This document shows, in pieces, positions 1 through 64,000 of a DNA stretch of 64,000 nt. A program made the translations under genes and the position numbers. Each line of letters begins with the position of its first letter. Position 1 is the stretch's first letter. The stretch is from Candidatus Latescibacterota bacterium (lineage in GTDB: Bacteria > Latescibacterota > UBA2968). The notes under the pieces were generated by a model. It was not told the origin of the DNA and ran no database searches. It saw only the letters and a list, made by a program, of their open reading frames with translations. The DNA lies in the NCBI GenBank assembly GCA_965205975.1, contig OZ242195.1, positions 5,312,001 to 5,376,000 on the forward strand, given 5' to 3'.

Positions 1-37
1 CGCTCACTATTGCCTCCATAAAGATGTAAAAAAATCA

Positions 38-1237
38 TTATCCAATCAGTGCCTGGTACACGAGTGTCTTGAATTCGGCGCGAATGCGGTAGTAATTTGC
101 GGGCATAAATTGCGTGAGCAATAGCCCGACGAGTTCTTCTTCATAATCGATCCAGAACGCAGTTGTTGCCGCACCACCCCAGCGAAATGTGCCCACACTG
201 CCGGGACCGCCAGCGGCAGCGTCGAGCAAAATCGCGCCTCCCAATCCAAAACCTTCACCCGATAGATTTGCCAGTCCGAGGGAGATGGGCATCAGTTCGT
301 CGGGCAAGTGGTTCATTGTCATCAGTTCGACGGTTTTGCGCCCCAGAAGGCGTACGCCTTGAAACGCGCCCCCATTGAGCATCAGGTGGCAAAAGCGAAT
401 ATAATCAGAGGCTGTGGAGACCAATCCGCCACCACCGGAAAAGAATTTTTGCGGACTGGAAAATTTGCTGGTCGCCGGGTCGTCAATCACGCGAATCCCA
501 CCTTCTTGTGCCGGGCCGTAATTTGTTGCAAACCGATGTCCCTGGCCCTCGCGCACCCAAAATTCCGTGTCTTCCATGCCGAGGGGATCTAAAATTCGCT
601 CTCTGAAAAACGCATTGAGAGGCATGCCGGAGACAACTTCGACAAAATGTCCGAGTACATCGGTCGATACGCTGTAGCGCCAGGCTGCGCCCGGTTGATT
701 CGCCAGGGGTAGCGTTGCCAGTGTTTGTACCATTTCTTTTGCGGAATGGTCCGGCCGATTAATTTTTGCCTGATTATACATTTGTTCGACGGGCGAATTG
801 CCCATAAAGCCATAGGTCAGTCCCGATGTGTGGGTCATCAAATGGCGAATCGTGATTTCTCGCTCCAGGTCCTCTGACGGAGCACCTGTACCCGCGAAGA
901 CTTGTACATCTTTTAATTCTGGAATAAAATCCGATACGGGGTCATCCAATTGAAAAAGCCCCTCTTCAAAGAGCATCATGGCCGCGACAGTTGTGATCGG
1001 TTTGGTCATTGAATAAATTCGAAAGATCGTGTCGCGCGTTGTGGGTACTTTTGTGTCTTGCGTTCCGAAACAAGAAAAATGCGCGATTTTGCCCTGCCGA
1101 CAAACCATCGTTATGATGCTGACGAGTTTGCCTTCGTCGATATAGCGTTGCATTACGCGGTTGATGCGGTGCAAGCGCGTAGCTGATAGTCCCACATCTT
1201 CTGGTGCAACAATGGGAAGCCCTGGATCACTGTTCAA
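38..1237 (-). CDS. Serine hydrolase, beta-lactamase-related family
   Basis: SxxK motif (YSMTK), LMTHTSGL, WRYS and C-terminal WGGAA motifs. Confidence 0.85.
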   Translation of the reverse strand: MNSDPGLPIVAPEDVGLSATRLHRINRVMQRYIDEGKLVSIITMVCRQGKIAHFSCFGTQDTKVPTTRDTIFRIYSMTKPITTVAAMMLFEEGLFQLDDPVSDFIPELKDVQVFAGTGAPSEDLEREITIRHLMTHTSGLTYGFMGNSPVEQMYNQAKINRPDHSAKEMVQTLATLPLANQPGAAWRYSVSTDVLGHFVEVVSGMPLNAFFRERILDPLGMEDTEFWVREGQGHRFATNYGPAQEGGIRVIDDPATSKFSSPQKFFSGGGGLVSTASDYIRFCHLMLNGGAFQGVRLLGRKTVELMTMNHLPDELMPISLGLANLSGEGFGLGGAILLDAAAGGPGSVGTFRWGGAATTAFWIDYEEELVGLLLTQFMPANYYRIRAEFKTLVYQALIG

Positions 1238-1252
1238 AATTCGCTCCTTTTT

Positions 1253-2404
1253 TTATGGTTCAATCAGATTGTCGTTAATATAGTCCCAGTTGAAATCAAA
1301 TCCCAGACCTGGTAGCTGAGGGAGGATGACATTGCCGTCATCATCCATGGGATCTACAATGGAATTCAAATAGGGTGGTGGAGTTTCGTAGTCGAAGTCG
1401 GGGCGCAAGAGGCCGCGTTCGTAGTATTCACAGGTTGCTTCTGTTGTTGCGCCCAGGATTTGACAGTTTGCCCATCCGCCATAGTGCATTTCACACTGAA
1501 TGCCGAAGGCCTGGGCTATGTTGACCATTTTGTAGCATCCCGTGATGCCGCCATAGTTTTGATCGATGCGCAGCATGTCACATGCGCCCTGGAGCACCCA
1601 TTCGGCGCGTGTGAAGACGCCGCCGGGAATGTGTTCTGGCGAGAGTATGGCGATGTCCAGTTCGCGGGTCAATCGTCGGTATGCTTCTGTTCGCGTTTCG
1701 ATCATGGGATGTTCCAGCCAGTAATAGTTCAGTTTTTCCAGTTCGCGGCCGACCCACAAAGATTGCTCCAAAGTATAGACGCCAAAGGGGTCTAACATCA
1801 AGACCATGTCATCGCCGACAGCTTCGCGCACGGCCTTGCATACTTCCACGTCTTCTTTGGGAAATCCGGGCACCTGAGGGGCAGGTTCCCAGGTGTGTGG
1901 GTTCCAGCAGATGTACGCGTGAACTTTGTAGGCTTTGTATCCCTGTTTTTTGCATTCGAGCGCATGTTCGGCATAGTCTTCGGGTTTGCCGATGTTTGGA
2001 AAGGTGCTGGCATAAGCTTTGACTTTGTCGCGGGCACCTCCCAGTATTTTGTGAACGGGGAGGTCAACCATTCTGCCGAGCAGATCCCAAAGGGCGCAAT
2101 CGACTGCGCCCATAACATGCTCGGGCAAGCTATGACCGAAGGTGACGAGTTGGTCCATCCAGTTCCAGATTTTTTCACGCGCAAGAGGATCTTCACCGAT
2201 CAACATGCGCTTGATTGGACCTTCGAGATATTGCCGATCGCCACCGACCATATATCCTTCGAGACCTTCGTCTGTTACGATTTTGAAGATCGAGCTTGCC
2301 GATTCTTTTTGCTCTTCTCCCCAGATGCCGTAGCCCCACTTACTCGGTCGAGACCTGCCGCCTGGCGTGCGGAATGTAATTACTTCGATGTCTGTAATTT
2401 TCAT
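1253..2404 (-). CDS. Mandelate racemase/muconate lactonizing (enolase superfamily) enzyme
   Basis: VDCALWDLLG, KxK (AYKVH), LMLD, WLEHP metal-ligand motifs. Confidence 0.85.
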   Translation of the reverse strand: MKITDIEVITFRTPGGRSRPSKWGYGIWGEEQKESASSIFKIVTDEGLEGYMVGGDRQYLEGPIKRMLIGEDPLAREKIWNWMDQLVTFGHSLPEHVMGAVDCALWDLLGRMVDLPVHKILGGARDKVKAYASTFPNIGKPEDYAEHALECKKQGYKAYKVHAYICWNPHTWEPAPQVPGFPKEDVEVCKAVREAVGDDMVLMLDPFGVYTLEQSLWVGRELEKLNYYWLEHPMIETRTEAYRRLTRELDIAILSPEHIPGGVFTRAEWVLQGACDMLRIDQNYGGITGCYKMVNIAQAFGIQCEMHYGGWANCQILGATTEATCEYYERGLLRPDFDYETPPPYLNSIVDPMDDDGNVILPQLPGLGFDFNWDYINDNLIEP

Positions 2405-2522
2405 GGGGTCCTCAATTCATAAAGATAAAAAGAAATACAGATTACTCGTGATGTTTCAAATTAGCTTCTTATACTGAAAAATCAAGGTTGACGTACTCCC
2501 CCCCTGTTCATTTCCGAAACAC

Positions 2523-2557
2523 AAAAAGGCTTACAAGAATTCCTGTAAGCCTTTTTT
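2523..2557 (-). terminator. Intrinsic terminator downstream of the displaced tRNA-Val 3' half
   Basis: AAAAAGGCTTACA-N8-TGTAAGCCTTTTTT inverted repeat with A/T tails. Confidence 0.7.
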
Positions 2558-2562
2558 ATTTA

Positions 2563-2614
2563 TGGTGGGCGATACTGGATTCGAACCAGTGACCTCCTGC
2601 TTGTAAGGCAGGCG
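2563..2614 (-). repeat. att-like duplication of the 3' 52 nt of tRNA-Val(TAC)
   Basis: Matches 7220-7271 except one base (2594 C vs 7251 T); includes CCA end, T-arm and anticodon arm. Confidence 0.92.
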
Positions 2615-2762
2615 TTATTGTAATATTTACAATAACTTACAAAAGTGTAAAATCAAAAGTAACATTGGAGAATGGATATTAATGGGGTCTACAGGTAGCA
2701 ACAGGTACGATTTCTGGTCGAATAGTGGGCAGATTTATCTTCGTTACGTGTGTTCGATCATT

Positions 2763-5222
2763 CTAAGATACGCGTATTTCAATAGGCGTTGTGATACCAA
2801 GCTGGGTAGCAACTGGAATGTAAATATCAACACTTTCAGGGGGAGTATGTATCGATACAACCAAAGAATACCGACAGCTTTTTTCCCATCCTCCTAGATG
2901 GGCTCTATCCCTCCACCATCCACCAATAGGCCATACCGCGATAAGATTCGACGTAGCCAATTCTACAGCAGGTCCCCTCCAAATATCAGAATGAATCGAA
3001 CCCACATCACGGTTTTGCGAGCCAATCACCCATTTATCGGTTGGTCCTGAAGTGCCCGGACGATCTTTGCCTTCCCTTGCTTGGGTATTGATGCGTTGTC
3101 CAAATTCATCTTCTAATTCAGCCGGTCCTTTGACACTGAATCGCAGTCCATGTGAAGGATATCGATATTTGTCTTGCCAACCCACTTCCCCAGGTCCAGG
3201 CTCAATAAAGTAGGAAAGGGTCACACGCATTTCTACGTCTATTTCCTGCAATTCTTTAAGTGCTTCAAGCGGCCACGGAAGCGCATAAAGATGCATCTCC
3301 CGAGTTTTTGGCCTTCCGCTTTTCCCTCTCTCAAAAGGCTGGATCTCTGCTTGTGATATCAAAGTTAGAGTATTCGCTGCACAGTAAAGAGCCTTATTTA
3401 GATCAGGAACCCCATATCCGCATATTCTCAGCAAGTTCCCGTAAGCAGTCTTGCTCTCATCACTTAGAAACTGGTCCTTCATAGTATCCGTCCACGATGC
3501 GCTGTGGACCATCAACGCTCGTACTGTTTCCGGCCAAGCATCTGGATATTCTTTCTGGATTCTGGCCGCCATCCAAGCACCCTGAGCAGTCGCAGCACTG
3601 GTTGCAAGAAAAGATTCAAACTGATTCATCTGAGGGTCCGAAGATGTCGATAGAAGGGACAGATCTTCAGCAGAATAAATAGACTGATGAGGCCCCTCGG
3701 CGACATTCCCGCCCTCAAGCAGTATTTCCGGTTTAACAGGCCATCTCTTTTGCCAATCGAGAGAGGTTGTACTAAACGGCGATAGTCCACCCAGTGGCGC
3801 GACCGGACTGTAGCCCTGCAGCGTCGGGTCTGTAATCGTCACCTTTTCGGTATGGGCACCAACGGTAAGAGCATTCCAAGCCTGACCAGGATCATGAATT
3901 TCATTGGTCTGATTTGAGTCTGGATACCGTTTCCATTCATCCGGGTCTTGGATGTTTCCTGCACTCACAACGGCCAATTGCTTGGAGCCATCATCGTTGC
4001 CAGAAGTCACACTATCAAGTGTTGCTGACCAAGATGACGGCCTTCCTCTGTCCCTGGAATCCGTGGAAGTTATGGCCAGACATGTGATACGTTTACGCCC
4101 AGGAGCTTGGATTTCCGCCCGACTGATTCCCTGTGCAGTCATATGCCCCCAAAGTTCTCTTTCATTTCGATCAGGAGGCGGTGGCAGAATTTTGGCCGAC
4201 TCTAAAATATGGGAGATCTGTAGCGATTCGCCTGATTGCAGAATCTCAAGGAGATCTCCATAGGTAACGACACCAGCCATCAAAGTTCCATGGCCGTCAT
4301 GATCGTGTGTACCCCAATTTGGATCTACGGTATGAAGATCGGGGTCCGCCAATACAGGGTGGATCAGAGAGTGACCGTTGTTTATTCCAGTGTCCAAAAT
4401 GCAAACAGCAACATCCGTGTGTTCGTCGAATTCCGTTCTGCTCAGGATATTTCGAACTGCATCAGTCTGTAGGACGTTTTCCATTGTAATATAAAATGTC
4501 GCCACTTCTTTTCCACTTCTGAGTTCGGCGACATGATCCGAAAATTCGACAATCCCCTCCAATTGCGTGCGGTTTGCTCTGATGAGTTTTACAGTACGTT
4601 CTGGAAATTTGAGCAACCCGCCAGCTTGTTCAATACCCTGCTTTTGAAGCGATGAATCAAACACACTGATTGTTTCATCATCATCGCTACTCAGCCAAAC
4701 TTCAATCCATGCAGGATTTTCATTGGGAAGCAATCCAGAGTCATCTTGCCAGAATGATTCAAGCACGGACTTGCGAATATCTGCAATGCTTTCAACCAAT
4801 TTCTGATTTTTGGGCTTGCCTGTCGGTGTCTCTTCAGAGGCATACCGGGTAATTCTCCTGAGAAAGTATCCCCTCTTCGAGTGAGGAATATAAACAGTCG
4901 CATAAATTACTTCCTCTCCATCTTCGACTTTCCTGCGAACGTTTAGAAGCCGAATGTCCAGAGAACGATTTTCAAGACTTTTAAGCATGAGATCGCACCC
5001 GGGATCACTCATGAAATCGAGATACGCCCCTTGACGTGCTACGTGAATAGCTGCTTGCCTGTCCTCCACTTCCTCCCAGGCTGCATCAAGTTGGGTTTGA
5101 AGAAAGGTGCTATGATCTACACGATTGCGTGGACGTGTTCTGAATCTCCCACTTCCGCCCCCTGGCCGGGTAAACCCCTTGGTCTGAGTAGGATTGTCAA
5201 TGAAGATGTGTCTGTAGTTCAT
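2763..5222 (-). CDS. ietS: S8 (subtilisin-like) serine protease, IetS-like toxin/defence protein
   Basis: Catalytic triad motifs ILDTGIN, HGTLMAG, ATSAAT; VVSAGN; directly downstream of an AAA ATPase. Confidence 0.8.
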   Translation of the reverse strand: MNYRHIFIDNPTQTKGFTRPGGGSGRFRTRPRNRVDHSTFLQTQLDAAWEEVEDRQAAIHVARQGAYLDFMSDPGCDLMLKSLENRSLDIRLLNVRRKVEDGEEVIYATVYIPHSKRGYFLRRITRYASEETPTGKPKNQKLVESIADIRKSVLESFWQDDSGLLPNENPAWIEVWLSSDDDETISVFDSSLQKQGIEQAGGLLKFPERTVKLIRANRTQLEGIVEFSDHVAELRSGKEVATFYITMENVLQTDAVRNILSRTEFDEHTDVAVCILDTGINNGHSLIHPVLADPDLHTVDPNWGTHDHDGHGTLMAGVVTYGDLLEILQSGESLQISHILESAKILPPPPDRNERELWGHMTAQGISRAEIQAPGRKRITCLAITSTDSRDRGRPSSWSATLDSVTSGNDDGSKQLAVVSAGNIQDPDEWKRYPDSNQTNEIHDPGQAWNALTVGAHTEKVTITDPTLQGYSPVAPLGGLSPFSTTSLDWQKRWPVKPEILLEGGNVAEGPHQSIYSAEDLSLLSTSSDPQMNQFESFLATSAATAQGAWMAARIQKEYPDAWPETVRALMVHSASWTDTMKDQFLSDESKTAYGNLLRICGYGVPDLNKALYCAANTLTLISQAEIQPFERGKSGRPKTREMHLYALPWPLEALKELQEIDVEMRVTLSYFIEPGPGEVGWQDKYRYPSHGLRFSVKGPAELEDEFGQRINTQAREGKDRPGTSGPTDKWVIGSQNRDVGSIHSDIWRGPAVELATSNLIAVWPIGGWWRDRAHLGGWEKSCRYSLVVSIHTPPESVDIYIPVATQLGITTPIEIRVS

Positions 5223-5234
5223 ACCACGAATCCC

Positions 5235-6200
5235 TTATTCTCGCCAATGAGTCGCTTTACGCTCAGCCAACATCTGTATCAGCAGTGGCTCATCCACTCT
5301 CTTTTTGTCATTCAAAATGGCGAACTTGACGGCATCGCGGCAAGAATAGTCGATTTCAGCATGGCTCAGTCCGGCACTCTCTTTCACAATTTGCGTCCAG
5401 GGAAGGCGGGCAGGTAGAAAGGAACCCAGCACATTTCGTATAAGACGTTTTCGGGCATCATCAGACGGATTATCATAATACAGCACATCATCGAATCGTC
5501 TAAAGAGAGCCCTGTCAAGATTCCGAGGGCTATTGGTGGCAGCTATGATCAGACTGTCTGAAGAGTCGTTTTCGATAAATTGAAGGAATGCATTCAGGAC
5601 GCGACGCATCTCTCCTACATCGTTTTCTAAACTTCGTTCTCCTCCGATGGCATCAAATTCATCAAAAAGAAAAACGCCCTTTTCCTTCTCTATAAATTCA
5701 AAGATCTGCCGCAATTTCGCACTCGTTTCTCCCATGAATTTGGTGACGAGCTTATCAACCTGCACAGTATGCAGAATTAAGCTTAATTCATGTGCAAGAA
5801 CCTGAGCACTCATTGTCTTGCCTGTTCCAGGGGCCCCTATTAGAAGAATTTTCCGCCTATTTGATAGACCATGAGTTTTAAGCTTATTCTGCTGTCTATA
5901 CTCAAAGATGATTCGATCTATACGCTTTCTCAGAGACTCCAACAATACCAATGAGGACAGAGAGACAGATGGTTTCTCTGAAATAACAAGGCCACTTAAA
6001 TCCTGTGGAAATTTGATAGTTCTGAAAGAACCGCGTTCTTGCTTTGCCTTGTCGACCAATTTACGTATATCGTGTGCAAGAGCACCATGCCCTAGTCTCG
6101 CTTCGTGCGCAGCTACTTGAAGAGCAATGGTCACGAAATGCTCAGAGTCATCAATGATATATGATCGAATCAATGACTTTATTTGCTCTGCTGTTGCCAT
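5235..6200 (-). CDS. ietA: AAA+ ATPase, IetA-like partner of the S8 protease
   Basis: Walker A GAPGTGKT, Walker B FLFDEFD, AATN...LDRALFRRFD. Confidence 0.82.
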   Translation of the reverse strand: MATAEQIKSLIRSYIIDDSEHFVTIALQVAAHEARLGHGALAHDIRKLVDKAKQERGSFRTIKFPQDLSGLVISEKPSVSLSSLVLLESLRKRIDRIIFEYRQQNKLKTHGLSNRRKILLIGAPGTGKTMSAQVLAHELSLILHTVQVDKLVTKFMGETSAKLRQIFEFIEKEKGVFLFDEFDAIGGERSLENDVGEMRRVLNAFLQFIENDSSDSLIIAATNSPRNLDRALFRRFDDVLYYDNPSDDARKRLIRNVLGSFLPARLPWTQIVKESAGLSHAEIDYSCRDAVKFAILNDKKRVDEPLLIQMLAERKATHWRE

Positions 6201-6289
6201 AAAGTGTCACCTCCTGCATCAAAATACTGCACATTAGTATACTGTGCAACAAATTTTGAATGCTTTTGAGATGATAAGCACACTCTAAA

Positions 6290-6769
6290 TTGCTGTCAAC
6301 TCAGTCTTTTAAGCTGTTTTGGTGTGAATTTATCCAGGTTGGAAATGCAATCCGTGTCTTTCAGGAAACATTCGAGAATTTTGAACCCGAAAATGTAAAG
6401 GACCTGCTTGAGCGGAATGAAATACAGAAGGGAGAGCTCCTTTGGCAGGGAGGATCAGGTCTTTGTGTTGCCCAGAAAGACTGCCTAAGGTTACCTAAAA
6501 AAAAGATTGATGTTCTGAGTTTACAGAGTCATGGTAGCAACCCAAAGAAGACTTTCTATGCTGACTACCTGATTCCAGTCGGAGCGCTTTTGGAAACGCC
6601 TCAAGGTAGGAAAACGAAGCCATTGCCCGAGGCTGTTCCTAAGATTCTGAATCGTTTTGTAAGAAAATTCATGAAACCTTTATCTCTGTTGACGGAAAGA
6701 GACGTTTTACAGGTAATCCAGGGAGGCTGTCGTGCTTCACCCAATTATCGCTTTAGATCAGGTGATTGA
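6290..6769 (+). CDS. Hypothetical ORF in islet, possibly a gene remnant
   Basis: 159-codon open frame with a non-ATG start; no recognisable motif. Confidence 0.3.
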   Translation: MLSTQSFKLFWCEFIQVGNAIRVFQETFENFEPENVKDLLERNEIQKGELLWQGGSGLCVAQKDCLRLPKKKIDVLSLQSHGSNPKKTFYADYLIPVGALLETPQGRKTKPLPEAVPKILNRFVRKFMKPLSLLTERDVLQVIQGGCRASPNYRFRSGD

Positions 6770-7036
6770 CGAATACCGCAATTTTCGGATACCCCGCATT
6801 GACAAAACAGCCGATGTCAATGTCTCTACGTCTGGCGTGTCGCACTCAGCCAGTGTATCTCCGATCTGAAAAAATTCCTGCCATGCCTGGTCCGAAGCAT
6901 CAGCCAAGGAATTTACATCCTTTTCCTTTTGCATCTGGGGAGCACTTTGGGGCTTTTTAAGTTGCCAACTCTTAATGAGTTTCTGAAGATATTTCACCTT
7001 ATCCTCTGGCAATCCTACTACGTTGAGTATTTTCAT
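6758..7036 (-). CDS. Small hypothetical protein, possibly antitoxin-like
   Basis: ATG at 7036 preceded by GGAGG; MKILNVVGLPEDKVKYLQKLI... Confidence 0.5.
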   Translation of the reverse strand: MKILNVVGLPEDKVKYLQKLIKSWQLKKPQSAPQMQKEKDVNSLADASDQAWQEFFQIGDTLAECDTPDVETLTSAVLSMRGIRKLRYSSIT

Positions 7037-7174
7037 ATTGACCTCCCAACTTCCAGTAAATGACCATCTCTGGGTTAGCCATATCTCAAGTGGTATGGTG
7101 GTGTTAGACAACTAACTGAATTTACGGTAATTCAATCCGTTGTCAATTTGTAATATGTTGGAGAGAGGCGAAAC

Positions 7175-7212
7175 AAAAAGGGACTACGCATCAATTTACG
7201 TAACCCCTTTTT
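7175..7212 (-). terminator. Probable terminator downstream of intact tRNA-Val
   Basis: AAAAAGGG-ACTACG...CGTAAC-CCCTTTTT imperfect inverted repeat. Confidence 0.55.
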
Positions 7213-7219
7213 GTGTTTA

Positions 7220-7296
7220 TGGTGGGCGATACTGGATTCGAACCAGTGACTTCCTGCTTGTAAGGCAGGCGCTCTAACCAACTGAGCTAACCGCCC
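7220..7296 (-). tRNA. tRNA-Val(TAC)
   Basis: GGGCGGTTAGCTCAGTTGGTTAGAGCGCCTGCCTTACAAGCAGGAAGTCACTGGTTCGAATCCAGTATCGCCCACCA cloverleaf with encoded CCA. Confidence 0.96.
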
Positions 7297-7308
7297 GGAT
7301 AATAAAAC

Positions 7309-7563
7309 CTATCTCACATCGGTTGATGGCTCCTCTTCTTTCTGCCTGCTGAGCAGGGCTACTGGGATGAATACGCAGTAACCGAGTACGAGCAGTAGCG
7401 GGGCAAGGGTGAGCGACATAAAACCATCGACTGGCGGTAGGGAGAGAAAAACATAGCCCAGTGCAATGGTGACAAGCCCCAACCCAAAAAGCCATATATT
7501 CCGTTCCGCATAGGGCAGTTTTGGTCGGGGTTTGGGACGTTGTCGCGCTCTGCGAGGAGGCAT
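7309..7563 (-). CDS. Small two-TM membrane protein (DUF3098-like)
   Basis: Basic N-terminus, two hydrophobic helices, LTLAPLLLVLGY motif. Confidence 0.65.
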   Translation of the reverse strand: MPPRRARQRPKPRPKLPYAERNIWLFGLGLVTIALGYVFLSLPPVDGFMSLTLAPLLLVLGYCVFIPVALLSRQKEEEPSTDVR

Positions 7564-7573
7564 AATAGAATTC

Positions 7574-7921
7574 CTATCGACGTTCTGCAATGCGGGCAGC
7601 ACGACCGCGCAGATCGCGCAGGTAATAAATTTTTGATCGCCGCACTTTACCGCGACGCAGCACTTCTATTTTCGCTATGCGAGGCGTGTGTAGTGGAAAG
7701 ATGCGCTCTACCCCAACGCCACCCGTGCTAATTTTGCGAACCGTAAATGTCGCGTGAATACCCGCTCCCCGGCGCTGGATGACCACACCCTCAAAAAGCT
7801 GGATGCGTTCTTTTTCGCCTTCTACCACACGGACATGCACGCGCACGGTATCGCCGGCTTCAAACTTGGGCACATCATCGCGCAGTTGTGCTTCGGAAAC
7901 AGATTTCAAAATGGCATCCAT
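7574..7921 (-). CDS. rplS: 50S ribosomal protein L19
   Basis: [46 protein letters not shown]. Confidence 0.98.
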
Positions 7922-7965
7922 GATTTACATACTCCTGAAAAAAATTAAAGTTCAAACAAAGTTGG

Positions 7966-8634
7966 TTATTCCAACAGGTCGGGGCGTCGCTCAAGCGTGC
8001 GTTGCCGCGCGTTGTCTCGCCGCCATTGGGCGACTTTTTTGTGATCTCCGCTGAGCAATGCCTCTGGCACGGTCAGGCCTTCAAATTCACGAGGTCGCGT
8101 GTACCAAGCACAATCCAACAGGCCATTTTGAAACGAGTCTTCGAGTGCCGACTCGGCATTGCCAATGGCACCGGGAATCAACCGAATCAACGCATCGATC
8201 AAAATGAGGGCGGGCAATTCGCCGCCGCTGAGGACATAATCACCAATTGAAATTTCATCATCGACATAGTTTTCGCGAACGCGCTCATCAATGCCGCGAT
8301 AGTGGCCGCACAACAATACGAGATGATCCGACAAAGACAATTCATTGGCCACAGATTGCGTAAATAGCCGGCCTTGAGGCGTGAGAAAAATTACGCGGCC
8401 ACCTGTGGGGAGTGCTTCTATCGCGCGTGCAATGGGTTCGGGTTTGAAGATCATCCCCGCACCGCCGCCATAAGGCGTATCGTCGATTGTTTTGTGCTTG
8501 TCGTCTGCGTGGTCTCGAAGGTCGTGCGCCAAAACGTCGATCAATCCCGCATCAATGGCGCGTCGCGGGATACTGTACTTCAGTACATCCCAAATCAAAT
8601 CGGGAAAAATTGTGATCACGTCTATTCGCATCAC
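7966..8634 (-). CDS. trmD: tRNA (guanine37-N1)-methyltransferase
   Basis: DDTPYGGGAGM, SIGDYVLSGGE motifs; synteny. Confidence 0.97.
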   Translation of the reverse strand: MMRIDVITIFPDLIWDVLKYSIPRRAIDAGLIDVLAHDLRDHADDKHKTIDDTPYGGGAGMIFKPEPIARAIEALPTGGRVIFLTPQGRLFTQSVANELSLSDHLVLLCGHYRGIDERVRENYVDDEISIGDYVLSGGELPALILIDALIRLIPGAIGNAESALEDSFQNGLLDCAWYTRPREFEGLTVPEALLSGDHKKVAQWRRDNARQRTLERRPDLLE

Positions 8635-8645
8635 AGATGGTCGTC

Positions 8646-9179
8646 CTACAAAAGTCCTTCGATTTCCTGAACGACAATTTTGCCAGCTTTTTGATCCACG
8701 CGGACAATCTCGCGTACGGCCGGGATCAATACGTCTTCGCCATTGCGATCTACCACATACACATCGTTGGCCGGATACGACAAGACTTCTACGACATGTC
8801 CCACCATTGCGCCGGATGCTGTTTCAACTGGCAATCCCTCGAGTTCAAAAACGTAAAACGAATTGTCGGGCAAGGGATACACGGCATCGCGGGCTACTAA
8901 AATGAAGTGCTCGCGCAATCGCCTCACATGCTCAGGGGTGTCAATGTCTTGAAATTTGATTGCCAGGCGAGAACCATAAGCGTGTACATAAGCCACATTC
9001 AATACAGAATATGTGCCGTCGGGCGCTTCGATGCGCACAGAGTCCAAATCGTCAAATCGTTGCGGGAAGTCGGTCAGCGGCAGCAGAAAAGCTTCACCCC
9101 GAATGCCTCGGGGTTTCATAATTTTGCCAACCGTGATAAAGCCTGTGCTGGAGTGGTTTAATTCAGTATCCGGCTCCAA
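8646..9179 (-). CDS. rimM: 16S rRNA processing protein RimM
   Basis: VGKIMKPRGIRGE, ANDVYVV, LIPAV; between rpsP and trmD. Confidence 0.93.
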   Translation of the reverse strand: MEPDTELNHSSTGFITVGKIMKPRGIRGEAFLLPLTDFPQRFDDLDSVRIEAPDGTYSVLNVAYVHAYGSRLAIKFQDIDTPEHVRRLREHFILVARDAVYPLPDNSFYVFELEGLPVETASGAMVGHVVEVLSYPANDVYVVDRNGEDVLIPAVREIVRVDQKAGKIVVQEIEGLL

Positions 9180-9182
9180 GAC

Positions 9183-9485
9183 TTATTCCTCAGATGGGGC
9201 TTCTGACTCAGCATCCTCAGGTTGTGCGTCTTCATCGCGATTTTGTTTGAGCAGACCCTTTTGGCGAAATAAACTGCGCACTGTATCGGAGGGCTGTGCG
9301 CCTACGCCCAACCAATACTTTATGCGGTCTTCTTTCAATTCGATAATCTGGGGATCTTTTGTCGGATTATAATGCCCCAAAATCTCGATGAATCGACCGT
9401 CGCGCGGTGAGGTGGCATCGGCCGCTACCACGCGGTAGAACGGTGCTTTTTTTGCGCCCATACGACGTAAGCGAAGTCGAACCAA
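9183..9485 (-). CDS. rpsP: 30S ribosomal protein S16
   Basis: [39 protein letters not shown] start after AAGGAG. Confidence 0.97.
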
Positions 9486-9501
9486 ATCAAACTCCTTTGT
9501 G

Positions 9502-10827
9502 TTATCCAAACATCGGGATTGCCATTTTGCCCTGTTTTTCCATACGGGACATGCGTTTCATCATTTTTTGCATCATGTTGAATTGCTTGAGCAATTTGTT
9601 GACATCTTGAATACTGCGTCCGCTGCCATTTGCTATGCGTTTGCGCCTGCTGCCATTAATAATATGCGGTTTGTCGCGTTCTGCTGGTGTCATTGAATAG
9701 ATGATTGCTTCTATATGCGAGAAGGTCTTTTCATCTACCTGCAAATCCGGCATGGACTTGCTTACTCCGGGAATCATTTTCATCAATTGATCTAAGGGTC
9801 CCATTTGCCTGATTTGCGCCATTTGTTCGAGAAAATCGTCAAATGTAAACGATGCCGAGCGGAGTTTTTGCTCGACTTTTTTGGCCTGTTCATCGTCAAT
9901 GGTCGCCTGTGCTTTTTCCACCAGTGTAACCACATCGCCCATGCCCAATATGCGAGAGGCCATGCGGTCGGGATGAAATACTTCCAGACCATCTATTTTC
10001 TCGCTGACGCCGATGTATTTAATTGGAACGCCCGCAACCTCGCGGATGGATAAAGCCGCGCCGCCGCGGGTATCGCTGTCCATGCGCGTGAGTATCACAC
10101 CCGAAAAATTGAGTTTTTCGTAAAAGGTCGAGGCCGATGATACGGCATCTTGCCCGGTCATGGCGTCGCACACGAACAGAATTTCTGAGGGTGATACGGC
10201 CTCGCGGATGCGAAATACCTCATCCATGCGTTCGTCATCGACGTGTAGCCGCCCCGCTGTATCGAGTATCACGACATCGAGATTTTCAGTTTGCGCCCGA
10301 TCCATCGCTTGCGTGCAAATATCGACCGGATCGGTACCCTCTGGCGCCCGATGCACGGGTGCGCCTACTTGCTCGCCGAGTACGCAAAGCTGATCAATTG
10401 CCGCGGGACGATAAATATCAGCCGCCACGAGCAGGGATTTTTTGTTTTCTGATGCCAATAATCGGGCCAATTTTGCAGCGGCTGTCGTTTTACCCGCTCC
10501 TTGAAGCCCGACCATCATTATTGCTGAGGGCGGCGATTCTGCAAATTGCAACGCGGAATTTTGATTGCCCATCAACGCGATTAATTCGTCGTGGACAACT
10601 TTTACCACTTGCTGCCCGGGCGTGATGCTTTTGAGCACTTCACGCCCTATGGCGCGTTCTTTGACCCGCGCGATAAACGAGCGGGCGACCTTGTAGTTGA
10701 CATCTGCCTCGAGCAATGCCCGGCGCACCTCTCGCATGGCGTCGTCGATGTTCGACTCGCTCAATCGACCGCGGCTGCGAAGTTGCTTAAAAACGCCATT
10801 GAGGCGCTCTGTCAACATTTCAAACAT
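9502..10827 (-). CDS. ffh: Signal recognition particle protein
   Basis: [29 protein letters not shown], Met-rich C-terminus. Confidence 0.98.
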
Positions 10828-10954
10828 AAATAAACCTTAAAAAATAACGGGGCAAGACAGAGAAATATAGAAGATTCGTCAATTTTATGCAAGAAATAAG
10901 CTGTTAAGCGAATCTACGGAACGGGGTACAACTGGCCGCCTCTCAGGCCAGTTC

Positions 10955-11079
10955 ATCAGCGAATCTACGAATCCCGCCCATCCCCCCCAAAATCAGTATG
11001 TATTGCCATTCGTCTATTCGTCTATTCGTCTATTCGTCCATTCGTCTATTCGTCTATTCGTCTATTCGTCTATTCGTCC
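10955..11079 (-). repeat. Dispersed octamer-bracketed element, copy A (~9 x GAATAGAC + conserved core + GATTCG repeats)
   Basis: Reverse complement reads (GAATAGAC)n GAATGGCAATACATACTGATTTTGGGGGGGATGGGCGGGATTCGTAGATTCGCTGAT; homologous to 18369-18484 and 56329-56426. Confidence 0.88.
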
Positions 11080-11727
11080 TGCCGCCTGGCGAATGGCCTG
11101 TACGTTTTTTGCAATAGCCCCGTCGCGAAATACTGCCGAACCCGCTACGAGTACCTGCACGCCGGCTTCGACCACCCGATGTGCGTTTTCCACGCCAATG
11201 CCACCGTCTATTTCTATTTCTACATCTAATTTCTGACGCGCAATTTCGGCTTTTAATGCCCGCACCCGATCGAGAGACGCTGGCATAAACGACTGGCCGC
11301 CAAAGCCCGGTTCGACCGACATAATGAGTGCGAGGTCCAATCTGGATAGCAGCGGGAATAACGCCTCGATCTCCGTGCCCGGGCGCAGGGTAGCACCGGC
11401 TTTCATATTGGCTTTTCGGATGCGGTCCAACAGTGTGGGTACATCTTCTTTGACTTCGACATGAACGGTCAAAATATCTGTGCCAGCATCGGCAAAATCT
11501 TTCAGGTATTTACCGGGTTCAGAGATCATGAGATGCACGTCCAGCACCAGGTCTGTTGTTTTGCGAATGGCTTCAACGACCAGCGCACCAAATGTGATAT
11601 TGGGCACAAAATGTCCGTCCATAATATCCAGATGGATATATTCGGCACCGGCCTCTTCGACCAGACGCACCTGATTTTCGAGCGTGCGGAAATCGGCAGA
11701 GAGAAATGATGGGGCGATTTTTACCAT
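11062..11727 (-). CDS. rpe: Ribulose-phosphate 3-epimerase
   Basis: IAPSFLSADF, HLDIMDGHFVPNITFG, MSVEPGFGGQ, IDGG. Confidence 0.97.
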   Translation of the reverse strand: MVKIAPSFLSADFRTLENQVRLVEEAGAEYIHLDIMDGHFVPNITFGALVVEAIRKTTDLVLDVHLMISEPGKYLKDFADAGTDILTVHVEVKEDVPTLLDRIRKANMKAGATLRPGTEIEALFPLLSRLDLALIMSVEPGFGGQSFMPASLDRVRALKAEIARQKLDVEIEIDGGIGVENAHRVVEAGVQVLVAGSAVFRDGAIAKNVQAIRQAAGRIDE

Positions 11728-11749
11728 TTTAACCTCAAATAAAACTTTT

Positions 11750-12490
11750 TTACAGTTTACTCACAATCAATAGCACAGGAGATCCGCGTTTTATTGGCGT
11801 GTCCGATTTTGGCTCCTGGCGGATTACGACGTCGGGTTCATAAGCGGTGCTAAATTCGTATCGGATATTATTTGGCTGCAGACCGAGCGATAATAACAAA
11901 CGCCGGGCTTCGTCTAATTTTAGCTCGGTAACCCGGGGCATATTGACATAAGCGCGAGGTGGACCCGTGCTTACAATCAGTTCGACCTGCGTCCCCTGGG
12001 CAACTTTCTCGCCAGTTTTGGGTTTTTGATCGATAATATTGCCCTCTTTTATTTCTGAAGATGATATTTCGATGACTTTACCGACGGTCAAATCTGCCTG
12101 TGCAATCCACAACTGAGCCTGTCGCAAAGGGCGGTTGAGAAGATCGGGTACGGCGTGGAGACGCTGTCCCAAACTCGGCGCGACATAGACCGTGCGATTG
12201 GGTTTTACGTGCGATAGAGCAGACGGATTTTGCCATACAATTTGTCCTGCAGGCACAGAAGTATCCCAGCGAGGTTCTCGTTCTTTCATGCGTAGGCCCT
12301 TGTCTTGCAATCGCGCCTGTGCCTGTGAAGGAGTAAGCCCGATGAGATCGGGAACAGAGACTTCTACGCCTTGCCGCACATAGATCGGCATTGCAATTTG
12401 ATCGACCACAATCAATCCGATTATTGCCGTAAATATGGCACATGCTCCAAAAAGGGCGATTTCGCGCAGAATTTTCGAGGCCAAATTCAT
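11750..12490 (-). CDS. PASTA-domain membrane protein (three repeats)
   Basis: N-terminal TM helix then VPDLIG / VPDLLN / MPRVTE repeats each with Q-P motif. Confidence 0.85.
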   Translation of the reverse strand: MNLASKILREIALFGACAIFTAIIGLIVVDQIAMPIYVRQGVEVSVPDLIGLTPSQAQARLQDKGLRMKEREPRWDTSVPAGQIVWQNPSALSHVKPNRTVYVAPSLGQRLHAVPDLLNRPLRQAQLWIAQADLTVGKVIEISSSEIKEGNIIDQKPKTGEKVAQGTQVELIVSTGPPRAYVNMPRVTELKLDEARRLLLSLGLQPNNIRYEFSTAYEPDVVIRQEPKSDTPIKRGSPVLLIVSKL

Positions 12491-12548
12491 GATCCCAAAA
12501 TAGCCGAAGGCCCAAATCCTGTCAAGCGCGGATACCTTAGAATAGGGG

Positions 12549-13358
12549 TTAATACTCAAAGATTACCGAAGCGCGGTGCGTGATTCCCAGTATTGTATGC
12601 CATACTGCAGCATAGTCAATCGCAAAGCCGCTTTTTCGCAGGCCAAAGCCCGCGCTCAATCGTTCCGGCCGGCCGCCTGCACCCGTGCGCAGTACCAGTT
12701 GGGGATGGATATGATATATTATCCCTATGCCCGCACCTGTGGGGAAAGTCGCTTCTTTCTGTATATCTGCCACCAGCGCGACCTGTGGCATGATGGCAAT
12801 ACCCATTCCCACGGTACCACTCTGTCCCAAAAGCGATGTGTGACTGCCACCTGCATTCCATATTGCTGCGCCGAGAAAGACGCCTTCGCGTATCTGCAAT
12901 TTTATTCCCGCGTCGAATACTACCCAGTGTTGTGTGGGCATTCCCGCTGTGCTCAGTTGCAAGGCGCGTATGCCGAACCCCAGGCCCAGTTGTTGAAATA
13001 CGCGCAGTCCATAAATGAGACCCAATACCTGTTCTTTGTATAGCGCGAATCCAAATCCCGTATATCTCATGCCCAGGCCATGGTGCCCAATCCGCAGGCC
13101 AGCGCTGAACGCCTGGGTTGCCAGTTCGGCTATTCCAAAGGGCCGATCATACATGCCAAATAAGCTTATTCGCTTGCCCCAGACCAGTGCTGCGGGATTC
13201 CAAAAAGCACCTGCGGCACCAGTAGCCAGTGCCACGCCTGCATCGCCAGTAGCGGAGGTATGGGCTCCAATGGGTTGAAATTCAAAGGCTGTGTGAGCAG
13301 ATGAAGGGAGGAGTGTGAAAAGTAAAACAAGGATAATCTGACGATATTTTGTTCGCAT
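12549..13358 (-). CDS. Outer-membrane beta-barrel protein, PorV/PorQ-like
   Basis: Signal peptide, FWNPAAL motif, alternating beta-strand pattern, aromatic C-terminal residue. Confidence 0.6.
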   Translation of the reverse strand: MRTKYRQIILVLLFTLLPSSAHTAFEFQPIGAHTSATGDAGVALATGAAGAFWNPAALVWGKRISLFGMYDRPFGIAELATQAFSAGLRIGHHGLGMRYTGFGFALYKEQVLGLIYGLRVFQQLGLGFGIRALQLSTAGMPTQHWVVFDAGIKLQIREGVFLGAAIWNAGGSHTSLLGQSGTVGMGIAIMPQVALVADIQKEATFPTGAGIGIIYHIHPQLVLRTGAGGRPERLSAGFGLRKSGFAIDYAAVWHTILGITHRASVIFEY

Positions 13359-13700
13359 AAGCGGACTGAGAAACAGTTGATCTGGCATGTGAGACCACGT
13401 ATGAAATGGGTTAGAGGATGCGTGTTGTCGCAATTTATCTGCAAATACCCTGCCAGACTGATGATTTTACCCATTTTCTTTTTAACTCGTTGATATTACA
13501 CGCCAAAATCTGTCTTATTGCCAGTCAGGGCGAGCGGGTACCTGTCGGCGGATATGCGACAGAGTATTTCAATCTGTCGCTTGTTATTAGACAAGAAACT
13601 TTTTCAATTGCCTGCGTTGATCGCAGTTGCTTTATGGAGAAAAAGAACCGATATTTTATTTGGCTGATTTCTACAAATCTTCACTGGAGGAGAGAAAGCT

Positions 13701-14438
13701 ATGGCTTATTTTACCGATGAAGAAAAATTGCATTTCAAAGAACAGGGGTATGTTGTCAAACGCGATGTGGTGCCGATGCACTTGATCGATAAGGCGGTGG
13801 ATGCGTTGTGGGAGGAGATCGAGGCAGATCGCGATGATCCCGAGACGTGGATCAACGCGGGTCCGAAGGGAAATTTGAAATGCAGCAACCATCCCGATGT
13901 GCGGGCGACGTTGACGGAAACACCGATTCAGGATATGTGCGAAGAGATGGTGGGTAAAGGGACCCTGGCTGTGTCGAATTACACGTTTGCCAAGATGATT
14001 TATCCCGAGGGGCACGACAATTGGACGCCGGCCAGGCATATGCATCTGGATGGCTATACGTGTGAAGGCGTGGTGGATACTTTTGCGATTGCGGTGACGG
14101 TGAATATCAATCACGTTAAGCCGCGCTCGGGTGGGTTTACAATATGGCCCGGTGCGCACAAGCGGGCTTATGAGTATTTTAAGACGCACAGTCTGGTGAA
14201 TGGGTTAGATGCATTTCGCAATGAGCAGGGGGAGTATTACGACCTTCCCACGCCAGTTGATGTTACAGGACCGCCGGGTACGGTGACGTTCTGGCATCAT
14301 CTGATGTTGCACAGCCCCGGGGTAAATTGTGGGCGGGATATTCGCATGGCATTTGTGAGTCGCTTTCGGCGGCGGGATAATAACGATATGCGCTTTGAGA
14401 CGCCGGATGATATGTGGGCGTATTGGGATGGATTATAA
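13701..14438 (+). CDS. Phytanoyl-CoA dioxygenase (PhyH) family Fe(II)/2OG enzyme
   Basis: F..QGY.V start, HxD (HLDG), PGAH, distal His (LHSPG). Confidence 0.8.
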   Translation: MAYFTDEEKLHFKEQGYVVKRDVVPMHLIDKAVDALWEEIEADRDDPETWINAGPKGNLKCSNHPDVRATLTETPIQDMCEEMVGKGTLAVSNYTFAKMIYPEGHDNWTPARHMHLDGYTCEGVVDTFAIAVTVNINHVKPRSGGFTIWPGAHKRAYEYFKTHSLVNGLDAFRNEQGEYYDLPTPVDVTGPPGTVTFWHHLMLHSPGVNCGRDIRMAFVSRFRRRDNNDMRFETPDDMWAYWDGL

Positions 14439-14470
14439 GCCGATTCCGCGTTGAAATACCGAAGGATAGG

Positions 14471-17400
14471 ATGGCGAGTAAAAACGAACAAATAAAAAAA
14501 CACAGATCGCGCAGAAAGCGGCCGAGTCCGATGTCGTCAGTGTGGTCGCTGTTGCCCGCGTGTATGCTCAAAGATGGCATGGAGATTGCGCGGCAGTTGC
14601 GGCAAATACAGCGGCAAAAGCGGCGCGATACGGGGCGGTTGAAGAATCTGAAGGTGCGGGCAGAGCGGTCGGCGGCGTTGCGTAAAGACCGGGGGGAGAA
14701 TCCGCTGTCTGTGACGTATCCAGAGGCGTTGCCGATTTCGGCGCGAAAGGATGAGATTGTCAGGGCGATTCGAGAACATCCGGTGGTGATTGTGGCGGGT
14801 GAGACGGGATCGGGAAAGACGACGCAGTTGCCCAAGATGTGTTTGGAGGCTGGCCGCGGTGTGGCGGCGAAGATTGCGTGTACTCAACCCAGGCGCGTGG
14901 CGGCATTGTCGGTATCGCGGCGCATTGCCGAGGAGTTAAATGTCGCGTGGGGTGCCGAGGTGGGGTGCAAAATTCGGTTTAAGGATGAGACGGCGCCCGA
15001 GACGCGGATCAAGATGATGACGGATGGGATGTTGCTCGCGGAGATTCAGGGTGATCCGAATTTGTATGAGTACGATACGGTTATTATTGATGAAGCGCAC
15101 GAGCGCAGCTTGAATATCGATTTTTTGCTGGGGTATTTGCGTCTGTTGCAAAAGCGCCGCCCCGAGTTGCGGATCGTGATTACATCGGCGACGATTGATA
15201 CGGAGGCGTTTTCAAAGGCGTTTGACGATGCGCCCATTATTGAAGTGTCCGGGCGGATGTATCCGGTGGATGTGCAATACTGGCCTATAGAAGACCTCGC
15301 CGGGGAGACGTATATCGATGCGGCGGTGACCGCAGTGGATATGGTGGTTGATGCGGGGCGAGGCGATGTTCTGGTTTTTATGCCCACGGAGAAGGATATC
15401 CACGAGACGCGCAGGCGTTTGGAGGGGCGACACTTCCGCTTTACAGAAATTTTGCCGCTGTTTGGGCGGTTGACAGCGGGCGATCAACAGAAGGTGTTTC
15501 ACAAGCAGAGATATCGGCGCATTGTGGTGGCGACGAATATTGCGGAGACGTCGATTACGATTCCGGGTATTCGATATGTGATCGATACGGGGCTGGCGCG
15601 AATAAGCCGGCACAATCCGCGCAATCAGACGCATCGGCTACCGGTGGAGGAAGTTTCTCAGAGCAGTGCGAGGCAACGGGCAGGGCGGTGTGGGCGCGTG
15701 CAAAATGGGGTGTGTATTCGTCTGTACGATGAGAAAAGTTTTCTCGCGCGACCAGAATACACGCAGCCCGAGATTCAGCGGTCGGATTTGGCCGAGGTCA
15801 TTTTGCGGATGATTGCGCTGCGGCTGGGCGATGTCGAGACGTTTCCATTTATTGATCCCCCCCGTTCTCAGGCGATTCAGGGGGGATTTAATGTGTTGAG
15901 GGCATTGGACGCGATTGATGATAACAAGCGTCTGACACCGCTGGGGCGCGATATGGCGCGTTTGCCGCTCGCGCCAACGGTATCGCGGATGATTTTGCAA
16001 GCGCAAAAAGAACGCGCTTTGCGCGAGGTGCTGGTTATTGCGTCGGCAATCAGCATCCAGGACCCGCGCGTGCGGCCACTTGAGCAAGAGAAGGCGGCAG
16101 ATCAGGAGCACCGGCGGTTTGTGGATGGAGAATCGGATTTTATCGCTTTGCTGAATATCTGGAAGGCGTATCACGATACGTTTGAGAAATTGAGAACGCA
16201 GAGCCAGATGCGGAGATTTTGCAAGCAGCATTTTCTATCTTTTAATCGCATGCGCGAATGGCGCGATATTTATATGCAGATTCGACACACTCTGCGCGAG
16301 ATGGGCGATTTTCGAATGAATCGGGACGATGCGGGATACGATGCGATTCATCGGTCGGTGGTGAGTGGGTTGTTGGGCAATGTGGCGCAAAAGAAGGAAG
16401 GCAATATGTATCGCGCAGCGCGCGGGCGCGATGTGATGTTGTTTCCCGGGTCTGGTCTGTTTCAACGGAGAGAGGGAAGAGAGGAAGATAAAAAGAGTAC
16501 GCCCGGTTGGGTTGTGGCTGCGGAGGTGGTGGAGACGTCGCGTTTGTTTGCGCGTACTGTAGCTCGCATACAGCCGTCGTGGTTGGTGGAGTTGGGCACG
16601 CATTTGTGCCGGGCATCTTATAAGGAGCCGTTTTACAGTGTGCGGTCGGGGCGGGTGCTGGCGACCGAAACATTGACGCTGCACGGTTTGCAGGTGAGGC
16701 AAAAGCGCGTGGGGTATGGACGAATAGATGCCGGTGCTGCGACGGAGATTTTTATCCGCGAGGCTCTGGTGAGTGATGAGGTGGCGTTGCCATATCCATT
16801 TGTGACGCAGAATCGGGATTTGCGCGCGCGCGTGGAAACCTGGCAGATGCAACAGCGGTTGATGCAATTTCTGGATCTGGACGAGGCTGCGTATCGGTTT
16901 TATGCCGGGCGATTGGAGAATGTGTCTTCTACGCACGATTTGAATCGCTTGATTAAAAGAAAGAGTGCGGATTTTTTGCTGATGTCCGAAAAGCATCTGG
17001 CGGGTGAGCAAGTGGATTTTGATCGGGATGCGTTTCCCAATTTTTTGGAGGTGGATGGCAAAGAGGTGCCGCTTTCTTATGCGTATCGGCCCGGACAGGA
17101 TCGGGATGGCGTGACGTTACAACTGCCGTACAAGCTGGTGCATTTTGTACAGCCCGAGGTGCTGGACTGGCTGGTGCCGGGGTTGTTGGAAGAAAAGATC
17201 ACGCATTTGTTGCGCGGGCTTCCAAAAAGTATTCGCAAGCGGTTTGTTCCCGTGCCGGATAAGGCGCGAGAGATTGCTGCGGCGTTACAGCCGACGCACG
17301 GCGCGTTTTTGGATTCGCTGTCTGCCCATATTTTGAGTCATTATGGTATTGAGATTTCTCAAAGCGATTGGAATGTGCGCGATTTGCCCGACCATTTGCA

Positions 17401-18364
17401 GATGCGCGTGGAAGTTCGAGACGAAAAAGAGAAGGCAATTTTTGCCGCGCGGGATTTGCGCGTGTTGCACGAGCAGTTAGATGCGCGCGAAGAAGATGTG
17501 CAGTCCGATGCGTGGATGCGCGCGCAAAAGCAGGTGGCGCGCCGAGATGTGACGGGGAAGACGATAGGTGAATTGCCCGAGCGCGTGGAGGTGATGCAAG
17601 CCGGTGGGATGCCGGTGTTTGGCTATGTGGGGTTGAAGCGCGAAGGAGATCGCGTGGATGTGTGTTTGTTTAAGCGCGCAGACGAAGCCGAACGCGAGAC
17701 CCAGGCGGGTTGGATGCGGTTGTGCGAGCGTGAAATGCGGGATGAGATGCGGGCGTTGAAGCGGTCTTTGGGCGATTTGGCGCAGTTTGAGGGAGGGCGC
17801 GAGGCTTTGTGCGAGGGCGCGTACGCAAATTTAATGGCGCATCTGTTCACGCGCGACGCGGCGTTTCCCATAACGCGCCAGCGCTTTGAATCGCGCGTTC
17901 AACAGGCGCGGTTGTATTTGCAGCATCTGGCACCGCAATTGATTCAGGCACTGGAATCGCTGTTTGAGACGCACCGAGAAATTCGCCTGTTGCGCAGTGG
18001 ATATCCCGAGATGGAGGCCGATCTCGCGCGTTTGATGCCGACGGATTTTTTGCGACAAACGCCTTATGATCAGGTGTTGCATTTGGGTCGGTTTTTGAGG
18101 GCGATTGTGATACGAGCCGAACGCGCGATGCTCGATCCGATGAAGGACCGACAAAAGGTCGAGCAGGTTCAACCCTTTCAAGACGCGGTGGATGAATTGA
18201 TGGATTCGGAATTGATGGGGGAGAAGCGCGATGCGGTGCAGGCACTGCGGTGGATGGTCGAGGAGTTTCGGGTGTCGGTTTTTGCACAGGAACTCGGTAC
18301 GGCGCAAAAGGTGTCGCCAAAGCGATTGTACGATAAATTGGAGCAGGTGAGAGGGATGGCGTAG
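14471..18364 (+). CDS. hrpA: ATP-dependent RNA helicase HrpA
   Basis: GETGSGKTTQLP, DEAHER, SAT, QRAGRCGR, C-terminal EEFRVSVFAQELGT. Confidence 0.95.
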   Translation: MASKNEQIKKHRSRRKRPSPMSSVWSLLPACMLKDGMEIARQLRQIQRQKRRDTGRLKNLKVRAERSAALRKDRGENPLSVTYPEALPISARKDEIVRAIREHPVVIVAGETGSGKTTQLPKMCLEAGRGVAAKIACTQPRRVAALSVSRRIAEELNVAWGAEVGCKIRFKDETAPETRIKMMTDGMLLAEIQGDPNLYEYDTVIIDEAHERSLNIDFLLGYLRLLQKRRPELRIVITSATIDTEAFSKAFDDAPIIEVSGRMYPVDVQYWPIEDLAGETYIDAAVTAVDMVVDAGRGDVLVFMPTEKDIHETRRRLEGRHFRFTEILPLFGRLTAGDQQKVFHKQRYRRIVVATNIAETSITIPGIRYVIDTGLARISRHNPRNQTHRLPVEEVSQSSARQRAGRCGRVQNGVCIRLYDEKSFLARPEYTQPEIQRSDLAEVILRMIALRLGDVETFPFIDPPRSQAIQGGFNVLRALDAIDDNKRLTPLGRDMARLPLAPTVSRMILQAQKERALREVLVIASAISIQDPRVRPLEQEKAADQEHRRFVDGESDFIALLNIWKAYHDTFEKLRTQSQMRRFCKQHFLSFNRMREWRDIYMQIRHTLREMGDFRMNRDDAGYDAIHRSVVSGLLGNVAQKKEGNMYRAARGRDVMLFPGSGLFQRREGREEDKKSTPGWVVAAEVVETSRLFARTVARIQPSWLVELGTHLCRASYKEPFYSVRSGRVLATETLTLHGLQVRQKRVGYGRIDAGAATEIFIREALVSDEVALPYPFVTQNRDLRARVETWQMQQRLMQFLDLDEAAYRFYAGRLENVSSTHDLNRLIKRKSADFLLMSEKHLAGEQVDFDRDAFPNFLEVDGKEVPLSYAYRPGQDRDGVTLQLPYKLVHFVQPEVLDWLVPGLLEEKITHLLRGLPKSIRKRFVPVPDKAREIAAALQPTHGAFLDSLSAHILSHYGIEISQSDWNVRDLPDHLQMRVEVRDEKEKAIFAARDLRVLHEQLDAREEDVQSDAWMRAQKQVARRDVTGKTIGELPERVEVMQAGGMPVFGYVGLKREGDRVDVCLFKRADEAERETQAGWMRLCEREMRDEMRALKRSLGDLAQFEGGREALCEGAYANLMAHLFTRDAAFPITRQRFESRVQQARLYLQHLAPQLIQALESLFETHREIRLLRSGYPEMEADLARLMPTDFLRQTPYDQVLHLGRFLRAIVIRAERAMLDPMKDRQKVEQVQPFQDAVDELMDSELMGEKRDAVQALRWMVEEFRVSVFAQELGTAQKVSPKRLYDKLEQVRGMA

Positions 18365-18368
18365 AAGG

Positions 18369-18484
18369 CGAATAGACGAATAGACGAATAGACGAGAAAA
18401 GCGCGAATAGACGAATAGACGAATGGAAATACATGCTGGTTTTGGGTGGTTGGGCGGGGTTCGTTGATTCGTTGATTCGCTGAT
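18369..18484 (+). repeat. Dispersed octamer-bracketed element, copy B
   Basis: (CGAATAGA)n...GAATGGAAATACATGCTGGTTTTGGGTGGTTGGGCGGGG(TTCGTTGA)2TTCGCTGAT immediately after hrpA stop. Confidence 0.88.
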
Positions 18485-18499
18485 TTTTAAGGTTTTTTT

Positions 18500-20278
18500 A
18501 TGAGTCTCAATTTTTTTAAGCCCTTTGCGGAGTATGTATATCCCCATCGATGGAAGATTTTTTGGGGATTGGTGCTGTTGCTGGGTACGCAGGCGGTTCA
18601 GGCACTCGTTCCGTTGTTGATGAAATGGGCGATTGATACGGCCAAAGCCGGGCTGGATGCCGGGGATCTTACAGGCGATGTGGTCGATACAATCACGGGT
18701 AGCCCGCTGGGCGATTTGCAGATGTACGGGGCGCTCATGGCCGCGCTTGGCCTCGCGCAATGGGGTATGTCATTTGGGATGAGATGGTACATTGCCAGTG
18801 CGTCTCGTTTTATAGAGAGCGATATTCGCACGATTTATGTGCGACATATTGTGCGGTTACCGATGAGTTTTTTTCAGGCGCAGCGCGTGGGCGATTTAAT
18901 GGCGCGGGCGACCAATGATGTGGAAGCGATTCAGCGGTTTTTTTATTTTGCCTATCGCATGTCGCTACAGGCGGTTTTGAGTTTTGTGCTCAGTCTCATT
19001 TTGATGTGCATCATTGACTGGCAGTTGGCTCTTTTGGCGCTTGCTCCTATGCCCGTGATGGCTTTTTGTGCGCGGTGGGTTGGGCAAAAGGTGCGCGTGG
19101 GATACCGACGGGTTCAGGAACAATTTGCCGCTGTCAGCTCAAAAATTCAGGAAAATTTGACGGGTATGCGAATGGTCAAAGCCTTTGCCCTGCGCCCGCT
19201 TGAGATTGTGGATTTCGGGATTCTCAATGAAGAATACGTCACGCGCAACCGCCATTTGATTAAAATCCGCAGTTTGTATTATCCGTTCACGTTTTTGTTG
19301 AGCGGTGTTTCTATGATTGTGATTTTGTGGCTGGGCGGTCTGCGGGTGATTGAGGGGAGTTTGAGTCTGGGGGCATTTGTGGCGTTCAATGCGTATTTGC
19401 TGCGTATGAGTCGCCCGATGTCGATGTTGGGGAGAATTGTCGATGAGTATCAACGTGCCGTGGCTTCGCTGAGGCGTATTGAAGAGGTTTTGAAAGTATC
19501 GCCGCAACCCGATGTGGAGGGTGGTACAACGGGGGATATCACGGGGGAGATCGAGTTTCGCAATGCGAGTTTTTCTTACAATGGTCAGCGCGTGCTCAAA
19601 GATATCAATCTTCGGATTCCAGCGGGAAGTACGCTTGCCGTGGTGGGGCGCGTGGGGTCGGGAAAATCCACGCTGGCGCGGTTGATCCCCCGGTTGATTC
19701 AAGCGGATGAAGGACGGGTTTTGATCGATGGCAAGCCAGTGGAAGATATACCGCTTCAGACTATTCGTGACGCGACCGGGTATGTGCCGCAGGATGCTTT
19801 TTTGTTTTCGGATACGATTCGGGAAAATGTGGCTTTGGGCACGCGGGCAGAGGGCGATGTTGTGCGCGCGACCGAGATTTCGCAATTGGCTCCCGATTTG
19901 CACCTTTTTCCCGAGCAGTTGGAGACGATTGTGGGAGAGCGGGGGGTCACGCTTTCGGGGGGACAAAAACAGCGTACAGCAATTGCGCGTGCGGTGATTC
20001 GAGAGCCGCGAATTTTGATTATGGACGATGCGTTGGCCAGTGTGGATACGCGAACCGAGGAAGAGATTCTCAAATATTTGCGCGAGATTATGGCTTCGCG
20101 TACGACGATTTTGATTGCCCATCGCATTTCGACTGTGAAAGATGCCGATCATATTGTGGTGCTGGATGAGGGGCGCATTGTAGAGCAGGGATCACACGAT
20201 GAATTGGTTGCATATGATGGGATTTATGCGGATATGTTCCGACGCCAGCATCTGGCTCAAGAATTGGAAATATTATAA
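18500..20278 (+). CDS. ABC exporter, fused permease/ATPase (MdlA-like subunit)
   Basis: Six TM region, GRVGSGKST, LSGGQKQR, ILIMDD. Confidence 0.92.
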   Translation: MSLNFFKPFAEYVYPHRWKIFWGLVLLLGTQAVQALVPLLMKWAIDTAKAGLDAGDLTGDVVDTITGSPLGDLQMYGALMAALGLAQWGMSFGMRWYIASASRFIESDIRTIYVRHIVRLPMSFFQAQRVGDLMARATNDVEAIQRFFYFAYRMSLQAVLSFVLSLILMCIIDWQLALLALAPMPVMAFCARWVGQKVRVGYRRVQEQFAAVSSKIQENLTGMRMVKAFALRPLEIVDFGILNEEYVTRNRHLIKIRSLYYPFTFLLSGVSMIVILWLGGLRVIEGSLSLGAFVAFNAYLLRMSRPMSMLGRIVDEYQRAVASLRRIEEVLKVSPQPDVEGGTTGDITGEIEFRNASFSYNGQRVLKDINLRIPAGSTLAVVGRVGSGKSTLARLIPRLIQADEGRVLIDGKPVEDIPLQTIRDATGYVPQDAFLFSDTIRENVALGTRAEGDVVRATEISQLAPDLHLFPEQLETIVGERGVTLSGGQKQRTAIARAVIREPRILIMDDALASVDTRTEEEILKYLREIMASRTTILIAHRISTVKDADHIVVLDEGRIVEQGSHDELVAYDGIYADMFRRQHLAQELEIL

Positions 20279-22032
20279 TGGAAGAAGAGGAAATTGGTCA
20301 TAAGGGTTTTGATCTGCGTTTGATGGCGCGGTTGTTGAACTTTCTCAGGCCCTACGCCTGGTGGGTTATCCTCACGTTTGTGCTCATTATTGTCGCAGCG
20401 GTTGTGCGGCAGGCCGGGCCTTATTTGACCAAGATTGCGGTGGATGATTATATCGTGCCGGGAGATGTGGATGGGTTGACCTATCTGGTCATGCTCTATG
20501 TCGGTCTGCTTGTCGCGCAATTTGGCGTGGGATATTGCCAGAGTTGGACGACCAATATGATCGGGCAATGGGCGATGCACGATGTGCGGTTGCAGATTTT
20601 CATGCATTTGCAGCGGTTGCCCATGCGATATTTCGACCGCACGCCTGTGGGTCGTTTGATGGCGCGCAATACAAATGATGTGGATGCCCTCAACGAGTTG
20701 TTTACCGATGGCATTGTGTCGATGATCAGCGATATTTTTACGATTATCACCATTCTCGCATACATTTTTTATATGGATGTCACGCTCGGCGCGCTGATCT
20801 GTCTCGCATTGCCCGTGGCTTTTGTCGCAACCGTATGGCTGCAGAATAAGACCTTTTTTGCGTATCGCGTTGCGCGTACGCTGTTCGCGCGATTTAGTTC
20901 ATCGCTGCAGGAGACCGTGTCCGGGATGGAGGTGGTGCAGTTATTTGGTTGTGAAGATCGCTGTGTGAAGCGGTTTGAGGATCCGAATAAAGAGTATCTG
21001 GATGCGCGGTTACAGAGTTCGTTTTACCATGCGATTTATTTTCCGATTATGGAGTTGGGCGGTGTTTTGTTGTCCGCATTGGTGTTGTGGTATGGCGGCG
21101 TGCGGGTGCTCGACGGGGAAATCCAGTGGGGCGTGCTCGTGGCGATGTTGCAGTATGTTCCGCGGTTTTTTATGCCCCTCCGCGATATTGCCGATCGCTT
21201 TACTGTGCTTCAGGTTGCGATGGCGTCTTCAGAGCGCATTTTTGAGTTGCTGGATACAAAGCCAGAATCACTTGGCGGCACTGTGAAGGCCGATCACTTG
21301 AAGGGCGAGATCGAGTTTCAAAATGTCTGGTTTGCGTACAACGAAGGCGAATGGGTGTTGCGCGATGTGTCTTTTCGCGTTGCGCCGGGGCAGAGTTTGG
21401 CATTGGTTGGGGCGACGGGCGCGGGTAAGAGTACGGTGATCGGTCTGGTGTGTCGGTTCTACGATATTCAGCGGGGTGCGATTCTGGTGGATGGTGTCGA
21501 TATTCGCGAGTGGGATGTGGAGGAGCTTCGCAGACGCATTGGGGTCGTGCAACAGGATGTTTTTCTTTTTGCTGGCGATATTGAAGACAATATTAGCCTG
21601 GGACATCCGCGCATTAGCCGCCAGGAGGTCGAGCAAGCCGCGCGCGATGTCAATGCGGACCGGTTTATCGACAAGTTGCCCGATACATATCAGCACGAGG
21701 TCCTGGAGCGGGGCAGTTCGCTTTCGGTTGGTCAGCGTCAGTTGATATCTTTTGCGCGTACCCTGGCTTCTGGACCGGATATTCTCATTCTGGATGAGGC
21801 GACGGCGAATGTGGATACGGAGACCGAGATGTGGATTCAGGATGCGGTGGCAAAATTGATGCGGTCGCGGACTTCGATTGCGATTGCACACCGTCTTTCT
21901 ACCATTCGAAATGCGGATAATATTCTGGTGATGCACCGCGGGCAAATTCGAGAGGAAGGCGACCACGATACGCTGCTCCAGCAGAATGGGATCTATGCTC
22001 GGCTTTATCAGTTGCAGTATCAAGAGGAATAG
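20278..22032 (+). CDS. ABC exporter, fused permease/ATPase (MdlB-like subunit)
   Basis: GATGAGKST, LSVGQRQ, ILILDEAT; coupled to preceding gene. Confidence 0.92.
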   Translation: MEEEEIGHKGFDLRLMARLLNFLRPYAWWVILTFVLIIVAAVVRQAGPYLTKIAVDDYIVPGDVDGLTYLVMLYVGLLVAQFGVGYCQSWTTNMIGQWAMHDVRLQIFMHLQRLPMRYFDRTPVGRLMARNTNDVDALNELFTDGIVSMISDIFTIITILAYIFYMDVTLGALICLALPVAFVATVWLQNKTFFAYRVARTLFARFSSSLQETVSGMEVVQLFGCEDRCVKRFEDPNKEYLDARLQSSFYHAIYFPIMELGGVLLSALVLWYGGVRVLDGEIQWGVLVAMLQYVPRFFMPLRDIADRFTVLQVAMASSERIFELLDTKPESLGGTVKADHLKGEIEFQNVWFAYNEGEWVLRDVSFRVAPGQSLALVGATGAGKSTVIGLVCRFYDIQRGAILVDGVDIREWDVEELRRRIGVVQQDVFLFAGDIEDNISLGHPRISRQEVEQAARDVNADRFIDKLPDTYQHEVLERGSSLSVGQRQLISFARTLASGPDILILDEATANVDTETEMWIQDAVAKLMRSRTSIAIAHRLSTIRNADNILVMHRGQIREEGDHDTLLQQNGIYARLYQLQYQEE

Positions 22033-22068
22033 GGGATCGTCTGTTCTTTATTTTCAAGGAGGTACACC

Positions 22069-22950
22069 ATGTTATTCGGAGAAGGCGATTATCGGTACGA
22101 GGAAGTTGAGGGATGGGCGAAGTTGCCCGAGGGATGGGTGTTTACGCAGGTGTCGGATGCTGCGGTGGATTCACAGGGCCGCATTTACGCCTTTACGCGC
22201 GGGATTCATCCCGTGGTTGTGTTTGATAAGGATGGCAATTTTATTACGTCGTGGGGGTATGGCGATTTTGGTATTTCGCCGAATTTGATCAGTCAGTCAC
22301 ACGGTATTTTTATCGATCCGGATGATAAGGTGTTTTTGACCGATTCGTTTCAGCATATTGTCAGGCGTTATACCCGTTTGGGCGAGTTGGAGCGCGAATG
22401 GGGCAATCGCGGGGTTCCGGGTCCGACGTTTCACCGCAGGGAATACAATATGCCTACGGGGGTTGCTTATGCGCCAGATGGCAATTCGTTTTACGTGTCG
22501 GATGGGTATGGCAGCCGGTGTGTGCACAAGTATTCGCGCGAGGGCGAGCATATCGGGGTGTGGGGCGAAGGGGGGAGTGGGCCGGGGCAGTTTGCATTGG
22601 TACACAATATCGGGTGCGATAAGACCGGGCGGGTTCTGGTGTGTGACCGGGAGAATAACCGCATTCAGATTTTCGATCCAGATGGGAAGTTTATGGAGAT
22701 GTGGACAGATGTGATGATGCCGGGCGATGTGTGGATTACGGACGACAATACGATTTATGTGGCAGAGCAAGGGGGCGGGGGACGCATTAGCGTGTGGTCT
22801 GCTGATGGGGAGTTGATTTGCCGCTTTCAAGATCAGAGTGCTGTGCAGTCGCCGCACGGGCTTTGCGTGGATGACGAGGGCAGTATTTATGTGGCTGAGA
22901 TCGGTATGGAGGGAAAGGGACAGCGGTTGCAGAAGTTTGCGAGGGTTTAG
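22069..22950 (+). CDS. NHL-repeat beta-propeller protein (PAL-like)
   Basis: Repeated HGIFID / PTGVAY / HNIGCD / PHGLCVD blades, DRENNRIQIFD. Confidence 0.82.
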   Translation: MLFGEGDYRYEEVEGWAKLPEGWVFTQVSDAAVDSQGRIYAFTRGIHPVVVFDKDGNFITSWGYGDFGISPNLISQSHGIFIDPDDKVFLTDSFQHIVRRYTRLGELEREWGNRGVPGPTFHRREYNMPTGVAYAPDGNSFYVSDGYGSRCVHKYSREGEHIGVWGEGGSGPGQFALVHNIGCDKTGRVLVCDRENNRIQIFDPDGKFMEMWTDVMMPGDVWITDDNTIYVAEQGGGGRISVWSADGELICRFQDQSAVQSPHGLCVDDEGSIYVAEIGMEGKGQRLQKFARV

Positions 22951-22996
22951 GGTTTTCAGGTAACTACAACATAGCGAGGTCGTTTACTTTTTGTTT

Positions 22997-23740
22997 ATGG
23001 CTACACCAAATCGCATTCTCGAGCGTTATCGCAATGGCGAAAAAGCCGTTGGCGTGCAGATGAGTTTTGTTTCGGAAATTGTGATCGAAGTCGCGGCTAA
23101 GATGGGGATGGATTTTATTTCGCTGGATGGGCAGCACGGCGCATTGACGCTGCCGACTATTGAGACGGTCTGTCGCCTTTGCGATGCTTATGGTATGACG
23201 CCTACTATGCGGGTTGTGGATCAGTCCGAGGCGGCTATTTTAACGGCGCTGGACCGGGGCATGCAGATGATTACGGTGCCCAATTTGCAGACTGCTGAAG
23301 AGGCCGAGCGGATTGTCCAGTTTGGTTTTTACGGGCCTTTGGGACGGCGGAGCGCGATGAGCCAGCGCGTGGCTTATGGTTTGAATGATACCAGCGATAG
23401 TCGGAAGATTTTTGAGTTTACCAATGACAATACCATTATTGTACCGCAGCTCGAGAGCAAGACGGCTTTTGATAATTTGGATGAGATTCTTCAGGTTGAC
23501 GGGCTTATGTTTTTCGCGGGCGGTCCGCAAGATATCGCGCAGTCCATGGGGTATCCCGGAGAGCCGAATCATCCAGAGTGCATAGCGGCGTATGAGGCGG
23601 CGTGTGATAAAGTGCGTGCGGCGGGAAAGCACATGAGTGGCGATGTGATGGTTAGTTTGGATGCCTTTGGGGCGATCTACGATGCGGGGAAGGCGTTGCT
23701 CGAAGCACACGGCCGCGAGTGCGGTATGAAGATTGGTTGA
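22997..23740 (+). CDS. HpcH/HpaI aldolase family protein
   Basis: LDGQHG, P.G.RS, PQLES, GPQDIAQSMG motifs. Confidence 0.82.
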   Translation: MATPNRILERYRNGEKAVGVQMSFVSEIVIEVAAKMGMDFISLDGQHGALTLPTIETVCRLCDAYGMTPTMRVVDQSEAAILTALDRGMQMITVPNLQTAEEAERIVQFGFYGPLGRRSAMSQRVAYGLNDTSDSRKIFEFTNDNTIIVPQLESKTAFDNLDEILQVDGLMFFAGGPQDIAQSMGYPGEPNHPECIAAYEAACDKVRAAGKHMSGDVMVSLDAFGAIYDAGKALLEAHGRECGMKIG

Positions 23741-23748
23741 ATTGAGAG

Positions 23749-25164
23749 GTGCATTTGTCCAAGGCACAGGTTGAATCCGGGGAGGCGGAACCGCTGTCTC
23801 CTCGGGCGGCCCGGCGCGTGTTGATTAGCCTGATGTTTTCGTCTATGCTGATGCCTATGGTGTCTGGCATGTCGCGGGTTGCGCTGCCGGTTATTCGGGA
23901 TGATTTTGGGATTCCCGCGGATTTGACGGCGTGGGTTCTGGCAGCTTTTATGCTGCCTTTTGTCGTTTTGATGCCGATTTATGGGCGTTTGAGCGATGGC
24001 GTTGACCGGCGGCTGTTGATTCTGCTGGGGACTGTGATTTTTGGCGTTGGTTCTGCGATGACATTTCTGGCGCCGAATATGCGCTGGTTGATGGCCGGGC
24101 GTGCGATTCAGGGTATTGGCGTGGGGGGAATGACGCCGATGGGTATGGCGTTGCTTGTGTCGATTTTTAGTGCGGGAGAGCGCGGGCGCGTTCTGGGTAC
24201 GTGGAGTGCGGTGGGTCCGGCGATGAGTTTTTCGTCGTCGTTTGTCGCGGGTATTCTCATTGCGCTTTGGGGGTGGCGCGCCGCTTTTGTGCCGGGGCTT
24301 TTGCTCAGTGTTGTGACTTTTGTCGCGATTTACAGGGGGGTGCCTTCTCAGGTGATTGGGGAGGCGTCCAAATTTTTGCGGCAGTTTGATTGGGGTGGGG
24401 TCGGGTTGTTGTCGGGTGGGATTGTGTTTTTGATGTTTTACCTGTCCAGCCGGTCTGTGACGGGGGTTGCCCCTTTTGAGGATTGGCGATTGCTTTTGGG
24501 CGCGGGGTTGTTTTTCACGGGTTTCTGGTGGTGGGAAAGAGGGCGGAGAGATCCTTTTCTTCCGCTCAATTTTTTTGGCAATCGCATGTTTTGCCGGGTG
24601 ACGTTTTGCGCTTCGATGCGGATGTTTGTGCAGGGCGGTATTGGGGTGTTGATGCCGCTGTATCTGGTTGATGTTCACCGCATGGGTCCGGCACTGTTGG
24701 GCGTGTTTTTGATTATTAGCTCTGCGGCGATGACGCTGATTGTGCGGTTTGGCGGGCAGATGTCCGATCGTTTTCAGAGTCGGTGGCTGGTGATGATTGG
24801 GATGTTTGTGCAGTTGACGGTGATGCTGGGTTTTGCACATTTGCCAGATACTGTCTCGACATGGGTTATTGCTGGCTTGCTGGCGTATTATGGGCTTGGA
24901 GCGGGGTTGATGCTGGCGGCATTGCACAGTACGGTTATGGGGACTGTCGATTCAAATCAGATGGGGGCTGCTGCAGGGCTTTATAGTATGCTGCGGTTTA
25001 TGGGGATGGCGATCAGTACGGCACTGGTCGGGGTGGTGTTGCAATTTTTTTTCGATGCAAATCTGGCTACACTCGACGCGTATCAGAAGGTGTTTATGGT
25101 GCTTGCGATATTTCCCGTTCTGGGGATGGCGGTGGGGTTTGGGTTGCGGGAAAAGAGGTTGTGA
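23749..25164 (+). CDS. MFS transporter (DHA2-like)
   Basis: GRLSDGVDRR motif A, GRAIQGIG, ~14 hydrophobic helices. Confidence 0.88.
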   Translation: MHLSKAQVESGEAEPLSPRAARRVLISLMFSSMLMPMVSGMSRVALPVIRDDFGIPADLTAWVLAAFMLPFVVLMPIYGRLSDGVDRRLLILLGTVIFGVGSAMTFLAPNMRWLMAGRAIQGIGVGGMTPMGMALLVSIFSAGERGRVLGTWSAVGPAMSFSSSFVAGILIALWGWRAAFVPGLLLSVVTFVAIYRGVPSQVIGEASKFLRQFDWGGVGLLSGGIVFLMFYLSSRSVTGVAPFEDWRLLLGAGLFFTGFWWWERGRRDPFLPLNFFGNRMFCRVTFCASMRMFVQGGIGVLMPLYLVDVHRMGPALLGVFLIISSAAMTLIVRFGGQMSDRFQSRWLVMIGMFVQLTVMLGFAHLPDTVSTWVIAGLLAYYGLGAGLMLAALHSTVMGTVDSNQMGAAAGLYSMLRFMGMAISTALVGVVLQFFFDANLATLDAYQKVFMVLAIFPVLGMAVGFGLREKRL

Positions 25165-25344
25165 AATAGTTTACAGGATAAGCATATTATACGTTATTGC
25201 GACACCAAAACTACGATATGAATGGATGGCAAGTTATCGGCAAAGACTGTTTCTGAAAGAGTTAAAAGCGTTCTGTTGGCATCACTGATACTGGTAATAC
25301 CGTCGGTAAGAATGACGTATAGAGTGGGGGCGACCTCTTTGGCC

Positions 25345-25779
25345 TTATTGTGACACTAAAATTACCAGCCTTATAGATGATAGATTGTCGGCAAAAACTC
25401 TTTGTGCAAGATTTAAGATCAATAAGCCCGGATCAGTAAGAACTAAAACACCGTTACTAAGGACAACACTGAAATTTTGAGCAAGATAATCAAGAGGAAC
25501 GTATATTTCTGCGCCACTGAGCATTCCCTTGATATAAACCAACCGAAAACTCGTTGGCGTTATCCGACTATCTGCTATTAAAATTTGGTTGTCCTCATCA
25601 TACGAGGATCTAGAAAATGCAAGCTCAATAGCGACTTCATCTCTTCGAGGCCCTGGAGGGCCTTGATCCCCCTGTGGGCCTTGTGGGCCAGTAGGTCCCG
25701 CTGGCCCCATTGGACCTTCACACGCGCCAAAGCTAAAGGCTAACAAAACGAACAAAAAAAAGCGCAGAAAATCCACCAT
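25345..25779 (-). CDS. Lipoprotein with short collagen-like (Gly-X-Y)n segment
   Basis: Lipobox FGAC followed by EGPMGPAGPTGPQGPQGDQGPPGP. Confidence 0.75.
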   Translation of the reverse strand: MVDFLRFFLFVLLAFSFGACEGPMGPAGPTGPQGPQGDQGPPGPRRDEVAIELAFSRSSYDEDNQILIADSRITPTSFRLVYIKGMLSGAEIYVPLDYLAQNFSVVLSNGVLVLTDPGLLILNLAQRVFADNLSSIRLVILVSQ

Positions 25780-25930
25780 ACCCCTCCTTGTTGTATATAA
25801 ATCTAGAAAAAAGAACCGACAAGAATGCACAGGTATGCATTCTAAAATGATATTCTCTCTATGTCAAGCTCGTTGTCGATCATCTTGCTCACTCGTGATC
25901 CAACTAACAGCGTTGCAAAATATTAAAAAC

Positions 25931-25962
25931 AAAAAGCCGGGGGTATAAACCCTCGGCTTTTT
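25931..25962. terminator. Intrinsic terminator downstream of dndE
   Basis: AAAAAGCCGGGGGT-ATAA-ACCCTCGGCTTTTT. Confidence 0.7.
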
Positions 25963-25987
25963 ATTTTGATCTGATGACTTTTAAAAA

Positions 25988-26353
25988 TCATTTCCGTGGT
26001 AAGAGTCGCTGGAGGTCACTTAAGTCCTTGCAGTTTTGATAAAGTGTTAGAACCCCGCGATTGAGATGTGCTCGGAAATAGTCCTCTAAACCATTCTCGG
26101 TATCTAATCCATCATTGAAACAGCGTTGTTTCAATAGAGCGACAAAGAGGCTGTCCCATTCACCTGTTAGTGTATATCGGTTGAACTCCTGCCCATCTTC
26201 GGGATAAACATCTGCGTTGGGCAGACCGCTCTCTCGAAGCGACAGGCAGAAACCGATCCGGCATAAGATATTTGGGGTTAATCCCGTTCTGCCTTTTAAA
26301 TGTCTAAGCCGGTTGGAGGCTTCCAAGCAGAGCTTGATCTTGTTGAGTTTCAT
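25988..26353 (-). CDS. dndE: DNA phosphorothioation protein DndE
   Basis: LKGRTGLTPNILCRIGFCLSL, EFNRYTLTGE, HLNRG; follows dndD. Confidence 0.92.
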   Translation of the reverse strand: MKLNKIKLCLEASNRLRHLKGRTGLTPNILCRIGFCLSLRESGLPNADVYPEDGQEFNRYTLTGEWDSLFVALLKQRCFNDGLDTENGLEDYFRAHLNRGVLTLYQNCKDLSDLQRLLPRK

Positions 26354-28376
26354 GATCGGCCTCTCTGTGTTTCCAAAAATAACCTTCGGATGCTGAGGAT
26401 GATTCAGTCTCAGGATTGTATTGCAGGTGGTATGCGTGAGAAATGAAGGGATTCAGTGCTTTGATATACTCCTGATCAATTTCCGTGTCGGTAGAAAGAA
26501 TGATAACCTGGTGACTGGCTTTCGAAAAATAGCACTCTATCAGGTTGCGACGATGGTCACTGTCAAGTCTTCCGAGAGGTGTGTCGATAATTACGGGTAG
26601 CGGGCGTCCTGATGTTTGTGCCAATGCCCAGAGCATGGAGATGGCGTAGATTTGTTTTTCTCCCGCAGACAACTGCTTTTTGGGAGTGGCGTGACCCTGA
26701 CGATCATAAAGCGTTACAGAGAATGTTTTAGGATCAACTTCAATACGGCGTATCATATCGCTTTTGTGGCAAAGTAGGCCAAAACATTGAGCCACAGCAT
26801 GTTCCAGTTTACGCACTTTTGCTTGTGCCAGTTGATCGAAGTATTCGCCCAGGACTCCCTGAACACCATTGATCAATTTGAGACGATGGTCCATGTCTTC
26901 TTCAAGGGATAGCTCATCCAGTGTTTTTTGATATTCCCGAGTGGTCTCATTAAGTCGGTATTCAAGCTGGCGGATGTCCCTTTCAATGCGATCTGATTTC
27001 GTATAGAGAGATCCCAGGGTCTGATTTAGATCATTCATTTTTTCGATATGCGGGGCAATTGCATCATCATCGGGAATACGCTGTAAGTTCGTTTCGACTT
27101 TTTCGAGTTCGGTCAATGCTTTTTCAAGTTGACGGGTCATTTCAATTACAACGTCACGACTAACTGGCGCGCCGCTTTTGGCCCAATTAATCAATTGAGC
27201 ACCTTCGTCCTGAGAAAAGTTGTGTAAAATTTTAATGGTTTCAAAGTCTTCAGGGGGTTGGAATGCCTCTATGATCATAGAACCAATTCGGTCTATCAGG
27301 TTCTCATTTTCAGCAATTGGGGGTTTTAATATTCCGTCGTTGAGATTTTCCTTTATATCCTTCCAGCGGGTCTGGGCAACATCGCTCACGATATGCCATT
27401 TTTGGACTTCACTCTCACCTTGAACCTGCTGCGTAAGTTGCTCACATAATTCGGGTACCAATGAAAAGGGGAATAGGCGTGCGCATTCTTCTCGGATGCG
27501 GCTTTTACATTGTTCAATTTGTGTGTTTAAAGAAGCGTGTTGAGATTTAAATTCCTGCCGTCTTTGTGCGTATTTTCCACCCGCTACTGCAAATTCGGTT
27601 TCGGCTTCTTCAATTTTAGCCGTTACACGTTGCAAATGTGCTTCAATCTGTGCCCTGTCTTGCCTTAAGGCTGAGAGTTGTTCATCAAGCTCAAATCGTT
27701 TTTTTTCAATATCTTTTAAGCGTTTTTCCGTTGCTCCGTCTTGTGCCTTCTTTTTTTGACGGTTTGAATAAATAGTCAAATCGGATTTCAACTGTTCAAT
27801 GATGTCCAAACTGAGCATTGATTTGACAGATTCTGCCAGGACTGTTCCGCCCTCTTCTTCAGCGAGATTCTGAATTTTCTCACCATCAAAAAAGAAGTGT
27901 TGTGAAACACCGATGGGAACCAGATCATTTAGAAACTCTTGCACTTGTTCTGCTTCAAATAGCTCTTCTCCATTTTCTTCAAGCGTCAATTGTTCTTCAA
28001 TCCCATCTTTTAGGGAGTCCGATTTTTTCCAGGCTCTTTTTACGGTGTAAAGGTGCTGTTCTCCAAACTTGGCGTAGGAAAACGCAAGCTGGATGCTTGT
28101 ATTTTTTAACTTTATACCGCCACCGCCTCTGGGGCGATGTATGCGACCTGCAATGTACTCGCCATAGTCTCGATTGCTCATTCGACTATTAAGTGCATTT
28201 TTGCCATAAAGACAAAGCAGAATGGCTTCGAGGAAGGTGGTTTTTCCAGCCCCGTTTTTGCCACCAAAGAGGATGATTGGACTTGTCTTACGATATTTGG
28301 TCCGCGGTTCAAGATCAAATTCATGTGAACCACAAAAAAGTCCAAAATTTTGGATGGATAGGGTTTTAAAAATCAT
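26304..28376 (-). CDS. dndD: DNA phosphorothioation ATPase DndD (SMC/SbcC-like)
   Basis: GGKNGAGKTT, FFFDGEKI, coiled coil, LSAGEKQ, IIDTPLGRLD, SHQVIILSTDTEI. Confidence 0.94.
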   Translation of the reverse strand: MIFKTLSIQNFGLFCGSHEFDLEPRTKYRKTSPIILFGGKNGAGKTTFLEAILLCLYGKNALNSRMSNRDYGEYIAGRIHRPRGGGGIKLKNTSIQLAFSYAKFGEQHLYTVKRAWKKSDSLKDGIEEQLTLEENGEELFEAEQVQEFLNDLVPIGVSQHFFFDGEKIQNLAEEEGGTVLAESVKSMLSLDIIEQLKSDLTIYSNRQKKKAQDGATEKRLKDIEKKRFELDEQLSALRQDRAQIEAHLQRVTAKIEEAETEFAVAGGKYAQRRQEFKSQHASLNTQIEQCKSRIREECARLFPFSLVPELCEQLTQQVQGESEVQKWHIVSDVAQTRWKDIKENLNDGILKPPIAENENLIDRIGSMIIEAFQPPEDFETIKILHNFSQDEGAQLINWAKSGAPVSRDVVIEMTRQLEKALTELEKVETNLQRIPDDDAIAPHIEKMNDLNQTLGSLYTKSDRIERDIRQLEYRLNETTREYQKTLDELSLEEDMDHRLKLINGVQGVLGEYFDQLAQAKVRKLEHAVAQCFGLLCHKSDMIRRIEVDPKTFSVTLYDRQGHATPKKQLSAGEKQIYAISMLWALAQTSGRPLPVIIDTPLGRLDSDHRRNLIECYFSKASHQVIILSTDTEIDQEYIKALNPFISHAYHLQYNPETESSSASEGYFWKHREADHETQQDQALLGSLQPA

Positions 28377-29830
28377 CTCTGAACGCTTGCCTTTCGCGAT
28401 CGTCGCTTTAATTCCCGTTTAATAGCTTCTTCTTCGGTTTGCCATTCTTCAGCGAGGACTGCTTCGAGCTTTTTGGAGATGTTTGAACGATAGGCCATTC
28501 TATTCATGGATAGCTCGACATCCAGTAGCTTCATGACAAGTTTGGGGGGGATATTTCGTACCTCACAAATTTTTTCTAATATTGAACGATCCTGAGGGGT
28601 AAAACTCCCGGTGTCATCTTCGACCCAGATCAGGTCATCGCCCATAACCTCCCGGTAGATTTTGGGTACACTGTCTTCCCAATCCTGTTCTTCCATCCGC
28701 CAGATTCGTCTAATTTCATTTAATTCTTCGGGATGAATGAGTGTGGCATTCGGGTCGGGTCCATTCTCACGCACTGATTGTTGTGCTTGTAAAACCATGC
28801 GTAAAATTTCTTGCCTAACTTTCAAAAAATAAGGACCGGGAACGACCTTTTGTTCGTTGCTACGATCCAGCATAATACGTCCATTGCGACGTTTGTAGTC
28901 TCTGAAGTCTCGTTTCTTTTCCGGGTCTTGAGTTGCTGCCAACCAATCGCGCAATTCCAGCAGTGGCTCCATCCAGTATTCGCCATTATCAATCATTGAC
29001 TCCATTGCCTTGTCTTGGGTTACGACTGTACAGACCCAACAGCCAAAGCGACTGTTTCCACAAGAAGGCGTTGTGGTGTCAATAACAAGGGGACATTCGC
29101 CGGCCTGGGAGTTCTTGTAGAGTGCAACGAGGTCTCGGTTGTTATTGCCCCAGGGAGATTTCCACTGGAGCAAATAGGTCCAGACATCGTTGGTGGTGAA
29201 GTTTTCGATTGGCGTGTACACGTAAGCACGCGGCAGTGTTGAATGCCGTTTAAGCAGATTGCCCGTGATTTTGTGCAAGTTCATAACCTGAGCACGGGTT
29301 GCACTTTCGTCACTGCGTACTCCGAGTACCATAATGACTTCGCCGTATTCTGCCACACGCTCTAAAATGAATCGATTGGCGGGATCAATTTTCATTCGCT
29401 CTGTACACCAGCGAAATGTTGTTGTAGGTGCGGGATAGCCGCGGCCAATGAGGTTCGTCCAAAAGCTATCTTCCATAAGCGGCATAACTTTTTCGGCCTG
29501 AAAAGGCATGTCTTGGATTTTGGCTACTTCGTTAATTCGATTCAGTGTGTTGTCGATGTAATCCACGATAACAGGTGTTTCGACCAGTGTGTCGGATGAG
29601 ATTACAAAGATCATTTTTCCCCGTTTTTCACGCGGGAGTTCAGATATGGCATACCATATCGCTTGCAAGGCCGTGGTGGAGTCCTTGCCGCCGCTGTATC
29701 CGATAATCCATGGACGATCATCGGATAGATAGAGGTCTCTGATTTCTTCGTAGAGGGCTTTTAGACCTTCGCCGCTTAGATTTGAGACACCATTTAAATT
29801 CTGTTTTCTTATCTCTACCATGGCATTCAT
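28373..29830 (-). CDS. dndC: DNA phosphorothioation protein DndC (PAPS-reductase-like, Fe-S)
   Basis: GYSGGKDS, RWCTERMKIDP, CGNSRFGCWVCT. Confidence 0.95.
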   Translation of the reverse strand: MNAMVEIRKQNLNGVSNLSGEGLKALYEEIRDLYLSDDRPWIIGYSGGKDSTTALQAIWYAISELPREKRGKMIFVISSDTLVETPVIVDYIDNTLNRINEVAKIQDMPFQAEKVMPLMEDSFWTNLIGRGYPAPTTTFRWCTERMKIDPANRFILERVAEYGEVIMVLGVRSDESATRAQVMNLHKITGNLLKRHSTLPRAYVYTPIENFTTNDVWTYLLQWKSPWGNNNRDLVALYKNSQAGECPLVIDTTTPSCGNSRFGCWVCTVVTQDKAMESMIDNGEYWMEPLLELRDWLAATQDPEKKRDFRDYKRRNGRIMLDRSNEQKVVPGPYFLKVRQEILRMVLQAQQSVRENGPDPNATLIHPEELNEIRRIWRMEEQDWEDSVPKIYREVMGDDLIWVEDDTGSFTPQDRSILEKICEVRNIPPKLVMKLLDVELSMNRMAYRSNISKKLEAVLAEEWQTEEEAIKRELKRRSRKASVQR

Positions 29831-30942
29831 TTCCTATTCCGCTTTGGTTTTTCAAAGTTGGCTTCCAGAATAGCTTCCTCTTCGTTTAGGGTAAGGCCAA
29901 GACGTTTTTTTAAGACATTGGTTGTCAGCCTGATATTATCCTGAGACCGGCGAATTTTGCCCAATTCCATTGCTCGTCCTTCCCATAATGCTTCATTACG
30001 GCGGGACCAATTGATTTTGCTGAGTCGTTTTAATCGCGTTTGCCAATCATTCGGATAGTGTTTGAGTAAGTCAGCACCCGCAATGCCCATGGCCTTGAGC
30101 GCGACGCCGTGAACGTGAAGACAATTCTCTCTGACATCGACAGCAACAACATCCCCATCCGCTATCTGTTGCCATTCGGGAATGTGTGTGGTCATTTCTG
30201 TCCAGAACTCATAAGCACGGGCTTCGTCTTCTTCAAAAACGGGATCTTTTTTATTTTTATCCAGGAGCATTTGAGTGGCCTGATAGATATTGCTCAGGGT
30301 GAAAATTTTGGTAGATCGATTTGAAATTGTTGTCTTTTCGAGTTCGGTGTATGCATTGAATACTGGTACTCTTTGGATCAGATTTCGTACCATCCCGGCC
30401 ATTGGATCGCGTTGGTCGTAGAGTATTCCGAGAGACCGCGTGGGACGCACGGCGTGTTTGTTCAAATCGGCAAACATCTGCTGACTGCGCTTTAAACCAG
30501 CGTCGATAAACAACACGACTGCTATAGTTTCGTCTGCCAATTCGGGACATTCTTCCAATGCCAATTGAAGCGCCGCCCGCCGATGTTGACCATCGTTCAC
30601 AATAAATCTGGCCTCCATTGGAACCACGAGCGTACCAATATTGCGATTACCACCTCGTTCTGCAACTGGTATAAATTCGATATCCCCATCAACAGAGGCC
30701 GTGATTGCAGAGAAACAATAATTATCGTTGTTTTCGATGATATATCGCGCAATTTCCGGCACTCGTGATTGATTCAAAACGCGCTGGGCACGCATCTCCG
30801 CTGGCACTTCGCCCTTTTCATCAAAACAAAAAAGCCTCGTGATGAACCTGATAGGACACATAACGAGGTAATATTCGCGTTTTGCTTGAATGCCACGAAT
30901 CGCAGGAAAAGAGACTGTAAAGTCCAAATCTGCTAAGTTCAT
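29827..30942 (-). CDS. dndB: DNA phosphorothioation regulator DndB
   Basis: FPAIRGIQAKREYY, RAQRVLN, NDGQHRRAA, QQMFADLN; stop overlaps dndC start. Confidence 0.92.
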   Translation of the reverse strand: MNLADLDFTVSFPAIRGIQAKREYYLVMCPIRFITRLFCFDEKGEVPAEMRAQRVLNQSRVPEIARYIIENNDNYCFSAITASVDGDIEFIPVAERGGNRNIGTLVVPMEARFIVNDGQHRRAALQLALEECPELADETIAVVLFIDAGLKRSQQMFADLNKHAVRPTRSLGILYDQRDPMAGMVRNLIQRVPVFNAYTELEKTTISNRSTKIFTLSNIYQATQMLLDKNKKDPVFEEDEARAYEFWTEMTTHIPEWQQIADGDVVAVDVRENCLHVHGVALKAMGIAGADLLKHYPNDWQTRLKRLSKINWSRRNEALWEGRAMELGKIRRSQDNIRLTTNVLKKRLGLTLNEEEAILEANFEKPKRNRK

Positions 30943-30956
30943 GATTTTCAGAGCCT

Positions 30957-30993
30957 TTTGGAAGTTTGTTTTTCTTGTTTGGAAGTTTGTTTT
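30957..30993. promoter_or_regulatory. Two 16-bp direct repeats (TTTGGAAGTTTGTTTT), 21-bp period; candidate operator
   Basis: Copies at 30957-30972 and 30978-30993 between the predicted promoter and dndB start. Confidence 0.55.
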
Positions 30994-31006
30994 ATTATTC
31001 AAAAGG

Positions 31007-31035
31007 AGTTTAAACACTATCTCTATAAAAGTCAA
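31007..31035 (-). promoter_or_regulatory. Predicted sigma-70 promoter for dndBCDE
   Basis: TTGACT-17 nt-TAAACT on the minus strand. Confidence 0.55.
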
Positions 31036-31053
31036 CAAAATAGATCGCGAAAT

Positions 31054-32289
31054 TTATCCTATCTCGGCTTCACGCAATTCCATAAATTCGTGATAGTCTT
31101 GAGATTGCTTTTCGGTCAAAAATTTATCACGTCCTATCATCGTCAAAAGATGAGATTTTGCTATACTTCTGTTTTTTGCTCTGGATATCATTGCTTGCTC
31201 AATGGGATTCCAGAGAATATAATGCCATTTCAGGGAATGAAGCCAGAGGTCAACTTGTGATAACTCTTTAATAGCCTCATCAAGCCCCAAACTGTAATTC
31301 TTAATTAAATAGGCAGTTGATTCCGTAAATGCGCGTTGACCGACTGGCCGAAACAAAAGATGATTATTGTTTGGTTGTCTAAAAGTTGAGGCAGGTGTTT
31401 TGTTAGATAGAAAGACTTCTTGATATTCAGGTATTATTTTTTGTAACGAATCCCAATATGAACAGCAAAACTTATAAACTGAATTTAATAATTCATCATC
31501 CGGTCTATTATTTGTAAATCCTCTTGTACCATCTACACAACCCACCAAAGTTTTAACTATATCATAAAGTGTTATCACGCTTGTAATTGAGTCTAAATCA
31601 GAGTCACTGATATTTGCCGTGGGAGTAAACGCTATTAGTTGTCCCTTTTGAAATAAAGTAAAATCATCAATCATACGTCGTGTGACAATTGCAGCACCAT
31701 TATCCTCGTCCAAAGCAATGATATCAGTACGAGAAACTCTTTTAGCTGTTTTGTTTAGTGTTGTGAAGAGTCTCCTTGTGCGTTCCCTGCCTGTTTGGTC
31801 CGTTTTATGTCCTACCAGTATAACCGTAATTTCATCATCATTCAGTAGATGCTTATTTTGCTTCAGAGCTAATTTTACGCCAGCTACTCGGTGTTGCCCA
31901 TCAATTGCAAAGAGTTTCTCTTCACCAGAAAAGTGTAGAACTCCTACTGAACGTGACAAATTATCAAGTTGGTCATCAGTAACTTCAAAGGGGGACAACT
32001 CTAGTGTGGAAGAAATTTGAATCTCGCCCCATTGAGGTTCCCCACCGTATATTCCTACAAAAATTGCATTAAACATACGCTCTTCTTGATTTTGTAAATA
32101 TGTTGCTATCTCTTGAGCATGTTTTCCGCTTAGGGCACGTTGAATCCACTCGCTTAAACGTTTACTCTTGTAAATCTCCTCCGTGGGACGTATCCACTGG
32201 GATATGTCTTTAAAAGACATAAATGTAACATAGTAAATCCAGTCGCCCATGCGACATCTAAGAGCGGGAAATATAGCAGAATCTGGCAT
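31054..32289 (-). CDS. DGQHR-domain (DndB/ParB-like) protein, second paralogous family
   Basis: PALRCRMGDWIYY, IQRAL, FAIDGQHRVAG, RRLFTTLNKTAK. Confidence 0.85.
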   Translation of the reverse strand: MPDSAIFPALRCRMGDWIYYVTFMSFKDISQWIRPTEEIYKSKRLSEWIQRALSGKHAQEIATYLQNQEERMFNAIFVGIYGGEPQWGEIQISSTLELSPFEVTDDQLDNLSRSVGVLHFSGEEKLFAIDGQHRVAGVKLALKQNKHLLNDDEITVILVGHKTDQTGRERTRRLFTTLNKTAKRVSRTDIIALDEDNGAAIVTRRMIDDFTLFQKGQLIAFTPTANISDSDLDSITSVITLYDIVKTLVGCVDGTRGFTNNRPDDELLNSVYKFCCSYWDSLQKIIPEYQEVFLSNKTPASTFRQPNNNHLLFRPVGQRAFTESTAYLIKNYSLGLDEAIKELSQVDLWLHSLKWHYILWNPIEQAMISRAKNRSIAKSHLLTMIGRDKFLTEKQSQDYHEFMELREAEIG

Positions 32290-32305
32290 TTTTTTCTCAC
32301 GAATT

Positions 32306-32803
32306 TCAGCTTAATGCAGCAGTAACAAATGGTTGGATTTCAGCAGGGAAACGGCTATTAAATGGTGGAATTAATGCTATTAAGAGATCATCTTCTACAT
32401 TTTTAATCAGGTTTTCATCTTCTATTGGGGCATAGACAAAGTAAAGATGTTCAGACCATTTGGTAAGCATTTCCGTAACTAGCGGTCTGGGTTTTCTTTC
32501 GTGTGGCTCTCGTAAGTATCGTCGGTATCTAGCACGAAAGTTTTCTTCTGTCATTCCAATGTATAAAGGATATGCCAATAAAGGATGATTCGCAATACCT
32601 GGTTGAACAATAAAAGAATAAATGCCTTTCTTGTCAGTGGGCAGCAAAGTCGCATTTTCAGTATTAAATTTTACCACTTTCCACTCCAACGTAACGCGAT
32701 TTGGATATTCCTCCCATTGATCCGGGTGTAAAATTAATCTGGTGATACGATATTTTCTGAAATCCGCAGTTTCCTGTTCAAAATTTGGAAGATCAAAAGC
32801 CAT
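32306..32803 (-). CDS. GIY-YIG family endonuclease
   Basis: KGIYSF...LYIGMT...FRARY...VEDDLL...PPFN: GIY, YIG, Arg, Glu and Asn motifs in canonical order. Confidence 0.75.
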   Translation of the reverse strand: MAFDLPNFEQETADFRKYRITRLILHPDQWEEYPNRVTLEWKVVKFNTENATLLPTDKKGIYSFIVQPGIANHPLLAYPLYIGMTEENFRARYRRYLREPHERKPRPLVTEMLTKWSEHLYFVYAPIEDENLIKNVEDDLLIALIPPFNSRFPAEIQPFVTAALS

Positions 32804-32829
32804 TTTAAGCCGATGTTTAGTATGAATTT

Positions 32830-33237
32830 TTAAAGAAGGTCCACTAAATTCCAGAGGTTTTGATCATTTGCGTTCGATAGCCTTGACTCCAATGCCATGA
32901 TTCCAGCATTCGCATATTCCTCCACTGCTGTCAAAACATCTTCCTGCCTCATCAGCACATCTACATCTCCACTATCTGCAATTGCCATCGCTTTAATCAG
33001 TGGAATATCAGTTTGCGATGAAAATTGTGCCCATCTAAAAATAATTGTGCGTTTGCCGCGAATAGGTTTGCGTTCGCTTTGCTGATAACCCAGACAGGCG
33101 GCCCACATAAACACGTCCTTCATGGTTTGAAATGGCACATCAACTGGGTCACTGCCTTCGGTTAATCGCTTGTAGATGTCGTGAAAAGAATCATCAATGT
33201 TCACTGTATCCCGGACGATGCGTTCCTCGTTCATCAT
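32830..33237 (-). CDS. pbeD: PT-associated small protein, PbeD-like
   Basis: FQTMKDVFMWAACLGY and EEYANAG motifs; coupled to the upstream ATPase; position in cluster. Confidence 0.7.
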   Translation of the reverse strand: MMNEERIVRDTVNIDDSFHDIYKRLTEGSDPVDVPFQTMKDVFMWAACLGYQQSERKPIRGKRTIIFRWAQFSSQTDIPLIKAMAIADSGDVDVLMRQEDVLTAVEEYANAGIMALESRLSNANDQNLWNLVDLL

Positions 33238-35174
33238 GAGACCTCAACAATTTTTGTGCAACTGGTGTCGTGATCAAAGTTGAGACTATATTCTACGCCA
33301 ATACGAGCTTTAAGATTTTTGCGTGCCTGACCGCGCAATTCTTCATCAGTCACAAACAAGACAAGTTGTTCAGACAAATCGGGTAAATGTTCCGTGATAT
33401 TATTTCGGTGTTGAGACGATAGACGACCAAATGGTGTATCCATCACAAGGGGAGCTTTTCCATCGCTGATGCGCGACATCGCTGTAATAAATGACAAACT
33501 CAAAATTTGACGCTCACCTGCTGAAAATTCTGACCTTGATGGGGTACCATAGCGATCAATCACTTCCAAATTGAAATTTTTGTCTAAAAGCACATCTTGG
33601 AAATGATTTTCTTTCCACGCAAGCCGTTTAAAAATTTCTCTGGTCTTAGTTTCGATATTTCGGCGATTTGCATCTGCAAAACGGTCATACATGTCGTCAA
33701 TACTGTCAGCGGCTTTTTGGGCCAGATTCATTTTTATTTCGAAAAACTGTGCCCGAGATTCCTCCTTTTTTGCTTGACTGATTTGCTTGTCTAATTTCTC
33801 AATTTGTTGTGATAGTGTTTTGATACGTTCCTCAAGCCCACCCTTATCCAGGTTGTATCTATCAATGTCTGCCTGAAATTCTGTGCGTTGCGCTTCTAAT
33901 TTCCTCACGTCTTCGACTGGTGAACCTTTGAGTTGGTTCTGTATTTCGTCCAACTCGGCTTCATGTGAATGGATCTCTTCAATCAAGCTTGAACGTTTTT
34001 GCCTGGCCTGATCTAAATCTTGTCGGTGGCGTTCAACCCGTTCTTTAAAGAGTAGTAAGGCAGCTTGCGTATTCATGACATTATCTTCCAATGTACTGGG
34101 TAACTGGCTTTTCAGCAAGACCAGCAATTGATTGTGCTCAGGGCTACCATCCGTTATAGGACGCCCACAAATGCATTTCATTTGATCAATTAAATCTTTG
34201 ACAAATGGTTCGCGAATACCGCTTGGAAGTTCCCCGCGTTTTCTTTTTCCTTCCAAAATATGCAATGCCTTTTCAATAGCCTGATATGCGGTTACAAAAT
34301 GTCCACCAGACGCCAAATCGCGGATTTGGACAGTTACTTTATTTAATTCTTCACGATGATATTGAAGAAATTCTTTAAGATCGTCGCGTCGTTGTTGTAG
34401 GGGTTTCGCATTTTCCATTTCGCGAAGACGGGCACTAATGTCTTTTATTTTTTTTTGAGCAGAAGCTATTGCTTCCTCTATTTCTCCGCGACGCTCTCTC
34501 GCTTTTTCCCGCTCTGCACGGGCTTTTTCATCATCTTTAATTAATTCTTTAAGTTCATCGTCTGCATATTCTCTCAACTTACTGCGATTTCTCCTGGCGG
34601 TTTCTTCCAGATGTCGCTTTGCTCGATCTAAAATCTCCAGTTTAAAAATCAGATAGATGGCGTCTTTAACCTCTTTGGCGGCTTCTGGTCTGGCAAAATT
34701 GTCGATTTTTTCGCCATCAAAAAAAAAGTAAGTTCGCACGTTTGAAGGAAGAATGGTATTTATTGTGCGAATGGGATTGGTGACACGCAAAGACTGCCCA
34801 TCAGCACCTGTGCGTAGCATGGTAAATGTGGGCTCAGATTCCGTTTCACAGGTTCCGTTTTTTTGTTTTCGGCCAGTTAAGATGCGACGAACCAGATATC
34901 GCTCACCCTCGTGAAAAAAGGTCAATTCTATAGTGGTTTGGACTTGTTCGTTCACCTTTGCCCGGCTGATAGCCTCTTTGCTAATCAATTCACCGACAGT
35001 ATCCACCCCTTCACCATACAGGCACCAGTTAAGAGCGAGAAAGAGAGATGTTTTTCCCGCGCCATTGACGCCGTGAAGAACGGTTATATTTTGTTTGTTG
35101 CCATGTGCAAACTGAAGTCGTTGTCGGCCATAATATTGACGAAAGTTATCCAATGTCATGGAATCCAAAATCAT
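33234..35174 (-). CDS. pbeC: SMC-like ABC ATPase, PbeC-like
   Basis: HGVNGAGKTS, FFFDGEKI, CICG zinc-hook-like motif, FSAGERQ, VMDTPFGRL. Confidence 0.75.
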   Translation of the reverse strand: MILDSMTLDNFRQYYGRQRLQFAHGNKQNITVLHGVNGAGKTSLFLALNWCLYGEGVDTVGELISKEAISRAKVNEQVQTTIELTFFHEGERYLVRRILTGRKQKNGTCETESEPTFTMLRTGADGQSLRVTNPIRTINTILPSNVRTYFFFDGEKIDNFARPEAAKEVKDAIYLIFKLEILDRAKRHLEETARRNRSKLREYADDELKELIKDDEKARAEREKARERRGEIEEAIASAQKKIKDISARLREMENAKPLQQRRDDLKEFLQYHREELNKVTVQIRDLASGGHFVTAYQAIEKALHILEGKRKRGELPSGIREPFVKDLIDQMKCICGRPITDGSPEHNQLLVLLKSQLPSTLEDNVMNTQAALLLFKERVERHRQDLDQARQKRSSLIEEIHSHEAELDEIQNQLKGSPVEDVRKLEAQRTEFQADIDRYNLDKGGLEERIKTLSQQIEKLDKQISQAKKEESRAQFFEIKMNLAQKAADSIDDMYDRFADANRRNIETKTREIFKRLAWKENHFQDVLLDKNFNLEVIDRYGTPSRSEFSAGERQILSLSFITAMSRISDGKAPLVMDTPFGRLSSQHRNNITEHLPDLSEQLVLFVTDEELRGQARKNLKARIGVEYSLNFDHDTSCTKIVEVS

Positions 35175-35196
35175 TTTTTATAATCCTATCTGTTGA

Positions 35197-35391
35197 TCAT
35201 TTGGTCTCTTGTTCTGCTACATGAGAGACAATCGTATCAATTTGGTCTTGAACGCGCGGGCGTGCCCATGAGATATATTCCAGTTCTAACATTAGTACCT
35301 CTTGGATAACGGTCTTGACATCTTCATCACAATTGGCAAACCATTGTTCGAGAAGAGTCGTTGTAACATCAGCAGGTGGATGGGAGGGCAT
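35197..35391 (-). CDS. pbeB: Small helical protein, PbeB-like
   Basis: 64 aa between PLD-helicase and ATPase; IQEVLMLELEY...RPRVQDQID; name assigned by position. Confidence 0.6.
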   Translation of the reverse strand: MPSHPPADVTTTLLEQWFANCDEDVKTVIQEVLMLELEYISWARPRVQDQIDTIVSHVAEQETK

Positions 35392-35403
35392 TTTATTTTA
35401 TCC

Positions 35404-37467
35404 TTAAAAATCCATAAGACCGTATCGCTTGGCTATTTTCCAAATCACGTCTATGGCTCGATGTTTGTTTTTAGCTGGACCAGCAAATTCTTTGAAACGC
35501 TGGAGTTCTTTGCGTATGAGACTGCGTTCAGCGTCAAAAGAAACGCCAGATGGCGTACCGGACCAGGCATTGGGAGGGACTGTAATTAAATCGTGAACAA
35601 CAGAAAAATCCTTCCCTGGTGCTTGGCGTAGAATACGCCCACGTCGTTGAATAAACTCTCTTGGATTGCTACTGCTGGCCAAAAGATACGCCGTTTTTGT
35701 GCTTGGCACATCCACACCTTCATCCAAACACTTCATTGCTACAAGGCCCTGCAATAAGCCTTTTTCAAAGTCTTCTAATCGCTGTCTGCGATCTTTTGTG
35801 TCTTCTTCAGCAGTAAAACGTTGAACAAAAAGTCCTTTTTGGTTTCCAAGTAATGTGAGGACCTCCTGCATTTGACCGGGGGCGCAGTAAAACAAAGTAT
35901 GCTTAATATCTGATTGCTGATCAATGAGACCAGATAGAACTACGAGCTTGTTTTCTGCGCGATTTAGCAACTGAGCTCTGCGTATCAACATCATCTTTAG
36001 CGCGTTTTGACCAGATTCATCTTCTCGACCCATTAAACGGGCAATTTTGACAGTGATATCTTCGTATTGTTCCAATTCTTCATCCGTTAAGGGAACAAGA
36101 CGGGGATAATAATAATAGGGAGTCAGGCAAACGCCAATTGCTTTTTCAAGAGGAAAGGAAAATGCTGTTTCGCCAAAATAATCTCGTAAAGTATGTGTTC
36201 CTTCTTCATCAAACCACCGGTCTGGTGTGGCTGATAGAGCGAGCCGGAAGGGAATGTGGTTGGGATAATTTTGCTGACTTTGCTCTGCCCCCAGATGGTG
36301 TGCCTCATCGGCAATCAGCAAAGCGGGGCCATCGAAACGTCCAATTGCCTCCTGAAATTCCGGTGATATGAATGTTTGATGCGTTGTGATAACAGAAATA
36401 AATTGTCGGTATCCCGCGTTGTAATCCCTGACGTCTGTATTTAATTTGTTTAGCCATTGACGTTTACTTCGATATGCAAGTACTGGTCTGTATCCAAATG
36501 CTTGCGCCTCCTTATTCCATTGGTCAACCAGATGCTGGTATGGGACGGCGAGGATAACAGCCAGTCGTTTTTCTTGTTCAAACAAACGGACAGACGCGGC
36601 CAATGACGTGATGGTTTTCCCGCTACCAGTCGCCATTTCCAAAAATCCCTGACATTTGTAATCAAACCACGCATCAACAGCCTCTGTTTGATAATCTCTG
36701 AGTTTAAGATTTTCTGGCAAGACCGGTTTGGCAGGTGAATAATGTATTCTGCTCCCATCCTGTGCCATCCATTGAGGTTTAGGATAGGGTCTATCAAATT
36801 TCCGCAGTTTGAGAATTTGTTCTTTTGCAGCTTCCGGAAGATCAAATACTCTTACATTTCCGTCTTGATTATTCCAGAGCCTTTCAAAGCGTTCAACATC
36901 GTCAGCTACCAGTTCTTCAAAAGCCGGATCCCATCCCCGGAAAATTTTAATAGATTCGTAATTTCGCGTGCCTTGAATACTGTCGTTATACGAGCCATTA
37001 AAGCTGATTTGATTGCCATTGATGTCAGTGAAAATGCCAAATTTATCGTGAAATTCTCCTTGTTCGAGTTTATTCCTTGGAAGTGCCAATTTGAATGATA
37101 AAATACCATCTGCAACCATCCAGGCGAGCGCAGATAAGGAATTTTTTTTCAGTGCTCTTTCAAGATCGGAGATATTGCGTTGCAAAGACGCCCGCAAGAC
37201 AGGGTCGTATTTGGCTTCATCGCCTATCCTTAATGCTTCCCAATCTTCTTCACTCAAAATAGGACTTGTAACCCACCGAGCTTTTCCCCCGTTCGCCGCA
37301 AATGCGATTAAACCTTTGGATGTAATTCTTATCCAGCCCGAACTGAAAAATCCAACGCCACGATCATATCGGCAAGCAGCACTTAAGGCAGGTACAAAAA
37401 AGTCCTCAGTAAGATCAGAGGAAGATGTGTCGAGCCTGTTGGAGAAATTGAGGTCTGTTAAGTTCAT
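35404..37467 (-). CDS. pbeA: PLD-nuclease + SF2 (DEAH) helicase, PbeA-like
   Basis: YDRGVGFFSS, FHDKFGIF...FNGSYNDS (HKD-type), MATGSGKT, DEAH, SATP, QRRGRILR. Confidence 0.8.
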   Translation of the reverse strand: MNLTDLNFSNRLDTSSSDLTEDFFVPALSAACRYDRGVGFFSSGWIRITSKGLIAFAANGGKARWVTSPILSEEDWEALRIGDEAKYDPVLRASLQRNISDLERALKKNSLSALAWMVADGILSFKLALPRNKLEQGEFHDKFGIFTDINGNQISFNGSYNDSIQGTRNYESIKIFRGWDPAFEELVADDVERFERLWNNQDGNVRVFDLPEAAKEQILKLRKFDRPYPKPQWMAQDGSRIHYSPAKPVLPENLKLRDYQTEAVDAWFDYKCQGFLEMATGSGKTITSLAASVRLFEQEKRLAVILAVPYQHLVDQWNKEAQAFGYRPVLAYRSKRQWLNKLNTDVRDYNAGYRQFISVITTHQTFISPEFQEAIGRFDGPALLIADEAHHLGAEQSQQNYPNHIPFRLALSATPDRWFDEEGTHTLRDYFGETAFSFPLEKAIGVCLTPYYYYPRLVPLTDEELEQYEDITVKIARLMGREDESGQNALKMMLIRRAQLLNRAENKLVVLSGLIDQQSDIKHTLFYCAPGQMQEVLTLLGNQKGLFVQRFTAEEDTKDRRQRLEDFEKGLLQGLVAMKCLDEGVDVPSTKTAYLLASSSNPREFIQRRGRILRQAPGKDFSVVHDLITVPPNAWSGTPSGVSFDAERSLIRKELQRFKEFAGPAKNKHRAIDVIWKIAKRYGLMDF

Positions 37468-37673
37468 ATTTGTTTATTCAGCCTTCTGCGCGATTCCATT
37501 GCAGCCTTGCTTATCTCAGAGACGCTTTTCTCTGGCCAGAGGTTTTGCTGCCATTTCGTATAATCGAATGGCTCTCGCAAGATCAAGCTGATGAATTTCT
37601 CAGCTTCAACAATACCCAGAGCATCTACCAGGGCGTGTAGTCCATTTACTCGTATTTCAGTATCTGTTCTCAT
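37464..37673 (-). CDS. Small protein resembling antitoxin partners of PIN toxins
   Basis: MRTDTEIR..G...L...LG.VEAEKFI.LI.REPFDYTKW; stop overlaps pbeA ATG (ATGA). Confidence 0.6.
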   Translation of the reverse strand: MRTDTEIRVNGLHALVDALGIVEAEKFISLILREPFDYTKWQQNLWPEKSVSEISKAAMESRRRLNKQI

Positions 37674-37803
37674 ATCCGATCTCGCGGACACTTAAATTAT
37701 GGGGATTATATATGTAAGTGCCGTACGCGTATTATTTATCGCCCCTTTTGTGTTCTTGGCACTGTCTCTTTTATCAGCACTAGACTAGGGGGAAAGCCTT
37801 CTA

Positions 37804-39197
37804 GTGCATCGTGGCAAAAAAGGTTCCTTGTATGATCAGCATTGCTTATCTTTGTGTGTCCGCCAAGCCTTCAGATAAAATTCGATCCCGTTTATAGTGC
37901 CTGTCTCATCGAGGTGTCCATGCCCGGTTATTACAAAAAAGCCAGCCCGTTGCCCATCAGCGTGATGCAACGTAGCGTCTTAGAACACATTGTCCAACGC
38001 CATACCAGTCGCCAAGACCATGCCCGCCGTGCGCGTATGATCCTGTTAAGCAGTGAAGGGTTAGGCATCGGTCAAGTCAGCGCACAAGTCGGCGCAGATC
38101 CAAAGACAGTTTCTACCTGGCGCAAGCGTTGGCTGGCAGGTTATGAGGCTCTCAAAGCGATGGAAGCCGAGGGCGATAGCCGTGCCTTGTCCGATGCGGT
38201 CTTATCCCTCCTATCGGATGCGCCCCGTCCAGGTACGCCTGTGAGGTATTCGGCACAGGTGGTCACAAAGATTGTGGCCCTCTCCTGTGAAGCCCCCAAA
38301 GCGTGTGGGTATCCCATCAGCCATTGGACGCCTCAAGTCTTGCGTGAAGCAGTCATCGCCCGCGGCATCGTCCCTGACATTTCCCTTCGCAGTGTGGGAC
38401 GTTTTTTAAAAAGAGGCCGATCTTAAGCCGCATCAAGTCCGGTATTGGGCGCGTCCTCCTGATGAAGATAAAGAAGCCTTTTACGAGGCAAGTGAAAAGG
38501 TCTGTGCCTTATATCAATCTGCTCTTGACCTTCACGAAGAAGGTGTGCATGTCATCAGCACAGATGAAAAAACGGGCATACAGGCCAAAGAACGTGCCAA
38601 ACCCACCCTACCGATGAAGCAGGGACGGGTTGAACATCAGGAGTTTGAATACAAAAGACATGGCACCTGTTGCTTGATTGGCAATTTTGAAGTCGCCACA
38701 GGGCAGGTGATTGCCCCAACCTTATCCCTAACACGAACAGAGAAAGATTTTAAGACGCACATCCAACAGACCTTTGCACAAGACCCAAAAGGTGAGTGGG
38801 TCTTTGTCGTGGATCAACTCAATACCCATAAATCGGAAGCCTTAGTCCGATGGGTGGCTGATGTGTGCGACATTCAAGACGATTTAGGGGAAAAAGGCAA
38901 ATACGGGATTCTAAAATCTATGCAAACCCGGGCCGACTTCCTCAGCAATCAAGCCCACCGAGTGCGCTTTGTTTATACCCCTAAACACGCCTCGTGGCTC
39001 AATCAGATTGAATGCTGGTTTTCTATTCTCGTGCGACGCCTACTCAAAAGAGGGAGTTTTACCTCTGTCCAAGACCTCCAGCAATCGCTTTTGGATTTCA
39101 TTGCCTTTTTCAACAAAACCATGGCCAAACCGTTTAAATGGACCTATACCGGAAGACCCCTTAATCTATAACACCAATGACTTTTGCCACGATGCAC
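37804..39197 (+). mobile_element. IS630-family insertion sequence
   Basis: Terminal inverted repeats GTGCATCGTGGCAAAA / TTTTGCCACGATGCAC, flanked by duplicated TA within CTAG. Confidence 0.93.
37920..39171 (+). CDS. IS630 transposase split in two frames (HTH part 37920-38426; DDE part from ~38410)
   Basis: HWTP..L, then in +1 frame EADLKPH..RYW, STDEK, YKRHGT, DQLNTH, TPKHASWLNQIECWF; T6A5 run at the junction. Confidence 0.88.
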
Positions 39198-39644
39198 TAG
39201 ACTTCTGTCACAGTCCACTAGCCACTGCCCTCTTTGCCCTACATCGGGCACCCTTTCGTTCCATCCCTGCCTCGCTGTCGTGTTCGTAGGCCCTATTACA
39301 CATTCGCCTATCTCGGTGTGTTGTCTTTTAACTTCGCCATCGCAGTCATAGTCGAAAGAGCCGTCACCTCTATCTTTGTCAAAGAAATTCTTTTGTCCAG
39401 GCTTAACCTCTGCGTTGCTGTCATAACAGTCATCGCCATTTTTCACATAGCCACTGGGTGCCCAAAACCACCATATATATTGCTCTGGATCGCCGTAGCC
39501 GTCCCCGTCACTGTCTTTATGCCAAACAGGCATCACCGCAATAAGTAACGCCAAAAAGGCGATTATCACTCCTATAACTGCGGAATGCTCCCTTATCCAA
39601 GAATAAAAACTGGTTCGATTCATTGTGTATCCTTTCATAAATTA

Positions 39645-40505
39645 TCAATCATCCCCCAATAACTTCTGGGCATTTTGATAAGTTATCTTGTCGAATGCGT
39701 CTTTTGGCAGGTTCAGACGCTGTAGATAATCCATCAGGCGCGTGTCGAAATAATCCCGTCCAAATAACAGACTGTCTTGAAAATCGATCAAGAATTGCCT
39801 GCCAAACGCTTCGTCTCTGCTGATTGCGGTCAGTCCCGATCCCGCGGAGAGGTCGGCGTATAGATTGTCGTATTTTTTGAGCATCTGAGGCACTTTGCCG
39901 CCCGGTTCAACCGGACCTTTGGGATACGCTTCTTTGTCGAACTTGCCGTCGCCGGAAATGTGTGCCCAGAATCCCGGTGCATGGCCGATGAAGTTGGTTT
40001 CAGGACATGCGATAATCGCGCGTTCAAATGCTTCGATGCTGCCGCCATACCACCAGTTTGGCCGCGGGTAATCCCCGTGTCCGTGATCGATGGGATAGTC
40101 GAGATGGATGGTGATCGGCAGGCCCAGGTCACCGCAGACGTGATAGAGTCTGAGGGCATCCGGATCGTCAAATACCACCCGCACTTTTAGTTCGCTGGCA
40201 ACCCGAATCCCGTGAATTTCTACGGCTGCTTTCAAGCGGTCAATTGCGTCGGGCCGCTTTGGGTGTGGCATGTATCCCAGTACAAATCGGTCGGGGGCTG
40301 TGCGCCCTACCTGTATCACGTCTTCGAGGGGGATGCACACGCCGGTTGGGGGCAATACATTGTGATAACTGGGGCTGTATTCGTCTTCTGGCGCTTCCCA
40401 GGAAAATAGCCATAGCTGGTCGATGTTTTGCTCGTCCATGTTTTTCAATATTTTTTCGGCGTTGAATCCGTGCCAGTTTGGGTGATTGTGCGCGTCGATT
40501 AACAT
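39645..40505 (-). CDS. Amidohydrolase family protein
   Basis: IDAHNH, IGHAPG, YADLSAGSG, LLFGRD, NAQKLL. Confidence 0.85.
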   Translation of the reverse strand: MLIDAHNHPNWHGFNAEKILKNMDEQNIDQLWLFSWEAPEDEYSPSYHNVLPPTGVCIPLEDVIQVGRTAPDRFVLGYMPHPKRPDAIDRLKAAVEIHGIRVASELKVRVVFDDPDALRLYHVCGDLGLPITIHLDYPIDHGHGDYPRPNWWYGGSIEAFERAIIACPETNFIGHAPGFWAHISGDGKFDKEAYPKGPVEPGGKVPQMLKKYDNLYADLSAGSGLTAISRDEAFGRQFLIDFQDSLLFGRDYFDTRLMDYLQRLNLPKDAFDKITYQNAQKLLGDD

Positions 40506-40536
40506 GGGATATTCCTTTCGTGGGTTTTTCGTCTCG

Positions 40537-40568
40537 CTTCACACTTCACACTTCATCCTTCACACTTC
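40537..40568. repeat. Heptamer tandem repeat (CTTCACA)~4.5
   Basis: CTTCACA CTTCACA CTTCATC CTTCACA CTTC, intergenic. Confidence 0.7.
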
Positions 40569-41642
40569 TCAAACCAGATATGCGCCATCCCGGATGATTT
40601 GGCGTGTTTTCCCGGTTGCTGAAATCAACAGGAGTGACGCCACTTGAATCGGGCTGTCTTTGGCATAGACGATGTCTTCGTGAACAATATGTGCGGGGGA
40701 TTTGAATTGTTCTGGTCCAATTGTGCCGCCGAGATGTTCGCTGCGTCCATAAGCCCAGTGAAAGCCCGCTTTTTCATCTTCTAAGACATTGCCCCAAACA
40801 ACGGCTTTGGGATTGCATCCCAGGGCGAGTTCGGCGATGTTGCCGCGCGTCGGGTCTTCCTCGAAATAGGCTTTGAAGCTCGCGGCCTGTATTGTTTTGC
40901 CCGCGACATCTACTATCCGATTGTTTTCGACCCGAAATACGATGACGTCGCCGTTGTCACTGACGGGTATTTCGCCTTCCGTGCGACTCGGTTCGCCCTT
41001 TCTTTCTCCTTCATAGGGGACCTGGAAACTCTCTCCGCTCGGCAAGTTGATAATGGGAAATGCCGAGTTTGCTTTTTCTCGGGGCAGTTGCCCGTCGTCT
41101 TTGTGGGCTTCTCCGTAGCGCAGGTCAACGGTCCATTTGTGGCCGGTTGAAAAAATAACCCGTGCGTATTCTGCTTCGGAAAGTGCGTCCATTAATATCT
41201 GGCAGCGGCGCGCCACTTCGGTATAATCCGCAGAGAGCGCGGTTTCTTCCATGCGTCGGGCAACGCCTGGCAATGATGCGGCGCGAAAATCATTGTGTGA
41301 ACGCGCCCACATAGATAGGGGCGCGGTGGCGGAGAATTGCGTGAGTGCATTTACTATCGTTGCTTGCGTCAGGCCGTCGCGCAAGGGGATGGGGTCGCCT
41401 TTGTCGAGGGGCAAATTGCCATTGTGCGCGCCGGTCGCGGGAAAGGTGATGAGCGGCAATACGTCAAAGCCGATTTGTTCGCCGAGGGATATCCAGGCCG
41501 CACGCCATTCGGCGGCCATTTCTCTGCGCTCGCGCCAGGTCTCGCTATCGCGCAGTTCACCGTGCGGGACATCGGCAATGACGGCTACTGTTTCATCGAA
41601 TTCGGGATGAAATACATCTGTGAATAATTTGTGTAGGTCCAT
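40569..41642 (-). CDS. Aminopeptidase-like (M29/thermophilic metalloprotease-related) protein
   Basis: NLPSGE, NIAELALGCN, LEDEKAGFHWAYG, HEDIV. Confidence 0.65.
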   Translation of the reverse strand: MDLHKLFTDVFHPEFDETVAVIADVPHGELRDSETWRERREMAAEWRAAWISLGEQIGFDVLPLITFPATGAHNGNLPLDKGDPIPLRDGLTQATIVNALTQFSATAPLSMWARSHNDFRAASLPGVARRMEETALSADYTEVARRCQILMDALSEAEYARVIFSTGHKWTVDLRYGEAHKDDGQLPREKANSAFPIINLPSGESFQVPYEGERKGEPSRTEGEIPVSDNGDVIVFRVENNRIVDVAGKTIQAASFKAYFEEDPTRGNIAELALGCNPKAVVWGNVLEDEKAGFHWAYGRSEHLGGTIGPEQFKSPAHIVHEDIVYAKDSPIQVASLLLISATGKTRQIIRDGAYLV

Positions 41643-41643
41643 T

Positions 41644-42456
41644 TTACAAGTTGTCCAATACTGCGCGCAGTTGCCGCACGCCTTTTAGCATGAGTTCTGG
41701 GGATCCCCAGTGTTCGATGCTCACATTGCCCGTATAACCGTCTGATAGGACCATTTTGAGCAGGTCTTCGTATTTTATATCGCTGTCGCGAATGGGGTCC
41801 AGTTCTTTGTCGGGGTTGGGCTTGACGTGCAAGTGGGTGATCCGGTCTTTGATCTGTTCATAGCCATCGGGGATGGCTTGTTCGCCACATCCGATGCCGT
41901 TGTTCACATCCCAGCAGAAGCTGAATCCCGATGTGTCGCCCAGGGCGTCGGCAACCATTCTCGCTTCCGCGCAACTGCCGGCAATGGTCGCGCCTTCGTT
42001 TTCCATTGATAGGGTGACGCCTTCGCGTTCGGCTGTTTTGGCTATGGGTTCGAGAAATGGCACGATGACGTCGAGATAATTCTCAACGCCGGGCCGGTTT
42101 TCCCGGTCTCCTTTTCGCCGATTGGGGTTCCACAGGGAAAATCCGCGGATGACGGTTGTATCAAATGCTTTTGCGAGTTCGATCATGCGGTCAAACATGC
42201 GCTGGTGTTCGGCTTTTTCTCGGTCGCTGTCGTGCGCGCATTTGCCCACGGGCGAGCCGACGGACATGACGGTTACATTGTACTTTGCGAGTACGTCCTG
42301 TACGCGCTGCAATTCGTCGTTGTCGATTTCCTGGACGCGTTTGCCCCAGATGCCGCCGCGCAGTTCAATTCCCGTTGCGCCCGCTTCTACGCCCAGGCGC
42401 ACAGATTTATCAAAATCGGCTTTGTCGATTTCATCTGCAAAATAGCACAGTTCCAT
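41644..42456 (-). CDS. Sugar phosphate isomerase/epimerase (TIM barrel)
   Basis: FADEI, GIELR, SPVGK, MENE, WDVNN, HLHVK, SIEH. Confidence 0.85.
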   Translation of the reverse strand: MELCYFADEIDKADFDKSVRLGVEAGATGIELRGGIWGKRVQEIDNDELQRVQDVLAKYNVTVMSVGSPVGKCAHDSDREKAEHQRMFDRMIELAKAFDTTVIRGFSLWNPNRRKGDRENRPGVENYLDVIVPFLEPIAKTAEREGVTLSMENEGATIAGSCAEARMVADALGDTSGFSFCWDVNNGIGCGEQAIPDGYEQIKDRITHLHVKPNPDKELDPIRDSDIKYEDLLKMVLSDGYTGNVSIEHWGSPELMLKGVRQLRAVLDNL

Positions 42457-42553
42457 CCCTTCCTCCTGTGAGTGGTTAAAATGATGTGTGACATATCATA
42501 TAACATCTTTTCGCGCAGTCAAAGAAAAACGCGACCCACGCGAGTTTATTAAT

Positions 42554-42749
42554 ATTACACAGGTCTGGTGTTTTTGTCATGCTGAGCGGAGTGAAACGGA
42601 GCCGAAGCATCTGTTCCACCTGAGTTGGTAGAAGATGAACTGCTGTCGCAGTTGTACCCCGCTCCTTCGACTCCGCTGCGCGGAGTTTATCTTGAGCGAA
42701 GCCGAAAGGCTCAGAATGACAGGCGCCCGATATTGTACCTATGTGTAAC
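42554..42749 (+). repeat. REP-like nested inverted-repeat element
   Basis: TGTCATGCTGAGC (42575-42587) pairs with GCTCAGAATGACA (42709-42721); internal GAGC..GAAG / CTTCGACTCCGCT units; outer TTACACAGGT / ACCTATGTGTAA. Confidence 0.65.
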
Positions 42750-42795
42750 GTCAGTTTTTAATTTTTAATTTTCGATTTTTAATTATCATGAGCGT

Positions 42796-43116
42796 ATGAA
42801 CGAACAGACGCGAAAAAAAATTCTGCAATCCACAACACACCCAAAGGGGATTCGCAAGGTGGATAGAAAACGCCTGATAGCGCAGTTGGCTCGCGCTGAT
42901 CCGCCGCCCGATTACGATCGGTATATACGATCCAAGTCATGGCAGATTAAGAGGCAGAAGTTTCTCGCCCATTACAATTGCCAGTGCGTTTTATGCGGGA
43001 GCAAAGAGTATTTGCATGTGCATCACTTGCACTACAAGACGCTGGGGAAAGAGGGTGTGGAGGATGTGATTATTTGCTGTAGGCGTTGTCATTTTATAGA
43101 GCACTTAAAAAAGTAG
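42796..43116 (+). CDS. Small HNH endonuclease with CxxC...CxxCH zinc motifs
   Basis: YIRSKSWQIKR, CVLCG, LHVHHLHY, CCRRCH. Confidence 0.8.
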   Translation: MNEQTRKKILQSTTHPKGIRKVDRKRLIAQLARADPPPDYDRYIRSKSWQIKRQKFLAHYNCQCVLCGSKEYLHVHHLHYKTLGKEGVEDVIICCRRCHFIEHLKK

Positions 43117-43225
43117 TCAGCAGTCAGCGATCAGCCCACCCAACACCGCCCAAAGGCAGATGCTTTCCATCAGTGTTTATCGGTGTTCATCGGTGGTTGC
43201 ATTTCATGCTTTTCTGGAGATTTTC

Positions 43226-44506
43226 ATGCCGAATATTATCATTATCACCACGCACGATACAGGGCGGCATTTTGGGTGTTATGGTGTCGATACGGTACAT
43301 ACACCTGCGATTGACGCGATTGCCGATGATGGGTTTAAATTTACCAATTATTTTACGACGAGTCCGGTGTGTAGCCCCAGCCGGGGGGCTATGCTTACGG
43401 GGCGCTATCCGCAGAGCAATGGGTTGATTGGTCTGACGCATTCGCCGTGGGATTGGTGTTTTAATGAGGGCGAGCGACATCTTTCGCATATTTTGAGCGA
43501 TGCGGGTTATCATACGGCTCTTTTCGGTTTGCAGCACGAGGCGTCCAATACTGAGGATTTGGGTTTTGAAGCGACTTTTGCACAGCGCGATGAAAATGGC
43601 CGCCGTGCAAACGCGCTTGTGGTTGCCCAGGCTCTGGCCGATTTTCTCAGGGCTGACGCGGGTTCCAGGACGCCGTTCTACGCGCAAGTCGGTTTTTTTG
43701 AGACGCATCGTCCGCACGATTTTGGCGATGTGGGGCCTGATGATAGTAAGGGTATTGATGTGCCGCCTTATCTAATTGATGACGAGACGGCGCGGCGGGA
43801 ACTCGCTTTGCAACAAGGTGCGATCCGCCGCGTTGATGAGGCTGTTCAGGTTATCACCGATGCATTGAGAGAATGTGGGTTGGAAGACGATACGCTGCTG
43901 GTGTTTACGGTTGATCACGGTATTGAATTTCCCAGGGCCAAGTGGTTTTGTTATGACGCGGGTATTGGCGTTGCATTGCTTATGCGTTGGCCCGGTGGAG
44001 GTGTTCGGGGGGGACAGTGCTGTGGCCATCTGCTCAGCAATGTCGATTTTTTGCCCACGCTTATGGATCTCATACAGCATCCCGTTCCGGATAATGTGGA
44101 GGGTTTGAGTTTTGCCAGTGTGTTCAAAGATCCCGAGGCGGAACCCACGCGGGATGCGGCTTTTTCGATCTTTCAGGGTAGCGATAGTCGGAGTGTTCGC
44201 ACCAATCGCTATAAGTTTATTCGCAATTTCAGTCCGCGGCGTCTGATAGATGTGCCCGTGGATATGACCGATCCCCCAAGACCGCGCATCAAACAACCCG
44301 TGGCGCAACTCTACGATTTGGAAAAGGATCCCGATGAATTTGAGGATGTAGCCGATAAACCCGAATACAGGGATGTTTATAATGCGTTGAGCCAACGCCT
44401 TTGGCAATGGATGGAAGATGTGAATGATCCGTCGCTCCAGAGTCCGATTCCCACGCCGTATTATTGGGAGGCGATGGCAGAATATCACCAGAGAAAGGAA
44501 ACCTGA
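43226..44506 (+). CDS. Sulfatase
   Basis: PNIIIITTHDTG, CSPSRGAMLTGRYP, FTVDHG, LYDLEKDPDE. Confidence 0.92.
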   Translation: MPNIIIITTHDTGRHFGCYGVDTVHTPAIDAIADDGFKFTNYFTTSPVCSPSRGAMLTGRYPQSNGLIGLTHSPWDWCFNEGERHLSHILSDAGYHTALFGLQHEASNTEDLGFEATFAQRDENGRRANALVVAQALADFLRADAGSRTPFYAQVGFFETHRPHDFGDVGPDDSKGIDVPPYLIDDETARRELALQQGAIRRVDEAVQVITDALRECGLEDDTLLVFTVDHGIEFPRAKWFCYDAGIGVALLMRWPGGGVRGGQCCGHLLSNVDFLPTLMDLIQHPVPDNVEGLSFASVFKDPEAEPTRDAAFSIFQGSDSRSVRTNRYKFIRNFSPRRLIDVPVDMTDPPRPRIKQPVAQLYDLEKDPDEFEDVADKPEYRDVYNALSQRLWQWMEDVNDPSLQSPIPTPYYWEAMAEYHQRKET

Positions 44507-45708
44507 TGTCCAGAGGAAAAATTGTAAATCTCGCGCTTGTCGGCTGTGGCGGTATTGCCGGCGGGCATCTTCGGCGGTATGGAGAGCTTATTGACAGTGG
44601 CGAAGACCGTTTTCGCATTGTGGCTACGGTTGATAGCGATATCAGTCGGGCACAGGCATTTGCCGATCAGATCAATGGCAAGACTGGATGGGAGGTCAAT
44701 AGTTATCCCTCGGTTGAGGATCTGCTCAATTCAGAGTCCAATCTCGATGGGGCCGATATATGCAGTCCTCACGGTTTGCATCATGTGCTTGCTTGCGAGT
44801 TGCTCGAAGGTGGTGTGAATATTTTGTGTGAGAAGCCCATTGGCATAACGGTTAAAGCCACGCAAAAAATTATTGATACAGCCAAACGCTGCAATAAGGT
44901 CGCCGCGAATGCCGAACAGTGTCGCCGCAGTGTTGGACAGCGCACGATTCACTGGGCGTTTAACGGTGGGCCGCTCGGCGAACCCAGATTGTGGTACGCC
45001 ATCAGGTCGGGGTGGCAGGATCCCGCGAATTATCCCGATTGGCACTGGCGCGTGGATCGCAAACTCGGCGGTTGCGGAATGGTTATGGATAGTGGCGCAC
45101 ATTGGGTTGATACTATGCGCTACTGGTTTGGGGAAGTGGAGAGTGTTTATGCGCGTGTGGAGCAAATGGAACAGCGTCCCCACAAAAAAGGCGATGATCT
45201 GGTCGATGACAGTCGCGAGGATTTTTGGACCAGTATTTTCAATTTTGAAAGTGGTGTGATCGGCACGTGGTCGTGGACGGTTAGCGCGCCGGGGAAGGGT
45301 TTTACACAACTCAATCTCACCGGGAGCAAGGGTACGATTGTCGAGAGCGATATTTTTCATCCGGCAGCGTCTCAGGCGCGCGGTGAATGCCATTTTATAG
45401 ATGGTACGACTTATGGCGTGTCCCAGCTTCAAGATATGTTTCTGGATTCACTGAGCCAGCGCGAAAAGGAGCGCCTCTTTCCCTATGGGCTGACGGATGG
45501 CATGGCGATTGAGTTGTGGGATTTTATCGATGCTCTGAGTGTTGGGCGCGATGTGGAAATTGATGCCGAAGAGGGGCTTAAGAGCAAGGCCGTGAGCGAG
45601 GCGATTTACGAGTCGGGCAAAAGCGGACAGGTCGTCCAGGTGAGCGATGTGGTATCCGGGAAGGTCAGCGCGTATCAGGAGGATATTGATCAGATGTGGG
45701 GGTTGTGA
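44506..45708 (+). CDS. Gfo/Idh/MocA family oxidoreductase
   Basis: VGCGGIA, ILCEKP, DSGAHWVD. Confidence 0.88.
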   Translation: MSRGKIVNLALVGCGGIAGGHLRRYGELIDSGEDRFRIVATVDSDISRAQAFADQINGKTGWEVNSYPSVEDLLNSESNLDGADICSPHGLHHVLACELLEGGVNILCEKPIGITVKATQKIIDTAKRCNKVAANAEQCRRSVGQRTIHWAFNGGPLGEPRLWYAIRSGWQDPANYPDWHWRVDRKLGGCGMVMDSGAHWVDTMRYWFGEVESVYARVEQMEQRPHKKGDDLVDDSREDFWTSIFNFESGVIGTWSWTVSAPGKGFTQLNLTGSKGTIVESDIFHPAASQARGECHFIDGTTYGVSQLQDMFLDSLSQREKERLFPYGLTDGMAIELWDFIDALSVGRDVEIDAEEGLKSKAVSEAIYESGKSGQVVQVSDVVSGKVSAYQEDIDQMWGL

Positions 45709-45724
45709 TAGGTGGGATGACTGC

Positions 45725-45772
45725 TAAAAAAATAGGCCGCGGTCTCAAGGGATCGCGGCCCGATTTTTTTTC
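45725..45772. terminator. Bidirectional terminator between convergent genes
   Basis: A-run, GGCCGCGGTC...GATCGCGGCC stem, T-run. Confidence 0.65.
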
Positions 45773-46163
45773 ACGCCTTTCCCGGACGGCCTATTTCGAT
45801 GAGGTTGCCGTCCGGGTCGTGTACGAAAACATAGCGCGTGCCGTCGTGTGGCCGCACGCCGGGGCCAGAGGCAACGCGCACGCGTTCGCGGTCGAGCGAG
45901 GTGATGACGCGATCGAAGTCGGCGACTTCAAAGGCGATGTGGCGGCGCGAGGGACGGGGGTATTCCTCGGCGAGGATCAGGTGGATTTCGATGTCGCCAC
46001 AGCGATACCAGGCACCAGCAAAGTCGTAATCTGGCCGGGGAATGGGTTGCAGCCCCAGGAGCTTTTCGTAAAATGCCGATGCGCGCTCGAGGTTACCTGT
46101 AACCAATGTGATGTGACTGACGCGCGTGATGCCCAGGCCAGCCGATTCCATGCGATTGGCCAC
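45771..46163 (-). CDS. VOC/glyoxalase family protein
   Basis: HITLVT...FYEKLLGL, HIAFEV, FVHDPDGNLIEI. Confidence 0.88.
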   Translation of the reverse strand: MANRMESAGLGITRVSHITLVTGNLERASAFYEKLLGLQPIPRPDYDFAGAWYRCGDIEIHLILAEEYPRPSRRHIAFEVADFDRVITSLDRERVRVASGPGVRPHDGTRYVFVHDPDGNLIEIGRPGKA

Positions 46164-46167
46164 CGGA

Positions 46168-47049
46168 TCAATTCTCCATCAATAAGGTTCTCATTTTACG
46201 CATGCGCGAGGGATGTTTGAGTGCTGCCAGGGCTTTGTCGCGTATTTGGCGCACGCGCTCTTTGGTCAGGTTGAGGATGTTGCCAATTTGCTCCAGCGTC
46301 ATTGTTTCACCGCTGTTAATGCCAAAATAGAGGCGCAACACGCGGGCATCGCGCGGTGCCAATGTGTTGAGCGCAGTGCGTATTTCCTCTGCCATAGAGC
46401 TTTCGAGCATGGCCTCTTCGGGGCTTTCTTGATCTTTGTCTGACAACATTTCCAGCAGGCTGGTGTCAGGGCCGTCTTCAAGGGGCATGTCGTATGAAAT
46501 ATGCCACCGCGAAGCGCTGAGGAGGTCTTGCACTTGTTTGGGTTGCAATTCGGCCTGTGCAGCGATTTCTTCAACACGCGGTTCGCGCCCCAGGGATTGT
46601 TTGAGTTCCGAGGATATGCGTTCCAATTTGCTCAGGTGTTTGATTTTGTTGACGGGCAGTCGTACCATGCGGGCTTTTTCTGCCAATGCGGATAAGATGC
46701 CCTGCCGAATCCACCAGACTGCATACGTGGTGAATTTGACGCCAACGGTTTCGTCATAGCGGGTGGCTGCGCGAACAAGACCCATGTTGCCTTCGGCAAT
46801 GAGGTCTTCCAGGAGCAAGCCTCGCCCCTGATATTCTTTGGCTATGGTAATGACAAATCGCAAATTGGATTCGATCATTTTATTGAGGCTTCTGCGATCC
46901 CCTGCGCGGATGCGCTTGGCCAGATCAATTTCTTCTTGTGGCGTGAGCAATTCGCTATAGGCGATGTCTTTGAAATAGAGTTCCAGTGCAGAACTACTGC
47001 CTCCATTTGTTCTGGTTGAGGTGCTGGAACTCATGAGTGCGGCAGACAT
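46168..47049 (-). CDS. RNA polymerase sigma-70 factor, RpoD/SigA-like (regions 1.2-4, no region 1.1)
   Basis: SNLRFVITIAKEYQGRG, KFTTYAVWWIRQ, TLEQIG...LTKERVRQI. Confidence 0.92.
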   Translation of the reverse strand: MSAALMSSSTSTRTNGGSSSALELYFKDIAYSELLTPQEEIDLAKRIRAGDRRSLNKMIESNLRFVITIAKEYQGRGLLLEDLIAEGNMGLVRAATRYDETVGVKFTTYAVWWIRQGILSALAEKARMVRLPVNKIKHLSKLERISSELKQSLGREPRVEEIAAQAELQPKQVQDLLSASRWHISYDMPLEDGPDTSLLEMLSDKDQESPEEAMLESSMAEEIRTALNTLAPRDARVLRLYFGINSGETMTLEQIGNILNLTKERVRQIRDKALAALKHPSRMRKMRTLLMEN

Positions 47050-47367
47050 GTATTTCCCCCGTGACTGAGAAAACGACTCTCTTGATCGAGTGTCTTGTGT
47101 TTCAACTCGTCAAAGGTTCACAATAAGGGAAGCATATACTGTGATACCTTCCGACTCCTGTATGGGAGAGAATCGGTTGTTGTCAGAATATATGGCGCAT
47201 CGATCATGGGGAAACCAATGGCCTGATTATGTGACAACCTGGTTTAGGGGAGTGTTACTTTGGGGAGTTGATCTGGATGGGAAAACGATCACGAGCCGCA
47301 GGGGAGCGGTGTGCTCGACCAAATCATAGTGTGTGTGGCAAGTATTGGGGAAAAAATAATACTTGGG
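47050..47367 (-). ncRNA. Putative structured 5' leader/ncRNA with repeated UCCC-loop hairpins
   Basis: At least six hairpins with TCCC in the loop; G-U pairs favour the minus strand; see findings. Confidence 0.5.
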
Positions 47368-47372
47368 CAGAC

Positions 47373-47401
47373 AAGATAGCGGATTCAATTCTGTAATGCA
47401 A
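47373..47401 (-). promoter_or_regulatory. Predicted sigma-70 promoter for the leader and sigma gene
   Basis: TTGCAT-17 nt-TATCTT. Confidence 0.5.
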
Positions 47402-47544
47402 CCCTTTTTCTATGCTCTTCTCCTGATATTTTGAAACTCAAGGCCGTATTTTTAGATGAAATACTTATTGGCATATTGAGAGAAAATAATAAATAGAGTT
47501 TTATTTGTCAATAAATAACTCTTGTTTAACAAGTTACAGGCTTG

Positions 47545-48063
47545 CTACTGGCCCTCGGCAGTATCGGTGCCATTGAGCGGGCGCTGGGCGAGGTCGCGGT
47601 CGAGTAAGAATAAGCCGTTGCCCTCTATGCCGACCAGCTTGATCGTGTCGATCAATTCCCTGACAACGGCTTCTTCTTCGACTTGTTCGGCAATAAACCA
47701 CTGGAGAAAGGTATGGGTGGCGTGGTCGCGTTCGGACAGGGCGAGATCGGCGATGTTGTAGATACTTTGAGAGACTTTTTGCTCCTGGGCAAGGCTGTCT
47801 TCAAATACTTCCAGAGGGCTGTCCCAACTTTGTTTGGGGGTATCAATGGTGCTAAAGCGTATATCGGCTTCGCGGTCGTCGAGGAAGTCGTATATTTTCA
47901 TGCCATGGGTGAGTTCTTCCTGGGCCTGAACGCGCATCCAATGGGCAAAGCCATTGAGATTTTGCGTGAGAAAATACGCGGACATTGCCAGATAACTATA
48001 CGCCGAGTAGTATTCCATATTGAGTTGCTCATTGAGCGCGGCGTTTATGTTTGTGTTAATCAT
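47545..48063 (-). CDS. Non-heme ferritin
   Basis: LNEQLNMEYYSAYSY, QAQEELTH, FLQWFIAEQVEEE, LFLLDR. Confidence 0.93.
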   Translation of the reverse strand: MINTNINAALNEQLNMEYYSAYSYLAMSAYFLTQNLNGFAHWMRVQAQEELTHGMKIYDFLDDREADIRFSTIDTPKQSWDSPLEVFEDSLAQEQKVSQSIYNIADLALSERDHATHTFLQWFIAEQVEEEAVVRELIDTIKLVGIEGNGLFLLDRDLAQRPLNGTDTAEGQ

Positions 48064-48337
48064 GATGTCCTCCTGTTGCGAGAGGGAGAAAAAAGCTGTA
48101 TCCAAAAGGGAAGGGTAAGTATAAGAAAAATATAGGTTTTGTCAACCTATTAAAATAAGTAATTGATTATACTTTTGTTAGAGCAATAAACCCCCAATGG
48201 TATAGCGAATTTTTCTATTGATTCTTTTTGCGAAATTGCGTAAAACTTTATAGTATTACGCTTCGTTTCCAAACGCGGAGCATTTGACTACCCCAGTGTG
48301 GCCCATAAGCCACCCGACAGGAGGTTTGTTTTTTCTT

Positions 48338-48817
48338 ATGATTCCCAATAAGGTCCTCATGGCCTTGAACGAACAGCTCAATTTTGAGTTCCATTCGGCA
48401 TTTCACTATCTCGCCATGGAGACGTATTTTCACGGGGTAAATCTGCACGGGTTTGCCCATTATATGCGCGAGCAATACAAAGAAGAACGTCAGCACGCGC
48501 TCAAGATTGTGGATTATATCAATGCGCGGAACTGTCGGGTCCTGCTCAAGCAGATCGCCGAACCCCCTTCTGAATGGGCATCACCTCTGGAGGTTTTTGA
48601 AGATGCGCATCGGCAAGAGCAGAAATCCAGTGGGATGATTAATGATCTGGTTGATCTCTCACTGAATGAGCGCGATCATGCAACGGAGATTTTCTTGAAG
48701 TGGTTTATCGAGAAACAGGTAGAAGAGGAGGCGCAAATCAGCAGTATTGTGCAAAAGTTGAAGCTGGTAGGCGATGACGCTTATGGTCTGTTTTTATTGG
48801 ATCGAGATATGGGATGA
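48338..48817 (+). CDS. Non-heme ferritin (second, divergently transcribed)
   Basis: LNEQLNFEFHSAFHY, KEERQH, FLKWFIEKQVEEE, LFLLDR. Confidence 0.9.
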   Translation: MIPNKVLMALNEQLNFEFHSAFHYLAMETYFHGVNLHGFAHYMREQYKEERQHALKIVDYINARNCRVLLKQIAEPPSEWASPLEVFEDAHRQEQKSSGMINDLVDLSLNERDHATEIFLKWFIEKQVEEEAQISSIVQKLKLVGDDAYGLFLLDRDMG

Positions 48818-48838
48818 GAGATAAAGCGATGTACACAG

Positions 48839-48871
48839 AAAGTGCCCTCAGCATCTGAGGGCACTTTTTTT
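48839..48871. terminator. Bidirectional terminator
   Basis: AAAGTGCCCTCAG-CAT-CTGAGGGCACTTTTTTT perfect stem between convergent genes. Confidence 0.8.
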
Positions 48872-49625
48872 ATATGCGACGGCGCTTTCGAGTGCGCCAC
48901 CAGATGACCAGGCCAGAGATGGACAGGCCGATCAGGCCCCAGGCGGCGATGTCGTAGAGATAGACAAACCAGTCGGCGAAGAAATAACCGGTGTGAATCT
49001 GGTGTATGATCGTGTAGAGATCGCGTCCGGGTTCTGCGGATTGGGCGATAGAGACCCAGGTTTTTCCGCCGTTGGAACTGGTGAGCAGGCCGCCTGAGGT
49101 CCACAGGTTCAAATTTTGGGTGGAGCCAATACCAATGCGCTGGAGGCGAATGCCTTCGGCAAGAGGCATAAATCCGAGGCCGACTTGCTCCCATACGATG
49201 CCGCCGTCGGTTGAGCGAATGAGACCAAGGTCTTCGAGGACGACGTAAATGTGGTCGGGATTGTCGGGTGCGTAGGCGATGTCAACGGCGCGTTCTGCAG
49301 CGAAGAGCATTGGGACCTCGGTCCAGGTTTTGCCGCCGTTTTCAGAGGAATAAAGAGCCGAGCGCGTGCCGCGATAGAGGTGTTGGGGATCGCGGGGGTC
49401 AACCGCAAAGGAGAGGGTGCGTTCAGAGGGCGCGCCGAGCAGGCCGGGGTGATTGAGCAAAAAGCCCGAGACGGCGAGGAGTGATAAAAATGTGAGTGCG
49501 CCGATGCCGACATAGCGATGGAGTTTGCGGAAAAATTCGGCGCGTTTTTTGCGCGTTTTGGGCTGTTTTTTGTGAAGCGGGATGGTTTTGCTCCGGCGTG
49601 TGGAGGCTTCAGGTGTAGCACTCAT
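48870..49625 (-). CDS. PepSY-associated TM protein with Asp-box (BNR) periplasmic region
   Basis: RKLHRYVG, SGFLLNH, three SxxGGxTW boxes, IHQIHTG, SGLVIWW. Confidence 0.78.
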   Translation of the reverse strand: MSATPEASTRRSKTIPLHKKQPKTRKKRAEFFRKLHRYVGIGALTFLSLLAVSGFLLNHPGLLGAPSERTLSFAVDPRDPQHLYRGTRSALYSSENGGKTWTEVPMLFAAERAVDIAYAPDNPDHIYVVLEDLGLIRSTDGGIVWEQVGLGFMPLAEGIRLQRIGIGSTQNLNLWTSGGLLTSSNGGKTWVSIAQSAEPGRDLYTIIHQIHTGYFFADWFVYLYDIAAWGLIGLSISGLVIWWRTRKRRRI

Positions 49626-50209
49626 TGGGATTCTTTTTCCGAGTAAATGACATCGAGGACTGTGAGAACTCTCTTCACGCCCGCATTTAAGGCGCGTACC
49701 GATAGGGTTGCGCCACTGATGCCGATAATGTCGCGGTTGAGACGAATGTGATGATCGATGTTTTTGTTTTTGTATTGGGTCAAGAATCGCTGGCGTTTGA
49801 CCTGACCGCCTCGCGATTCTCGATAGACCATGATCCATACACCGCCAACGCGGTGGTCGGGTTTGACTTTGACGATGAAGGTGATGGGTTTATAGAGGCC
49901 AATTTGATTTGTGATGATCGCATATCCCTGATGTCGGTCATTTTTTTTTGCCTGAAAAATCGTGAAATCGGGTTCTTCGAGGCGCCATCCCAACCGCCGT
50001 TCAATGCGCTGGCGTTCTTGTGGGGTTGGGGTCCAGACTTCGCTCCAGAGCGTGTCTGCATCTGGGAAGGCTTTTTTTAGAGCCTGTTCTTCTGTGAGGT
50101 AAACAGTGATAGCCTCTGGGCCATCGGGACCCTGTGCGAATCCAAGTCCCGACAGGAGGCAGACCATGATGCAGAACACGTACTTATTTTTTCTCACTGT
50201 TTTCTCCAA
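49622..50209 (-). CDS. FMN-binding domain protein
   Basis: Signal peptide, YRESRGG, flavinylation motif ISGATLS. Confidence 0.8.
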   Translation of the reverse strand: MEKTVRKNKYVFCIMVCLLSGLGFAQGPDGPEAITVYLTEEQALKKAFPDADTLWSEVWTPTPQERQRIERRLGWRLEEPDFTIFQAKKNDRHQGYAIITNQIGLYKPITFIVKVKPDHRVGGVWIMVYRESRGGQVKRQRFLTQYKNKNIDHHIRLNRDIIGISGATLSVRALNAGVKRVLTVLDVIYSEKESQ

Positions 50210-50218
50210 CTCCTTTTT

Positions 50219-51337
50219 TTAGAAATACGATGCAATCGAAAAGAAGAGGCGTCCAATGCCATCGCCTTTGTCGCCATTTGCTGGCGTTTTATAGGTGGTG
50301 TTGTAGTCCAGCTTGAAAGCCGTGTCTTCAACGGGGCGGAAGTTCAAACCGAAGGTGATCCCGTATTCCGAATCGCCACTTACCGAGGTATCAAAATCGA
50401 CCCAGTCCCAGCGTGCGACGGCTGTGAACACGGATTCTGATAAGAAATGATCGTGCCCAAAATGAAGGTTGGTTTGTGCATAAGCACCGCGCTGGTCGCC
50501 GTTAAATCCATCGGCGGTGGCCTGTCCGTATTCGCCCTGAAGTTCAAAGGGTCCCTGTGTAAATTGCGCGTCGGCACCGAAGATGGAGAGGCGGTTGTTG
50601 TCCGCATCGTCGTATTTGCCCGTGTGGAAAGACGCGCCGAGGTCAATGCCCAGGCGCGGGCTAAAGCCGAATCTTCCGACGAGTGCTTTGTCGTGGTTGT
50701 TGTCCGTTTTTTGGCTGCCTCGTCCGCTTCGAATGCGGAGTTTGCCGCCGGAGTTGACTTTTTCGTTGAATCCGTTGACGAGATAGATTTCATAAGTTGC
50801 TACGGAGAGTTCAGAGGGATAAAAGGTGCCAAAGAAGCCCATTCCCGCTTCCGAGAGGGTGGATGGCATGATCTGACGGTTCACGGTGGGGCGTTCAGTC
50901 AGGTCGTTGAGCGGGCTGTCGTGCAAGAGGTTAAAACGTCCGAGTGGGGAGAGGATGACACCGCCCCGATAGTTGAAGGCTTCTGTAAAGGTGAAGTCCA
51001 TGATGGCGAATTCGAGTTTGATTTCGCCATCGGTGTTGCTGCTGCCTTTGACGAGACCGCCGTGCTCAAATTCAATTTCGCATGAAACGTGAATTCGGTC
51101 GGTGATTTCCGAAAAGATGAAGGGGATGAAACGGTGCTGGTCAAAGGTGCTGTCTTTTCCTTCTGTCCACTCAAATTCGTGGTCAATATATCCGCCGATA
51201 GCTACATTTCTGCCCATGCGTTTGATATAGGGTTTGTCGTATATACTGCCGGGCAATTCGGGTCGTTTGTCTTCTTCGGCTATGATGGGTAGTGCGAGTG
51301 TGAGAGATAAGAACGAAGCGAGCAGTTTGAAGCGCAT
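50219..51337 (-). CDS. Outer-membrane porin-like beta-barrel
   Basis: Signal peptide, EIEFEH, GRFNLLH, FKLDY, C-terminal Phe. Confidence 0.75.
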   Translation of the reverse strand: MRFKLLASFLSLTLALPIIAEEDKRPELPGSIYDKPYIKRMGRNVAIGGYIDHEFEWTEGKDSTFDQHRFIPFIFSEITDRIHVSCEIEFEHGGLVKGSSNTDGEIKLEFAIMDFTFTEAFNYRGGVILSPLGRFNLLHDSPLNDLTERPTVNRQIMPSTLSEAGMGFFGTFYPSELSVATYEIYLVNGFNEKVNSGGKLRIRSGRGSQKTDNNHDKALVGRFGFSPRLGIDLGASFHTGKYDDADNNRLSIFGADAQFTQGPFELQGEYGQATADGFNGDQRGAYAQTNLHFGHDHFLSESVFTAVARWDWVDFDTSVSGDSEYGITFGLNFRPVEDTAFKLDYNTTYKTPANGDKGDGIGRLFFSIASYF

Positions 51338-51703
51338 GTTTTTCTCCTGTGTAAAACACAAGACTATTCAAAGTGGGTTGACATGGTGCGTGGAATACCC
51401 TACTTTGAATATGAGTTGTGCTTTTGGTGTGACTCAGACCATCTTCCGCCGGGCTGGCAGGCTCTTGAAACGGGAGGTGGTCTTTTTTGTTTGGCGGTCT
51501 ATAAAATTGTTTTACTAATAAAACAATCGCCCAATAAATAAAACAAATGTTGGGTATATGTCAACAAGTTTTTTTATTTTTTTCTCAAATTATGATAAGT
51601 CAGATTAATTTAACTTTGGCGATCAACTGAAAAGGGTTGAATTTTCGGGGCAAGTACCTATTATAGCGCAGTGTTTTTTCGATCTCAATGCGAGGAGAGT
51701 TAA

Positions 51704-52681
51704 ATGCCTGATAGATTAAAAGTCGCTGTGATTGGCGCGAGTGGCATTGGGCAGCACCACGCGCGATGGCACCATTTGTCGGGATCTCAGGTGGTGGCTT
51801 TTGTGGGTACTTCGGAAGCGTCGTGTGCAAAGACCCGGGAGCAATTGCAGGCGTATTTTGGATTTGATGGGCGCGCTTATACAGATGTGGCGCAGATGCT
51901 AGCGGCTGAACAGCCCGATGTGGTCGATGTTTCAAGTCCTTTTTATCTGCATAAAGAGCATGCAATTATGGCTCTGGAAAGCGGGTGCCATGTTGTGTGT
52001 GAAAAGCCTTTGTGCTGGGATGTGGGTAGGGATTTGGACGATATTTTGGCAGATGGACGGGCTGTGGTGCGTGCGGCGGATCAGGCGGGTAAGTCTCTGG
52101 TGATGTCCGCACAATATCCCGCGGGGATTTCAGTTTATCGCGATTTTTACACGCGTGTGCGAGGGACATGGGATGCTATTGAATCGCTTGAGATGGAGAT
52201 GGAGGTGAAGGGGCGCGGGGGACCAAAGGCGCGGGAGGATATCTGGATTGATGTGGCTTCCCATCCGTTGAGTTTGGTTCTGGGGTTTTTGCCAGGGGGA
52301 GAAATCGATTGGGCAACGGCTTCGTGTGCAATAGGCGAGCGGGAAAATCGCGCGAGTTTTGAGGTGATTACACCTACAGGACGATGCGATGTGCGGTTTG
52401 TTTTGCGCGATATCGATGAGGGGGTTCCCGTGCGGCAATTTGGCGTCAATGGCTTTTTGGTGAATTGGGAGGGGTTTGCCGATGATGAGGGTATTTATCG
52501 CGCGCGATTGGTCCATGGAGACCAGGCTGTGATTTGCCGCGATTTTATGCATATTTTAATCGATGAATTTGGCGAGCATGTACGAGGGGAAGGTGGACGG
52601 GTTGTTGTTTCTGGTGCGGATGCGTTGAAGAATTTGCAGTATCAAATTGCCCTGTTAAAGCAGGCGGATTGGTCTGTATGA
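51704..52681 (+). CDS. Gfo/Idh/MocA family oxidoreductase
   Basis: VAVIGASGIG, HVVCEKP, DVASH. Confidence 0.82.
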   Translation: MPDRLKVAVIGASGIGQHHARWHHLSGSQVVAFVGTSEASCAKTREQLQAYFGFDGRAYTDVAQMLAAEQPDVVDVSSPFYLHKEHAIMALESGCHVVCEKPLCWDVGRDLDDILADGRAVVRAADQAGKSLVMSAQYPAGISVYRDFYTRVRGTWDAIESLEMEMEVKGRGGPKAREDIWIDVASHPLSLVLGFLPGGEIDWATASCAIGERENRASFEVITPTGRCDVRFVLRDIDEGVPVRQFGVNGFLVNWEGFADDEGIYRARLVHGDQAVICRDFMHILIDEFGEHVRGEGGRVVVSGADALKNLQYQIALLKQADWSV

Positions 52682-53427
52682 GTGCGCGTTCAGACATTGG
52701 GGTGGTGATTACCGCGCACAATTACGGTCATTATCTCGCCGCGTGTTTGGAATCGGTTTTGTCACAGACGCTTTTGCCCCGTCAGGTACTGGTGGTTGAC
52801 GATGCGAGTGAAGACAATACGGCAGATGTTGTCGCATCATTTTCCGATGTACAGTATTGTCGCGTGGATTTTCGCAATGGCAACCGCGCTCGGAATTTTG
52901 GGTTTTTGAAGGTTTCGACTGCTTATGTTGCGTTTTTCGATGCGGATAATGTGATGATGCCGCGCTTTTTAGAGGTGCTTTACTGTGCGTTGCAAGAGGT
53001 TCCCCACGCGGCTTATGCTTATGGCGATCGCATTGTGTTTGCCGATGGCGATTTACAGCAGGGTGATCGCGAGGTGTCTGGTCCGTTTGATGTGCGGCGA
53101 TTGCGCGCTGGAAATTATATCGATCTCGCCGCGGTGATTCGAGCTGATAGTTTTCCCGGATTCGATCCCGCTGTGCGCCGATATCAGGATTGGGATTTGT
53201 GGCTGAATATCGCGCTTAAACAGGGGGGAATCGGGCAGTATGTGCCCGAGGCATTATATTATTATCGGGTGCATCCGCACAGTGTAAGCCAGCGCGAAGA
53301 TAGGGATCGGGCGATGTGGCGTATTCGCAGAAAATACCATCTCGGATGGGGCGCGCTACCCCTGCTGCGCCATTCTTTCAAGCTCTATCAATTCGCGCGG
53401 AAGACGAAGTCGTTTTGGACGGGGTGA
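52678..53427 (+). CDS. Glycosyltransferase family 2
   Basis: VVITAHN, VVDDASED, FFDADN, QDWDLWL, YYYRVH. Confidence 0.9.
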   Translation: MSARSDIGVVITAHNYGHYLAACLESVLSQTLLPRQVLVVDDASEDNTADVVASFSDVQYCRVDFRNGNRARNFGFLKVSTAYVAFFDADNVMMPRFLEVLYCALQEVPHAAYAYGDRIVFADGDLQQGDREVSGPFDVRRLRAGNYIDLAAVIRADSFPGFDPAVRRYQDWDLWLNIALKQGGIGQYVPEALYYYRVHPHSVSQREDRDRAMWRIRRKYHLGWGALPLLRHSFKLYQFARKTKSFWTG

Positions 53428-53541
53428 GCGGTTGGAGGGAACTTCTGATCGCTGCCATCTTGACATGATGCGGTGTAGGCGTTACTTTTTCCGGGTGTGT
53501 ACATATATTTAATAAAGGCATTTAGAAAAGTGGAGATTGCC

Positions 53542-56343
53542 ATGTCATTCGATATTGCTGCTATTGCAAATGCCGATTATATCGACGCGATGTATGAGAA
53601 ATACAAACAAGACCCAGATCTGGTGGATGAAAGATGGCATATATTTTTTGCGGGTTTTGATTTGGGGTTGCAACGCGATGGCGCCGACATGACTTCAGAA
53701 CCGTCAGGTGAAAGTCAGACTGAGGAAGATGTCATGGCGTTTCTCGATGCTTATGACTCTTTGGAAGATTACGCACGCACGGATTTAGCCCGGCTTCAAG
53801 GGGCTATGGCTCTGGTCAATGCGTATCGCACCTGGGGGCACATGATCGCCGATATTGCGCCGATGAGTTATACGCGCCCACCGTATCCGCTGTTGGAGTT
53901 GTCCGAATACGGCTTTACAGAAGAGGATCTGGACTACGAAGTCGGAAATGGCGGATTTCTCGGTCCTACGGATGGTACGTTGCGCGATCTCGTGACAAAG
54001 CTCAGGCAAACTTACTGCGGTTCTGTGGCGGTAGAATATACCGATATTCCGTATAAGAGCCAGCACGAGTGGCTGGAACAGCGCATGGAGCCGATATTAA
54101 ATCGGCCAAAATTTAGCGCGGAACAATGCCGAGACCTGCTGAGACAATTGATCGAGGCACAGGAATTTGAACAATTTTTGCATGTTAAATATATCGGCAG
54201 AAAGCGATTTTCTATTGAAGGCGGCGAGGTACTTATCCCGATGTTGCACGCGCTTATTGAAATGGGAGCTGCGTTAAATGTTCAGGAAATGGTGATGGGG
54301 ATGGCGCATCGGGGCAGGCTCAATGTGCTCTCGCATATTATGCAAAAACCCTATCCTGAGATATTCAGTGAATTTGAGGGCGTTGAGGTGGGGCGCTCTG
54401 AGGGGTCGGGCGATGTAAAATACCACATGGGGTTCGCCCATGAGTATGTCACGCGCGATGGTCACACGGTGCATTTGGGTTTGACGCCCAATCCGAGTCA
54501 CCTCGAATTGGTCAATCCCGTGATTGAGGGCATTGTTTGCACAAAGCAAGAGACAAAAGGCGATGTTCAGCACGAGCATATCGTACCATTGATCATTCAC
54601 GGCGATGCCGCTTTTGCCGGGCAGGGCATTGTGCCTGAGACGATTTGCTTGTCCCATCTGGATGGCTATGATAATGGGGGTACGATTCACATTGTTGTGA
54701 ATAACCAGATCGGTTTTACTGCGTTGCCCCGGGAGTCCCGTTTTACAGCGTATCCAACAGATGTGGCGAAGATTGTTAAGATGCCCATTTTTCACGTCAA
54801 TGCCGATGATCCCGAAGCTGTGGTACACGCGGCGCGTACGGCGATGGCTTATCGCCAGGCGGTGAAAAATGATGTGATTATCGACCTGTGGTGTTATCGC
54901 CGATATGGCCACAATGAATCCGATGATCCAGCTTTTACACAGCCCCTGCAATCTGCTGAAATCGCCGGGCATCCAACGGTTGTCGATCTGTATTCGAGGC
55001 GTTTGATTGAGCAAAATATCGCAACAGAAGATGATGTCGATGCGATGAAGCAGGCTGTGCGCGAGAAACTCGAGGCGGCATTTGTCGATGCGAAAAATCA
55101 AAAGACAAAACCGCGCGAGCCAACATTTGGGGGCGCGTGGAAGGGGTTTGGGAAGGCGGGCGCAGATCGCACGGCAAAAACCGCGGTGAGCAGAGAGATA
55201 TTGATTGATATTGCCGAAAAGGCGACGACGGTGCCTGCGGAATTTAACGCTTATCGCAAATTGATGCGCCAACTCGATTACCGCATGCAAATGGTCCACG
55301 GCAAGGTGGGTATAGACTGGGGCTGCGCGGAGATGCTCGCATTTGGCAGTTTGTTGGTCGATGGGTTCCCGGTGCGATTGGCCGGGCAAGATTCTCAGCG
55401 GGGGACATTTAGCCACAGGCAAGCGGTGTGGCACGATATCGAAAATGGCGCGATTTATTCACCGCTGAACCATCTATCGGATGATCAGGGTGGTTTCAGG
55501 GTCTATAATACGATGCTTTCGGAATTGGCGGTGCTGGGCTTTGAGTTTGGCGTGAGTTATGCCAATCCCAATAAATTGACGATCTGGGAGGCCCAGTTTG
55601 GCGATTTTGCCAATGGCGCGCAGATGATTATCGATCAGTTTATTTCCAGTTCTGAGGCCAAATGGCAAAAGATGAGCGGGCTGGTGATGCTGTTGCCACA
55701 CGGGTTTGAAGGCCAGGGGCCAGAGCATTCGAGCGCGCGGTTAGAACGTTTTCAAGCATTGTGTGCCGAAGACAATATGCAGGTGGGCTGTCCCACGTTG
55801 CCCGCGCAGTATTTTCATTTGCTGCGTCGCCAGATGCTGCGCGCATTTCGCAAGCCTCTCGTTTTGATGATGCCAAAGAGTTTGTTGCGGCTCAAAGAAT
55901 CAACCTCAACGCTCGAGGATTTGTCCGAGGGGGCGTTTTATCCCGTTTTAGACGATCCCGCACAGCCCGATCCCAGTGGGGTGAAGCGCGTTGTTTTTTG
56001 TACGGGAAAGGTTTTTTTTGATCTTAAAGAAGGGCGGGACAAAAAGGGCGAGGAACGGCTCGCACTGGTGCGGATTGAGGAGCACTATCCCTTTCCGTGG
56101 GATGAGGTGGGTGCTATACTTGAAAAATACGGCGATGCGGATATTTTTTGGGGACAAGAAGAGCCGCAAAATATGGGTAGTTGGGATTTTATGGAGCCAA
56201 AACTCCGCCGATTGCTCGATAACAAAGAGCCAGTGCGCTATCTGGGACGAAAGCCCACGGCTGCAACGGCCACGGGTATTCAGTCGGTGCATTTGGCCGA
56301 ACAGCAAGAGATCGTGGAGATGGCTTTACGAATAGACGAATAG
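53542..56343 (+). CDS. sucA: 2-oxoglutarate dehydrogenase E1
   Basis: GMAHRGRLN, GDVKYH, HGDAAFAGQG, WEAQFGDF, GPEHSSAR. Confidence 0.96.
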   Translation: MSFDIAAIANADYIDAMYEKYKQDPDLVDERWHIFFAGFDLGLQRDGADMTSEPSGESQTEEDVMAFLDAYDSLEDYARTDLARLQGAMALVNAYRTWGHMIADIAPMSYTRPPYPLLELSEYGFTEEDLDYEVGNGGFLGPTDGTLRDLVTKLRQTYCGSVAVEYTDIPYKSQHEWLEQRMEPILNRPKFSAEQCRDLLRQLIEAQEFEQFLHVKYIGRKRFSIEGGEVLIPMLHALIEMGAALNVQEMVMGMAHRGRLNVLSHIMQKPYPEIFSEFEGVEVGRSEGSGDVKYHMGFAHEYVTRDGHTVHLGLTPNPSHLELVNPVIEGIVCTKQETKGDVQHEHIVPLIIHGDAAFAGQGIVPETICLSHLDGYDNGGTIHIVVNNQIGFTALPRESRFTAYPTDVAKIVKMPIFHVNADDPEAVVHAARTAMAYRQAVKNDVIIDLWCYRRYGHNESDDPAFTQPLQSAEIAGHPTVVDLYSRRLIEQNIATEDDVDAMKQAVREKLEAAFVDAKNQKTKPREPTFGGAWKGFGKAGADRTAKTAVSREILIDIAEKATTVPAEFNAYRKLMRQLDYRMQMVHGKVGIDWGCAEMLAFGSLLVDGFPVRLAGQDSQRGTFSHRQAVWHDIENGAIYSPLNHLSDDQGGFRVYNTMLSELAVLGFEFGVSYANPNKLTIWEAQFGDFANGAQMIIDQFISSSEAKWQKMSGLVMLLPHGFEGQGPEHSSARLERFQALCAEDNMQVGCPTLPAQYFHLLRRQMLRAFRKPLVLMMPKSLLRLKESTSTLEDLSEGAFYPVLDDPAQPDPSGVKRVVFCTGKVFFDLKEGRDKKGEERLALVRIEEHYPFPWDEVGAILEKYGDADIFWGQEEPQNMGSWDFMEPKLRRLLDNKEPVRYLGRKPTAATATGIQSVHLAEQQEIVEMALRIDE

Positions 56344-56426
56344 ACGAATAGACGAATAGACGAATGGAAATACATGCTGGTTTTGGGTGGGTGGGGTTCG
56401 TTGATTCGTTGATTCGTTGATTCGCT
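56329..56426 (+). repeat. Dispersed octamer-bracketed element, copy C
   Basis: (CGAATAGA)4 CGAATGGAAATACATGCTGGTTTTGGGTGGGTGGGG(TTCGTTGA)3TTCGCT. Confidence 0.88.
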
Positions 56427-56453
56427 TGTAGTTGCTTTTAAGGAGGCGCGTAC

Positions 56454-57659
56454 ATGCCTGTTGATGTGGTTTTGCCCGAATTGGGAGAGTCGGTGACCGA
56501 TGCCATTCTGGTCGAGTGGTTGAAATCGGATGGCGAGGCCGTGACGGTGGATGAACCTTTGGCGGTTATTGAAACGGATAAAGCCGATGTCGAGTTGCCC
56601 GCGCCTTCGGCGGGTGTGTTGCATACACTGAAGGCCGATGGGGATACGATTGAGGTCGGCGAGACCATTGCCACAATCGATGAGGATGGCAAAGCCGTTT
56701 CAAAGGTTGAAGTATCGGAGAAGGTCGATACGCCTGTAGAGGCCGATGGTTTGAGTCCGGCAGTGCGTCGGTTGGTGACAGAGCACGATCTCGATCCCAC
56801 GGCGATTACGGGTACGGGGAAAGACGAGCGGTTGACCAAAGAAGATGTGCTGGCGTATCTCGATTCAGGGGCCGATCCGCCCGTTTCTGAAACTGATGAA
56901 GAGCCACAAAAGGCACAAAAATCACAAAAGGTCTCAGCACCGGCTCTCGCTTCTTCCAGCGAGAGCGAGCGGCGCGAGCCTATGAGCCATATTCGTACGC
57001 GCATTGCCGAGCGTCTGGTTTCTGCACAGCAGACAGCGGCGATGTTGACGACGTTTAATGAAGTAGATATGAGCGGTATTTTTGATTTGCGCGCGAAATA
57101 CAAAGAGATGTTTGCAGATGTACACGGCATATCCCTGGGTTTGATGTCCTTTTTTGTTCGCGCCTGTGTTATTGCTTTGCAGGAATATCCCGATGTCAAT
57201 GCCAGTATCGATGGTTCTGATATTGTCTATCGCGATTATGTCAATATGGGTATTGCTGTGGGTACTGATCGCGGTCTTGTCGTGCCTGTTTTGAAGTCGG
57301 CAGAGCGCATGTCTTTTGCCACTGTTGAGTCTGAAATTAAGCGCGTGGCGCTCTCTGCGCGAGAAGGCAAGTTGGGGTTGGATGAGTTGAGCGGGGGCAC
57401 GTTTACAATTACCAATGGCGGGGTGTTTGGGTCGCTGTTGTCAACGCCTATTCTCAATCCGCCTCAGACGGGTATTTTGGGTATGCACGCGATTCAGAAT
57501 CGGCCCGTTGCCGTGGGGGATGAGGTGGTTGTTCGCCCGATGATGTATCTGGCATTGACTTATGATCACCGCCTGATTGACGGTCAGACTTCGGTCACAT
57601 TCCTGGTTCGCGTAAAAGACTTGCTTGAAGATCCCGCGCGTATGATGCTGGAAGTGTGA
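56454..57659 (+). CDS. sucB: Dihydrolipoyllysine succinyltransferase E2
   Basis: Lipoyl [23 protein letters not shown]. Confidence 0.95.
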
Positions 57660-57680
57660 TCCGCAGATGACGGATAAACC

Positions 57681-57706
57681 GTAGGGGCGATCCCTCGTGG
57701 GCGCCC
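57681..57706 (+). repeat. GTAG-type REP-like hairpin
   Basis: GTAG-GGGCG-ATCCCTCGTGGG-CGCCC between sucB and lpdA. Confidence 0.55.
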
Positions 57707-57736
57707 GAATTTTTTACCGATTTTGAGGAGCCTCTC

Positions 57737-59122
57737 GTGGCAGATAATACATTCGATCTCATTGTTATTGGTGCCGGTCCGGGAGGGTATGTCGCGGCGA
57801 TTCGTGCGGCGCAGTTGGGCATGCGCGTGGCATGTGTTGAGAAACAGGCGTTGGGTGGCACATGTCTGAATGTGGGCTGTATTCCGAGTAAAGCCCTTTT
57901 GGAATCGAGTGAGTTGTTTCATCAGGCAGAGTCTTCGTTGGGTATTCACGGTGTGAAGACCGGTGGTGTGGAACTGGATTTGAAGGGTATGATGAAGCGC
58001 AAGTCCGGTATTGTGCTGAGGATGACGGGTGGTATTCGCGGTCTGTTTCGCAAGAATAATGTGACGCATATTGCGGGGCTGGGGCGGTTGGCTGGCGATG
58101 GAAAGGTCGATGTTGAGGGGGATATTTATTCGGCAGAGCGCATTTTGATCGCTACGGGTAGTTCTGCTATTGAGTTGCCCAATTTGCCTTATGACGGTGA
58201 GTATGTGATTAGTTCTACCGAGGCGTTGGCACTGGATGAGGTGCCCGAGAAGATGATTGTTATTGGCGCAGGTGCGATCGGTCTCGAGCTGGGGTCGGTG
58301 TGGCGTCGTCTGGGTGCAGAGGTGCATGTGGTGGAATTTTTGGATGGGATTACGCCGACGATGGACCGCGAATTGTCCCTCGGTTTGCAGAAGGTGCTGG
58401 AGAAGCAGGGGCTGAAGTTTTCGTTTGAGACGCGCGCGGAGTCGGCCGAGGTTCGCGATGGGAAGGTGATTGTGACTCTCGCACAGGGCGATGAGACGAC
58501 CTCTGAGACATGTGACCGATTGTTGGTCGCTGTTGGGCGAAGACCAAATACCGATGGGCTGGGTGGCGAAGATGTGGGGTTGGAGATGGATGACCAGGGA
58601 CGCATTCTGGTCGATGACGTATTTGAGACAAATTTGCCCGGTGTCTATGCAATTGGCGATGTGATTCCCGGTCCGATGCTGGCGCACAAGGCAGAGGAAG
58701 AGGGTGTGGCTGCGGTGGAATATATGGCGGGGAAGGCGGGGCATGTGAATTATGACGCGATTCCCAATGTGGTGTACACGCATCCAGAACTGGCATCGGT
58801 GGGCTTGACAGAGGAGCAGGTTGTGGCGGATGGCATTCCCTATAAGGTGGGTAAGTTTCCAATAGCTGCCAATGGTCGCGCGCATACATTACAAGCGGTG
58901 GATGGACTGGTGAAGATTATTGCCCACGAAAAGACGGATCGCGTGTTGGGTATTCACATTTTGGCCGCACGTGCGTCCGATATGCTCGCCGAGGGGGTTC
59001 TGGCAATGGAATTTTCCGCGAGCGCAGAGGATATTGCGCGAACAATGCACGCGCATCCCACGCTTCCAGAGGCTCTGAAGGAGGCCGCGCTGAATGTGGA
59101 GGATGAGGCGATTCATATTTGA
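57737..59122 (+). CDS. lpdA: Dihydrolipoyl dehydrogenase
   Basis: GAGPGGY, GGTCLNVGCIPSK, HAHPTLPE. Confidence 0.96.
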   Translation: MADNTFDLIVIGAGPGGYVAAIRAAQLGMRVACVEKQALGGTCLNVGCIPSKALLESSELFHQAESSLGIHGVKTGGVELDLKGMMKRKSGIVLRMTGGIRGLFRKNNVTHIAGLGRLAGDGKVDVEGDIYSAERILIATGSSAIELPNLPYDGEYVISSTEALALDEVPEKMIVIGAGAIGLELGSVWRRLGAEVHVVEFLDGITPTMDRELSLGLQKVLEKQGLKFSFETRAESAEVRDGKVIVTLAQGDETTSETCDRLLVAVGRRPNTDGLGGEDVGLEMDDQGRILVDDVFETNLPGVYAIGDVIPGPMLAHKAEEEGVAAVEYMAGKAGHVNYDAIPNVVYTHPELASVGLTEEQVVADGIPYKVGKFPIAANGRAHTLQAVDGLVKIIAHEKTDRVLGIHILAARASDMLAEGVLAMEFSASAEDIARTMHAHPTLPEALKEAALNVEDEAIHI

Positions 59123-59323
59123 AAAAAGAGATTTCAAGCGGGGAGACCGCCTCAGCCGTCGATTGCGTCTGGTGGAACAGCAGATTGAAAAACTCTATGA
59201 AACTTTGTAAGTCATATTGTCAGTTATCCCGCTTTTAGTAATGGTTTTTACAAACGCTTGTTAAGAAAAAAAATACCGCAACAAACCGCTGCGGTGTTTT
59301 GTTTTTAGACTGTTTTGCCCCGT

Positions 59324-59629
59324 TTATTCCAGATCTTTGAGGGGTATTGAAAGGGCGTCTCGAAGGATTTTGCCGGGTTTGAACCCGACTTTGCGTCGCG
59401 CAGGCACATAGACTTCTTCACCCGTTCGGGGATTGCGTGCGCGAGGACGGGCATTGGTGCGTTTGACTTCCCAGCTTCCAAAGCCTCGAATTTCGATCCG
59501 TTCACCTTCGATGATGGCTTCTGCAAGAGTTTCAAAGAGTACATCTACAGCCTGTTTCGCCATCGTGTTTTTGCAATCAATTTCATCTGAAAGTATTTTT
59601 GCCAGGTCTGCTTTGGTTATGGTTTGCAC
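59324..59629 (-). CDS. HU/IHF family DNA-binding protein
   Basis: TKADL, IEIRGFG, ARNPRTGE, FKPGK. Confidence 0.92.
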   Translation of the reverse strand: MQTITKADLAKILSDEIDCKNTMAKQAVDVLFETLAEAIIEGERIEIRGFGSWEVKRTNARPRARNPRTGEEVYVPARRKVGFKPGKILRDALSIPLKDLE

Positions 59630-59769
59630 TCGTTACCCCTCCACAAAAAATACCAAACGCATTGAACAATTTTATAAAATAAGGCGTTTCAGGCGATTAT
59701 CCAGAAAATAATAAAGTGATTTTTCACAAAAAAACGGCGACCTCGCTGGATGGCCACCGCGATGATTTA

Positions 59770-59846
59770 TGGTGGGCGCACAGGGACTCGAACCCCGGAC
59801 CAACGGATTATGAGTCCGTCGCTCTAACCAACTGAGCTATGCGCCC
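59770..59846 (-). tRNA. tRNA with CAT anticodon (probably tRNA-Ile2; elongator Met not excluded)
   Basis: GGGCGCATAGCTCAGTTGGTTAGAGCGACGGACTCATAATCCGTTGGTCCGGGGTTCGAGTCCCTGTGCGCCCACCA; paired 1-72 so not initiator. Confidence 0.9.
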
Positions 59847-59934
59847 CAAATTCAGTTTGACTAATTTAACCTGAGAAGGAAAGATAAGGAATAACAATGA
59901 GTTGTGCAACTGAAAATTGGATACCTTATGAAAG

Positions 59935-61707
59935 TCATTTTGGCTCTACCATCGCTTTGCGCTGGGCGGTGAGGTGGCGGTGTTTTTCCAGTGTGGCGCG
60001 CAGGTCGTCGGGAGAAAGCGGTTGGCGCAATTGCTTTTCGATTAGTTCGATTTCGCTTTCGAGACTTTTGAGCTGGAACTTGTGCATATAATCTTGAATG
60101 GGAACATCGATGTTGGGATTCTCAATGCCAATTTCCAGAGATAGGTGGGTCAATATGCGGCACAAGCGATCATCGTCGCACTGATTGATGAGGTGTGCGA
60201 TCTCGATGGGTTGTTTCTGCTGTCGGTTGCGGGCAATCATGGTGGCGATTTGCCGGTAGGTACTATTTGTAAAATTGTCGGGAGAAATTTGATTGAATAC
60301 GCTATCGGCAGTTTCGGGGTGCTGCATCAGGAAGGTGAGCAATTCGCGCTCGGAACGTGGCCGCGTATCATAAGATTCGGGTTCTGGTTGTCCATTTTTC
60401 GGTCTTGTGGTGCGGCGTTGTGTTTGAGCAATGCTGATGAGGGTTTCTTCATCTATCCCGATTTTTTCGGCGATGTCTTTGATGACAAGCTGTTTGAGCG
60501 CGTTGTCTTTGATGCGTCCAACGAGTTCGGCAAATGCGTTTGCTGTTCGGGTTTTGCCATCTATGGTTGAGAGGTCGTCGCGTTGGGCAAATTGTTCCAT
60601 GAGGAAGTCGATGGCGGGTGCGGCGTTTTCGGTGAGGCGCAGAAGGCCATCGGATCCCTGGGCGCGTACATAACTGTCGGGGTCGTGGTCTTCGGGTAGT
60701 GTGACAACGCGGACTTCGAGGCCCACTTCAAAGAGCGATCCGATACCGCGCATTGCAGCGGTTGCACCGGCGGTGTCGCCGTCAAAGATGAGTATGGTTT
60801 TGGGTGCGTAACGCCTGAGCAGGCGCGCCTGGTCGGTTGTGAGTGCTGTGCCAGAGGATGCGACCGCGTTTTCAATATTATATTGTGCAAGGGCAATGAG
60901 GTCCATATAACCTTCAACAACGAGTGCTACACCTGCATCGCGGATGGCATCTCTATTGCGCCACAAGCCGTACAGGGTGGCACTTTTGTTGTACACAGGG
61001 GTTTCTGGAGAGTTGATGTATTTGGCCTGCTCGTTGGGGTCGAGGGCGCGCGCGCCAAAGGCGACGGGGCGACCTGTGGCGGCGTGAATGGGGAAGGTGA
61101 TGCGATTGCGAAAGCGGTCGTAAAAACCACCTCCTGTTTGCCTTTGTGAGACCAGACCGGCGCGTTCGAGTATTTGCGGAGAGAATTTCCGACGGGTGGC
61201 GACTTGCAAGAAGCCATCCCATTGATCGGGCGCGTAACCGAGGGAAAAGGCATCGATTACGTCGCGGTTTATGCCGCGATTTTCGAGGTATGCCATTGCA
61301 TCGGCGGCTTTCTCGTCCTGTGTGAGCAGGTGATGAAAATATTTGACTGCGAGTTCATTGGCGCGGTAGAGTTGGTCAAATACTTCCTGCTGGTCCGGGT
61401 CTGCCGGCTTTGCATCGGGCAGGGCTATGCCCGCGCGGTCGGCGAGTTGGCGAACGGCTTCGATAAAGCTGATGTTTTCTATGTCGCGCAGAAATGTAAA
61501 GCTGTTGCCGCCCGCACCGCAGGCGAAACACTTGTAGATCTGTTTTTCCTGCGAGACGTTTAGGGAGGGTGTGGAATCGTCGTGGAAGGGACACAGGCCG
61601 ACAAAGCTTTTGCCCCGGCGGGTCAGCGCAACGTGATCGCCCACAACATCGACAATGTCGATAGACAGGCGCACTTGATCGATGACAGTTTCTGGAATGC
61701 GCGGCAT
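59935..61707 (-). CDS. dnaG: DNA primase
   Basis: CPFHDD...CFAC zinc finger, KYINSPET, VEGYMD, FDGDTAG, DPD. Confidence 0.97.
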   Translation of the reverse strand: MPRIPETVIDQVRLSIDIVDVVGDHVALTRRGKSFVGLCPFHDDSTPSLNVSQEKQIYKCFACGAGGNSFTFLRDIENISFIEAVRQLADRAGIALPDAKPADPDQQEVFDQLYRANELAVKYFHHLLTQDEKAADAMAYLENRGINRDVIDAFSLGYAPDQWDGFLQVATRRKFSPQILERAGLVSQRQTGGGFYDRFRNRITFPIHAATGRPVAFGARALDPNEQAKYINSPETPVYNKSATLYGLWRNRDAIRDAGVALVVEGYMDLIALAQYNIENAVASSGTALTTDQARLLRRYAPKTILIFDGDTAGATAAMRGIGSLFEVGLEVRVVTLPEDHDPDSYVRAQGSDGLLRLTENAAPAIDFLMEQFAQRDDLSTIDGKTRTANAFAELVGRIKDNALKQLVIKDIAEKIGIDEETLISIAQTQRRTTRPKNGQPEPESYDTRPRSERELLTFLMQHPETADSVFNQISPDNFTNSTYRQIATMIARNRQQKQPIEIAHLINQCDDDRLCRILTHLSLEIGIENPNIDVPIQDYMHKFQLKSLESEIELIEKQLRQPLSPDDLRATLEKHRHLTAQRKAMVEPK

Positions 61708-61760
61708 GTAAGGAACTCCCTGGGGAGAGGGAGGCTGTAAATAGGTGTTGTAAGCTAATT

Positions 61761-63710
61761 TTAAGCTGGATCAACCCAATCGCCACTGGCGCGTATCAGG
61801 TCAATCAGTTCGTCAACCGCGCCTTCTGTGGGGATATTGCGTTTGACGATGTCTTTGCCCTTGTAGAGCGTGATTTTGCCAGGTCCACTGCCTACATAAC
61901 CGTAATCGGCGTCGGCCATTTCACCGGGACCGTTGACAATGCAGCCCATAATGCCAATTTTGACGCCTTTGAGGTGGTTGGTGTGGCTTCGAATCAGGGC
62001 GGTGGTTTCCTGCAGGTCGAACAGGGTGCGCCCGCACGAAGGACAGGATATGTATTCGGTTTTGGATATGCGGGTGCGCGTGGCTTGCAAGATGCCGAAG
62101 GCCGTGCGGGTGCGGGCGTGGTCGTCTATTTGATCGGATGCTTCGAGCCACAGGCCATCGCCGAGGCCATCGACGAGCAGTCCGCCGCAGTCGGTGGCGG
62201 CGTAGAGCATGAAGGCATCACTGGCTGAGTACATTGTGGCGCTATACGTTCGGCGGATGACTACGGGTATGTCGCAATGCCAATCTGCAAGCAGGCAGAA
62301 TGCGCGGCGCAGTTCGGGCATGGCATGGGGGTTGTGGGTTTGCAGGACGAGTACTGCATGGAGATCGTCCTCGACCGCGTGGATAAGCGGTTCGTCGAGT
62401 TCGTCGAGTTCGGCACATATAAAGGTGATGCGGTCGGCTGTGTGATTGGATTGCAAGTATGCAGTTGCAGAAAAAATCGGGTATGCGGTGGAGGAGGGCG
62501 ACCAGGCTCGGGCATTTTGAATGACGCCGAGTGTGCCCGGCAGTTCAAAATTGAGGGTGCGATTGCCGGTGTAGATAAAGTCAACGGCCATGTCGGCAAT
62601 GTGCCATTTGTCGAGCACCGCATCGTACGTATAGCCAAAGGGGTTCAGAGATTCGGGGGTGATGGTGCCCTGTGGGGTGGCAATGACGATTGGGGCACTC
62701 GGCTTGCCGATTTTTTCAACCTGTCGCGTTTCGCGACGCGTGTACGAAAATGGATCGATATGGGATGTTTGAATTTCCGGTATTGGCGCGTGATCGCTGC
62801 GGTTGCAATAACGGGCGACCAGTGTTTGCGCTACGGGGATTTCGGCTTCGGGTTCTTCGGTGAGGGAGACGCGAATGGTATCGCCCAGGCCGTCTTCCAG
62901 CAGCGCGCCTATGCCCACGGCCGATTTGATGCGCCCGTCTTCGCCATCGCCAGCTTCTGTGACGCCCAGATGGAGCGGATAGTTCATGTCTTCGGCCATC
63001 ATTTTGTTTACCAGCAGGCGATAGGCTTGAACCATAATTTGCGGATTGCTGGCTTTCATGGAAAATACGATGTCGTGGTAGTCGAGGTCGCTGCATATTC
63101 GCGCAAATTCGAGTGCGGATTCGACCATGCCGAGCGGGGTGTCGCCAAACCTGCTCATAATGCGGTCTGAGAGCGATCCGTGGTTGGTGCCAATCCGCAT
63201 GGCTGTGCCGTATTCTTTGCAGATTTTGACCAGTGGTGTGAATCTGTCGCGGATGCGCTGTAATTCTTCGGCGTATTGGGCATCGGTGTATTCGATGATC
63301 TGGAATTTTTTTTTGTCGGCATAATTGCCGGGGTTCACGCGCACTTTTTCCACAATTCGAGCGGCGATTTCCGCGGCATTGGGGGTGTAGTGAATATCGG
63401 CTACCAGTGGGGTGTGGTAGCCCGCGGCTCTGAGTTTTTTTTGAATGTTTTCGAGGTTGCGGGCTTCGTTCTGACTGGGTGCTGTTATGCGCACGTATTC
63501 ACATCCGGCGCGGATCATGCGGATGGACTGGGCGACCGTACCATCGGTGTCCATGGTATCGGTTGTGGTCATTGATTGCACGCGGATGGGATTGTCGCCG
63601 CCGAGTGGCACACCCCCGATATCGACTTCGCGGGTTTTGAAGCGGGCGTATTCCGTGAGCGAATTGCAGTATTTTCCCTGGGAAACGAGCAGGTCACTGA
63701 TTATGGACAT
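61761..63710 (-). CDS. ispG: HMBPP synthase IspG, long three-domain type
   Basis: PIRVQSMT, VADIH, RVNPGN, LHLGVTEAG, SCPSCGRT, MGCIVNGPGE. Confidence 0.96.
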   Translation of the reverse strand: MSIISDLLVSQGKYCNSLTEYARFKTREVDIGGVPLGGDNPIRVQSMTTTDTMDTDGTVAQSIRMIRAGCEYVRITAPSQNEARNLENIQKKLRAAGYHTPLVADIHYTPNAAEIAARIVEKVRVNPGNYADKKKFQIIEYTDAQYAEELQRIRDRFTPLVKICKEYGTAMRIGTNHGSLSDRIMSRFGDTPLGMVESALEFARICSDLDYHDIVFSMKASNPQIMVQAYRLLVNKMMAEDMNYPLHLGVTEAGDGEDGRIKSAVGIGALLEDGLGDTIRVSLTEEPEAEIPVAQTLVARYCNRSDHAPIPEIQTSHIDPFSYTRRETRQVEKIGKPSAPIVIATPQGTITPESLNPFGYTYDAVLDKWHIADMAVDFIYTGNRTLNFELPGTLGVIQNARAWSPSSTAYPIFSATAYLQSNHTADRITFICAELDELDEPLIHAVEDDLHAVLVLQTHNPHAMPELRRAFCLLADWHCDIPVVIRRTYSATMYSASDAFMLYAATDCGGLLVDGLGDGLWLEASDQIDDHARTRTAFGILQATRTRISKTEYISCPSCGRTLFDLQETTALIRSHTNHLKGVKIGIMGCIVNGPGEMADADYGYVGSGPGKITLYKGKDIVKRNIPTEGAVDELIDLIRASGDWVDPA

Positions 63711-63737
63711 TGGTCGTCTCTGTGAATAATGGTCCGT

Positions 63738-63766
63738 GTAGGTGCGGGTTTTAAACCCGCACCTAC
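63738..63766. repeat. GTAG-flanked perfect palindrome (REP-like)
   Basis: GTAGGTGCGGGTTT-T-AAACCCGCACCTAC; overlaps the stop codon of the upstream gene. Confidence 0.65.
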
Positions 63767-63999
63767 CTGGATTCCTCAAGCATTTCGTTGATTTTTTTTC
63801 GCGCTTTACCGGCTTCTTCGTTGAGCTTTTCAATCAGAGGAGGCGTTTTTTCGATCTGAATGCCCAGTGCTTCGAGCAGGGTTTTTACGTTGGGAAACAT
63901 GGCTTGTACACCATCGGCAATCACCCGAGCGGATTTTTGAAGTGGTGCGCCTAAGGCAGAATTGTCGATGAATTCGGGCACGCGGCTGTGGATGGGCTT
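63763..63999 (-). CDS. 3' end of a gene truncated by the window edge
   Basis: Frame stays open to the window end; product not identifiable. Confidence 0.55.
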   Translation of the reverse strand, partial: KPIHSRVPEFIDNSALGAPLQKSARVIADGVQAMFPNVKTLLEALGIQIEKTPPLIEKLNEEAGKARKKINEMLEESR

Positions 64000-64000
64000 T

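Follow-up and report, generated by a model that had tools for sequence, protein, structure and literature searches.

The DNA window analysed here, a stretch of 64,000 nucleotides from a Candidatus Latescibacterota bacterium, contains on its minus strand a long non-coding leader situated between a ferritin gene and the gene of a 293-aa sigma factor (Table 1). The genome encodes seven RpoD/RpoS-like sigma paralogs, the 293-aa one included. Orthologs of this paralog were found in 55 out of 168 genomes of the phylum, comprising the order and one sister family, and 52 of the 53 genomes of the order possess it. As a different paralog is both more conserved (88-100% identity across the order) and more widely spread (93 of 168 genomes), the 293-aa protein, a lineage-restricted paralog, is likely alternative rather than housekeeping. 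The glyoxalase/VOC-family gene is a probable operon partner of the sigma gene. On the other side of the leader, the place of ferritin is taken in many other genera by a sigma-54 activator gene. In this window there are two divergently transcribed ferritin genes (47545-48817), and upstream of ferritin PepSY-TM/BNR, FMN-binding and porin-like genes follow in series (48870-51361), possibly forming an iron-uptake cluster. A putative split IS630-type transposase is present as two consecutive ORFs at 37842-39171, judged from sequence only.

Table 1. Features of the sigma locus (positions in the window) and of the other RNAs carrying the UCCCC motif (positions in G000 C1).
Feature	Position	Strand	Remarks
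Glyoxalase/VOC-family gene	45771..46163	-	Directly 3' of the sigma gene; its neighbour likewise in another genus
Sigma gene, RpoD/RpoS-like, 293 aa	46168..47049	-	Regions 1.2, 2, 3 and 4
Shine-Dalgarno sequence GGGGGA	47055..47060	-	In 49/49 order orthologs
Two dispensable 3' hairpins, UCCC loops 47167-47164 and 47130-47127	47118..47176	-	Never TCCCC; deleted in 2/20 relatives
Helix GTTGTCA/TG(A/G)CAAC around hairpin 47198-47220	47179..47238	-	Loop UCCCC 47212-47208
Single-stranded linker, UCCCC 47266-47262 and 47251-47247	47247..47266	-	Predicted Shine-Dalgarno partners
Helix around hairpin 2 (47296-47309, loop UCCCC 47305-47301)	47269..47326	-	Predicted fold; motif 47282-47279 in internal loop; one-sided A-U/G-U changes
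Hairpin 1, UCCCC 47351-47347 in loop	47339..47365	-	8 pairs invariant in 20/20
Proximal promoter TTGC(A/G)T-17-TATCTT	47373..47401	-	Predicted start near 47364-47368
Upstream sigma-70-like promoter TTGACA-17-TATTTT, putative	47483..47511	-	10/12 consensus match; seen in 13/18 genus loci scanned
Ferritin gene	47545..48063	-	Upstream of the leader in this genus
smc leader, 0-6 UCCCC	G000 C1 about 105730-105915 (L223; relatives L165-L184)	-	Downstream of conserved promoter
XRE-divergent RNA, ~240 nt	G000 C1 4185529-4185769 (L216:930-1170)	+	Strongly covarying
Stand-alone RNA, ~280 nt	G000 C1 about 4567770-4568050 (L344:1501-1780)	-	Converges on rlmH 3' end

The TTGCAT-17-TATCTT promoter reported in the initial annotation is indeed found at 47401-47373 on the minus strand. 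In all 20 genus loci its -10 box is invariant and its -35 box is invariant at five of six positions, as are several positions of the spacer. From the putative promoter further upstream a longer transcript is possible. Part of the region is contained in 18 RNA runs, and relatives occur in sponge and marine RNA runs. In four runs from four studies, contigs of related strains span the leader and the sigma gene, which are joined on single contigs in two of the runs; such contigs attest presence only, with no strand, start or level, library DNA is a possible source, and a joined contig is no proof of one transcript. In run X13 the contig depth, when summed, is near 400 and decreases to 48 on the upstream side of about 47400, contigs being unable to show strand, start or level, and a contig of run X8 continues through ferritin. 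One RNA-run contig carries a 79-nt deletion variant of the leader (window 47087-47167), and two related genomes have a comparable deletion.

Eight UCCC motifs had been described in the leader, visible on the plus strand as GGGA or GGGGA. All eight are there, starting at 47127, 47164, 47208, 47247, 47262, 47279, 47301 and 47347, and the only TCCC on the plus strand of the region is that of the sigma Shine-Dalgarno sequence, whose complementarity to UCCCC was also verified. The number of motifs is above that in shuffled sequence: dinucleotide shuffles contain 3.0 on average, and 12 out of 10,000 reach eight. Such a density is not unique, since 25 other 260-nt windows of the genome hold at least eight TCCC or GGGA. 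Among 1,176 upstream non-coding regions of at least 200 nt, which rest on a crude gene finder, the leader is tied first for TCCC (two regions have eight) and tied second for TCCCC, with two other leaders of this genome equally rich in TCCCC.

The proposed minus-strand orientation agrees with the folding z-scores, -4.05 for the minus strand (0/100 shuffles as good) and -0.93 for the plus strand (19/100). In the predicted fold, five motifs occupy the tips of hairpins, a sixth lies in an internal loop and the remaining two belong to a linker, so that display in hairpin loops stands for five motifs rather than the six originally claimed. The GATC/GATC hairpin is absent from this fold, motif 47282 (motifs are named here by their first position on the minus strand) lying in the internal loop of the longer helix around hairpin 2. 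Similarly, the inner stem around motif 47212, given before as CAT-GG/CC-ATG, is corrected to CATTGGTT/GATCGATG. The suggested Rfam search was run and the leader had no match at E values up to 10; nor were there gathering-threshold matches in 19 related loci. No terminator-like site was found in the leader. A leader peptide was also considered; ORFs of at least 20 aa overlap the leader, and one candidate, a short ATG frame near the 5' end, was rejected since its start codon is lost in several relatives. An antisense CsrB-like RNA on the plus strand was rejected as well, given the shuffle-like folding of this strand and a search for CsrA that found none.

The leader is single-copy in this genome and present in all 20 other genus genomes searched. 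One leader split over two contigs was excluded, and the genus alignment thus consists of this genome and 19 others (n = 20). Four of the eight motifs are nearly invariant, with TCCCC in 20/20 at 47305, 47266 and 47212 and in 19/20 at 47251, and two are partly kept (47351, 15/20; 47282, 13/20). The last two are no real members: motif 47167 is TCCCC in 0/20 and TCCC in 14/20, motif 47130 is private to this genome (1/20), and the 3' hairpins are altogether missing in two genus genomes. Of the cells in the 35 pairs, 97.9% can pair, and the outer helix GTTGTCA/TG(A/G)CAAC is 100% paired, with a U-A/U-G change. Most of the 35 pairs never vary, and the two pairs with double-sided changes are both in the inner helix at 47198-47220. 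G-U pairs, regarded earlier as support for the minus strand, outnumber A-C cells by 112:3, which favours this strand, albeit in a structure itself derived from it. Since double-sided changes in 2/35 pairs are no better than shuffles (150/500 match them), and since the consensus fold energies of the two strands are close (minus -41.7, plus -40.0), covariation inside this leader is suggestive only.

Between genera the sigma leaders are unalignable, and DNA similarity finds none in other genera. The motif is nevertheless kept. When each of the 11 genera is represented by a single leader, TCCCC is counted 40 times vs. 11.8 expected, and without the discovery genus 34 times vs. 10.8, a number reached in 0/1,000 shuffles. 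Chance or composition as the source of the excess is ruled out by these shuffles, also with the discovery genus excluded; individual sigma leaders are often not significant alone. No enrichment was seen for ACCCC, GCCCC or the three-C versions, nor for CCTCC (10 vs. 8.8 expected), and GGGGA occurs 0 times in the sense leaders vs. 2.1 expected. The C-run is exactly four in 40/40 motifs, and the next base is A or U in 38/40 and C in 0/40, whereas 232 of 1,030 intergenic TCCCC are followed by C. Beyond one base the motif flanks have no conservation. These counts define the signal as UCCCC, an exact pentamer whose next base is mostly A or U. The motif C's are predicted to be less paired than other C's in 10/11 genera, and in 10/11 genera the sense strand has the lower folding z-score, while unrelated stems surround the motif in different genera. 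Hairpin-closing motifs make up 37 out of 108 in 25 leaders, compared with 24% and 18% in two controls, and spacings between motifs scatter from 7 to >100 nt with no peak at 10-11. A genome-wide leader bias for TCCCC was considered, and none was observed, as there is no sense bias (268 vs. 271). The initial annotation had left a choice between a cis-regulatory leader, a trans-acting multi-seed sRNA and a multivalent binding platform. Its RNA-level interpretation was borne out. The first option is supported, as the motif accompanies this one sigma gene in each of the 11 genera, and the leader is a real, order-wide regulatory leader. It is also an undescribed one: no description of the leader or of a UCCCC system was found in the literature searched (mainly freely readable texts).

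In eight of the 52 sigma loci (L105, L118, L121, L122, L123, L131, L132, L134) a sigma-54-type -24/-12 site is present downstream of every UCCCC motif, and a transcript started at such a site would be devoid of the motifs. No sigma-54 site was found in the sigma loci of this genus. In loci L118 and L122 the last codons of the sigma-54 activator gene persist after gene loss as a perfect Shine-Dalgarno-like AAGGAGGTG with no start codon.

The motif is not confined to the sigma leaders. A search for further members examined tandem-motif loci in two other genomes, 59 in total, taking every one of 29 matches in the first and 30 of 133 in the second; a long CRISPR array with TCCCC in its repeat (G000 C1 about 20500-25750), which dominates naive motif scans, was masked in the motif scans. 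The search gave sigma, smc and XRE-divergent leaders and, as an extra find, one methylase-like gene with three motifs (24% identity), and the distant genome led to a stand-alone RNA. With the same motif in three other RNAs, the option of a multivalent binding platform gains ground. The smc leaders without the genus of discovery contain 16 TCCCC vs. 7.0 expected (0/1,000 shuffles reach this). Their enrichment is uneven, with none in two of the 10 genera shown and none in one genus without a leader. Their Shine-Dalgarno sequence is of the ordinary AGGAGG type, some of the motifs are 10 nt apart, and the promoter spacer holds an ACAAGAT motif, which we take to resemble an NrdR box.

The XRE-divergent RNA lies upstream of a coiled-coil gene and divergent from an XRE-family regulator. 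Its features include 4-7 UCCCC motifs, an operator-like palindrome and a U-run preceded by a helix, and double-sided changes occur in 20 of its 43 pairs around an invariant CUCCCCA loop. TCCCC occurs 17 times vs. 3.8 without the genus of discovery (0/1,000 shuffles). The RNA was observed in only five genera and is retained in one genus where the coiled-coil gene appears degraded. An Atlas search with the coiled-coil protein gave only clusters without names.

The stand-alone RNA consists of a conserved promoter, a variable 5' part bearing the 1-6 UCCCC motifs and a covarying 3' rod with double-sided changes in 12 of 24 pairs. The bulge of the rod has an invariant core, UCUCUCC, and the fourth C is missing there in three groups. 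TCCCC is enriched without the genus of discovery (32 vs. 12.8; 0/1,000 shuffles). The RNA is single-copy in 50 of 53 order genomes, and in a search of 150 genomes 46 matched, all inside the order. It has no Rfam match; tmRNA, RNase P and SRP-like RNA were rejected as identities because they lie elsewhere in the genome. No 6S RNA match was obtained anywhere in this genome, and the stand-alone RNA may be a very divergent 6S. The gap between zapA-like and RNase Y-like genes is the usual position of 6S RNA; here a gap of ~110 nt between such genes (L383, G000 C1 2558200-2558900) gave no 6S match. The shared range of these RNAs could reflect shared ancestry, and even the weakest reading leaves three undescribed conserved RNAs defined.

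What the sigma motifs do may be sought first in their own mRNA. GGGGGA is present as the Shine-Dalgarno sequence in one of three sister-family loci as well as throughout the order, and in just 22 of the 4,364 predicted genes (0.5%) of this genome, where the 16S 3' end is canonical. The equilibrium model predicts pairing with it at 0.67 for motif 47251, 0.15 for 47266 and 0.10 for 47282, about 0.95 in sum, RNAalifold also pairs 47251 with it, and when the motifs are taken out in silico its opening cost drops from 7.95 to 5.67 kcal/mol, a difference of 2.3. One could thus envisage a control purely in cis, in which redundant anti-Shine-Dalgarno registers are escaped by a downstream transcription start and the other UCCCC RNAs are unrelated. 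The sigma-54-type sites in 8/52 loci and the different Shine-Dalgarno sequence of two of the three sister-family orthologs are in line with this, but the lack of a sigma-54 site in this genus is not. Shuffled leaders occlude the Shine-Dalgarno as strongly (8.25 vs. 7.95 kcal/mol for the real one) and the pairing register varies between genera, both of which limit the cis-pairing reading; in three of 11 other leaders motif removal changes the opening cost by <0.4. A further limit is set by five-C motifs, which would pair better with the five-G Shine-Dalgarno and are absent from the 40 counted, and most motifs are in loops or registers predicted to be unpaired with it. Pairing with the own Shine-Dalgarno is not the whole story, because the pentamer is enriched in the smc leader with its AGGAGG, in the XRE-divergent RNA and in the stand-alone RNA. 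The pure anti-Shine-Dalgarno idea leaves the smc leader and the strict four-C length unexplained, and we regard control entirely in cis as unlikely.

Because the motif is conserved even in RNAs lacking a Shine-Dalgarno to match it, a reader acting in trans is implied. The motifs could in principle serve as DNA operators, either for a MraZ/AbrB-like repressor or as enhancer sites of the upstream sigma-54 activator. The 10-nt distances in smc and the activator gene and sigma-54 sites of several genera would suit such operators, but not the scattered spacings of the sigma motifs, the position of motifs in loops of the covarying stems of the XRE-divergent RNA, or their persistence where activator gene and sigma-54 site are missing. 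The MraZ operator in particular was rejected, as that of this genome, in the mraZ leader, consists of GTGG repeats. Operators are on these grounds very improbable. Another candidate is the housekeeping machinery, with the motifs as entry sites for Rho loading or for the KH domains of RNase Y, PNPase or NusA, leading to attenuation or processing. Rho prefers C-rich RNA and is present, as are three KH_1 proteins; against this, the C-rich rho leaders are not enriched in TCCCC (8 vs. 7.4 expected), the genome shows no sense bias for it, and the sigma leader is structured. We consider such entry sites distinctly improbable. A single in-frame TAG was seen in the rho gene match of both genomes of one genus (L259, L262).

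The reader could also be RNA. A network of base-pairing sRNAs would have the stand-alone RNA, and possibly excised leaders, repress G-rich ribosome-binding sites including that of this sigma gene, as C-rich loops do in sX13, RsaE and LhrC (PMC3771888, PMC2790875 and PMC4132741). The stand-alone RNA and the GGGGGA sigma clade have one range, but the sigma start region ranks from 14th to 1,248th of 4,364 over the motif windows, no terminator was found in the leader, and a seed carried by the target mRNA itself is left unexplained. Such a network is thus quite unlikely, and the initial option of a trans-acting multi-seed sRNA is weak for this leader, in which neither a terminator nor extended complementarity to the sigma start region was found. 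Since no motif window singles out that region and the flanks are conserved for one base, the data fit either a protein or an RNA whose seed is short and fixed. The footprint of a protein and that of a G-rich small RNA would be the same. Comparable to RosA or RsaI, such an RNA would pair with UCCCC and thereby open the Shine-Dalgarno, an anti-antisense action like that of DsrA on rpoS. A fixed (A/U)GGGGA(A/G) partner would account for the exact four C's and their flanks, RosA binds C-rich sRNA regions through its G-rich regions (PMC8216469), and the XRE-divergent RNA has one such G-rich site. That RNA, however, was seen in only five genera, and the flanks are conserved for a single base. Clusters of GGGGA in the intergenic RNA of this genome, moreover, were limited to CRISPR or palindromic repeats, to the UCCCC RNAs read in antisense and to uncalled genes. 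A G-rich reader therefore seems to us rather unlikely.

The reading that we favor, with a probability of about 0.4, is a sigma leader that displays UCCCC sites to a trans-acting reader, probably a protein, controlling sigma output post-transcriptionally. With no factor bound, the linker motifs are predicted to pair with the Shine-Dalgarno and translation would be damped. The factor, specific to the lineage and acting in trans, would most probably be an RNA-binding protein; on binding the loop and linker UCCCC motifs it would free the GGGGGA Shine-Dalgarno and switch sigma on, and the stand-alone RNA would titrate it, as CsrB titrates CsrA. Searches for the usual proteins gave no CsrA (PF02599), Hfq, KhpA/B or RRM in this genome (98% complete) and no SpoVG in 26 genomes. 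Only three KH_1 matches were found, all in large proteins of 543-714 aa, and scans of small ORFs and cold-shock genes gave no self-regulated candidate. It is likely that an undescribed network acting at the RNA level has the leader among its targets, and a larger UCCCC-based network probably includes it. A tentative and somewhat doubtful extension is a global system of the whole order, in which an RNA-binding protein reads single-stranded UCCCC in the sigma, smc and XRE-controlled leaders and is titrated by the ~280-nt stand-alone RNA, sigma being turned on via GGGGGA release. If true, this would be CsrA/CsrB in mirror image, and in bacteria for which the searches gave neither CsrA nor Hfq. 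Global regulators that recognize RNA by its sequence are known in small number from bacteria, and the usual ones searched were not found here; a five-base motif in four unrelated RNAs across the order points to a missing regulator and supplies baits for it. Alternative-sigma control in a widespread uncultured lineage also becomes testable with reporters.

Several known systems share features with the one described here. In its proposed mode of working it comes nearest to a CsrA/CsrB regulon, and its motif resembles those of RsaE, LhrC and sX13. The MraZ-type operator differs in its direct repeats of about 10-bp period, which are lacking here. The E. coli rpoS leader is activated by DsrA and RprA through an anti-antisense mechanism. 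Like it, the leader studied here is a long leader of an alternative sigma gene predicted to occlude its own ribosome-binding site, but it does so with only 5-6 bp in several alternative registers and no single long inhibitory helix, and Hfq was not found. In RsaE and RNAIII of S. aureus, LhrC of Listeria and sX13 of Xanthomonas, as here, several C-rich motifs are unpaired and match a G-rich ribosome-binding site by complementarity (PMC2790875, PMC4132741, PMC3771888), unpaired motifs here being those of predicted folds. They are stand-alone trans RNAs, whereas our motifs are in the 5' leader of the mRNA bearing the matching site, and in the leader, unlike these UCCC-motif sRNAs, no terminator was found and there is no Rfam match. 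The G-rich sponges RosA (B. subtilis) and RsaI (S. aureus) resemble our case in that a single partner recognizes C-rich motifs in a number of RNAs (PMC8216469); here mRNA leaders are among the C-rich RNAs, and the search for a G-rich partner found none. The cuckoo/CcsR RNAs also consist of modular hairpins with C-rich loops and variable stems and are bound by a small protein, CcaF1 (DUF1127), as described in PMC8034643. Their loop is CCUCCUCCC, and no enrichment of CCTCC was seen here; the cuckoo RNAs come from alphaproteobacteria and derive from 3' UTRs, and instead of an adjacent DUF1127 gene the leader has ferritin, sigma and glyoxalase genes as neighbours. CsrA/RsmA with CsrB/RsmZ differ in that their motif is GGA instead of UCCCC, the latter being the complement of the Shine-Dalgarno and not part of it. 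In addition, CsrA (PF02599) was not found here, the stand-alone RNA has 1-6 motifs, and the leader carries its GGGA copies on the antisense strand, whose folding resembles that of shuffles. Activation through the opening of a Shine-Dalgarno hairpin is also known for CsrA (PMC7652899), and both systems have one short motif repeated in loops, in several mRNA leaders as well as in a stand-alone RNA.
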